From the IMG/VR virus record IMGVR_UViG_2558860170_000002: a stretch of 37,042 nt of DNA; one strand, 5' to 3'. Within the stretch, counting starts at the first letter, position 1, and each line of letters starts with the position of its first letter. Below the pieces are notes generated by a model that did no database searches, had not been told where the DNA came from, and saw nothing but the letters and a program-made list of their open reading frames with translations. Positions 1 through 37,042 of the stretch are shown one piece after another. This stretch comes from a virus (Duplodnaviria > Heunggongvirae > Uroviricota > Caudoviricetes). Position numbers and translations under genes: made by a program.

Positions 1-18422: not shown

Positions 18423-21074
18423 ATGAGTGATATTTTCTCAGGAAGAGAATTATCAGTACAGTATAATGCTGATATTGGTAACAGAACACCACAGGGAGCA
18501 GGCAATGTAGTAATTAAACAGATTAATACTTTTCCAACCTTAACAATAAATTCAGAAGCAAATAATTTTGAAACGTATGATAGTGATTACAGGACAGTAC
18601 TACTATCTGATAAATCAGTAGCACCATTTGATATTGTAGTTAACTACCTACCTGATGATCCTACACATCAATTCTTGGATAATGCCGCTAAGTCTCAGCA
18701 GCTTTTCCAGATCATCATTCAGTACCAGATGAATAAGGATGAAAATACCATTACTTATGCGATGGTGAATGGTTATATCACCTCTTATAAGTTGGACGGT
18801 GATAAAGGTTCAGTAGTAACCAAGGCATACAGTTTTGCCCCACATGATGTGATCGCACGTGCAATGACCATTAACGCACTATCGCCAATCTATCAGGGGG
18901 ACTACGGTTTAGGTTCGAACACTACGGATGTACCTCAGTACTCACCATCAGTACCTACGGGTAACAGCTTCATCAAAGTACCATCATCTCAAGCAGGCAA
19001 TCCTGCCGGGGCGGATCTGATGGGAGTAGGGCTTGTAGATGGCACTACTGTAAGTTCTCTTGCGATGACAAAGACGGGTACTCTAAGTATCTATGCAAAG
19101 AACGCTACAACCGCCTGGACACGCATATATACCGCTACACAGATGGACGGGCGATACGTACCCCTTACACGTACCATCAACGGCCATGCACTCACGGCCA
19201 ATTTAGTACTGAACAGTGAAGATACAGGTTCAGTACCTGATACACGTACTGTGAATGGTAAGCCTCTAAGTGAGGATGTAGTACTTACCAGTACTGATAC
19301 CGGCTCTGTACCAGATACACGGACAGTTAATGGTCATGTACTCAGTGAAGATATAGTACTGAGTAGTGAAGATACAGGTTCAGTACCTGACACGCGTACA
19401 GTGAACGGTCATGTACTTAGTGAAAATGTAGTACTGAGTAGTGAAGATACAGGTTCAGTACCTGATACACGTATGGTCAACGGTCATGTACTCAGTGAGG
19501 ATGTAGTACTTACCAGTACTGATGTTGGCTTAGGGAAGGTTACAGATGATGCCCAGCTTACGATAGCAGGTAATCTAAGTGATCTGGGGGACGTGGAAGA
19601 AGCACGTATTAACCTTGCTGTTTACTCAATGGATGAAGTAGATGCAGAGGTAACGGCTTTAGCTGACAGTATTACTTCCCTTGATTCCGCTTCCATGAAG
19701 AAAGCGAGTAACCTTTCTGATCTATCCAGTCTCTCTACAGCACGTACTAACCTACAGGTGAACCGTTTGACTCAGGGTGCTACGTACACCGATCTGATGA
19801 GTAATGACCTGACTAACCGTATCCGAATTCAGGATAACGGGGCATGGGGTGCAAGTACTGGTACTGGATGGATTGCTTTAGGTATAGGTCAGGGGGGGAC
19901 AGGGGCTACAGATGCTTTGAGTGCTCGCCTAAACTTTCAGGTGGATCGCTTTAATCAAGGTAGTAATTTAACAACTATTAAATCCGCTGATTCTTCCGCT
20001 GCATTAGTGGTTTATGATGGAGGGCAATGGGGTTCAGCTACATATATTGCGGGTGCTTTCACTGGCTGGAAAGCATTAGCAATTCCGCAGGGCGGTACTG
20101 GTGTTAAGACTCAGGCTGAGTTATGGCCTGCGATTCGTCCTACGGGTGCAACTTCTTTAGCAGGAGATCCTGTCTCTGATTCTGACGCGACTACCAAACG
20201 CTGGGTTGAAAACTTGCTGAGTAGTCGTACTTCAGTTAGTCCTCAATGGGATGTTATTGCTTCTTCCCCTTCCTCTACGGCAATTGGTAGTTATGTAACT
20301 GGAGGGCGTATTCGTTCGATATGCAACATTGGTACATCAACTGAAATATCTGGTGGTTTTCGGGTTGGTAAAACGATGGGACAGACTGGACAGGCTGATC
20401 TCACCCTTTTTATTTCTGAAAATGGTGCAGAGGATAAACTATGGGGGCTAAAAGGGCCGACTGGAACGATCCTAACTGATGTTCAATCAGGATGGATGAC
20501 TAATACCGCTGTTTCGGGACCGACAGATGCCAATACCATCACCTTTAACGGTATGTATGCAGGGCCAGGTGACTCAGGTATTAACTATAGTGAAAAATAT
20601 TCCCCTTTATTGCACATGCAAAGATACCCAGGGGCAAATCGCTCTCAGCTTCAGATAGACGGTGGTGGTACTTTAAGAGTACGAGGCGGGAACGGTACAA
20701 CATGGTTTGGATGGTTAGTAATGCAAGCTCAAGGTACATCAGGTCGTGAGTTTAAAAGAGACATAACTCCAGCAAATCCAGTTGAAGCATTAGATCGGAT
20801 AATGTCACAAGATTTAGTAACGTTTATCTACAAGGATGATGAACAAGAAAGGGTTAGGTTTGGTGTTATCGCCGAAGATGCTGAGTTGACTGCTCCGCAG
20901 TACATTAAGCATGATGAAGAAACAGTTGAAATAGAAGGGGAGATTGTCACTCGTGATCATCCACGTGTTGATTTAAATCCAATAGTGATGGACTTGATGG
21001 GAGCTATTCAAGCCCAACAAGAAGAAATTAATCAGCTAAAAGATTTAGTACAACAGCTATTAAATAATAAATAA
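18423..21074 (+). CDS. tail fibre-like protein: major-tail-protein-like N-terminal domain, 25-aa tandem repeats, C-terminal intramolecular chaperone (peptidase S74-like) domain
   Basis: N-terminal about 150 aa is paralogous to the product of 21133-21606 (shared DIFSG...NTF...VNYLPDD..HQ.L). Five 25-aa repeats (TRTVNGHVLSEDVVLSSEDTGSVPD). The C-terminus SGREFKRDITP...ERVRFGVIAEDAE...NPIVMDLMGAIQAQQEEINQLK matches the S74 pattern SDxRxK...GxIAQE...coiled coil. Confidence 0.55.
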   Translation: MSDIFSGRELSVQYNADIGNRTPQGAGNVVIKQINTFPTLTINSEANNFETYDSDYRTVLLSDKSVAPFDIVVNYLPDDPTHQFLDNAAKSQQLFQIIIQYQMNKDENTITYAMVNGYITSYKLDGDKGSVVTKAYSFAPHDVIARAMTINALSPIYQGDYGLGSNTTDVPQYSPSVPTGNSFIKVPSSQAGNPAGADLMGVGLVDGTTVSSLAMTKTGTLSIYAKNATTAWTRIYTATQMDGRYVPLTRTINGHALTANLVLNSEDTGSVPDTRTVNGKPLSEDVVLTSTDTGSVPDTRTVNGHVLSEDIVLSSEDTGSVPDTRTVNGHVLSENVVLSSEDTGSVPDTRMVNGHVLSEDVVLTSTDVGLGKVTDDAQLTIAGNLSDLGDVEEARINLAVYSMDEVDAEVTALADSITSLDSASMKKASNLSDLSSLSTARTNLQVNRLTQGATYTDLMSNDLTNRIRIQDNGAWGASTGTGWIALGIGQGGTGATDALSARLNFQVDRFNQGSNLTTIKSADSSAALVVYDGGQWGSATYIAGAFTGWKALAIPQGGTGVKTQAELWPAIRPTGATSLAGDPVSDSDATTKRWVENLLSSRTSVSPQWDVIASSPSSTAIGSYVTGGRIRSICNIGTSTEISGGFRVGKTMGQTGQADLTLFISENGAEDKLWGLKGPTGTILTDVQSGWMTNTAVSGPTDANTITFNGMYAGPGDSGINYSEKYSPLLHMQRYPGANRSQLQIDGGGTLRVRGGNGTTWFGWLVMQAQGTSGREFKRDITPANPVEALDRIMSQDLVTFIYKDDEQERVRFGVIAEDAELTAPQYIKHDEETVEIEGEIVTRDHPRVDLNPIVMDLMGAIQAQQEEINQLKDLVQQLLNNK
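19167..19529 (+). repeat. 75-bp tandem repeat, about 4.8 copies, in frame within the tail fibre-like gene
   Basis: Unit boundaries read directly at 19167, 19242, 19317, 19392 and 19467; the units are closely similar. Confidence 0.8.
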
Positions 21075-21132
21075 ATATAAACGGGGTGAACGGATTCACT
21101 CCAATAAAATTTTCTTATAAGGATATAAAACT

Positions 21133-21606
21133 ATGGCTATGGATATTTTTTCCGGTGCTAACCTTACTGTAGAAGTAGGTTCAAGTGCTGGTAAAACAGT
21201 TGCTACTGACTTTGTAGAAGTACCAGAGGTAAACACCTTCAGTACTTCAGGCTTTGAAAGTACTGTAATTAGCGTAAAAACATTCAATAATGCTTATGAT
21301 CGTAAGCTATTGGGTACTAAGTCAATCCCGGACATTTCTCTTGCAGTTAACTACTTACCAGATAATGCAGTACATCAGAATTTAGAACAACTTGCAGACG
21401 ATCAGAAACGTTGTCAGGTAAAACTAAGCTATTTTACCGATGCAACTAAAAAAGAAGGTTTCTTTGTAATTTATACCTGCTTTGTTTCAAGTACCACTAT
21501 CGGTGGTGATAAAGATGAAGTAGTAACTAAGACTTTCACCCTTGCAGTTGATGGTGAAGCAATTGATTCAGGTCTGATTACTCCAAAACCAGAATCGGGC
21601 GAATAA
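21133..21606 (+). CDS. putative major tail protein (157 aa)
   Basis: Sits immediately upstream of the chaperone and tape-measure genes and is followed by a strong terminator. Paralogous to the N-terminus of 18423-21074. Confidence 0.5.
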   Translation: MAMDIFSGANLTVEVGSSAGKTVATDFVEVPEVNTFSTSGFESTVISVKTFNNAYDRKLLGTKSIPDISLAVNYLPDNAVHQNLEQLADDQKRCQVKLSYFTDATKKEGFFVIYTCFVSSTTIGGDKDEVVTKTFTLAVDGEAIDSGLITPKPESGE

Positions 21607-21614
21607 TAATAAAT

Positions 21615-21647
21615 AAAGGGAAGGTGCTCAACTTTCCCTTTTTTATT
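21615..21647 (+). terminator. rho-independent terminator
   Basis: AAAGGGA...TCCCTTT stem followed by TTTTTTATT, directly after the major tail protein stop codon. Confidence 0.55.
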
Positions 21648-21957
21648 GGAGATGAAAATGAATTTAAACGAATTGAAGAAAAAACTACAACCAGAATTAA
21701 AACCACATGAAGTAATGGGTGAAATCATCTTTATTCATCGTCCAAATGGTCAGGATTTCCAGAAATGCACTGATGTGGCTAAAACTCTAATCCTATGTGT
21801 AAAAGATGAAAATGGTGATCCTATCTTCGCAGAAGAAGATATTGATGGACGAATTAATGTTAACTCTATTGATTTTGTAATCCAGAATGAAATTTACTCA
21901 GCAATTATTGCTTTAATCAATACTGCGAAACCTGTAGATGAAGTAGAAAAAAAGTAA
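21646..21957 (+). CDS. putative tail assembly chaperone
   Basis: Small acidic protein between the major tail and tape-measure genes; assigned by position. Confidence 0.35.
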   Translation: MEMKMNLNELKKKLQPELKPHEVMGEIIFIHRPNGQDFQKCTDVAKTLILCVKDENGDPIFAEEDIDGRINVNSIDFVIQNEIYSAIIALINTAKPVDEVEKK

Positions 21958-21989
21958 GAGGTGATATCGAATTAAAGTACTTTTGTAAG

Positions 21990-22352
21990 ATGGTTAACAA
22001 AAGAGGCTTATCACCTGAAGAATACTTTAGTTTAGATCCTGATGTACTCAATATGCTTATGATCTACGATACTTTTATAGAACCATCCGGTACGCAGATT
22101 GAAATGATGAAACATGCGTACCAGTGTTACTACACCACTATCAGTAATGGCAACCTAACACCAGAAGCAAGGAAAAGTATCAAGGTACAGGATTTTGATT
22201 TTCTTGATGTGCTTAGTGATAGTACTAAGAGTACTTCAGAGAAAGCTGAAGAAAGAAAATTAAAAACTAAAGAGGCTCAATCCAATGATATTAAATCTAT
22301 AGGGGAGTTAATTAAATCTCAGGTATTAGGAAAGAAAAAGAATGGCAAATAA
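21990..22352 (+). CDS. putative tail assembly chaperone / hypothetical
   Basis: Assigned by position upstream of the tape measure gene. Confidence 0.3.
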   Translation: MVNKRGLSPEEYFSLDPDVLNMLMIYDTFIEPSGTQIEMMKHAYQCYYTTISNGNLTPEARKSIKVQDFDFLDVLSDSTKSTSEKAEERKLKTKEAQSNDIKSIGELIKSQVLGKKKNGK

Positions 22353-24555
22353 TAATAGAATACGTGTAGATATTACGGGTGATTCTTCCGGTTTACAGCG
22401 TGCTTTAAGGTCTGGTACTGAATCATTAGAGGAATTTGGTAGTACTGCTGGTGGCATTGTTGAAGAGTTCACAGGCCGAATAACTGGTATGGCTGGCGGG
22501 TTCGGTACTGCTATGACCGGGATCGCGGGTGCTGCGGCTATTGGTATTGGTGGCCTGGCAGCATTAGTAGAATCATCACGTGAATATGTGCGTGAAATGA
22601 ACCAGATCAGTAAGAGTACCGGATTGTCCGTGGTTCAGTTACAACAGCTATCAGCGGCGTTTAGTGGCCTCGGTCTTGAGATTGATAAGTTTGGTGATTT
22701 CAACAAGGATACCTTGGATAAGCTCGGTGATGCTTTTCGTGCTGGCGGTGGTGTATCCGATGATCTTAAAGAATATGGACTCAACCTACAGGACTATAAC
22801 AAGTACTTAAAACAGGCTGATGGTGGTATGCAGGCTGTGATCCACACCTTTTACGCCATGCGTGATGCAGGTAAATCACAGAGTGAAATAGTTAACGTAA
22901 TGGAAACGTTAGCCAGTGACTCAAGCCACATGATTAGTACTCTTCAGCAGTTCAATAATGAGGCTCAAGCTACAGCCTATATCCAGTCACAAAATGCTGA
23001 AGTAACTAATGATGCTGCTGAAAAATATGCTGAATTCGATAAAAACCTTGGGAAACTTACTACCAGCATTAAAGGTACTATTGCTGATGGCCTATCACCT
23101 TTAGTTAATGCCATGAACAGTGTCTATGATGCTGCAAATCAAAAACCTCACGAGGCAGGTTTGTTTGAAGATCTGAATGAACGTATTAAAACTTCCAAGG
23201 GTTCTCTACAGGATATGTTGGATATCTGGGAAAAATTACGTACAGCAGGGGCATTAAACTACCAGGGTGCAGCACTCAATACTGGCATCATGGATGATAA
23301 GGGCAACAAGGGTAATGAGTTCGCTCAGGCTAAGGCACGTTTAGAAGAACTGGCAAACAACCTAAAGTCCGATGTTGCGGTTGCTACCGCTCCTACTGGC
23401 GGATGGGTTGATCAGGCAAAAGAAGCTGAAGATGCAGCGAAGAAGTTAGAACAACAACGTAAACAGGCAGAAGCGGCACAAAAGGCGGCAGATGCAAAAC
23501 GCCTACAGGCTCAACGTAATCTGGAAGCTGCTCTTGCTCAAGTTGGGGAAGATGGTTTTCAGGTACGTCTACAGCAGTTCGACAGACAACAAAAGGCACT
23601 TCTTAAAACCATCACCGATAGTGCTCAAGTACTCGGTATCAATCCTGATGAAATGCTAAAGAACGCTACTGCATATGGTGCTAAACAACGTACTGATTTA
23701 CTGAATTCAATGGTTGGTTATCAAGATCCTAATCAGGGTCTGAAAGATACCAATGCTCTTATTGGTTCCGGTCTACTCAATGACAATCAGAAGGGGTATC
23801 TGGCACAGCAACAGAATCAGCGTATCAATGGTGGTAATCCATTAGCCTATAACGATACCGATCAGAAGTTGAAAGATAACGCTGATGCTATGAATGCTGA
23901 ACTTCAGCAGAATGAGTTGTTGCTGAAAGGCCATGAGGACTATGAGAAACGTAAAGCTGAGATCACGGCAAAGTACAATGCACAGGCCATCCAAATCAGT
24001 AACCAGAATGCACAGGATCAGTTAAGTATCTTCTCAAGTACTGCACAGTCACTATCACAGGGCATGGTTGATGCGTTTGGGGAAAGTAGTGGGGCTGCAC
24101 AAGCTGCATTTACCCTAAGTAAGAGCATAAGCATTGCACAGACAGTACTTTCAATTCAGTCAGCATTGGCCCAAGCACTCGCTACCCCTTGGCCAGCTTC
24201 ATTGGCAAACTATGCACAAGTACTTTCACTTGGTATGTCGATTATTAGTACTGCAAAGGGTGCTGCTGCTGGTCAGTTCCATGGCGGGGTAGATGAACTA
24301 CCAGCAAGTTATGACAACAAATCATTTGTACTTAAGCAGGGCGAGAGAGTGGTGCAGCCTGAAGCGAATAAGAAATTAACAGCATTCTTGGATAAACAAG
24401 AAGGTGGAAGTACTTCAGGTGATATTACCGTTAACGCACCATTGATCATCCAGGGTGATGTAGCTGATGATGACAAGAAATTTAATGAGATGCTTAAGAA
24501 ACACGCCAATAGTGTTTCTCAAGCTGTGAGAAGTAGTCAAAAACGTAATACATAA
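22342..24555 (+). CDS. tail tape measure protein
   Basis: 737 aa, Ala/Gln-rich with long coiled-coil segments and Gly-rich hydrophobic stretches, in the canonical position. Confidence 0.7.
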   Translation: MANNNRIRVDITGDSSGLQRALRSGTESLEEFGSTAGGIVEEFTGRITGMAGGFGTAMTGIAGAAAIGIGGLAALVESSREYVREMNQISKSTGLSVVQLQQLSAAFSGLGLEIDKFGDFNKDTLDKLGDAFRAGGGVSDDLKEYGLNLQDYNKYLKQADGGMQAVIHTFYAMRDAGKSQSEIVNVMETLASDSSHMISTLQQFNNEAQATAYIQSQNAEVTNDAAEKYAEFDKNLGKLTTSIKGTIADGLSPLVNAMNSVYDAANQKPHEAGLFEDLNERIKTSKGSLQDMLDIWEKLRTAGALNYQGAALNTGIMDDKGNKGNEFAQAKARLEELANNLKSDVAVATAPTGGWVDQAKEAEDAAKKLEQQRKQAEAAQKAADAKRLQAQRNLEAALAQVGEDGFQVRLQQFDRQQKALLKTITDSAQVLGINPDEMLKNATAYGAKQRTDLLNSMVGYQDPNQGLKDTNALIGSGLLNDNQKGYLAQQQNQRINGGNPLAYNDTDQKLKDNADAMNAELQQNELLLKGHEDYEKRKAEITAKYNAQAIQISNQNAQDQLSIFSSTAQSLSQGMVDAFGESSGAAQAAFTLSKSISIAQTVLSIQSALAQALATPWPASLANYAQVLSLGMSIISTAKGAAAGQFHGGVDELPASYDNKSFVLKQGERVVQPEANKKLTAFLDKQEGGSTSGDITVNAPLIIQGDVADDDKKFNEMLKKHANSVSQAVRSSQKRNT

Positions 24556-24565
24556 GAAAGCCCAG

Positions 24566-25138
24566 TTAGGGATTTTCCGTGTGATAAGACAAATATTGTG
24601 AAAGAGAAGATGAAAGGGTATAGAGATTGTAATACTCTTCCCGCAATAATTTAACTTTAGGTGGTGAGTATTTAATATTGTATGCAAGCTGTGTTGAAAG
24701 AGTACGTAATCTCGATAATGAATAATAACTCTTTACGATGGCATCTACTTCTTTTTTTGGGAGTGATGCTAATTTTTCTAATTGGGAATAATATACATCA
24801 TCATGCAAATAAGAAACGGCAGTTGCTACTCTTTTAATAGCTTCTGTATCTTCAGTTGGAAGAGGAATACATATTTCATATGTGCCTAACACCTGAGACT
24901 CATCGCCACCAGTAGCAAGAGCTAAAAGGTTATTGTTGATTTCGCTCAATAAGATTACACGCATCTTAAAAACATCATCTGAACTTTCTTTCCATTTATC
25001 ATATGCGTTATAGCCTATTTGGCCTGCAAATAACAACATAGCAACGATGACGGATGCAGCCTGCCAATCAAGCCTGTTAAAAAAAATACGAATCGAGGTT
25101 TTTAAATAAATAAAGAAAGAAGATATTCGAGGTAACAA
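24566..25138 (-). CDS. hypothetical membrane-associated protein on the opposite strand within the tail module
   Basis: One hydrophobic helix (AASVIVAMLLFAGQIGY). GTAC-poor and AT-rich, unlike its neighbours. The start may be an internal Met. Confidence 0.4.
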   Translation of the reverse strand: MLPRISSFFIYLKTSIRIFFNRLDWQAASVIVAMLLFAGQIGYNAYDKWKESSDDVFKMRVILLSEINNNLLALATGGDESQVLGTYEICIPLPTEDTEAIKRVATAVSYLHDDVYYSQLEKLASLPKKEVDAIVKSYYSLSRLRTLSTQLAYNIKYSPPKVKLLREEYYNLYTLSSSLSQYLSYHTENP

Positions 25139-25139
25139 A

Positions 25140-25697
25140 ATGGCATCCTTTTCAAATCAAATAAAAGTAACGAACTTTCAAATTAAAAGTACTGAACCGA
25201 TCTATTCTAATCAAACATGGACAGGTCAACGTATCATGAGAAGTACTGGAATTCAATACTATCAAATTCAGTTCACCCTTAATTTTAATCCTGCATCACT
25301 AAATGAAGTGAATAGCTTTTTAGCTCAATATGCACAGGGCAAACCTTTCACTATGTCATTGGGGCTTGCAGGTACATATTACGGTAAACAGACTGGTGCA
25401 GTAACCGCTACTGCTCTCACTAAACCGGGTAATATGGTTGTACCTATCAGTACTAACACATTAGCTGTGGGTGAGTGGGTACAGTTTTCCAATCACAATA
25501 AGCTATATCGAATCGTAGAACGTACCAGTACTTCAATTACTATTTTCCCTGCTCTACAAAATACAGTACAGGCAAGTGAAGCACTCAAATATAACAATCT
25601 CATGATCGAGGCTGTATTAGATCCAGACAATGATTATTCATTGCCTATTGGGAACATCATGAATATTACATTGAAAGCAACGGAGAATATCATCTAA
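25140..25697 (+). CDS. minor tail protein (distal tail / gpM-like position)
   Basis: Directly downstream of the tape measure region; assigned by position. Confidence 0.4.
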   Translation: MASFSNQIKVTNFQIKSTEPIYSNQTWTGQRIMRSTGIQYYQIQFTLNFNPASLNEVNSFLAQYAQGKPFTMSLGLAGTYYGKQTGAVTATALTKPGNMVVPISTNTLAVGEWVQFSNHNKLYRIVERTSTSITIFPALQNTVQASEALKYNNLMIEAVLDPDNDYSLPIGNIMNITLKATENII

Positions 25698-26319
25698 TGG
25701 ACTCAGGTATATATACTAATGCTAATCTTCTTAAGTACTGGAAGTTAGTCAGAGGTACAACCAAGACAAGATTAACACTAATGGAAATTATGAGCTTAGG
25801 CGTTAATGTTACTTGTTTTGATGTACTACCAAAAGGTACTAATGGTTTTCACTGGACGGATTCACTAATTGATATAGATCTGGATGGTTATAAGTACATA
25901 AGTTTCCCCGACATTATCAGTGGTTCATTACCTTCATATTCTGAACAAAAGGGCATGTCTAATGATGCTATCAATTTTAAAATTAGCAATGTAAACGCCT
26001 CGGTTCGTGCTCTTGCCCTTGGTGGTTTCTTGAAAGATGCACAGATGAATATCAAGTTAGTAATTCTCAATCCATATGATAGTACTGTAATTGATTCAAT
26101 GCTCATGTTTACGGGGTTTATTGACTATGTACAGGCAGTAACTGATCCAAATCAGAAGCAAAACGAAATGACTATATATGTGAATTCTGTCTATAAGAAA
26201 TTAGACAGACAACCTGCATTAATTGCCGCCAACTCAGTATATCAATCTTACTATAGAAATGATGAGTACTTTAGTCTGTTAGGTCAAGTTAATCAAAATC
26301 AGAACTGGAAATACAAGTA

Positions 26320-26320
<1 letters not shown>
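25697..26320 (+). CDS. minor tail protein, lambda L-like
   Basis: About 207 aa in the L position; assigned by position and size only. Confidence 0.45.
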
Positions 26321-27229
<909 letters not shown>

Positions 27230-27320
27230 TAGACTGGCCCCCTGAATCTCCAGACAACCAGTATCACTTAAATAAGTGATAGTCTTAATACTAGTTTTTA
27301 GACTAGTCATTGGAGTACAG

Positions 27321-27686
27321 ATGATTGATGTCTTAGGGCCGGAGAAACGCAGACGGCGTACCACACAGGAAAAGATCGCAATTGTTCAGCAGAGCTTTGA
27401 ACCGGGGATGACGGTCTCCCTCGTTGCCCGGCAACATGGTGTAGCAGCCAGCCAGTTATTTCTCTGGCGTAAGCAATACCAGGAAGGAAGTCTTACTGCT
27501 GTCGCCGCCGGAGAACAGGTTGTTCCTGCCTCTGAACTTGCTGCCGCCATGAAGCAGATTAAAGAACTCCAGCGCCTGCTCGGCAAGAAAACGATGGAAA
27601 ATGAACTCCTCAAAGAAGCCGTTGAATATGGACGGGCAAAAAAGTGGATAGCGCACGCGCCCTTATTGCCCGGGGATGGGGAGTAA
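27321..27686 (+). CDS. insC: IS2 OrfA (InsC)
   Basis: Identical translation to copy A. Confidence 0.85.
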
Positions 27687-28549
27687 GCTTAGTCAGCCGT
27701 TGTCTCCGGGTGTCGCGTGCGCAGTTGCACGTCATTCTCAGACGAACCGATGACTGGATGGATGGCCGCCGCAGTCGTCACACTGATGATACGGATGTGC
27801 TTCTCCGTATACACCATGTTATCGGAGAGCTGCCCACGTATGGTTATCGTCGGGTATGGGCGCTGCTTCGCAGACAGGCAGAACTTGATGGTATGCCTGC
27901 GATCAATGCCAAACGTGTTTACCGGATCATGCGCCAGAATGCGCTGTTGCTTGAGCGAAAACCTGCTGTACCGCCATCGAAACGGGCACATACAGGCAGA
28001 GTGGCCGTGAAAGAAAGCAATCAGCGATGGTGCTCTGACGGGTTCGAGTTCTGCTGTGATAACGGAGAGAGACTGCGTGTCACGTTCGCGCTGGACTGCT
28101 GTGATCGTGAGGCACTGCACTGGGCGGTGACTACCGGCGGCTTCAACAGTGAAACAGTACAGGACGTCATGCTGGGAGCGGTGGAACGCCGCTTCGGCAA
28201 CGATCTTCCGTCGTCTCCAGTGGAGTGGCTGACGGATAATGGTTCATGCTACCGGGCTAATGAAACACGCCAGTTCGCCCGGATGTTGGGACTTGAACCG
28301 AAGAACACGGCGGTGCGGAGTCCGGAGAGTAACGGAATAGCAGAGAGCTTCGTGAAAACGATAAAGCGTGACTACATCAGTATCATGCCCAAACCAGACG
28401 GGTTAACGGCAGCAAAGAACCTTGCAGAGGCGTTCGAGCATTATAACGAATGGCATCCGCATAGTGCGCTGGGTTATCGCTCGCCACGGGAATATCTGCG
28501 GCAGCGGGCTTGTAATGGGTTAAGTGATAACAGATGTCTGGAAATATAG
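27644..28549 (+). CDS. insD: IS2 transposase OrfB (InsD)
   Basis: Identical translation to copy A. Confidence 0.9.
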
Positions 28550-28565
28550 GGGCAAATCCAGTGGT

Positions 28566-30872
28566 GACTATACGAGTACTAAAACTCTTGCTGCAAAATA
28601 TGCTGGTTCGAAATGGACAAATAAATTTCTTGGTAAGGGTATTGTTAGTATCAGTACCGTTATCTTAAAAACTCAAGATTCATTAGAAAATAATATTCTT
28701 GTTAATGATCAATTCGCTTTAACTGTAGAAATGAAAGGGCAGGTGATTTATGATTTTGTTGATGGTACTTATAAAGCAAGTAGTAACCCTCCTTCAATTA
28801 TCTATGATTACTTAACAAATTCAATCTATGGTATGGGTATTGATCCATCATTGATTAATACCGATACGTTTGCAGAAACCGCAGCATATTGTGATGCTTT
28901 TGAATATTATGCTAATGGTGCTATCAGTTATCAAAAAACCTATAAAGATAATATTGAAAATATCTGTCAGTCATTTGGCGGCATCATGTATGTACATGCC
29001 GGACAAATCTGTATTACCACAGACCGCAAATCGGTATCCGTAGCCTCATTTGATGAGCGTAACATGGTAGGGGCGGTACAGGTTTCTACTTCTGGCGGTA
29101 CTGACTACTTCAACGTAGTCGATTGCAAGTTTACTAACCCTGAATCGATGTACACCACTGACGTAGTACGTATCCCTTCCGATATCACTACGGATGAAGC
29201 AGTACAGCATGATGGACAGGTCATAGCATTATCACGCGATTACTCATGGTCATATGATCAAGAGGTGATTGCAAAAATGGCTAACGTTGATGTACTCAAG
29301 GCTAAGTATGCCCTGCGTACTATCAGCTTCACCACAAGTGAAGGTTGGGATCTCGAAGTATGGGATGCGATCAATGTCAGCAATGAAGAACTCGCTATCT
29401 CAGGCAAATTTAAAGTACTCAATAAAGATATCAGCACCGATCAAGAGAACGTTGGCTATGTAACCATCACGGCAGTAGAAGCACCTGATGCAATGTATGA
29501 TGGTATTGATCCGGGTATCTGGTCGCCTGGTGGGGTAATTAACTTCCCTGAACTACAGGTACTACCGCCAACGAACCTACAGGCAGTACGTAAGGGGAAT
29601 ACTACTTCTGGTTCAATCGTGGATCTTACCTGGGATGCTTCACCAGATCCGTATCTGCGTGGGTACTATGTTTACTACCGTCTTAACGGTTCCAGTACCT
29701 GGACGTATGCGGGGCAGACTGGCGTACAGAAGCTTGATTATGAATTATTTGGATTGTCTGATACTGCAAGCTACGACTTTTCGGTAGAGGCTTACAACAA
29801 CTTAGGGCTGGTATCCAAGAAGCTTTCCCTAACTGGCATTGTTCCAACATTCAACTTTGCACTACCTGCGGTAACGCGTGTAGTACTGACAAATAAAACA
29901 GAATCAGCGTATGTAACTGACTCACCAGATTTCAATATTGCCTGGGATTCACAAAAAGATATCAGAGTGAATAACCGATCATTTAGTGAGTACTTCAAGT
30001 ATTACGTTATTAAAATCTATGACGGTACTAAATTAGTAGATACATTCTATACGCAAAGTAATGCCTTTAATTTCACTCTTGAAATGAACCGTCTGAAAGT
30101 ACGTAAGCCTACCATTGGTATTATCGCACAGGGATTTAATGATGGTACATATTCAGAGGAAGTGAAAATAACCGTAGAGAATAAACAGTGTGGTTTAGTA
30201 GAGGATGTTAGCTTTACGGGTGGTTTTGGTAATTTGTTTGCTTCATGGACTAAATCTACTGAACGTGATTATGCAGGTGCGATTATCAGTATTGTTAATG
30301 GTACTAATACACGTATATTCACCAGTTATGCACCTGAATTTGATTCAATACCAAACATCACTGATGGTGAGTATAAGGTTAAGATGGGATTCTTTGATGT
30401 GTTTGGTACTGATGATATTCAATATTGTCCAGAACAAACAATCAGTATCAACTCCAAGTACCAGTTTACCGAAGATGATGCAGAGGCAATTAACGGGATT
30501 CTTGATTTAGAAGATCGCCTGACTGGTACCATTAATGATGCGGTCAAAATTGCCAATAAGAATACCAGTACTGTTATCAGTGCATCAGAGGCACGTACCA
30601 ATGATAAAATCACTGCCAGTGAGAAAACGTTAAGTACTCAGATCACTGGGGTAAATAGTTCCTTATCACAGAAACTTAGCACCGTTGAAAGTACTGCCAA
30701 TGGTAACAAGGCCAGTATCCAGACACTATCCCAGACGGTAACGGATAACAACAAAGCTCAGACTACAGCAGTCTCACAGCTACGTAGTGATGTGAATGGA
30801 CAGATTGCCACTGTTAACCAGTCAATGAGTACTAAAGCCGATAAATCTACTGTAGATGCTCAGTACTCACTA
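28566..30872 (+). pseudogene. J-like host-specificity protein, central portion
   Basis: About 769 aa with a fibronectin-III-like segment (LTWDASPDPYLRGYYVYYRLNGSSTWTY) and a Ser/Thr-rich C-terminal region. The stop codon is supplied by the IS911 terminus at 30873. Confidence 0.6.
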
Positions 30873-30880
30873 TGAAGTGG

Positions 30881-32049
<1,169 letters not shown>

Positions 32050-32076
32050 TGGAGCACCTGTGTTGTTCTGAGGTGA

Positions 32077-32607
<531 letters not shown>

Positions 32608-32764
32608 TAAATAATTCAGGGATTATTAACTGTAACCTCATTTCAAAAGGATACATAAATGAAATCTAATGAACGTACTTTCAATAGTACCAGTACTAAC
32701 CCATTCAGTATTAGCGGAAAAGAAACAATTGGAATGAAGAAAAGGATTTACAGGAGTAAGAGCT

Positions 32765-33061
32765 ATGGCACAGGGATTACAATGTTGGAATGCAGCGGGT
32801 GTATTAGTAGTAGATCTGACTGATTATAACATACGTTTTATGGGTACTTATACTGTCAAGGCTACTTCTGCACAGACCTATACTGTATCAGTACCAAATA
32901 TGAAAACTACAGGCTGGTTTGTACACTATGCCCCCGCCAGTGATACCTTTAATGAGTGGTCAGCCTTTTGTAATAATGGGTCATTTACTGCGGTTTATTT
33001 GCCAACATATGCACCGTTAGCTGGTAACTACACTTTTAACGTATATAAGTGGACGGCGTAA
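32765..33061 (+). CDS. hypothetical tail-associated protein (98 aa)
   Basis: Its N-terminus is paralogous to the next gene (MA.G...N.AG.L..D.T). Confidence 0.4.
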   Translation: MAQGLQCWNAAGVLVVDLTDYNIRFMGTYTVKATSAQTYTVSVPNMKTTGWFVHYAPASDTFNEWSAFCNNGSFTAVYLPTYAPLAGNYTFNVYKWTA

Positions 33062-33062
33062 G

Positions 33063-33719
33063 ATGGCAGGTTTCGAGGTATATAATTCAGCGGGTGCACT
33101 GACTATAGATAGTACTAACAAGTCGATAATGACGGGTGCAGTAAAGGCCATGGGAAATCTAACTGATACGGGATACTACACAGGCTTTACCTGTGCCTTC
33201 GGTAATGGTGGATCGCTCGGTTTCGTTATGCCATCAGTAGTAGCTAACAGGAACACAACACAGTACTGGTTCCAGATACAGAAAGACGGGGCATGGTGTT
33301 TCCCTGGTGCCTATATGTTCCAGCCTGGCATGGGCAGGTTCATGACAAGTAGTCACACGGCTACCCCCACATCTGGTTTTCTTGATGTGTTCAGTGAAGA
33401 AGGTACTTTAATCTGGTCTGCTGCATCAGCGGCAACAATGCCACGTATCAGGGGATTTTTGACAGCACCTGCGGCTACCGATCTCAGTACTGCCATTACG
33501 GTAACGTCTCCAGTAGCTGATCCCTGGTTCTGCTGGTCACAATGTCCGGGGAACATATCAGATGATGGTACAGTAATTGGGTACTCTGGTCTGGTTATCA
33601 GGCGTAATTCCAGTACTTCATTCAGTCTACAGTACGTTTCAAAGAACCAGAAAACCTACCGCCAGGCAATGGGGAATAATGGTATCCAGATAGCATTGGC
33701 GACATTTACAGGGTATTAA
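33063..33719 (+). CDS. hypothetical tail-associated protein (218 aa)
   Basis: Paralogous N-terminus to 32765-33061; downstream of the J-like gene. Confidence 0.45.
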   Translation: MAGFEVYNSAGALTIDSTNKSIMTGAVKAMGNLTDTGYYTGFTCAFGNGGSLGFVMPSVVANRNTTQYWFQIQKDGAWCFPGAYMFQPGMGRFMTSSHTATPTSGFLDVFSEEGTLIWSAASAATMPRIRGFLTAPAATDLSTAITVTSPVADPWFCWSQCPGNISDDGTVIGYSGLVIRRNSSTSFSLQYVSKNQKTYRQAMGNNGIQIALATFTGY

Positions 33720-33756
33720 TACAATAACAATAACAATAACAATAACAATAACAACA
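33717..33756. repeat. hexanucleotide microsatellite (AATAAC), about 5-6 copies
   Basis: Direct reading: tAATAC AATAAC AATAAC AATAAC AATAAC AATAAC AACAAAGGG, ending 13 bp upstream of the ATG at 33770. Confidence 0.9.
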
Positions 33757-33769
33757 AAGGGATTTCAGT

Positions 33770-34042
33770 ATGGATATCGGTGCTATTTTAGCTCTTGTTA
33801 TTTCTGGATGCGTATTCCTTTATACTATCTTTAGAGATAATACAAAGGATACGAATGATCTATTAACTCGCGTTGCTACTCTTGAAACTACCATTGCTGT
33901 ACTGGAAAGTAGTATTTCCCGTATTGAGGATGATCAGGATAAGATGAGAGATACACTAAGTAAACTGGAAACACAAATCCATGAACTTGATGTTAAGATT
34001 GAAAGGATTATTGCAATTCTTCAGCAGAAACAACGACCATAA
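33770..34042 (+). CDS. small membrane-anchored coiled-coil protein (holin- or i-spanin-like)
   Basis: N-terminal transmembrane helix (ILALVISGCVFLYTIF) then a coiled coil of about 60 aa; adjacent to the endolysin. Confidence 0.4.
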   Translation: MDIGAILALVISGCVFLYTIFRDNTKDTNDLLTRVATLETTIAVLESSISRIEDDQDKMRDTLSKLETQIHELDVKIERIIAILQQKQRP

Positions 34043-34085
34043 AAAAAGGCATAGTATGTCATTCGTACTATGCCTTTTCTTTATT
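34041..34085. terminator. bidirectional rho-independent terminator
   Basis: A7, then GGCATAGTA stem, 9-nt loop, TACTATGCC, then TTTTCTTTATT. Lies between the convergent genes at 33770-34042 and 34081-34530. Confidence 0.65.
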
Positions 34086-34530
34086 TGTTTTTAAGTACTG
34101 CAATCATGGAATTCACACGGTTTGGTGTCTGCCTGTACCATAGAGAACACTTAGCCTGTTTAATTGCTTCAAGGTAATCATGTGCTTTCAGGGCTGCTAA
34201 CATCTTACGGAATTTCTTCACCCCGCCAATACCTAACTGGAAGGTCATGATAATAATAAAATCATTCCAGTCATCGGGAAGATTTAACCCTAATGTCTGT
34301 ACCTGCATAATTGTTTTGGCTAAATCGCGAGATAGTAACTTGTCTGCTTCGCTTTCAGTAATGCCAGTACTAAAATCTTCTCCCGCCTGAATTAAGTGAC
34401 CATATCCAATAGTACTACATCCTAAACTATCAGCATATGGATAGAATTTCCCATTTCTGAAGTACTTCAAATTTGCCTGATACTCTTTAGTACCTTCATA
34501 TTCTTTTAATCGTGTTTTTAAATCGCTCAT
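34081..34530 (-). CDS. endolysin, T4-type lysozyme (glycoside hydrolase family 24)
   Basis: E...D...TIGYGH catalytic region and C-terminal SLWYRQTPNRVNSMI, which closely resembles T4 lysozyme SRWYNQTPNRAKRVI. Confidence 0.8.
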   Translation of the reverse strand: MSDLKTRLKEYEGTKEYQANLKYFRNGKFYPYADSLGCSTIGYGHLIQAGEDFSTGITESEADKLLSRDLAKTIMQVQTLGLNLPDDWNDFIIIMTFQLGIGGVKKFRKMLAALKAHDYLEAIKQAKCSLWYRQTPNRVNSMIAVLKNK

Positions 34531-34566
34531 TTACTAAATACCTATAATGAATTTATAGGAATATTT

Positions 34567-35001
34567 ATGATGAGTGAATGGAAATACTCGGATGATTGGA
34601 GCGAGGAGGAAATGTTATCCGGTGAATATGCTGGTTTCGTTTATATCTTTCAGTTTGAGGATGGTTCTAATTATGTCGGTGCTAAGCAAATCTATCAGCG
34701 GGTTAAGGATGCGAGAAAGCTAAAGCCCACTTCAAAGGAAAATGGCTGGCGTGAGTACCTCAGTAGTTCCAATGTCGTTAAAAACAAAATTGAAAATGGT
34801 GAACAGTACTCAAAAACGATTCTATGGTGCTTCGCAACTATGCGAGAGGTAATGATTGTAGAGGCAATACTGATCCTTCATCAGATGCTTAAACCGGAAT
34901 GTTTGAATCTGGCAATGATGAGTAAGATTAGATCACCAAATGCAAAGGATAAAAAAAGACTACTCGGAATAGTACAGGAACTATTGGAGTACTTGAATTG
35001 A
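34567..35001 (+). CDS. hypothetical protein, possible GIY-YIG-like motif
   Basis: GFVYIF...(9 aa)...YVG resembles the GIY...YIG spacing; downstream Arg and Glu are present. Weak. Confidence 0.3.
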   Translation: MMSEWKYSDDWSEEEMLSGEYAGFVYIFQFEDGSNYVGAKQIYQRVKDARKLKPTSKENGWREYLSSSNVVKNKIENGEQYSKTILWCFATMREVMIVEAILILHQMLKPECLNLAMMSKIRSPNAKDKKRLLGIVQELLEYLN

Positions 35002-35010
35002 GGTAAATAT

Positions 35011-35589
35011 ATGGCAAGTGGAATAAATGGGATTGGTAGTATAAGGAACTATATACAAACGCAGGGAGTTAGATTAAATAATCAATTCCAGAATGAAATA
35101 ATTAAACGTTCCAAGCTACTATCCCAAAGAATGCAGGGTGATTTGAATAATAGCGTTGACCGTGGGGCAGTGGGCTTTACTCAACGTTCCATCCTTTTCT
35201 TCTATAGAAAGGTTGGGAGAAATTCAGTTACATCGACCATCATGGTTAAAGATATTCAGGCTAAGTACCTTTATCAAGTACTGGTACAGCCAAAGGCAAT
35301 TGATAAGTTTATACCTACTTCATCTACAAGATTAACTAAGCAGGGCAACATTTCAGGACTGAAAAAGAATCTTTTAAGTGAACGATATAAGGTAGTGAAG
35401 GGTAAGAATGGTAAAGAACGATTAATTGATACCGCAAAGAAAGATACCAAGAAGAAAACCAAACGTGTAATTGGCTTACGTGAGAAGAAACAACGTCGCC
35501 TTATCTATGACTTCTATAAGGAAGCCAATGATGGTGTAAGGGTAATTATGAGCGGTATTCAGGGAACATTCAGGATAAGTAGACAATGA
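35011..35589 (+). CDS. hypothetical protein (192 aa, basic C-terminus)
   Basis: Intact ORF with backbone-like composition. Confidence 0.4.
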   Translation: MASGINGIGSIRNYIQTQGVRLNNQFQNEIIKRSKLLSQRMQGDLNNSVDRGAVGFTQRSILFFYRKVGRNSVTSTIMVKDIQAKYLYQVLVQPKAIDKFIPTSSTRLTKQGNISGLKKNLLSERYKVVKGKNGKERLIDTAKKDTKKKTKRVIGLREKKQRRLIYDFYKEANDGVRVIMSGIQGTFRISRQ

Positions 35590-35897
35590 ATTTTGAGCAA
35601 CATTATGGTGATTTAATAAGCAAGATTAAGCTAAATGGCATGACACCAGATGGTAATAGTATGCCAATTAACAAATGTTTTCTTGATAAGAAATTTCAAA
35701 AGGTCGTTAAGAAAAGTAATTATCAGATTGATAGCTATATGAACGTTATTTATGAGAAGAAGAAAGATTTCAAAGTTGGTGAAGTACTTGAATGGGAATT
35801 ACAGGGTGAAAAGATGCCTGTATTTCTAATTGAGAGTAAAAAGCTCTTTGTGAAGGGTAAACATTTTTGGGTATATGCCGTGGGGATTATTGAATGA
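35586..35897 (+). CDS. hypothetical protein (103 aa)
   Basis: Intact ORF overlapping its neighbours by 4 bp (translationally coupled arrangement). Confidence 0.4.
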   Translation: MNFEQHYGDLISKIKLNGMTPDGNSMPINKCFLDKKFQKVVKKSNYQIDSYMNVIYEKKKDFKVGEVLEWELQGEKMPVFLIESKKLFVKGKHFWVYAVGIIE

Positions 35898-36187
35898 TTA
35901 GTATATTGATTGAGTTTCTGAAGTCAGGATTGGATTTTTTCATTAAGAAGAAAACTATTGAACAGGAAGTAAAGAAAACGAATGTAGAAGGGCAGATTGA
36001 AACGAATAAAGAAGAGATTGAAAAGGTAACATTCCACTGGCGTAATGCCCTCGGTTTTGTACTAACCCTTATCATTCTCTATAACTGGATCATAGTACCA
36101 GTACTTGATGCTTTTGGAATTATTGTGATCCAAGTTCCATTAGGACAACTTTTGCAAGTGCTATTGATTATGGTTGGTGGAAGCTGA
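35894..36187 (+). CDS. putative holin-like membrane protein
   Basis: Charged N-terminal region followed by two hydrophobic helices at the C-terminus; lies in the lysis region. Confidence 0.35.
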   Translation: MISILIEFLKSGLDFFIKKKTIEQEVKKTNVEGQIETNKEEIEKVTFHWRNALGFVLTLIILYNWIIVPVLDAFGIIVIQVPLGQLLQVLLIMVGGS

Positions 36188-36247
36188 AAGATTTTTCCTT
36201 TAATATGTGTTTTGAGTTAATAAAATAGCAATCTAAGGATTTGATTT

Positions 36248-37042
36248 ATGAGTGATGCAATTACTACAGCAGCAATAAAAAAATTGTATGGACTATCCGC
36301 TGGGCAATGTAATATTTGCCGAACTTCTCTTTTTAAAGAGCAGGTTCACATCGGACAAATGGCTCATGTAATAGCCAAAAGCCCAAAAGGACCAAGGGGC
36401 GATGACCTGTTAGCAAATGACAATTCTTATGAAAATCTTATCCTGCTTTGTGCAAATGATCATATTCTTGTTGATAGAGATCCATTCACTTATACAGTAG
36501 AAAAATTGCATCAAATCAAAAGTGAACATGAGGCTTATATACAGGGTGCAACCGATAATACATTATTTTCAGATAAAAAAAGACAGTCAGATGTGGACTT
36601 TTTAAACGCTTACTTCCACTTTACACCGTTTGCGAGGGTACGTTCATTAGTTGAAACTTTACCTAATTCTTTTCACATCAATCTTCTTATTTTTGGAGAT
36701 CAGTTTGATAGTATTTTAAGGGATTTTCCAGCGAGCTATCCTTTAAATGATAAATTACTCCACGGTCATTTCCAAAGTTTTATTGATTCGTATAAAAATA
36801 TTGATTTTATCATATCTGGACATTTGCCGATTTCCGATAATAGAAACATTCAGGTGTTTGGTGGTGCGAATCATAATCTTCTTTGTCATTTCAATTATGA
36901 TGAGCTACCATCCGATAAAGCACTGATAATAGAACAAGATTTGATTTCACATAAAATATCTCTTCTTAATGCTTATGAAGGTCTTATAAATTACCTTAGA
37001 GCTTATTACCCTGAGGTGGAAATTTACTCTCCTATTCTATGA
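36248..37042 (+). CDS. HNH-domain protein with uncharacterised C-terminal domain of about 170 aa
   Basis: N-terminus C-N-I-C...HIGQMAHVIAKSPKGPRGDDLLANDNSYENLILLCANDH fits C-x2-C...H...N...C-x2-H. The gene is very AT-rich with a single GTAC in 795 bp, and ends exactly at the window edge with a stop codon. Confidence 0.5.
   Translation: MSDAITTAAIKKLYGLSAGQCNICRTSLFKEQVHIGQMAHVIAKSPKGPRGDDLLANDNSYENLILLCANDHILVDRDPFTYTVEKLHQIKSEHEAYIQGATDNTLFSDKKRQSDVDFLNAYFHFTPFARVRSLVETLPNSFHINLLIFGDQFDSILRDFPASYPLNDKLLHGHFQSFIDSYKNIDFIISGHLPISDNRNIQVFGGANHNLLCHFNYDELPSDKALIIEQDLISHKISLLNAYEGLINYLRAYYPEVEIYSPIL

What the first reader, a model, noticed from the sequence alone, without database searches (positions are those of the whole stretch)
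18423..21074. Tail-tube-like domain fused to a repeat-containing fibre with a self-cleaving chaperone
The 883-aa protein begins with a domain paralogous to the adjacent 157-aa putative major tail protein. It continues with five 25-aa repeats and ends with a domain matching the intramolecular chaperone of T5 L-shaped fibres and endosialidase tailspikes (S74; Ser-x4-Lys dyad at SGREFK). A fibre anchored through a tube-protein domain would decorate the tail shaft rather than the baseplate. It may be an auxiliary adhesin.
Basis: partly seen in the sequence, partly recalled or inferred. Interest (0 to 1): 0.55.

Follow-up and report, generated by a model that had tools for sequence, protein, structure and literature searches.

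The report
Tail fibre fused to tube-protein paralog
A broken prophage of the Shigella sonnei type encodes a tail fibre whose first 145 residues are a diverged copy of the phage's own tail-tube protein; a whole uncultured phage lineage keeps this layout, which suggests the fibre is anchored by being built into the tube, a way of attaching side fibres not yet described.

Summary
ORF 18423-21074 (+) encodes 883 aa.

- **Repeats:** five 25-aa repeats occupy residues 249-373.
- **Chaperone:** the C-terminus is a Peptidase_S74 intramolecular chaperone with a Ser773/Lys778 dyad.

New findings:

- The fusion is not an accident of this decayed, IS-riddled prophage. About 100 protein clusters and 80 of 80 IMG/VR loci share the same 250-residue N-terminal module on interchangeable fibre ends.
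- That module is the tube-like domain plus a strongly conserved 100-aa beta domain with no known relative.
- Wherever flanks could be read, the gene sits between a separate tail terminator and the real tube gene.

Most likely it is a side fibre anchored as its own ring in the tube, giving two trimers per hexameric ring. Whether that ring sits at the tip junction (as T5 p140 does), under the neck, or scattered along the shaft cannot be decided here. I rate it a new variant of known side-fibre anchoring. No cultured or imaged member exists.

The parts
18423..21074 (+). Whole gene: 883-aa tail fibre with a tube-protein-like N-terminus (stop codon included)
   Evidence: ORF list. PHROG tail-fibre families at 1e-34 to 1e-37 plus phrog_158 major tail protein on residues 2-150. 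An intact 920-aa orthologue lies in the same synteny in a Buttiauxella genome.
18423..18857 (+). Residues 1-145: tail-tube-protein (TTP) paralog domain
18858..19160 (+). Residues 146-246: conserved linker plus beta domain ('D2', motif GDYGLGSN; five strands and a short helix), with no known relative
   Evidence: Invariant or nearly invariant G159, G162, G164, P171, G180, N181, G219, N227, W232. More conserved between loci than the tube-like domain (84 vs 59%, 72 vs 42%, 55 vs 40%). pLDDT is about 90 for residues 181-230. No significant Pfam, PDB or NCBIfam match. No hhalign similarity to lambda Stf N-terminus or a T5 p132 fragment.
19167..19541 (+). Residues 249-373: five tandem 25-aa fibre repeats (TRTVNGHVLSEDVVLSSEDTGSVPD)
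   Evidence: TRF period 75 nt, 4.2 copies, score 371. Repeat starts listed. PHROG tail-fibre hits cover residues 244-344. The Buttiauxella orthologue aligns with fewer such units over this stretch.
19542..20738 (+). Residues 374-772: fibre shaft and distal, presumably receptor-binding, part
   Evidence: tblastn matches to lateral tail fibres of T5-like phages (DT57C/DT571 LtfB), Dhillonvirus and Drexlerviridae. Best is 47% over residues 576-883. This part is replaced in orthologues: no match for residues 576-772 in any related locus tested.
20739..21071 (+). Residues 773-883: S74 intramolecular chaperone. Predicted self-cleavage between Thr772 and Ser773; Lys778 is the general base.
   Evidence: PF13884 above its gathering score. 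8hqz_d domain E 6.8e-32. Dyad positions. Mechanism by analogy with T5 pb1 Thr1263/Ser1264/Lys1269 (PMC4690869). Cleavage itself is inferred, not shown.
21133..21606 (+). The phage's real tail tube protein (157 aa)
   Evidence: PF08813 34 bits (cut-off 24.2) and phrog_158 5.8e-19. It is followed by a terminator-like hairpin at 21615-21641. It is the slowest-evolving tail protein of the lineage (mean p-distance 0.33).
18013..18405 (+). Separate tail terminator protein (130 aa), immediately upstream of the fibre gene
17688..18011 (+). gpFII-like head-tail joining protein (107 aa)
   Evidence: PF05354 Phage_attach E 3e-4 (below cut-off) and phrog_82 head closure E 0.0044. This is a weak assignment.
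21646..24555 (+). Tail assembly chaperone pair (103 and 120 aa) and tape measure protein (737 aa)
   Evidence: phrog_344 and PF16459 hits for the 103-aa product. phrog_13674 tape measure 5.4e-86. The 120-aa ORF is assigned by position only.
25140..25697 (+). Distal tail protein (185 aa), the ring on which the tube is normally initiated
   Evidence: phrog_1302 distal tail protein 7.9e-17.

Best explanation
The gene encodes a structural side fibre of a lineage of small (about 30-36 kb) temperate siphophages of Enterobacterales.

Shown:
- Residues 1-145 are a diverged paralog of the phage's own tail tube protein.
- Residues 146-246 are a second, very conserved anchor domain.
- The rest is a modular fibre: 25-aa repeats, shaft, exchangeable tip. 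It ends in an S74 intramolecular chaperone carrying a Ser773/Lys778 dyad.

Inferred:
- The chaperone drives trimerisation from the C-terminus and then cuts itself off at Thr772/Ser773.
- Each mature trimer carries three tube-type domains.
- Two trimers supply the six subunits of one ring, which is built in line with the tube. The fibre is therefore covalently part of the tube wall rather than clamped on by a collar.
- The distal part binds a surface polysaccharide or protein and speeds adsorption, while the J-like central fibre triggers infection.

I slightly favour a single dedicated ring at the tube-tip junction, where T5 places its tube paralog p140. The position is unresolved.

In this particular genome the prophage is defective, so the gene is probably a silent remnant.
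For: Paralogy and fold:
- Sequence paralogy with the TTP.
- The alignment is gapless over the whole tube fold, including the shared N-terminal DIFSG motif and VNYLPD.

Family and synteny:
- A separate terminator and a separate Dit exist, so the domain replaces neither.
- 141 representatives share residues 1-250, with total lengths mostly 560-1563 aa. 40 of 55 carry S74; others carry different fibre ends.
- 80 of 80 IMG/VR loci keep the tube-like domain and D2 in one ORF. In 71 a separate TTP gene follows.
- Synteny is identical in genome and metagenome loci from E. coli, Buttiauxella and unnamed metagenome contigs.
- Conserved anchor plus swapped distal parts is the usual signature of a receptor-binding fibre.

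Chaperone and precedent:
- S74 and the dyad (PMC4690869).
- Precedent for a tube paralog forming one ring that carries the side-fibre apparatus: T5 p140 (PMC10038345).
Against: - No virion of this lineage has been imaged. No multimer prediction could be run, so ring formation, stoichiometry and position are all inferred.
- The gene lies on the neck side of the TTP gene (terminator-fibre-TTP). T5 p140 lies on the tip side (terminator-pb6-p140-chaperones).
- In an exploratory distance-correlation test over 43 loci, the tube-like domain and D2 tracked FII, the terminator and the assembly chaperone rather than Dit (partial Spearman +0.24, +0.13, +0.39 versus -0.19). This leans weakly toward a head-proximal place, but it is confounded by linkage and by evolutionary rate.
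- The tube-like domain evolves faster than the TTP (mean p-distance 0.54 vs 0.33).
- No Pfam tube-protein family matches it at E up to 0.1.
- A hexamer feeding two trimers is geometrically plausible but untested.
Confidence: 0.6

Rival explanations
1. Neck fibres. The tube-like ring is the last, head-proximal ring, sitting directly under the terminator hexamer. The two fibres then radiate from the neck like a collar or whisker structure. They serve for first, reversible contact rather than for positioning the tip.
For: - The gene order is FII-like, terminator, fibre, TTP in every locus. Tail genes are usually ordered from head to tip.
- Exploratory covariation places the tube-like domain and D2 with FII and the terminator, not with Dit.
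- The paralog lies on the opposite side of the TTP gene from T5 p140.
Against: - The covariation is confounded by adjacency and rate.
- A tandem duplicate can land on either side of its parent gene.
- About 530 residues of fibre cannot reach the tip of a tail measured by a 737-aa tape protein.
- The distal part is homologous to tip-anchored lateral fibres of T5-like phages and Dhillonvirus.
- No mechanism is evident that would reserve the last ring for the paralog.
Confidence: 0.27
2. Shaft decoration. The fusion protein co-polymerises with the tube protein at many positions, so fibres protrude along the whole tail. This would resemble SPP1 gp17.1* or Ig-decorated tube proteins, but with full trimeric fibres.
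For: - The whole tube fold and the motifs shared with the TTP are retained.
- The ribosome-binding context AAGGATATAAA is identical in front of both genes, so expression need not be low.
- Tube proteins with C-terminal extensions are known (BFVD hits with FN3 or Ig extensions; SPP1 and lambda in PMC7666168 and PMC8718954).
Against: - Known extensions are small monomeric domains on the tube protein itself. Here there is a separate, faster-evolving paralog with a dedicated second anchor domain, which fits a specialised single-site ring better.
- A pre-trimerised fibre must insert three adjacent subunits at once.
- No phage with long fibres all along a siphovirus tail has this gene.
Confidence: 0.18
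3. The tube-like domain is not part of the tube wall. It docks elsewhere (for example on the outside of Dit or the hub), or it acts only during assembly, with D2 as the true anchor.
For: - D2 is more conserved than the tube-like domain.
- No Pfam tube family recognises the N-domain.
Against: - The two domains are never found apart (80 of 80 loci).
Confidence: 0.08
4. Artefact of decay. In this IS-riddled prophage, a deletion or frameshift fused a tube pseudogene to a fibre gene.
For: The prophage is defective. Identical IS copies split the terminase and J-like genes. Relatives show truncations at the domain junction.
Against: The same fusion, with the same start (M-S/A-D-I-F), occurs in about 100 clusters at 50% identity and in all 80 viral contigs. 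These include apparently intact 30-36 kb genomes.
Confidence: 0.01

Closest known systems
Phage T5 / DT57C side-fibre apparatus: p140 (TTMP) ring + p132 (LtfC) collar + pb1 (LtfA/LtfB) fibre
   Same: - The fibre ends in the same S74 chaperone. Residues 767-878 match DT57C LtfB at E 6.8e-32.
   Different: - In T5 these are three separate proteins: a bare p140 ring, a dodecameric Ig-like collar, and a fibre whose first ~50 residues thread into the collar. Here tube domain and fibre are one chain, and no p132-like sequence is detectable (fragment only).
- T5 p140 is a double-domain trimer; this is a single-domain paralog.
- The gene lies on the other side of the TTP gene.
- The two duplications are most likely independent.
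Ur-lambda side tail fibre Stf (N-terminal collar domain)
   Same: The fibre protein carries its own N-terminal anchor domain. Several anchor domains per trimer are joined to the shaft by linkers, which resolves a 3-fold/6-fold mismatch (PMC12617516).
   Different: Lambda uses 12 Ig-like domains that wrap around the outside of the gpV-gpM junction. Here the anchor has the tube fold itself. There is no hhalign similarity between D2 and Stf residues 1-120.
Tube proteins with C-terminal decorations (lambda gpV Ig domain, SPP1 gp17.1* FN3 domain, lactococcal tail-protein extensions)
   Same: A tube-fold domain is followed by an outward-facing adhesion module (PMC7666168, PMC8718954, PMC6669499).
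   Different: Those extensions are small, monomeric and sit on the major tube protein or its frameshift product. Here a separate paralog carries a ~740-residue trimeric fibre with a self-cleaving chaperone.
S74 intramolecular-chaperone fibres and spikes (K1F endosialidase, T5 pb1, phi29 gp12)
   Same: A C-terminal chaperone domain with Ser/Lys at S-x4-K, followed by a coiled coil (PMC4690869).
   Different: None is known to have a tube-protein domain at the N-terminus. NCBI names a family member only 'pyocin knob domain-containing S74 family peptidase'.
Lateral tail fibres of Dhillonvirus and Drexlerviridae
   Same: The distal 300-450 residues are homologous, at roughly 24-58% identity.
   Different: Those genes lie downstream of J or among replication genes and are not adjacent to the tube gene. 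The N-terminal 166 residues of the window protein find nothing in them.

Membership tests
Peptidase_S74 intramolecular chaperone (self-cleaving fibre/spike C-terminus) | Profile match above the curated threshold at the C-terminus | tested here: met
   PF13884 34.1 bits versus cut-off 22, residues 774-822. 8hqz_d domain E 6.8e-32.
Peptidase_S74 intramolecular chaperone (self-cleaving fibre/spike C-terminus) | Catalytic Ser and Lys five residues apart at the start of the domain | tested here: met
   Ser773 and Lys778 in GT-SGREFK. This aligns with SGIEYK of DT57C LtfB and has the same spacing as T5 Ser1264/Lys1269 (PMC4690869).
Peptidase_S74 intramolecular chaperone (self-cleaving fibre/spike C-terminus) | Autoproteolytic release of the chaperone after trimerisation | not testable with these tools
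   Needs mass spectrometry or an S773A mutant.
Siphophage tail tube protein (TTP) fold | Sequence homology to a bona fide tube protein | tested here: met
   E 3e-21 to the adjacent TTP. phrog_158 1.3e-16.
Siphophage tail tube protein (TTP) fold | Tube-protein three-dimensional fold | tested here: met
   [not shown]
Siphophage tail tube protein (TTP) fold | Match to a curated Pfam tube-protein family | tested here: not met
   No Pfam TTP family hits the 883-aa protein at E up to 0.1, nor any of 55 members at 0.001. The adjacent TTP does hit PF08813.
Siphophage tail tube protein (TTP) fold | Assembles into hexameric rings that stack in the tail | not testable with these tools
T5 p140-type tube paralog ring (TTMP) anchoring side fibres | Tube-protein duplicate encoded next to the tube gene | tested here: met
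   but on the opposite side of the tube gene from T5 p140.
T5 p140-type tube paralog ring (TTMP) anchoring side fibres | Undecorated ring surrounded by a separate Ig-like collar protein that holds the fibre | tested here: not met
   The fibre is fused directly to the tube-like domain. D2 shows no similarity to a T5 p132 fragment. No extra small gene lies between terminator and TTP.
T5 p140-type tube paralog ring (TTMP) anchoring side fibres | Located between the last tube ring and Dit | not testable with these tools
   Position unknown. The covariation test was inconclusive.
Lambda Stf-type collar-anchored side fibre | N-terminal Ig-like collar domain homologous to Stf residues 1-94 | tested here: not met
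   hhalign probability 0.1%. The N-terminus has the tube fold instead.
Tail terminator protein | Terminator (gpU-like) fold and role as the only terminator in the module | tested here: not met
   [not shown]

The most novel reading that the evidence does not exclude
[quoted passage not shown] The tube wall and the adhesin are then one polypeptide. The ring's place (tip junction, neck or shaft) would be set by a paralog-specific interface and by the unknown, highly conserved D2 domain.
Probability: 0.5. Interest if true: 0.7.

Novelty: new variant of a known kind. Interest (0 to 1): 0.6.

Why it matters
How side fibres are fastened to siphophage tails has only recently been solved for a handful of systems. 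These are the T5 collar, the Ur-lambda collar, monocin Dit and the F-pyocin central fibre, summarised in PMC13455828. A fibre covalently continuous with a tube ring is not among them.

If confirmed, it would:
- add a simple solution to the 6-fold/3-fold mismatch;
- show a second, independent use of tube-gene duplication for fibre anchoring;
- give engineers a compact 250-residue handle for mounting foreign receptor-binding modules on a tail.

It also corrects annotation. Pfam and NCBIfam miss the tube domain, so these genes are named only as S74 peptidases or left as hypothetical proteins. RBP-classification pipelines may discard proteins with tube-protein hits as false positives, as one did.

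The lineage is common. A terminator orthologue is on record in 316 blocks of the assembly collection (the loci read are E. coli genomes), and 115 IMG/VR contigs carry the anchor. It nevertheless has no cultured, imaged member.

Tried and rejected
- **Terminator substitute.** Rejected. The upstream 130-aa protein models as a terminator, and the N-domain matches tube proteins better.
- **Fusion as a decay artefact.** Rejected.
- **Identity of D2.** A profile search of PDB gave only insignificant hits (best a bulb-type lectin, E 0.046, with its sugar-binding motif not conserved). Pfam, NCBIfam and hhalign against lambda Stf N-terminus and a T5 p132 fragment all found nothing.
- **Word-indexed homologue search with the N-terminus.** It returned only six fragments. 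The exhaustive HMMER search was needed to see the family.
- **Cultured relatives.** There is no near-DNA match in INPHARED phages or in complete E. coli genomes. The only phage record with the N-domain is PQ671644 'DCP80', which looks chimeric.
- **Mirror-tree covariation to place the ring.** The first run mixed up the paralog and the TTP and was redone. The final result leans weakly to the neck side, but linkage and rate differences confound it. I do not treat it as evidence of position.
- **Literature searches.** Searches for a tube-fibre fusion or a second tube protein found no description.
Full report
**Observation**

The ORF at 18423-21074 (+) is real: ATG start, 883 aa, with an AAGGA ribosome-binding site 8 nt upstream.

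- Residues 1-139 align with the product of 21133-21606 at 31% identity, with two gaps, E 3e-21.
- Both proteins hit PHROG 158, 'major tail protein'. The 157-aa protein passes Pfam PF08813.
- A 75-nt tandem repeat (4.2 copies, score 371) lies at 19204-19518. It corresponds to five 25-residue units starting at residues 249, 274, 299, 324 and 349.
- The C-terminus passes the Peptidase_S74 gathering score. It matches the solved DT57C LtfB chain 8hqz_d with a domain E-value of 6.8e-32.
- The SGREFK motif places Ser773 and Lys778 at the same spacing as the scissile Ser1264 and Lys1269 of T5 pb1 (PMC4690869).

**Surroundings**

The window is a prophage. It matches Shigella sonnei proteins exactly: the first 479 residues of the fibre (a 622-aa allele) and the whole upstream 130-aa protein.

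The structural genes run in this order:

1. large terminase
2. a 176-aa protein in the gpW position
3. lambda-type portal
4. a protease-capsid fusion
5. a gpFII-like 107-aa protein
6. a 130-aa protein
7. the fibre
8. the tube protein
9. two chaperone ORFs
10. tape measure protein
11. Dit
12. three small tip proteins
13. a J-like central fibre

The copy is defective. Two identical 1331-bp IS3-family elements, in inverted orientation at 11001-12331 and 27230-28560, split the terminase and the J-like gene. Two more IS elements lie elsewhere in the window. The fibre ORF itself is intact.

**The two flanking tail proteins**

**The N-terminal anchor**

An AF2 model of residues 1-262, built on 56 family sequences, has mean pLDDT 80.5.

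- *Comparison with the cognate tube protein.* The alignment is gapless over the whole fold and keeps the N-terminal DIFSG and the VNYLPD motifs. Both domains are acidic.
- *The second domain (D2).* Behind the tube-like domain lies a 40-residue glycine/proline-rich linker and a five-stranded beta domain with a short helix, together residues 146-246. D2 has invariant G162, G164, G180, N181 and G219. It is more conserved between loci than the tube-like domain (84 vs 59%, 72 vs 42%, 55 vs 40%).
- *No known relative for D2.* It has no significant match in Pfam, PDB sequences or NCBIfam. hhalign shows no similarity to the lambda Stf collar domain or a T5 p132 fragment.

**The family**

An exhaustive HMMER search with residues 1-250 found 141 representatives of 50%-identity clusters. 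About 100 of them align from residue 1 to 250 and are 560-1563 aa long.

- Of 55 members scanned, 40 end in Peptidase_S74. Others carry Phage_tail_C_2, Gp34_trimer or Collar domains. None hits a Pfam tube family.
- A pattern scan of IMG/VR found 115 contigs, mostly 20-36 kb.
- In all 80 loci returned, the tube-like domain and D2 lie in one ORF. A separate tube gene follows in 71. A terminator precedes in 62, using an HMM built only from close homologues.
- The same order was seen in genome and metagenome loci from E. coli and Buttiauxella and from unnamed metagenome contigs, and in a short Enterobacter contig up to the truncated fibre gene.
- Between orthologues the first ~250 residues are kept. 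The repeats vary in number and the distal part is replaced. Residues 576-772 have no match in any related locus tested.

This pattern, a conserved anchor with an exchangeable tip, is typical of receptor-binding fibres. The invariant presence and position argue that the protein is a core part of the tail.

**Distal homologies**

Residues 396-883 resemble lateral tail fibres of T5-like phages (LtfB), Dhillonvirus and Drexlerviridae. In those cultured phages the genes lie after J or among replication genes. The N-terminal 166 residues of the window protein find nothing in those records. Apart from one record, no cultured phage has the anchor, and only a few have even a distant relative of this tube protein. 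The exception, PQ671644 'DCP80', joins such a module to T4-like genes and carries two inverted rIIA copies. It is probably a chimeric assembly.

**Mechanism**

*Shown:* the domain composition, the family, the synteny and the catalytic dyad.

*Inferred:*

1. The S74 domain trimerises the chain and cleaves at Thr772/Ser773, as in T5 pb1 and K1F endosialidase.
2. Each trimer then carries three tube-fold domains on ~40-residue linkers.
3. Two trimers make one six-membered ring that stacks coaxially with tube rings.
4. The fibre is therefore anchored by being part of the tube.

*Known anchoring modes.* The solved modes all differ from this one:

| System | Side-fibre anchor | Source |
|---|---|---|
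| T5 | bare tube-paralog ring (p140) plus a p132 collar | PMC10038345 |
| Ur-lambda | twelve Stf N-terminal domains around the gpV-gpM junction | PMC12617516 |
| Monocin | a Dit domain | reviewed in PMC13455828 |
| F-pyocin | the central fibre | PMC13455828 |

None of my literature searches found a tube-fibre fusion.

**Where the ring sits**

This is unresolved.

- *For the tip junction:* the T5 precedent, and the functional need for side fibres to reach the cell together with the central fibre.
- *For the neck:* the gene order terminator-fibre-TTP. This is the opposite side from T5 p140, whose order is terminator-pb6-p140-chaperones. There is also a weak, confounded covariation signal over 43 loci. 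The tube-like domain and D2 follow FII, the terminator and the assembly chaperone rather than Dit, whereas the true tube protein follows Dit and the next tip protein.
- *Against the shaft:* the existence of a dedicated, faster-evolving paralog with its own second anchor domain.

I put the in-line ring model at about 0.6 overall. Within it I rank tip junction slightly ahead of neck, and both ahead of shaft.

**Verdict**

This is a new variant of a known kind: side-fibre anchoring through a tube-gene duplicate. It belongs to a sizeable but uncultured phage lineage and is missed by current annotation. The copy in this window lies in a dead prophage. Interest 0.6.

Noticed in passing
window 11001-12331 and 27230-28560: Two 100% identical 1331-bp IS3-family elements (136-aa and 301-aa transposase ORFs) lie in inverted orientation. 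They split the large terminase (10598-11041 + 12372-13832) and the J-like central fibre (26717-27232 + 28524-30875), so the prophage is defective.
   Followed up: yes
window 5300-7269 (-) and 30881-32085 (-): An IS21-family istA/istB pair and a second, different IS3-family element sit in G+C-rich islands (0.51-0.54, against about 0.38 for the prophage).
   Followed up: partly
L002 10001-10540, L003 6473-6901, L005 8528-9082: In two different relatives the fibre gene is cut by a stop just after the tube-like domain (residue ~136-143). The contigs then end within about 20-130 nt, as if a repeated element (IS?) sat at the domain junction. The downstream reading frame in L002 looks like a transposase start, but this was not verified.
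   Followed up: partly
protein P0007 (Shigella sonnei allele of the window gene): This allele is identical to the window protein through residue 479. It then carries a 55-residue tandem duplication and ends at 622 aa, so fibre length and integrity vary between S. sonnei strains.
   Followed up: partly
window 18858-19160 (residues 146-246 of the fibre): The second anchor domain is more conserved across the lineage than the tube-like domain, and about as conserved as the real tube protein. It has no detectable relative in Pfam, PDB or NCBIfam, and its partner is unknown.
   Followed up: partly
window 18410-18420 and 21119-21129: The same 11-nt ribosome-binding context, AAGGATATAAA, precedes both the fibre gene and the tube gene. 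This fits a tandem duplication origin or matched translation.
   Followed up: no
window 24566-25138 (-): A 190-aa ORF on the opposite strand lies between the tape measure and Dit genes, with no family match. E. coli relatives carry a 209-aa DUF6216 gene on the minus strand at the same place, a typical moron position.
   Followed up: no
L001/L011 (GenBank PQ671644, 'Escherichia phage DCP80'): This record is filed as a T4-like Gaprivervirus (141 kb). It begins with a siphophage structural module of this lineage and has two inverted copies of rIIA, so it is probably a chimeric assembly. Its tube-like fibre (698 aa) is followed by a second fibre gene (745 aa) before the tube gene.
   Followed up: partly
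window 15830-17674: The prohead protease (Peptidase_S78) and the major capsid protein (Phage_capsid) are encoded as one 614-aa ORF that overlaps the end of the portal gene. The fusion is kept in most relatives seen; in some E. coli loci this region is split.
   Followed up: no
L012-L015 (E. coli genomes), locus positions 2073-3876: In the E. coli copies of this prophage that were inspected, the large terminase is called as two overlapping ORFs (139 + 471 aa) in three of the four loci shown and is not called in the fourth. This could be a shared frameshift, meaning a defective copy, or a recoding site.
   Followed up: no

What the first reader, a model, noticed from the sequence alone, without database searches (positions are those of the whole stretch)
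24566..25138. Reverse-strand, compositionally foreign gene inserted between tape measure and distal tail genes
This is the only minus-strand gene in the otherwise co-linear tail operon. It is GTAC-poor (1 in 573 bp against 9 in the adjacent 560 bp) and encodes a membrane-associated protein of unknown function. Its position and composition mark it as a moron, and morons in this region are often host-benefiting or defence genes.
Basis: partly seen in the sequence, partly recalled or inferred. Interest (0 to 1): 0.55.

Follow-up and report, generated by a model that had tools for sequence, protein, structure and literature searches.

The report
Swappable prophage membrane-protein gene beside tape measure
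This is a real accessory gene that sits backwards between two tail genes of a defective Shigella-type prophage; it encodes a small membrane-anchored protein of an uncharacterised family, is exchanged among related phages as a cassette, and most likely protects the host cell from other phages, though that is untested.

Summary
Window 24566-25138 (- strand) is a 190-codon gene that fills the gap between the tape-measure gene and the distal-tail gene. It has 1 GTAC against 9 next door. It is under purifying selection (dN/dS 0.09-0.22).

The "moron" reading is supported by comparative data:
- In 43 related viral contigs the same junction is empty in 18, holds this family in 14, unrelated DUF6216 membrane proteins in 7, DUF726 hydrolase-like proteins in 3, and an IS1 in 1.
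- Near-isogenic phage pairs (93-98% identical flanks) differ only in this cassette.
- Two decayed prophage remnants, in Citrobacter and Enterobacter, keep this ORF intact while the flanking tail genes are pseudogenes.

The predicted protein is an N-in, single-pass inner-membrane anchor plus a periplasmic four-helix bundle. It has no Pfam, PADLOC or PDB match. Remote homologues occupy the P2 Z/fun conversion locus and integrase-proximal cargo sites next to defence genes.

Best guess (about 0.5): prophage-encoded superinfection exclusion or defence at the envelope. The layout matches P22 sieA, but the sequences are unrelated. No consensus promoter or terminator was found, and no function has been tested. 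It is a good lead of moderate interest, not a new principle.

The parts
24566..25138 (-). Accessory gene, 190 codons plus stop, TTG start at 25138. Encodes a single-pass membrane protein of an uncharacterised family.
   Evidence: ORF; homologues; dN/dS 0.09-0.22; it is the exchanged unit.
25146..25150 (-). AAGGA Shine-Dalgarno sequence, 7 nt upstream of the TTG start. It lies inside the first codons of the distal-tail gene on the other strand.
   Evidence: Sequence. Conserved in L001, L005 and L006, but that conservation cannot be separated from conservation of the distal-tail protein's N-terminus.
25010..25060 (-). Codons 27-43 (AASVIVAMLLFAGQIGY): the predicted transmembrane anchor. The N-terminal flank has net charge +3, so the predicted topology is N-in, C-out.
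   Evidence: hydropathy and charge across 16 family members; AlphaFold2 continuous helix 25-77.
24839..24913 (-). Codons 76-100: the most conserved stretch (TGGDES..GT..CIPLP..D.EA). It is predicted to be a loop on the periplasmic bundle and is a candidate interaction site.
   Evidence: invariant columns; low pLDDT for residues 80-94 between helices.
24576..25134 (.). The segment that differs from the 95%-identical relative L036, which carries a DUF6216 cassette instead. This is the exchanged cassette.
   Evidence: homology to L036 ends at window 24575 and resumes at 25135.
24556..24577 (.). Decayed remnant of the hairpin that follows the tape-measure stop codon in relatives. The accessory gene's last codons and its stop (TTA on the + strand at 24566-24568) lie inside it.
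   Evidence: Relatives fold strongly here (L036 -18.1 kcal/mol, z -4.0; L041 -15.1 kcal/mol, z -3.4); the window does not (centroid -6.4 kcal/mol on the - strand, z -0.5; -9.4 kcal/mol on the + strand, z -1.1).
25129..25132 (+). GAGG ribosome-binding site of the distal-tail gene. It is embedded in codons 3-4 of the accessory gene on the other strand.
   Evidence: Sequence.
22342..24555 (+). Tape-measure gene, convergent with the accessory gene. Left anchor of the hotspot.
   Evidence: phrog_13674, E 5e-86.
25140..25697 (+). Distal-tail (Dit) gene, divergent from the accessory gene. Right anchor of the hotspot.
   Evidence: phrog_1302; weak match to the pb9 B domain.

Best explanation
The ORF is a genuine accessory ('moron') cassette. 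It occupies a recombination hotspot between the tape-measure and distal-tail genes of a lineage of temperate enterobacterial siphophages.

It encodes a bitopic inner-membrane protein: a basic cytoplasmic N-terminus, one transmembrane helix (residues 27-43), and a periplasmic domain of about 145 residues. That domain is a four-helix bundle carrying a highly conserved loop.

Proposed mechanism (inferred, not shown): the gene is transcribed antisense to the late operon, so it would be made in the lysogen when the late genes are silent. Sitting in the inner membrane, it would interfere with genome delivery by incoming phages. It could do this by binding the ejected tape-measure or tail-tip conduit, or a host membrane component that the conduit needs. 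That is superinfection exclusion of the kind shown by P22 SieA and HK97 gp15. The host benefit would explain why the gene survives in decaying prophages and is traded among mobile elements.

Shown here: it is a real gene, it is accessory and exchangeable, it is retained in remnants, it has a membrane-anchor architecture, and its family is spread over accessory loci of other mobile elements.

Inferred only: expression in the lysogen, the anti-phage role, and a block at the DNA-entry step.
For: 1. Real gene.
- dN/dS is 0.09-0.22 across alleles.
- The reading frame and length are kept at 31-87% amino-acid identity.
- The start codon is TTG, GTG or ATG at the same site.

2. Accessory and swappable. 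Nucleotide identity, flanking genes against the cassette:
- L006 vs L012: flanks 0.96-0.98, cassette 0.56.
- L024 vs L026: flanks 0.93-0.97, cassette 0.62.
- L006 vs L026: flanks 0.76-0.78, cassette 0.92.
Breakpoints coincide with the ORF. L036 is 94.5-95% identical to the window on both sides but carries a DUF6216 gene instead. Empty-site relatives L041 and L067 are about 90% identical to cassette-bearing L037 and L068. Census of 43 loci: 18 empty, 14 this family, 7 DUF6216, 3 DUF726, 1 IS1.

3. Host-level selection.
- In the Citrobacter (L001-4) and Enterobacter (L005) prophage remnants, the flanking distal-tail, tape-measure and 207-aa genes have stops in every frame and many indels. This ORF is intact.
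- pN/pS of the remnant copy against intact phages is about 0.2.
- The window's own prophage is defective, with IS elements in the J gene and probably in the large terminase gene. The ORF is still intact.

4. Envelope protein.
- The N-terminal flank has net charge +3 to +7, the hydrophobic 17-mer has a Kyte-Doolittle mean of 1.7-2.5, and the C-terminal flank is about neutral in the full-length family members.
- The AlphaFold2 model (pLDDT 79.6) shows a transmembrane helix running into a helical bundle.

5. Company kept by homologues.
- hhalign of the close-family profile against a P2-like phage protein gives probability 95.5%, E 1.5e-8. That protein sits at the G/FI (Z/fun) lysogenic-conversion locus.
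- Other remote homologues lie next to the integrase in integrative elements. Their neighbours include the PADLOC defence candidates PDC-S66 TIR (E 2e-112) and DUF4238-Pers. Rousset et al. 2022 (PMC9122126) report that a single DUF4238-domain protein from the P2 hotspot gives strong resistance to T7.

6. Layout precedent. P22 sieA is also a reverse-strand gene, convergent 22 bp behind the last DNA-conduit gene (gene 16). It is present in 22 of 66 P22-like phages, exists as three divergent types, and blocks DNA injection from the inner membrane (PMC10883804). HK97 gp15 is a tail-operon moron next to the tape-measure gene that blocks genome entry (PMC3594210).
Against: - There is no functional data of any kind.
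- No homology to any characterised exclusion protein: P22 SieA hhalign probability 0.3%; HK97 gp15 BLASTP E 0.4.
- No PADLOC hit and no Pfam hit.
- Fold searches return only generic helical bundles.
- No consensus sigma-70 promoter on the - strand and no terminator. Any promoter would have to lie inside the distal-tail coding sequence, so expression in the lysogen is unproven.
- Allele type does not track the adjacent tape-measure sequence: the tape measure is 98% identical between phages carrying alleles that are 56% identical. There is therefore no co-evolution signal pointing to the phage's own tape measure as the target.
- The hydrophobic segment is marginal in the window's allele (mean 1.5 over 19 residues, 1.79 over 17).
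- The links to the remote homologues are weak at the sequence level (E about 1e-4 to 1e-5), although the shared phrog_3829 hits and hhalign back them up.
Confidence: 0.5

Rival explanations
1. Abortive-infection or membrane-damaging effector. The protein stays inert in the membrane until an infecting phage triggers it. It then depolarises or permeabilises the inner membrane and kills the cell before progeny are made.
For: - A remote homologue lies directly downstream of a TIR-domain gene.
- Rousset et al. (PMC9122126) note that transmembrane proteins in defence systems are usually suicide effectors.
Against: - In the phage lineage the gene stands alone, with no sensor partner.
- The TIR neighbour matches a single-gene PADLOC candidate (PDC-S66). 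It is absent from the closely similar element L030, where the homologue follows the integrase directly.
- One moderately hydrophobic helix is a poor pore former.
- The ClyA match is no better than matches to designed bundles.
Confidence: 0.15
2. A lysogenic-conversion gene unrelated to phage defence. It could alter the envelope (stress, colicin or serum resistance, adhesion), or exclude conjugative DNA rather than phage DNA.
For: - The retention in decayed prophages and the cassette behaviour show host benefit only, not what the benefit is.
- Remote homologues sit in integrative elements that carry type IV pilus, TraD and MobA genes, so an entry-exclusion role for conjugation is conceivable.
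- A P0007-type homologue lies in a non-phage chromosomal context next to a Sel1-repeat protein.
Against: - The gene's recurrent placement next to DNA-delivery genes and in the P2 Z/fun locus is more typical of inter-phage competition. The same holds for the neighbourhood of defence genes.
- The divergent allele types at one locus are also more typical of inter-phage competition.
Confidence: 0.2
3. A phage life-cycle gene, such as a tail-assembly, injection or lysis-timing accessory factor, that happens to be encoded on the other strand.
For: - It is located inside the tail module, 1 bp from the distal-tail gene and 10 bp from the tape-measure gene.
- It has no promoter or terminator of its own.
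Against: - Close relatives have an empty site or an unrelated gene at this position.
- The gene stays intact where all the neighbouring tail genes are pseudogenes.
- Homologues occur outside phages.
Confidence: 0.05
4. A spurious ORF on the antisense strand of a long tape-measure/distal-tail spacer.
For: - Non-ATG start codon.
- AT-rich sequence.
- No Pfam domain.
Against: - dN/dS of 0.09-0.22 and conserved length at 31% identity.
- 11 hits in an exhaustive search, including three at E below 1e-30.
- A confident helical model once 17 sequences were aligned.
Confidence: 0.01

Closest known systems
P22 SieA (superinfection exclusion A of Salmonella phage P22; Leavitt et al. 2024, PMC10883804)
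   Same: - Reverse-strand gene of about 160-190 codons, convergent with and a few bp behind the last gene of the DNA-delivery conduit. In P22 that is gene 16, with a 22-bp gap. Here it is the tape-measure gene, with a 10-bp gap.
- Present in only a fraction of relatives.
- Several divergent types occupy one locus.
- Inner-membrane protein: shown for SieA, predicted here.
   Different: - No detectable homology (hhalign probability 0.3%; BLASTP E 2.5).
- SieA has several hydrophobic segments (sequence), whereas this protein has one.
- SieA has a mapped promoter of its own; none was found here.
- SieA's function is demonstrated; this protein's is not.
HK97 gp15 (YebO-like moron next to the tape-measure gene; Cumby et al. 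2012, reviewed in PMC3594210)
   Same: - A small membrane-protein moron inside the tail operon, adjacent to the tape-measure gene.
- Blocks genome entry without touching the receptor, which is the role proposed here.
- Has homologues outside prophages.
   Different: - gp15 is 62 aa, lies on the same strand as the operon, sits upstream of the tape-measure gene, and belongs to Pfam YebO.
- This protein is 190 aa, lies on the opposite strand, sits downstream of the tape-measure gene, and has no YebO match.
The P2 Z/fun lysogenic-conversion locus and the P2/P4 defence hotspots (Rousset et al. 2022, PMC9122126)
   Same: - A fixed site in a conserved morphogenetic module where unrelated AT-rich accessory or defence cassettes replace one another.
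- A remote homologue of this protein actually sits at the G/FI (Z/fun) site of 13 P2-like phage records.
   Different: - A different phage type and a different junction.
- The hotspot studied by Rousset et al. is the cos-proximal one.
- In the parts of that paper I searched, I found no test of the P2-like homologue.
Tai/Ati of phage phi80 (He et al. 2024, PMC11364771) and Tab of JBD26 (PMC10884400)
   Same: - Prophage morons embedded in the late operon.
- tai is transcribed divergently, interrupting the operon (a 'non-contiguous operon').
- These defences target tail proteins; Tab targets the tape measure.
   Different: - They are cytoplasmic assembly blockers located near the packaging genes.
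- No similarity was tested or expected.
- This protein is predicted to face the periplasm, so it could not reach tails assembling in the cytoplasm.
phrog_3829 (PHROGs family, function unknown)
   Same: - The window protein matches it at E 1e-5, the distant phage allele L068 at 3.7e-6, and the integrative-element homologue P0012 at 2.8e-23.
- It is the only library family that matches.
   Different: - The family is unannotated.
- The window's clade is a divergent branch of it, covering profile positions 8-134 of 197.

Membership tests
Moron (Juhala/Hendrix sense, as summarised in PMC3594210) | Present in some genomes and absent from close relatives at the same position | tested here: met
   18 empty sites, 14 with this family and 10 with other cassettes among 43 loci. 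Near-isogenic empty and filled pairs.
Moron (Juhala/Hendrix sense, as summarised in PMC3594210) | Nucleotide composition differs from the neighbouring genes and the evolutionary history is independent | tested here: met
   GC 0.34 against 0.41. GTAC at expectation against about 2-fold enriched flanks, in all alleles. Cassette identity is uncoupled from flank identity.
Moron (Juhala/Hendrix sense, as summarised in PMC3594210) | Own promoter and terminator, i.e. an independent transcription unit | tested here: inconclusive
   No - strand sigma-70 consensus match and no terminator in 24000-26000. The gene abuts both neighbours. Only a decayed hairpin remains at its 3' end. The distant allele in L068 has a strong hairpin after its stop codon.
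Moron (Juhala/Hendrix sense, as summarised in PMC3594210) | Expressed from the repressed prophage | not testable with these tools
   Needs strand-specific RNA-seq or TSS mapping of a lysogen.
P22 SieA family | Sequence homology, including the FxRYPxEAxxFNK motif | tested here: not met
   hhalign probability 0.3%; BLASTP E 2.5; the motif is absent from the sequence.
P22 SieA family | Reverse-strand position directly behind the DNA-conduit gene | tested here: met
   One search compared.
P22 SieA family | Blocks DNA injection by related phages | not testable with these tools
   Needs plaque, K+ efflux and DNA-entry assays.
HK97 gp15 / YebO (PF13974) | Match to the Pfam YebO profile | tested here: not met
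   gp15 matches YebO at E 1.2e-8. The window protein has no Pfam match.
phrog_3829 | Significant match to the family profile | tested here: met
   E 1e-5, 26.4 bits, residues 21-143. Supported by hhalign probability 95.5% to a P2-like phage homologue of P0012; P0012 itself matches phrog_3829 at 2.8e-23.
Known anti-phage defence systems (PADLOC-DB v2) | Match to any defence-protein model | tested here: not met
   No family matched at E up to 1 for the window protein and L006, or at E up to 0.01 for P0006, P0007, P0012, P0016 and P0018. P0008 gave only chance-level matches at E about 0.005.
DUF6216 (PF19723), the alternative cassette at the same site | Profile or sequence similarity | tested here: not met
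   hhalign probability 1%; no Pfam hit.
Bitopic inner-membrane protein, N-in / C-out | One hydrophobic helix with a positive-inside charge bias, conserved across the family | tested here: met
   N-terminal flank +3 to +7 in the full-length members; helix 25-77. This is a prediction only; localisation was not tested experimentally.

The most novel reading that the evidence does not exclude
Two linked claims:

1. The tape-measure/distal-tail junction of this siphophage lineage is an unrecognised exclusion or defence hotspot. It holds at least three unrelated reverse-strand cassette families: this one, DUF6216 and DUF726.

2. This protein belongs to a new class of single-pass, periplasm-facing blockers of DNA entry that crosses mobile-element types. 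Its members are shared by siphophages, P2-like myophages (Z/fun locus) and integrative conjugative elements, and the divergent allele types set different exclusion specificities.
Probability: 0.25. Interest if true: 0.65.

Novelty: new member of a known kind. Interest (0 to 1): 0.5.

Why it matters
- Few superinfection-exclusion proteins of Gram-negative siphophages are known, and they are mechanistically obscure (HK97 gp15, Cor, SieA in podophages).
- A rare family that is clearly under selection would be a tractable handle on how tape-measure-mediated genome delivery crosses the periplasm and inner membrane. Only 11 hits were found among 1.84 billion representative proteins.
- The family sits at a defined, swappable site beside the tape-measure gene, and natural allele series and empty-site controls already exist.
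- The hotspot also nominates two further untested candidates, DUF6216 and DUF726.
- The gene survives in heavily IS-ridden Shigella sonnei prophages and in remnants in Citrobacter and Enterobacter. This suggests it contributes to the phage-resistance profile of clinical Enterobacteriaceae, which matters for phage therapy and typing.
- If it has no phage phenotype, it is simply one more orphan moron.

Tried and rejected
Database searches that found nothing:
- Near-identity DNA searches of the phage, plasmid and complete E. coli genome collections returned only IS2 matches or nothing.
- tblastn of the protein against phage records found nothing.
- No usable annotation from Pfam, NCBIfam or PADLOC. 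The one NCBIfam hit, a Na+/H+ antiporter at 15.6 bits against a cutoff of 558, is noise.
- Profile search of PDB sequences: 0 hits.
- Rfam scan of the whole window: nothing.

Structure:
- The first AlphaFold2 run, with 5 sequences, was unusable (pLDDT 44). The second, with 17 sequences, was usable (pLDDT 79.6).
- The afdb50 library was unavailable.

Technical failure:
- The search for related loci with the wide alignment failed because it had no conserved stretch.

Ideas considered and rejected:
- Lipoprotein: there is no lipobox, and the Cys in "LGC" is present in only one allele.
- Cleavable signal peptide: no conserved AxA-type cleavage site.
- Two-gene TIR plus transmembrane defence system. 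The TIR neighbour matches a single-gene PADLOC candidate. It is also missing from the sister element L030.
- Homology to P22 SieA, HK97 gp15 or DUF6216.
- Flanking repeats around the cassette that would suggest site-specific insertion: none found. Exchange is best explained by homologous recombination in the conserved tape-measure 3' end and distal-tail 5' end.
- A repeated TATAAATAC late-promoter-like motif in the window: not enriched (21 observed against 18.7 expected).
Full report
**1. What is at the coordinates**

Window 24566-25138 holds a 190-codon ORF on the - strand with a TTG start.
- Upstream on the + strand lies the 737-aa tape-measure gene (22342-24555; phrog_13674, E 5e-86).
- Downstream lies the 185-aa distal-tail gene (25140-25697; phrog_1302, E 8e-17; weak match to the pb9 B domain).
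- The ORF fills the gap almost exactly. Its stop codon is 10 bp from the tape-measure stop codon. Its start codon is 1 bp from the distal-tail ATG.
- An AAGGA Shine-Dalgarno sequence lies 7 nt upstream of the TTG, inside the first codons of the distal-tail gene.
- The GAGG ribosome-binding site of the distal-tail gene lies inside codons 3-4 of the ORF.

The window is a Shigella sonnei-type prophage: the identical protein is annotated from S. sonnei. The prophage is defective.
- An IS2 copy (27276-28549) and an IS3-family element (30881-32085) split the J-like tail-tip gene into three pieces.
- A second, inverted IS2 (11012-12285) abuts a large terminase gene that lacks its N-terminal ATPase part.
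- An IS21-family element lies at 5300-7269.

**2. The compositional observation**

The GTAC counts are as stated: 1 in the ORF, 9 in the distal-tail gene and 6 in the 560 bp upstream.

The background is what is unusual.
- GTAC is 2.8-fold over-represented in the window (349 observed, 123 +/- 10 expected).
- In every structural gene it is about twice what the amino-acid sequence and codon usage predict. Most of the excess is AGT-ACT and GGT-ACT codon pairs.
- The ORF has 1 GTAC against 1.1 expected.

A 573-bp stretch with no more than 1 GTAC is not rare here: 11% of sliding windows qualify, mostly in IS elements and a few other genes. However, five different alleles of the gene in relatives have 0-2 GTAC, against 3-11 in each 600-bp flank. 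GC is 0.31-0.35 in the alleles and 0.41-0.43 in the flanks. The compositional contrast is therefore real and is a property of the cassette. GC alone would not single it out.

**3. It is a real gene**

An indexed search of 5.8 billion proteins found five clusters:

| Source | Identity to the window protein |
|---|---|
| S. sonnei | 100% |
| Citrobacter | 87% |
| Enterobacter | 84% |
| Klebsiella | 58% |
| Dryocola | 59% |

An exhaustive profile search of 1.84 billion representatives found only 11 hits, so the family is rare.
- Pairwise dN/dS is 0.09-0.22.
- Frame and length are preserved down to 31% identity.
- The start position is supported by TTG in the window, GTG in L024 and ATG one codon later in L012.

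**4. It is an exchangeable cassette at a hotspot**

The gene occupies the same place, on the reverse strand between the tape-measure and distal-tail genes, in intact related prophages (L006, L007, L012, L015, L019, L024-27).

Its sequence history is uncoupled from its neighbours. Nucleotide identity over the 134-aa gene, the 207-aa gene, the distal-tail gene, the cassette and the tape-measure gene:

| Pair | 134 aa | 207 aa | Dit | Cassette | Tape measure |
|---|---|---|---|---|---|
| L006 vs L012 | 0.96 | 0.97 | 0.97 | 0.56 | 0.98 |
| L024 vs L026 | 0.97 | 0.97 | 0.93 | 0.62 | 0.97 |
| L006 vs L026 | 0.76 | 0.78 | 0.78 | 0.92 | 0.77 |
| window vs L019 | 0.75 | 0.74 | 0.73 | 0.84 | 0.74 |

Identity collapses 25-40 nt after the start codon and recovers at the tape-measure stop codon.

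I then anchored a scan of viral contigs on the distal-tail protein. It returned 43 loci:

| State of the junction | Loci |
|---|---|
| Empty (42-240 bp) | 18 |
| This family (190-197 aa) | 14 |
| Reverse-strand DUF6216 multi-pass membrane proteins | 7 |
| Reverse-strand DUF726 (alpha/beta-hydrolase-like) proteins | 3 |
| IS1 insertion | 1 |

Near-isogenic comparisons settle the point.
- L036, with a DUF6216 cassette, is 94.5% and 95% identical to the window on the two sides. Homology stops at window 24575 and resumes at 25135.
- Empty L041 and filled L037 are 91.6% and 89.4% identical in the flanks.
- In the distant branch, empty L067 and filled L068 are 93.7% and 91.1% identical in the flanks.

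Empty sites carry a strong hairpin after the tape-measure stop codon, then TATAAATAC and the distal-tail ribosome-binding site.
- In the window the hairpin has decayed (z -0.5 to -1.1).
- Both this family and the DUF6216 genes end inside it, with final residues ...NP* and ...KP*.
- No flanking repeats were found. Exchange by homologous recombination in the conserved flanks is the simplest mechanism; this is an inference.

**5. It is kept when the phage decays**

In Citrobacter (L001-4) the gene lies in a 4.7-kb prophage remnant that splits a HAD-hydrolase gene beside modABC/gal. In Enterobacter (L005) it lies in a different remnant, beside recombinase and IS fragments.

In both remnants DNA homology to the window extends into the tape-measure 3' end and the distal-tail gene; in L001-4 it also reaches the start of the 207-aa gene. 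Those flanks carry stops in all three frames and many indels, while the ORF is intact.
- The Enterobacter copy is 96% identical, with no indel, to intact phage L019.
- The adjacent distal-tail pseudogene is 86% identical, with at least 7 frameshifting indels.
- pN/pS for the ORF over that interval is about 0.2.

This is the strongest indication that the gene benefits the cell rather than the virion.

**6. The protein**

- All full-length family members have a basic N-terminal flank (net +3 to +7). This is followed by one hydrophobic segment (17-residue Kyte-Doolittle mean 1.7-2.5; 1.79 in the window) and then a roughly neutral flank. That predicts N-in, C-out.
- There is no lipobox and no conserved signal-peptidase site.
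- With 17 sequences, AlphaFold2 gives pLDDT 79.6 and pTM 0.64. The model has an amphipathic helix (6-22), a long helix (25-77) containing the anchor, and a low-confidence loop (78-96). Helices 97-125, 128-153 and 159-188 then pack as a bundle.
- The low-confidence loop is the most conserved stretch: TGGDES..GT..CIPLP..D.EA.
- Residues invariant across the whole family are E66, N70, L126 and Y138.

**7. Wider family and the company it keeps**

The only library family that matches is phrog_3829, of unknown function.
- The window protein matches at E 1e-5 and L068 at 3.7e-6.
- The remote homologue P0012 matches at 2.8e-23.

P0012-type proteins are found in two further settings.
- In 13 P2-like phage records they lie between tail-fibre assembly gene G and sheath gene FI. 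That is the classical Z/fun lysogenic-conversion locus. hhalign of the close-family profile against that P2-like protein gives probability 95.5%, E 1.5e-8.
- Other remote members follow the integrase of integrative elements that carry type IV pilus, TraD and MobA genes. Their neighbours include PADLOC candidates PDC-S66 (TIR, E 2e-112) and DUF4238-Pers.
- One member is chromosomal, next to a Sel1-repeat protein.

The family is thus a cargo gene of several kinds of mobile element.

**8. Mechanism**

Direct evidence stops at this: an accessory, host-beneficial, membrane-anchored protein. I commit to prophage-encoded exclusion or defence at the envelope (about 0.5). Within that, I favour interference with genome delivery across the periplasm and inner membrane (about 0.3).

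Reasons:
- The predicted periplasm-facing bundle on an inner-membrane anchor is where the ejected tape measure forms the DNA conduit.
- The antisense position in the late operon predicts expression in the lysogen and silencing during lytic growth.
- The layout matches P22 sieA. That gene lies on the reverse strand, 22 bp behind ejection-protein gene 16. It is present in 22 of 66 P22-like phages and exists as three divergent types. [quoted passage not shown]
- HK97 gp15 is a membrane moron next to the tape-measure gene that blocks entry in a tail-dependent manner (PMC3594210).
- SNIPE shows that membrane-bound defences can associate with tape-measure proteins at the injection site (PMC13190303).

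Against:
- No homology to any of these proteins.
- No promoter or terminator was detected.
- Allele type does not co-vary with the adjacent tape-measure gene.

Rivals are an abortive-infection membrane effector (0.15), a non-phage conversion or conjugation-exclusion function (0.2), a phage-cycle role (0.05) and a spurious ORF (0.01).

**9. Verdict**

The function remains unproven.

The gene is a new, uncharacterised family of a known kind of element: a prophage moron, probably for superinfection exclusion. A useful by-product is the definition of a multi-cassette hotspot at the tape-measure/distal-tail junction. Interest is moderate (0.5).

Noticed in passing
whole window; e.g. structural genes 12372-30875: GTAC (the RsaI site, a palindrome) is 2.8-fold over-represented: 349 observed against 123 +/- 10 expected. 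In the structural genes it is about 2-fold above what amino-acid sequence plus codon usage predict, mostly as AGT-ACT and GGT-ACT codon pairs. The related prophages show the same excess (6.7-11.7 GTAC per kb). IS elements and the accessory cassette lack it. The cause is unknown.
   Followed up: partly
window 19204-19518 (inside ORF 18423-21074, 883 aa, Peptidase_S74 C-terminus): A 75-bp tandem repeat, 4.2 copies at 79% match, inside a fibre-like gene encoded upstream of the tail-tube gene. Each unit carries several GTAC sites.
   Followed up: partly
window 11012-12285 (-) and 27276-28549 (+): Two inverted IS2 copies, each with ORFs of 136 and 301 aa and GC 0.55. One interrupts the J-like tail-tip gene. 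The other abuts a large terminase gene that lacks its N-terminal ATPase part. Together they bracket the whole head-tail module like a composite transposon.
   Followed up: partly
window 5300-7269 (-): An IS21-family element (IstB 266 aa, IstA-like 390 aa) in the early region. It stands out as a GC-rich block (0.53).
   Followed up: partly
window 30881-32085 (-): An IS3-family element, 89% identical to one in the Enterobacter locus L005. It makes a second break in the J gene, whose pieces are 26717-27232, 28524-30875 and 32155-32607. The prophage cannot make tails.
   Followed up: partly
window 25106/25107; loci L008-L011: Four independent S. sonnei short-read contigs all end at codon 11/12 of the accessory gene, and 38 database members of that cluster are 'partial'. 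This suggests a repeat, probably an IS, inserted at this point in a sublineage of S. sonnei. That would truncate or re-promote the gene.
   Followed up: partly
loci L036, L046, L061, L064-L066, L075 (DUF6216); L038-L040 (DUF726): At the same tape-measure/distal-tail junction, relatives carry reverse-strand genes of two unrelated types. One is DUF6216 multi-pass membrane proteins (203-269 aa). The other is DUF726 alpha/beta-hydrolase-like proteins (260-262 aa, phrog_35015). Neither is in PADLOC. Both are candidates for the same kind of role.
   Followed up: partly
loci L041, L042, L047, L051, L053, L059 (empty sites), positions about 3940-4000: The empty junctions share a strong GC-rich hairpin directly after the tape-measure stop codon, followed by a conserved TATAAATAC motif and the distal-tail ribosome-binding site. 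The motif resembles a T4-type late promoter -10 element, but it is not enriched in the window.
   Followed up: partly
window 34081-34530 (-) and 34567-35001 (+): The lysozyme gene is also on the reverse strand and is only 61% identical to its Dryocola counterpart. The next ORF is 41% identical; its counterpart in relatives is a SegE-like GIY-YIG protein. The neighbours are 69-86% identical. This may be a second variable region.
   Followed up: no
window 533-1087 and 2134-2877: Two HNH endonuclease ORFs in the early or left region of the prophage.
   Followed up: no

What the first reader, a model, noticed from the sequence alone, without database searches (positions are those of the whole stretch)
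33717..33756. Hexanucleotide microsatellite immediately upstream of a lysis-region gene
(AATAAC) x 5-6 ends 13 bp before the start codon of the holin/spanin-like gene and abuts the stop codon of the upstream gene. Simple-sequence repeats of this kind are rare in phage genomes. Copy-number slippage could alter promoter or ribosome-binding-site spacing and so tune expression or lysis timing.
Basis: seen in the sequence. Interest (0 to 1): 0.4.

Follow-up and report, generated by a model that had tools for sequence, protein, structure and literature searches.

The report
Hypervariable six-base repeat in Shigella prophage
A perfect AATAAC tandem repeat between two genes of a decaying Shigella sonnei prophage changes copy number (5 to 11 units) between otherwise identical strains, but it lies outside the promoter and ribosome-binding-site spacers, so it is most likely an ordinary slippage marker and not a switch for lysis.

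Summary
(AATAAC)x5 lies at 33723-33752, 3 nt after the TAA stop of a 218-aa gene and 17 nt before the ATG of a 90-aa gene. It is the only array of its kind in the window, and no shuffle reproduced it.

The window is identical to Shigella sonnei 53G. Thirteen S. sonnei-type records carry 5 to 11 hexamer units, always in 6-nt steps. The 2.8 kb of flanks differ by 0-1 substitutions. Relatives that are 4-6% diverged all carry one unit. It is therefore a true hypermutable VNTR that grew by slippage from an A-rich proto-repeat.

The array lies entirely 5' of the Shine-Dalgarno (AAGGG, 8 nt from the ATG), so SD-ATG spacing is the same in every allele. No -35/-10 pair straddles the array. Predicted RBS accessibility is unchanged for 0-12 units.

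The prophage is defective (IS elements split the terminase and J-like genes), and one strain has an IS inside the 90-aa gene. Near-neutral slippage is the best reading.

One minority reading remains open. The array is a single-stranded (AAN)n tract abutting the SD, which is the Hfq A-R-N motif, and could tune translation in a graded way.

The 90-aa gene heads a conserved lysozyme/holin-like module, but it could not be shown to be a holin, spanin or releasin.

The parts
33063..33719 (+). Upstream 218-aa gene (unknown function; phrog_4524, precomputed Pfam label DUF8377). Its TAA stop at 33717-33719 lies 3 nt before the array.
   Evidence: ORF list; PHROG E=1.6e-54; Pfam label on homologues; conserved at 74-100% identity in relatives.
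33723..33752 (+). Perfect (AATAAC)x5 hexanucleotide array, the variable part of the VNTR. Read as RNA it is (AAU AAC)n, a run of A-A-N triplets.
   Evidence: Allelic series of 1-11 units in related records. Predicted single-stranded, P(unpaired) 0.86-0.91 for 5 or more units.
33753..33762 (+). Degenerate last unit AACAAA, running into the Shine-Dalgarno AAGGG(A) (33757-33762). The last G is 8 nt from the ATG. This segment is identical in all S. sonnei alleles.
   Evidence: Read from sequence. It is constant across alleles. Relatives carry AAGGA or AGAGG at the same place.
33770..34042 (+). Downstream 90-aa gene. It has an N-terminal transmembrane helix (residues about 4-21), then a 69-residue slightly acidic coiled-coil domain. 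It is a hypothetical protein conserved in Enterobacteriaceae prophages.
   Evidence: ORF; hydropathy and charge; 113 homologues, all unnamed or hypothetical; alignment A2; Pfam hits all below cut-off; hhalign against Mu gp25 gives 18% probability.
34044..34078 (.). 15-bp hairpin with T/A runs on both sides. It is a terminator-like element shared by the 90-aa gene and the convergent lysozyme gene.
   Evidence: inverted repeat I2, 94% complementary.
34081..34530 (-). Convergent 149-aa phage lysozyme (PF00959) with no N-terminal hydrophobic SAR segment. It is always paired with the 90-aa gene in relatives.
   Evidence: Pfam E=1e-11; PHROG; synteny in 13 of 14 related loci.
33696..33725 (+). The only sigma-70-like match near the array (TTGGCG, 18 nt, TACAAT). 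Its -10 hexamer ends at the first array unit, so the array would be leader and not promoter spacer. This is a consensus match at background frequency only.
   Evidence: 7 sites found against 7.2 expected in shuffles.

Best explanation
The feature is a genuine, hypermutable hexanucleotide VNTR, (AATAAC)n. It lies in the intercistronic leader between a 218-aa gene at the end of the tail-fibre region and a 90-aa membrane-anchored coiled-coil gene. That gene heads a conserved lysozyme/holin-like module of a lambda-like prophage in Shigella sonnei.

The ancestral leader, still seen in non-sonnei relatives, is a 38-nt A-rich spacer with cryptic 6-nt periodicity (TATAAA TACAAA AACAAT AACAAC AAAG) and a single AATAAC unit. 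In the S. sonnei lineage the proto-repeat crossed the length threshold for replication slippage. It now gains and loses whole units far faster than point mutations accumulate.

The array is entirely 5' of the Shine-Dalgarno and 3' of any plausible -10 element. Copy number therefore changes only the length of an unstructured A-rich leader. It does not change the SD-ATG or -35/-10 spacing.

I conclude that it is a near-neutral by-product of slippage, comparable to the 6-7-bp loci used for MLVA typing of S. sonnei. At most it is a weak, graded modulator of translation. It is not an on/off contingency switch.

Shown: the array, its allelic series, the invariant flanks, the constant SD spacing, the flat predicted accessibility, and the defective state of the prophage. 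Inferred: slippage as the mechanism, and neutrality.
For: 1. Host and clonality. Window 30770-37042 is 100% identical to S. sonnei 53G HE616528.1, and sources name the proteins 'Shigella sonnei'.
2. Allelic series. Spacer lengths are 50, 56, 62, 68, 74, 80 and 86 nt in 13 independent S. sonnei-type records, always in 6-nt steps. Three of these are complete chromosomes (HE616528.1, CP026802.1, CP179990.1), and identical alleles recur in independent assemblies.
3. Invariant flanks. The 1400 nt on each side show 0-1 substitutions among these records.
4. Length dependence. Five relatives with 54-93 substitutions on the left flank and 38-56 on the right (1,400 nt each) all have the same 38-nt, one-unit spacer.
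5. Anatomy. AACAAAGGGATTTCAGT-ATG is identical in every S. sonnei allele, and no promoter straddles the array.
6. Folding. The array is unpaired, and mean P(unpaired) of SD..AUG is 0.53-0.57 for 0-12 units. RNAalifold finds no conserved structure.
7. No selection for phage function in this host. Two identical 1331-bp IS copies with 5-bp target duplications split the large terminase and the J-like gene, and a third IS splits J again. One strain has an IS inside the 90-aa gene itself.
8. Precedent. S. sonnei has hypervariable 6-7-bp VNTRs with 2-34 repeats that are used as neutral typing markers (PMC3310650).
9. Assembly breaks. Many short-read S. sonnei assemblies break at the array: C-truncated 209-217-aa and N-extended 91-95-aa partial proteins, and a contig that starts 4 nt before the ATG. 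This fits read-level length heterogeneity.
Against: Neutrality is inferred, not measured. No expression, read-level or phylogenetic rate data could be obtained.

The array is not featureless. It forms 12-24 consecutive A-A-N triplets directly abutting the SD. This is the motif Hfq binds next to SD sequences in vivo (PMC4104026). Several relatives without the array already carry 5-6 A-R-N triplets ending at the SD.

In intact relatives of the prophage, leader length could affect translational coupling or ribosome standby binding. The equilibrium folding model would not capture either effect.
Confidence: 0.75

Rival explanations
1. Graded translational tuning ('rheostat'). The single-stranded (AAUAAC)n = (AAN)2n tract next to the SD is a loading platform for Hfq (distal face, A-R-N motif) or for ribosomal protein S1 / a ribosome standby site. 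Slippage changes how many proteins can load, and so heritably raises or lowers translation of the 90-aa lysis-module gene.
For: There are 12 consecutive A-R-N triplets in the window allele and 24 in the longest allele. The run ends in the AAA triplet (33756-58), whose last two A's are the first bases of the SD AAGGG (33757-61). The one-unit ancestor has exactly 6, the capacity of one Hfq hexamer (P=0.009 against shuffles). Five relatives without the array have 5-6 triplets ending at the SD (P 0.02-0.05 each). The array is predicted to be unpaired. Rfam gives a sub-threshold match to the 5' A-rich Hfq-binding motifs of Pseudomonas CrcZ (23.5 bits, E=4e-4; alignment). Hfq was shown to crosslink to A-R-N repeats associated with SD sequences in E. 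coli (PMC4104026).
Against: The A-R-N run follows automatically from the repeat unit and from A-rich low complexity. Four relatives (L008, L009, L014, L020) have no such run. The CrcZ score is far below gathering (95 bits). The relatives are not independent, and the P values are uncorrected for multiple testing. The prophage is defective in this host, and the target gene is IS-disrupted in one strain, so there is little to select for. No binding or expression data exist.
Confidence: 0.12
2. One reading: a contingency locus in which copy number changes promoter (-35/-10) or SD-to-start spacing, switching the downstream gene on and off and so resetting lysis timing.
For: Copy number is highly variable. 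The array is next to a translation start. The gene lies in a module with a lysozyme and a holin-like gene.
Against: The SD and its 8-nt spacing to the ATG lie 3' of the array and are identical in all alleles. Only 17 nt separate the array from the ATG, which leaves no room for a -10 element plus leader. The only promoter-like match has both hexamers 5' of the array and occurs at background frequency. The unit length of 6 would not cause frameshifts even if the array were translated. The array lies in no ORF of the listed frames.
Confidence: 0.03
3. The length differences are assembly or sequencing artefacts of an AT-rich simple repeat.
For: Short-read assemblies often break at this array.
Against: Different alleles occur in three complete chromosomes. 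The same alleles recur in independent records, and one contig is shared by 20 or more samples. All differences are exact multiples of 6, with perfect flanks.
Confidence: 0.02

Closest known systems
Hypervariable 6-7-bp VNTR loci of Shigella sonnei used for MLVA typing (SS1, SS3, SS6, SS9, SS10, SS11; Liang et al. 2007 scheme, summarised in PMC3310650 and PMC3420240)
   Same: Same host species and same unit size class (6 bp). The allele range is similar: 5-11 here, against 2-18 for SS9, 2-10 for SS10 and 2-9 for SS11. Variation is in whole units in a clonal background, and slippage is the presumed mechanism.
   Different: It does not appear to be one of the published loci. The forward primers of SS1, 3, 6, 9, 10, 11 and 13 do not occur in the 37-kb window. 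The other 6-bp loci, SS15 and SS17, have ranges (2-4; 0, 2-3) that exclude the 5 units of strain 53G. The primers of the remaining loci could not be obtained.
Phase-variable simple-sequence contingency loci acting through promoter or RBS spacing (for example the TA repeats between -35 and -10 of Haemophilus influenzae hifA/hifB, and the poly-G/C tracts in Neisseria porA/opc promoters; from my own knowledge)
   Same: An intergenic short tandem repeat that is hypermutable by slippage and sits immediately upstream of a gene.
   Different: Here the array lies outside both functional spacers: it is 5' of the SD and 3' of any candidate -10. No on/off logic is evident, and the repeat unit is 6 nt.
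Hfq distal-face A-R-N / 'CA motif' (AAnAAnAA) sites next to ribosome-binding sites (E. coli Hfq CLIP, PMC4104026; Pseudomonas Hfq-Crc targets and the CrcZ decoy, PMC8266614, PMC9890229)
   Same: A single-stranded run of A-A-N triplets abutting a Shine-Dalgarno. There is sequence resemblance to the CrcZ 5' motifs.
   Different: No evidence of Hfq binding here. It is not a CrcZ homologue (23.5 bits against 95). The tract length is variable and arises from a microsatellite, which to my knowledge has not been described for Hfq sites.
Mu gp25 'releasin' / DUF2730 (PMC9239132), as the nearest described protein type for the downstream 90-aa gene
   Same: The protein is about 90-99 aa. It has an N-terminal TMD after 3-4 residues, a cytoplasmic-type charged helical domain of about 70 residues, and an endolysin gene within a few genes. 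The alignment is collinear from Met1.
   Different: Homology is not demonstrated (hhalign 18%; PF10805 not recovered in my scans). The host phage is lambda-like, not transposable. The neighbouring lysozyme has no SAR domain and is on the opposite strand.

Membership tests
Bacterial VNTR / microsatellite (slippage-prone simple sequence repeat) | Head-to-tail perfect copies of a short (1-9 nt) unit, beyond chance | tested here: met
   5 perfect AATAAC units, TRF 100% matches; 0 of 100 shuffles gave a match.
Bacterial VNTR / microsatellite (slippage-prone simple sequence repeat) | Copy number differs, in whole units, among otherwise near-identical genomes | tested here: met
   7 length alleles (50-86 nt, steps of 6) in 13 S. 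sonnei-type records whose 2.8-kb flanks differ by 0-1 substitutions.
Bacterial VNTR / microsatellite (slippage-prone simple sequence repeat) | Instability depends on array length (short arrays stable) | tested here: met
   One-unit spacers are length-invariant across 5 relatives with 54-93 (left) and 38-56 (right) substitutions per 1,400-nt flank. Arrays of 5 or more units vary at about 0% divergence.
Published S. sonnei MLVA26 loci | Amplified by the published primers of a named SS locus | tested here: not met
   Forward primers of SS1, 3, 6, 9, 10, 11 and 13 (PMC3420240, Table 1) are absent from the window at up to 3 mismatches. The SS15 and SS17 allele ranges are incompatible. Primers of the other loci are not available: Liang 2007 is not held.
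Phase-variable contingency locus (promoter or RBS spacing type) | Repeat lies between -35 and -10, or between SD and the start codon, or inside an ORF with a unit not divisible by 3 | tested here: not met
   The array lies 5' of the SD. The SD-ATG segment is identical in all alleles. No straddling promoter was found. The array is not in an ORF, and the unit is 6 nt.
Phase-variable contingency locus (promoter or RBS spacing type) | Expression of the adjacent gene changes with copy number | not testable with these tools
   This needs reporter fusions. The in-silico proxy (SD/AUG accessibility) is flat at 0.53-0.57 for n=0-12.
Hfq distal-face (A-R-N)n binding site | At least 3-6 consecutive A-R-N triplets in single-stranded RNA near an RBS | tested here: met
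   12 triplets in the window allele, reaching the first two bases of the SD; predicted unpaired.
Hfq distal-face (A-R-N)n binding site | Demonstrated Hfq binding or Hfq-dependent regulation | not testable with these tools
   No CLIP, EMSA or hfq-mutant data are available for this locus.
Rfam CrcZ (RF01675) | Score at or above the gathering threshold (95 bits) | tested here: not met
   23.5 bits and 13.6 bits. Only the 5' A-rich motifs align.
DUF2730 / Mu gp25 releasin (for the 90-aa gene) | Significant match to PF10805 or to Mu gp25 | tested here: inconclusive
   PF10805 is absent from my hmmscan of the protein and from the 25 of 30 matched families shown for its 22 homologues at E<=0.01. Precomputed tables list it as 'weak'. 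hhalign against Mu gp25: probability 18%, E=1.3e-3. BLASTP: E=0.004.
DUF2730 / Mu gp25 releasin (for the 90-aa gene) | N-terminal TMD (N-out, C-in) plus a cytoplasmic domain of about 70 aa, with an endolysin gene within 5 genes | tested here: met
   Hydropathy is 1.95 over residues 1-19, Arg22 follows the TMD, and the C-domain is 69 aa with 14 acidic and 11 basic residues. A lysozyme gene is adjacent.
DUF2730 / Mu gp25 releasin (for the 90-aa gene) | Occurs in transposable (Mu-like) phages, typically with a SAR endolysin | tested here: not met
   The prophage has TerS/TerL and a lambda J-like tail tip. The lysozyme N-terminus (MSDLKTRLKEYEG...) is hydrophilic.
Two-component spanin (Rz / i-spanin) | i-spanin accompanied by an embedded, overlapping or adjacent o-spanin lipoprotein gene with a lipobox | tested here: not met
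   The only overlapping ORF (33981-34094, 37 aa) has no N-terminal signal or lipobox. The Rz-like PHROG hit is weak (E=2.7e-5). The Cys14 in 'ISGC' is replaced by Leu or Ser in most homologues.

The most novel reading that the evidence does not exclude
The microsatellite is a slippage-adjustable protein-loading platform. It is a single-stranded (AAN)n tract abutting the Shine-Dalgarno that binds one Hfq hexamer per three repeat units (or S1 / standby ribosomes). Copy number would then heritably set, in graded steps, the translation of a membrane-anchored, releasin-like lysis-module protein. This would be a 'rheostat' form of contingency locus acting through an RNA chaperone and not through promoter or RBS spacing.
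Probability: 0.08. Interest if true: 0.6.

Novelty: new member of a known kind. Interest (0 to 1): 0.25.

Why it matters
As it stands, this is one more hypervariable VNTR in a clonal pathogen. It is apparently not among the loci of the S. sonnei MLVA scheme that I could check.

It has practical value as a fast-evolving marker for fine-scale strain discrimination. It also explains recurrent contig breaks in short-read S. sonnei assemblies.

It gives a clean natural example of microsatellite birth. A one-unit proto-repeat stays stable across 4-6% sequence divergence, while arrays of five or more units vary among sequences that are otherwise identical.

It would matter more only if the (AAN)n tract proved to be an Hfq or S1 platform whose length tunes translation.

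Tried and rejected
1. Near-identical DNA in the phage, complete E. coli genome and plasmid collections: no match. A distant search in phages hit only the lysozyme gene.
2. The genome-contig scan gave only two distant relatives, Scandinavium and Pluralibacter, neither with an array.
3. A metagenome scan with the right-flank pattern found nothing.
4. Literal text search of papers for the repeat motif in all registers and on both strands found nothing relevant.
5. Liang 2007 and Chiou 2009 (full MLVA primer tables) are not held.
6. An SD-sequestering hairpin (AACAA.GGG paired with CTCTTGTT) seen in single-sequence folds, and an 8-nt complementarity between AATAACAA and codons 9-11, were tested. 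RNAalifold on 11 diverse relatives predicts no conserved pairs, and accessibility does not change with copy number. Rejected.
7. A stop-region/start-region helix closing the array as a loop was not reproduced in local folds or in relatives. Rejected.
8. A lipoprotein reading of 'LVISGC': the Cys is not conserved. Rejected.
9. Spanin: no o-spanin partner. DUF2730 membership: inconclusive.
Many are giant-virus MAGs, where I assume, without checking, that it codes for poly-Asn. The motif is therefore uncommon but not unique, and this scan says little about phages.
11. The sub-threshold Rfam STnc40 hit at 34042-34115 (27 bits against 45) overlaps the terminator hairpin. I treated it as noise.

Full report
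**Observation**

The sequence at the given coordinates reads ...GGG TAT TAA | TAC | AATAAC x5 | AACAAAGGGATTTCAGT | ATG.
- The TAA at 33717-19 ends a 218-aa ORF (33063-33719).
- The five perfect units span 33723-33752.
- A degenerate unit AACAAA runs into a Shine-Dalgarno AAGGG (33757-61). Its last G is 8 nt from the ATG at 33770 of a 90-aa ORF (33770-34042).
- Tandem Repeats Finder gives 33721-33754, period 6, 5.7 copies, 100% matches. It is the only perfect multi-copy short-unit array in the 37 kb.
- A three-unit probe matches only here and in none of 100 dinucleotide-preserving shuffles.

The last perfect unit ends 17 nt before the ATG, and the array starts 3 nt after the stop codon.

**Where the window comes from**

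There was no near match in the phage, complete E. coli genome or plasmid collections. An exact look-up of the 90-aa protein found it on hundreds of contigs. One locus, HE616528.1 positions 1473064-1479336, is 100% identical to window 30770-37042. The sources name the proteins 'Shigella sonnei', including 'Shigella sonnei 53G'.

The window is a lambda-like prophage:
- small and large terminase;
- a J-like central tail fibre with a Phage_Tail_Tip domain;
- then genes of 98 aa, 218 aa and 90 aa;
- a convergent phage lysozyme (34081-34530, minus strand);
- a GIY-YIG-like gene and two unknown genes;
- a 97-aa protein that just reaches the Pfam cut-off for GTA_holin_3TM.

In this strain the prophage is defective.
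- Two 100% identical 1331-bp IS copies with 5-bp target duplications (11001-12331 and 27230-28560) split the large terminase gene and the J-like gene.
- A third, IS911-like element (about 30874-32118) splits J again.
- Relatives have an intact 1100-aa J.

**Copy number in relatives**

Related loci came from IMG/VR and from exact-protein look-ups. I measured the spacer between the stop codon and the ATG in each.

Thirteen independent S. sonnei-type records have the following spacers.

| Spacer (nt) | Hexamer units | Records |
|---|---|---|
| 50 | 5 | window/53G and one other |
| 56 | 6 | four records; one contig shared by 20 or more samples |
| 62 | 7 | two records, including CP026802.1 |
| 68 | 8 | one record |
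| 74 | 9 | two records |
| 80 | 10 | one record |
| 86 | 11 | CP179990.1 |

- Every difference is a multiple of 6.
- Two haplotypes exist: TAC(AATAAC)n and TAC-AAAAAC-(AATAAC)n.
- The 1400 nt on each side of the array show 0-1 substitutions among these records.
- In contrast, five relatives with 54-93 substitutions on the left flank and 38-56 on the right (1,400 nt each) all have an identical-length 38-nt spacer. It reads TATAAATACAAAAAC-AATAAC-AACAAAGAGGTTCCAGT, with a single unit.
- One intermediate record has two units.
- More distant relatives (74-87% protein identity; Scandinavium, Pluralibacter, IMG/VR contigs) have 40-46-nt AT-rich spacers with no hexamer array. One of them has an (AAT)5 run at the same spot.

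This is the classic picture of microsatellite birth and length-dependent slippage. A cryptically periodic A-rich leader crossed a threshold in one lineage and became hypermutable.

Many short-read S. sonnei assemblies break at the array. The evidence is partial 209-217-aa products of the upstream gene, partial 91-95-aa products of the downstream gene, and a contig that begins 4 nt before the ATG. This is consistent with length heterogeneity in reads but does not prove it.

**Is it a known typing locus?**

S. sonnei is typed with 26 VNTRs. Several are hypervariable with 6-7-bp units and 2-34 repeats (PMC3310650).
- The forward primers published for SS1, 3, 6, 9, 10, 11 and 13 (PMC3420240) are absent from the whole window, even with 3 mismatches allowed.
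- The other two 6-bp loci, SS15 and SS17, have ranges (2-4; 0, 2-3) that exclude the 5 units of 53G.
- The original primer table is not held, so the remaining loci could not be tested directly.
- A literal text search for the motif found nothing relevant.

I file the array as a new member of this known kind, with that caveat.

**Can copy number change promoter or RBS spacing?**

The anatomy says no.
- The segment AACAAAGGGATTTCAGT-ATG, which contains the SD and its 8-nt spacing, lies 3' of the array and is identical in all S. sonnei alleles.
- Only 17 nt separate the array from the ATG, so a -10 element cannot lie downstream of it.
- The single promoter-like match nearby (TTGGCG-18-TACAAT, 33696-33725) has both hexamers 5' of the array. 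It was found at background frequency, 7 sites against 7.2 expected.
- If that promoter is real, the array is leader and not spacer.
- The array is in no listed ORF.

Folding model mRNAs with 0-12 units gives two results. The array is unpaired (P 0.86-0.91 for 5 or more units). The mean unpaired probability of the SD..AUG segment is constant at 0.53-0.57. Hairpins seen in single-sequence folds are not conserved: RNAalifold on 11 diverse relatives predicts no pairs.

What copy number does change is the length of an unstructured A-rich leader, and with it the stop-to-start distance.

**What the downstream gene is**

The 90-aa protein has an N-terminal transmembrane helix after four residues, then a 69-residue helical domain with 14 acidic and 11 basic residues.
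- Its 113 database relatives are all 'hypothetical' proteins of Enterobacter, E. coli, Klebsiella, Cronobacter and S. sonnei prophages. They are strongly conserved.
- Pfam matches are coiled-coil noise below every cut-off.
- The best PHROG hits are an unknown family and a weak Rz-like spanin match.
- No o-spanin partner ORF exists.
- The lipobox-like ISGC is not conserved.
- Precomputed tables flag DUF2730, the family of the Mu gp25 'releasin' (PMC9239132). My own comparison with Mu gp25 is collinear but weak: hhalign 18%, E=1.3e-3, and BLASTP E=0.004.
- The phage is not Mu-like, and the lysozyme lacks a SAR segment.
- Synteny is strong. The order 90-aa gene, convergent lysozyme, GIY-YIG-like gene, 192-aa gene and holin-like gene is kept in 13 of 14 related loci, including a group with different tail-fibre genes.

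'Lysis-region gene' is a fair description by context. 'Holin/spanin-like' is not established. 'Releasin-like architecture' is the closest described analogy, and membership is inconclusive.

**Mechanism and rivals**

I commit to replication slippage producing a near-neutral VNTR (confidence about 0.75). The hypermutability is shown. The neutrality is inferred from four points:
- the position outside the functional spacers;
- the flat predicted accessibility;
- the defective state of the prophage;
- an IS insertion inside the 90-aa gene in one strain, at the position equivalent to 33817.

The main rival (about 0.12) is graded translational tuning.
- As RNA the array is (AAU AAC)n, that is 12-24 consecutive A-A-N triplets that run up to and overlap the first two bases of the SD.
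- Hfq binds A-R-N repeats associated with SD sequences in vivo in E. coli (PMC4104026).
- The one-unit ancestor has exactly six such triplets.
- Several array-less relatives have 5-6 triplets ending at the SD, although four relatives have none.
- Rfam gives a sub-threshold match to the A-rich Hfq-binding 5' motifs of Pseudomonas CrcZ, 23.5 bits against a gathering score of 95.

This is a resemblance that follows largely from the repeat unit itself. It is a lead and not evidence of function.

Spacing-based phase variation (0.03) and an assembly artefact (0.02) are effectively excluded.

**Verdict**

The finding is a real and strikingly polymorphic microsatellite. It is of an ordinary kind for this host and has no demonstrated regulatory role. 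Interest is modest (0.25). Novelty: new member of a known kind.

Noticed in passing
window 11001-12331 (-) and 27230-28560 (+): Two 100% identical 1331-bp IS3-family elements (IS2-like by my recollection of its ends) with 5-bp target duplications (GAATG, GTGGT). One splits the large terminase gene (10598-11041 and 12372-13832). The other splits the J-like tail gene. The prophage is therefore defective in this strain.
   Followed up: partly
window about 30874-32118 (-): An IS911-like element (the OrfA product of 31747-32085 begins [18 protein letters not shown]...) is inserted a second time in the J-like gene. Related S. sonnei records lack it and have an intact 1100-aa J.
   Followed up: partly
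L043 (GCA_026013135.1), equivalent to window 33817: In another S. sonnei genome the same 1331-bp-type IS is inserted at codon 16 of the 90-aa gene, just downstream of a 5-unit array. The gene is therefore dispensable in the lysogen.
   Followed up: yes
window 19204-19518: A 75-bp tandem repeat, 4.2 copies, 79% matches, in frame inside the 883-aa ORF 18423-21074. This probably means repeated 25-residue modules in a large structural protein.
   Followed up: no
window 33770-36187 and loci L003-L025: A conserved module: the 90-aa TM/coiled-coil gene, a convergent lysozyme, a GIY-YIG (SegE-like) gene, a 192-aa gene, a 103-aa gene and a 97-aa holin-like gene. It is kept even in prophages with different tail-fibre genes. 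The endolysin on the opposite strand, sharing a bidirectional terminator (34044-34078) with the 90-aa gene, is an unusual lysis-cassette layout.
   Followed up: partly
L007 3655-3690; L014-L023 about 2960-2990: Other slippage-prone sequences occur at the equivalent leader. These are an (AAT)5/(ATA)5 trinucleotide run in L007, and an A4/A5 homopolymer length polymorphism among otherwise near-identical loci of the 67%-identity group.
   Followed up: no
window 33721-33787 (+): A sub-threshold Rfam match to the Pseudomonas sRNA CrcZ (23.5 bits, gathering 95, E=4e-4). It is confined to CrcZ's 5' A-rich AAnAAnAA motifs. This reflects motif resemblance, not homology.
   Followed up: yes
S. sonnei draft assemblies (P0001, P0117, P0120, P0126, P0128-P0131; L166): Contigs of many short-read assemblies end 1-9 codons before the stop of the 218-aa gene, or begin 1-5 codons before the ATG of the 90-aa gene. 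The array is therefore a recurrent assembly break point.
   Followed up: partly
whole window: G+C is 36-46% across most of the prophage. From my own knowledge this is well below the roughly 51% of Shigella/E. coli chromosomes. No complete E. coli genome carries a near-identical copy of the 1.6-kb segment searched (33000-34600), although the closest relatives are in Enterobacter, Kosakonia and related genera.
   Followed up: no
window 34042-34115 (-): A sub-threshold Rfam hit to the Salmonella sRNA STnc40 (27 bits against 45) overlaps the bidirectional terminator hairpin. It is probably only the hairpin.
   Followed up: no

What the first reader, a model, noticed from the sequence alone, without database searches (positions are those of the whole stretch)
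34567..35001. Possible GIY-YIG-like motif in a lysis-region ORF
GFVYIF followed nine residues later by YVG resembles the GIY...YIG signature with plausible downstream Arg and Glu. This is a weak call on a short motif.
Basis: inference. Interest (0 to 1): 0.2.

Follow-up and report, generated by a model that had tools for sequence, protein, structure and literature searches.

The report
Bare GIY-YIG nuclease in prophage lysis module
The flagged ORF is a real 144-residue nuclease domain of the GIY-YIG (SegE-like) type in the lysis gene cluster of a decayed Shigella sonnei prophage; databases already label it so, and the only unusual point is that it is a stably inherited, catalytic-domain-only gene rather than a roaming homing endonuclease.

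Summary
The observation and the interpretation both hold. ORF 34567-35001 (+, 144 aa) matches Pfam PF19835 SegE_GIY-YIG (E 2e-16, 60.7 bits, cut-off 25). A confident AlphaFold model (pLDDT 89) finds the I-TevI catalytic domain, PD-T4-3, UvrC and T4 EndoII as its four best solved folds. Tyr26, Tyr36-x-Gly38, Glu99 and Asn114 are invariant in 54 distinct orthologues; Arg45 is kept in 89%.

UniRef already names this exact protein a SegE-like GIY-YIG protein, so the call is correct but ordinary.

What I add: the protein is the catalytic domain only, with no DNA-binding module. It occupies one fixed slot, next to the lysozyme gene and upstream of a holin-like gene, in 60 of 61 related prophage contigs. 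It is the most constrained gene of its module (median dN/dS 0.08). It is co-inherited with its flanks in 462 of 463 close haplotype pairs. I found one precise cassette swap and one lineage with an internal deletion.

I read it as a resident, active DNA endonuclease made with the lysis genes, not a mobile homing endonuclease. Its substrate and role are inferred, not shown.

The parts
34567..35001 (+). ORF of 144 aa: stand-alone SegE-type GIY-YIG nuclease domain (core about aa 20-116) plus a C-terminal helix (aa 126-143)
34633..34650 (+). 'GIY' box: G23 F24 V25 Y26 I27 F28. Tyr26 is the predicted catalytic tyrosine.
   Evidence: Read from the sequence. F24, V25 and Y26 are invariant in 54 distinct orthologues.
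34672..34680 (+). 'YIG' box: Y36 V37 G38
   Evidence: Read from the sequence. Y36 and G38 are invariant in 54 orthologues.
34699..34707 (+). Basic patch R45-V46-K47, the candidate counterpart of I-TevI Arg27
   Evidence: R45 is kept in 89% and K47 in 98% (one Arg) of 54 orthologues. In wider relatives position 45 is often Gly while a Lys or Arg stays at position 47 (sequences). Which residue plays the Arg27 role is inference.
34861..34863 (+). Glu99, the predicted metal-binding glutamate (counterpart of I-TevI Glu75)
   Evidence: Invariant in 54 orthologues. It lies in helix 92-106. The Glu99-Asn114 spacing of 15 equals Glu75-Asn90 in I-TevI (sequence).
34906..34908 (+). Asn114, counterpart of I-TevI Asn90
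   Evidence: Invariant in 54 orthologues.
34531..34566 (.). 36-bp spacer between the divergent lysozyme and GIY-YIG start codons. It contains the palindrome CCTATAA (34541-34547) N5 TTATAGG (34553-34559). It probably carries both ribosome-binding sites and a shared control site.
   Evidence: Sequence. Across 81 distinct spacers from related loci the best inverted repeat has a median of 11 matched bases, against 7 in shuffles (spacer sequences listed). Function is not tested.
34081..34530 (-). Phage lysozyme (149 aa), head-to-head partner of the GIY-YIG gene
   Evidence: PF00959 E 1e-11. Its sequence divergence tracks that of the GIY-YIG gene better than any other neighbour does (Spearman 0.61).
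34041..34081 (.). Strong hairpin (16-nt arms) between the stop of the 90-aa gene and the stop of the lysozyme gene: a bidirectional terminator-like site
35011..35589 (+). 192-aa gene immediately downstream: a probable virion neck protein with an HK97 gp10-like fold, not a DNA-binding partner of the nuclease
35586..35897 (+). 103-aa gene of unknown function; its start overlaps the stop of the 192-aa gene
   Evidence: No family hit.
35894..36187 (+). 97-aa holin-like membrane protein, last gene of the GIY-p192-p103-p97 string
   Evidence: PF11351 GTA_holin_3TM 25.0 bits (cut-off 24.8). phrog_3427 holin E 1.9e-4.
33770..34042 (+). 90-aa protein whose C-terminal two-thirds (about aa 25-89) give only weak coiled-coil-type matches; its N-terminal ~20 residues look hydrophobic by eye. 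Possibly a spanin or another lysis accessory.
   Evidence: phrog_739 Rz-like spanin E 2.7e-5. Only weak coiled-coil Pfam hits. PF10805 weak in the precomputed list.

Best explanation
The ORF encodes an active, metal-dependent DNA endonuclease that consists only of a SegE-type GIY-YIG catalytic domain. Inferred chemistry, by analogy with I-TevI and other GIY-YIG enzymes (established knowledge): Tyr26 and Tyr36 with a basic residue (Arg45 or Lys47) position and activate the attacking water, and Glu99 holds the single Mg2+. There is no DNA-recognition module. It descends from the lineage of phage free-standing homing endonucleases. In this family of enterobacterial siphovirus-type prophages it has become a fixed, vertically inherited gene of the late/lysis module. 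It lies head-to-head with the lysozyme gene across a palindromic 36-bp spacer and heads the string GIY - neck protein - p103 - holin-like protein. Because it has no specificity domain and sits among lysis genes, I infer that it cuts DNA with little sequence specificity late in the cycle, when phage genomes are already being packaged. The likely substrate is host DNA or unpackaged or branched DNA, in the manner of T4 EndoII or a debranching nuclease. Shown here: domain identity, fold, conserved catalytic residues, fixed position, purifying selection. Inferred: catalytic activity, timing of expression, substrate and benefit to the phage.
Against: No activity, expression or substrate data exist. 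The I-TevI catalytic domain alone is a poor enzyme (my recollection of the literature), so a bare domain may need oligomerisation or a partner that I did not find. The central Arg is not strictly conserved: Gly in 4 of 54 orthologues and in many wider relatives. The promoter scan was no better than chance, so 'late, with the lysis genes' rests on gene order only. A non-specific nuclease in a temperate phage with unmodified DNA is a risk to the phage itself. One precise cassette swap shows the gene can still move. The dN/dS pairs are not independent, and IMG/VR contigs may over-sample a few lineages.
Confidence: 0.5

Rival explanations
1. It is still a selfish free-standing homing endonuclease of the Seg type. 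It cuts the equivalent slot of related phages that carry a different allele or none, and it spreads by recombinational repair.
For: Its nearest characterised kin are Seg-type homing endonucleases (Pfam name; phrog_7363 'homing endonuclease' E 9e-14; T4-like relatives next to nrdC/nrdD). L030 and L071 share 92% nucleotide identity on both flanks up to the start and stop codons, yet carry GIY-YIG genes only 33% identical, a cassette replacement. The slot lies between conserved genes.
Against: It has no DNA-binding domain. The slot is occupied in 60 of 61 contigs, and no clean empty site was seen, only an internal 282-bp deletion. 462 of 463 close pairs show co-inheritance with the flanks. dN/dS of 0.08 is lower than for structural neighbours, which is unlike a gene cycling through invasion and decay.
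Confidence: 0.2
2. It is a prophage cargo gene that protects the lysogen, a defence or superinfection-exclusion nuclease expressed from the prophage. It would be comparable to the GIY-YIG defence protein PD-T4-3.
Against: PADLOC gives only a weak 'homing endonuclease' hit (4.4e-5) and no defence model. The protein has no sensor or modification-reading domain. It is a constant part of the module rather than variable cargo. S. sonnei is clonal, so intactness there says little.
Confidence: 0.15
3. It is a structure-specific nuclease that resolves branched replication or recombination intermediates before packaging, the role of T4 gp49, T7 gp3 or eukaryotic SLX1.
Against: The SLX1 matches are weak. 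Deletion alleles exist. The gene lies with the lysis genes, not the replication or packaging genes. I did not check whether the prophage also has RusA, Rap or RuvC. This reading overlaps with the best explanation and differs only in substrate.
Confidence: 0.1
4. It is a catalytically dead remnant kept for a structural or regulatory purpose, or merely not yet decayed.
For: Bare domain; central Arg variable; host prophage is defective.
Against: All other catalytic residues are invariant over 38-100% identity, and dN/dS is 0.08.
Confidence: 0.05

Closest known systems
Pfam PF19835 (SegE_GIY-YIG) / PHROG 447: short SegE-like GIY-YIG proteins of phages
   Same: Direct profile matches. Same length class (PHROG 447 profile 148 positions). 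Same motifs. Ounavirinae members (165-171 aa) are also single-domain and sit in a fixed slot. hhalign to this family gives probability 94%.
   Different: In Ounavirinae the gene lies in a DNA-metabolism block: exonuclease, MazG, nrdA. Here it lies in the lysis block of a temperate siphovirus-type prophage. No member has a tested function, and many are mislabelled 'NAD synthetase'.
T4-type Seg free-standing homing endonucleases (SegE and relatives such as the Bp7, RB16 and S16 proteins)
   Same: Homologous N-terminal catalytic domain: 32-47% identity over part of the sequence and TM 0.81 over 149 alignment columns.
   Different: Those proteins are 271-361 aa with C-terminal DNA-binding modules and lie in nrd regions. 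Their sporadic occurrence is established knowledge and was not tested here. This protein stops after the catalytic domain and is nearly always present in its lineage.
I-TevI catalytic domain (PDB 1ln0, 1mk0)
   Different: 16% identity. No significant sequence or profile match. I-TevI is intron-encoded and tethered to a zinc finger and helix-turn-helix DNA-binding domain.
T4 endonuclease II (DenA, PDB 2wsh)
   Different: 13% identity and no sequence match. EndoII is an early gene of a phage with modified DNA. This gene sits in a late/lysis block of a temperate phage with no known DNA modification.
PD-T4-3 GIY-YIG defence nuclease (PDB 9u75)
   Different: 248 aa with an extra domain, and no PADLOC model match here.

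Membership tests
GIY-YIG nuclease superfamily | 'GIY' box with a conserved Tyr in the first beta-strand | tested here: met
   G23-F-V-Y26. Y26 is invariant in 54 orthologues. Definition taken from PMC1564403.
GIY-YIG nuclease superfamily | 'YIG' box (Tyr-x-Gly) about 10 residues downstream | tested here: met
   Y36-V-G38, with nine residues between the tyrosines. Y36 and G38 are invariant.
GIY-YIG nuclease superfamily | Conserved Arg in the centre of the domain | tested here: inconclusive
   This protein has R45, but only 89% of orthologues keep it (Gly in 4). K47 is kept in 98% and may substitute. I could not read the model coordinates to see which residue faces the active site.
GIY-YIG nuclease superfamily | Conserved Glu (metal ligand) in the C-terminal helix | tested here: met
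   E99 in helix 92-106, invariant.
GIY-YIG nuclease superfamily | Asn of motif E (homing endonuclease/UvrC lineage) | tested here: met
   N114 is invariant, 15 residues after the Glu as in I-TevI.
GIY-YIG nuclease superfamily | GIY-YIG alpha/beta fold | tested here: met
   [not shown]
GIY-YIG nuclease superfamily | Profile match to a curated GIY-YIG model | tested here: met
   PF19835 60.7 bits against cut-off 25. PF01541 itself gave no hit.
GIY-YIG nuclease superfamily | Metal-dependent phosphodiester cleavage | not testable with these tools
   Needs purified protein.
Seg-type free-standing homing endonuclease | N-terminal GIY-YIG catalytic domain | tested here: met
Seg-type free-standing homing endonuclease | C-terminal DNA-binding module (NUMOD, helix-turn-helix or zinc finger) that gives site specificity | tested here: not met
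   144 aa with no second Pfam domain and one helix after the core. The downstream 192-aa gene is not a detached DNA-binding module: it shows no similarity to long-form tails and has an HK97 gp10-like fold.
Seg-type free-standing homing endonuclease | Sporadic presence or absence among otherwise collinear genomes | tested here: not met
   Present in 60 of 61 contigs. 462 of 463 close haplotype pairs co-inherit it with the flanks. The only losses are internal deletions. One cassette swap was seen.
Seg-type free-standing homing endonuclease | Cleaves the allele that lacks it and is copied in with flanking markers | not testable with these tools
   Needs cleavage assays and mixed infections.
T4 EndoII (DenA) family | Sequence or profile similarity to EndoII | tested here: not met
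   [not shown]
PD-T4-3 or other catalogued defence nuclease | Match to a PADLOC defence model | tested here: not met
   Only PDLC03702 'homing endonuclease', E 4.4e-5.

The most novel reading that the evidence does not exclude
Short SegE-like GIY-YIG proteins are not failed homing endonucleases. They would be a distinct, widespread class of resident phage nucleases. In this prophage family one of them would be a true component of the lysis programme: co-regulated with the endolysin through the palindromic head-to-head spacer, and clearing host or unpackaged DNA, or attacking rival phage DNA, at the moment of lysis.
Probability: 0.15. Interest if true: 0.5.

Novelty: already known. Interest (0 to 1): 0.2.

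Why it matters
At the level of the finding it matters little. The motif is real, and UniRef already labels this exact protein a SegE-like GIY-YIG protein, so this is routine annotation.

Three modest points come out of the follow-up. First, hundreds of phage genomes label this family 'NAD synthetase', which looks like a propagated error. Second, automatic 'homing endonuclease' labels on such short proteins are probably also misleading, because this one behaves like a fixed, strongly constrained gene. Third, no member of the short class has a tested function, and it is common: 101 of the 150 nearest relatives are this size. A simple biochemical and genetic test on any member would therefore fill a real, if small, gap in phage biology.

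Tried and rejected
- **NCBIfam**: no hit.
- **PDB sequence search** with the family profile: only chance hits to PUF proteins, E 0.15.
- **hhalign of the family profile against I-TevI**: not significant, probability 0.07%. The link to I-TevI therefore rests on fold and motif order, not sequence.
- **Megablast of 33000-37042** against phages and plasmids: nothing. Against complete E. coli genomes: only 260 bp.
- **'Sporadic mobile gene'**: rejected on occupancy and co-inheritance.
- **Promoter and terminator scan**: promoter-like sites no more frequent than in shuffles. Only the hairpin at 34041-34081 stands out.
- **The search for related loci** with an alignment of mid-distance relatives failed because no stretch was conserved enough. 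With P0034 alone it found nothing.
- **Literature searches** for PF19835, for GIY-YIG with prophage and Shigella sonnei, and for GIY-YIG with endolysin, holin and prophage found nothing on this protein class.
- **Active-site geometry**: I could not inspect model coordinates, so the arrangement of residues in the active site is not verified.

Full report
**1. The observation**

The ORF is real and has the stated coordinates: 34567-35001, + strand, 144 aa (DNA). The peptide reads ...G23-F-V-Y26-I-F28-QFEDGSN-Y36-V-G38-AKQIYQ-R45-V-K47... Further on come E99 in the stretch VEAILIL and N114 in the stretch CLNLA. Nine residues separate the two tyrosines. I-TevI has ten (its sequence was checked against PDB 1mk0 and 1ln0).

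The motif is not a chance resemblance. Pfam PF19835 (SegE_GIY-YIG) matches residues 5-104 with E 2.1e-16 and 60.7 bits, against a curated cut-off of 25. PHROGs gives phrog_447 (E 2.5e-14; a 148-position profile annotated 'NAD synthetase') and phrog_7363 'homing endonuclease' (E 9e-14).

**2. Fold and catalytic residues**

I aligned 22 homologues of 57-97% identity from the large protein collection; all are 142-148 aa. With this alignment AlphaFold2 gives a confident model: pLDDT 89.4, pTM 0.86. Its elements are a beta-hairpin at 23-41, helix 69-76, strand 81-89, helix 92-106 and a C-terminal helix 126-143.

- Foldseek against viral models finds SegE-like proteins. The Bp7 protein of 271 aa gives TM 0.81 over 149 alignment columns. 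So the whole 144-aa chain, including the last helix, corresponds to the N-terminal module of the long enzymes.
- Sequence-only comparisons with solved structures fail. The link to I-TevI is therefore fold plus motif order.

I extracted the gene from 62 related loci. It is intact (141-154 aa) in 59, cut by a contig end in one, and reduced to a deletion remnant in two. Among 54 distinct full-length orthologues (38-100% identity to the window protein), these residues are invariant: F24, V25, Y26, F30, Y36, G38, K40, W61, Y64, S67, S68, V71, I75, L86, E99, I103, N114 and K120. R45 is kept in 89% and K47 in 98%.

The superfamily is defined by GIY, YIG, a central Arg and a C-terminal Glu (PMC1564403). 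This protein meets that definition. The one reservation is that the central basic residue may be Lys47 rather than Arg45 in part of the family.

**3. Where it lies**

The exact protein is encoded on the Shigella sonnei 53G chromosome (HE616528.1) and on hundreds of other S. sonnei assemblies. It sits in a prophage next to mipA, an aldo-keto reductase gene, an aldose epimerase gene and a glyceraldehyde-3-phosphate dehydrogenase gene.

The window is that prophage. It is siphovirus-type:
- small terminase 10138-10683
- large terminase 12372-13832
- portal 14374-15882
- capsid-protease fusion 15830-17674
- tape measure 22342-24555

It is broken by an IS21-family element (5300-7269) and three IS3-family elements (11012-12285, 27276-28549, 30881-32085). 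Two of these split a tail-tip gene that is a single 1100-aa ORF in relatives.

Around the finding the order is:
- a 90-aa protein with only weak coiled-coil-type matches (33770-34042; weak spanin-like hit)
- a strong hairpin (34041-34081)
- a PF00959 lysozyme on the opposite strand (34081-34530)
- a 36-bp spacer
- the GIY-YIG gene
- a 192-aa gene
- a 103-aa gene
- a 97-aa holin-like gene (PF11351, just above cut-off)

The last four are packed with 9 bp or 4-bp overlaps between them.

**4. Is it a roaming homing endonuclease?**

In T4-like phages the homologous domain heads proteins of 271-361 aa in nrd regions, and their tails look NUMOD-like by eye. The window protein is different in architecture and in behaviour.

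- *Occupancy.* All 20 IMG/VR contigs found through the downstream 192-aa gene carry the GIY-YIG gene in the same slot. So do 60 of 61 usable contigs found through the holin-like gene, two Phytobacter genomes, and a more distant lineage. In that lineage the 192-aa and 103-aa genes sit elsewhere, yet lysozyme(-), GIY and the holin-like gene stay together.
- *Co-inheritance.* In 87 distinct four-gene haplotypes, its divergence tracks the lysozyme best (Spearman 0.61). It tracks the 192-aa gene (0.13) and the holin-like gene (0.25) much less. Of 463 haplotype pairs whose two flanking genes are both >=85% identical, 462 also have a GIY-YIG gene >=85% identical.
- *Selection.* Median Nei-Gojobori dN/dS is 0.082 over 327 pairs with dS between 0.1 and 1.5. 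The neighbours give 0.187 (lysozyme), 0.137 (p192), 0.243 (p103) and 0.197 (p218).
- *Exceptions.* L072 and L073 carry an in-frame 282-bp deletion that removes the catalytic core. L030 and L071 are 92% identical in DNA right up to the start and stop codons, but their GIY-YIG genes are only 33% identical, a precise cassette replacement.

So the gene can be lost or swapped, but rarely. Caveats: the pairs are not independent, and IMG/VR sampling is uneven.

**5. The wider class**

A profile search of 1.84 billion representative proteins finds 410 relatives at E<=1e-3. Of the best 150, 101 are 100-175 aa and 28 are longer than 250 aa.

Short members are common in sequenced lytic phages: 349 records match one such member. 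In Felixounavirus and Kolesnikvirus a 165-171-aa PF19835 protein (97-100 bits) overlaps the end of an exodeoxyribonuclease gene. It sits in the same block in both genera, from primase/helicase to nrdA, and is annotated 'NAD synthetase'. Its relationship to the window family is direct: hhalign probability 94%.

Single-domain SegE-like nucleases that stay put are therefore a general phenomenon and not a peculiarity of this prophage.

**6. How it most likely works**

Shown: a GIY-YIG fold with the catalytic tyrosines, glutamate and asparagine under strong constraint; no specificity domain; a fixed place in a late/lysis gene block.

Inferred from established GIY-YIG enzymology (I-TevI, Eco29kI, Hpy188I, UvrC; my knowledge, not tested here): a one-metal mechanism. 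Glu99 binds Mg2+, a tyrosine activates the water, and a basic residue (Arg45 or Lys47) stabilises the transition state.

The gene lacks a recognition module and sits among lysis genes. I therefore favour a low-specificity or structure-specific DNA endonuclease acting late on unprotected DNA, with T4 EndoII as the nearest functional analogy (confidence about 0.5 for the whole statement). Domain identity taken alone I would put above 0.9.

The rivals are continued homing (0.2), lysogen defence (0.15), a debranching role (0.1) and a dead relic (0.05).

**7. Novelty**

UniRef already calls this exact sequence 'Putative endonuclease SegE-like GIY-YIG domain-containing protein'; NCBI calls it hypothetical. 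The finding is therefore correct and already known at the annotation level. I found no paper on this protein class. Its constant association with a lysis module, its constraint and the symmetric spacer are small additions, not surprises.

Noticed in passing
window 34531-34566, and the same spacer in loci L010-L186: The very short spacer between the divergent lysozyme and GIY-YIG start codons is a near-palindrome. In many loci it reads CAT-(N)-AAATACCT ... AGGTATTT-(N)-ATG, so both genes have mirror-image ribosome-binding regions around an AT-rich centre. The window copy is CCTATAA-N5-TTATAGG. Median best inverted repeat is 11 matched bases against 7 in shuffles, over 81 distinct spacers. It may be a shared operator or a bidirectional promoter.
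   Followed up: partly
window 36248-37042 (264-aa ORF; stop ends at the window edge): An HNH nuclease domain at the N-terminus resembles CBASS SAVED-HNH effectors (4e-23), PADLOC candidate system PDC-M68A (2e-21) and Shedu SduA (1.6e-9). The C-terminal 160 aa are unassigned. It is a likely prophage-borne defence gene just past the lysis block. It is present in only some related contigs.
   Followed up: partly
[not shown]
   Followed up: partly
window 5300-7269, 11012-12285, 27276-28549, 30881-32085: Four insertion sequences: one IS21-family (IstA/IstB) and three IS3-family, two of which are inverted copies of the same element. They raise local G+C to 0.51-0.54 against about 0.37 for the prophage. 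They split the 1100-aa tail-tip gene into 171-, 783- and 167-aa pieces, so the prophage is defective.
   Followed up: yes
L072 5847-5996 and L073 5848-5967 (IMG/VR contigs 3300011848_000032 and 3300011818_000026): Alleles with an in-frame 282-bp internal deletion that removes the whole catalytic core of the GIY-YIG gene but keeps both ends. L073 has an additional frameshift.
   Followed up: yes
L030 6001-6435 versus L071 5539-5990: A precise cassette swap. The flanks are 92% identical in DNA up to the start and stop codons, yet the GIY-YIG genes are only 33% identical in protein. This was the only such case among 463 close haplotype pairs.
   Followed up: yes
L187 2932-3429 (phage UAB_Phi87) and L188 2947-3462 (phage phiEa104); PHROG 447: Short PF19835 GIY-YIG proteins are annotated 'NAD synthetase' in many phage records and in PHROGs. 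Pfam gives 97-100 bits to SegE_GIY-YIG and no other Pfam family matched, so the name looks like a propagated error.
   Followed up: partly
window 533-1087 and 2134-2877: Two HNH endonuclease genes lie upstream of the small terminase gene (phrog_59 E 2e-28; phrog_8048 E 2e-11). HNH genes near terminase genes are a known arrangement in cos-type phages (my recollection; not examined here).
   Followed up: no
window 18423-21074 and 21133-21606: An 883-aa ORF has an N-terminus (aa 2-150) matching major tail protein phrog_158 and a remainder matching tail-fibre families. It is followed by a second, plain 157-aa major tail protein of the same PHROG.
   Followed up: no
L175 and L184 (IMG/VR contigs 2847085930_000003 and 2871755987_000002): In these two lineages the lysozyme gene is on the same strand as the GIY-YIG gene; in L184 the two matches are only 7 nt apart. 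The lysozyme gene has therefore been inverted at least once in this phage group.
   Followed up: no
P0028 (305 aa) and P0030 (300 aa), relatives from the representative search: Some close relatives (E 1e-46 to 1e-49) carry an N-terminal extension of about 155 aa, rich in Cys/His pairs that look like zinc-binding motifs, in front of the same short GIY-YIG module. I did not check whether these are real fusions or gene-calling run-ons.
   Followed up: no
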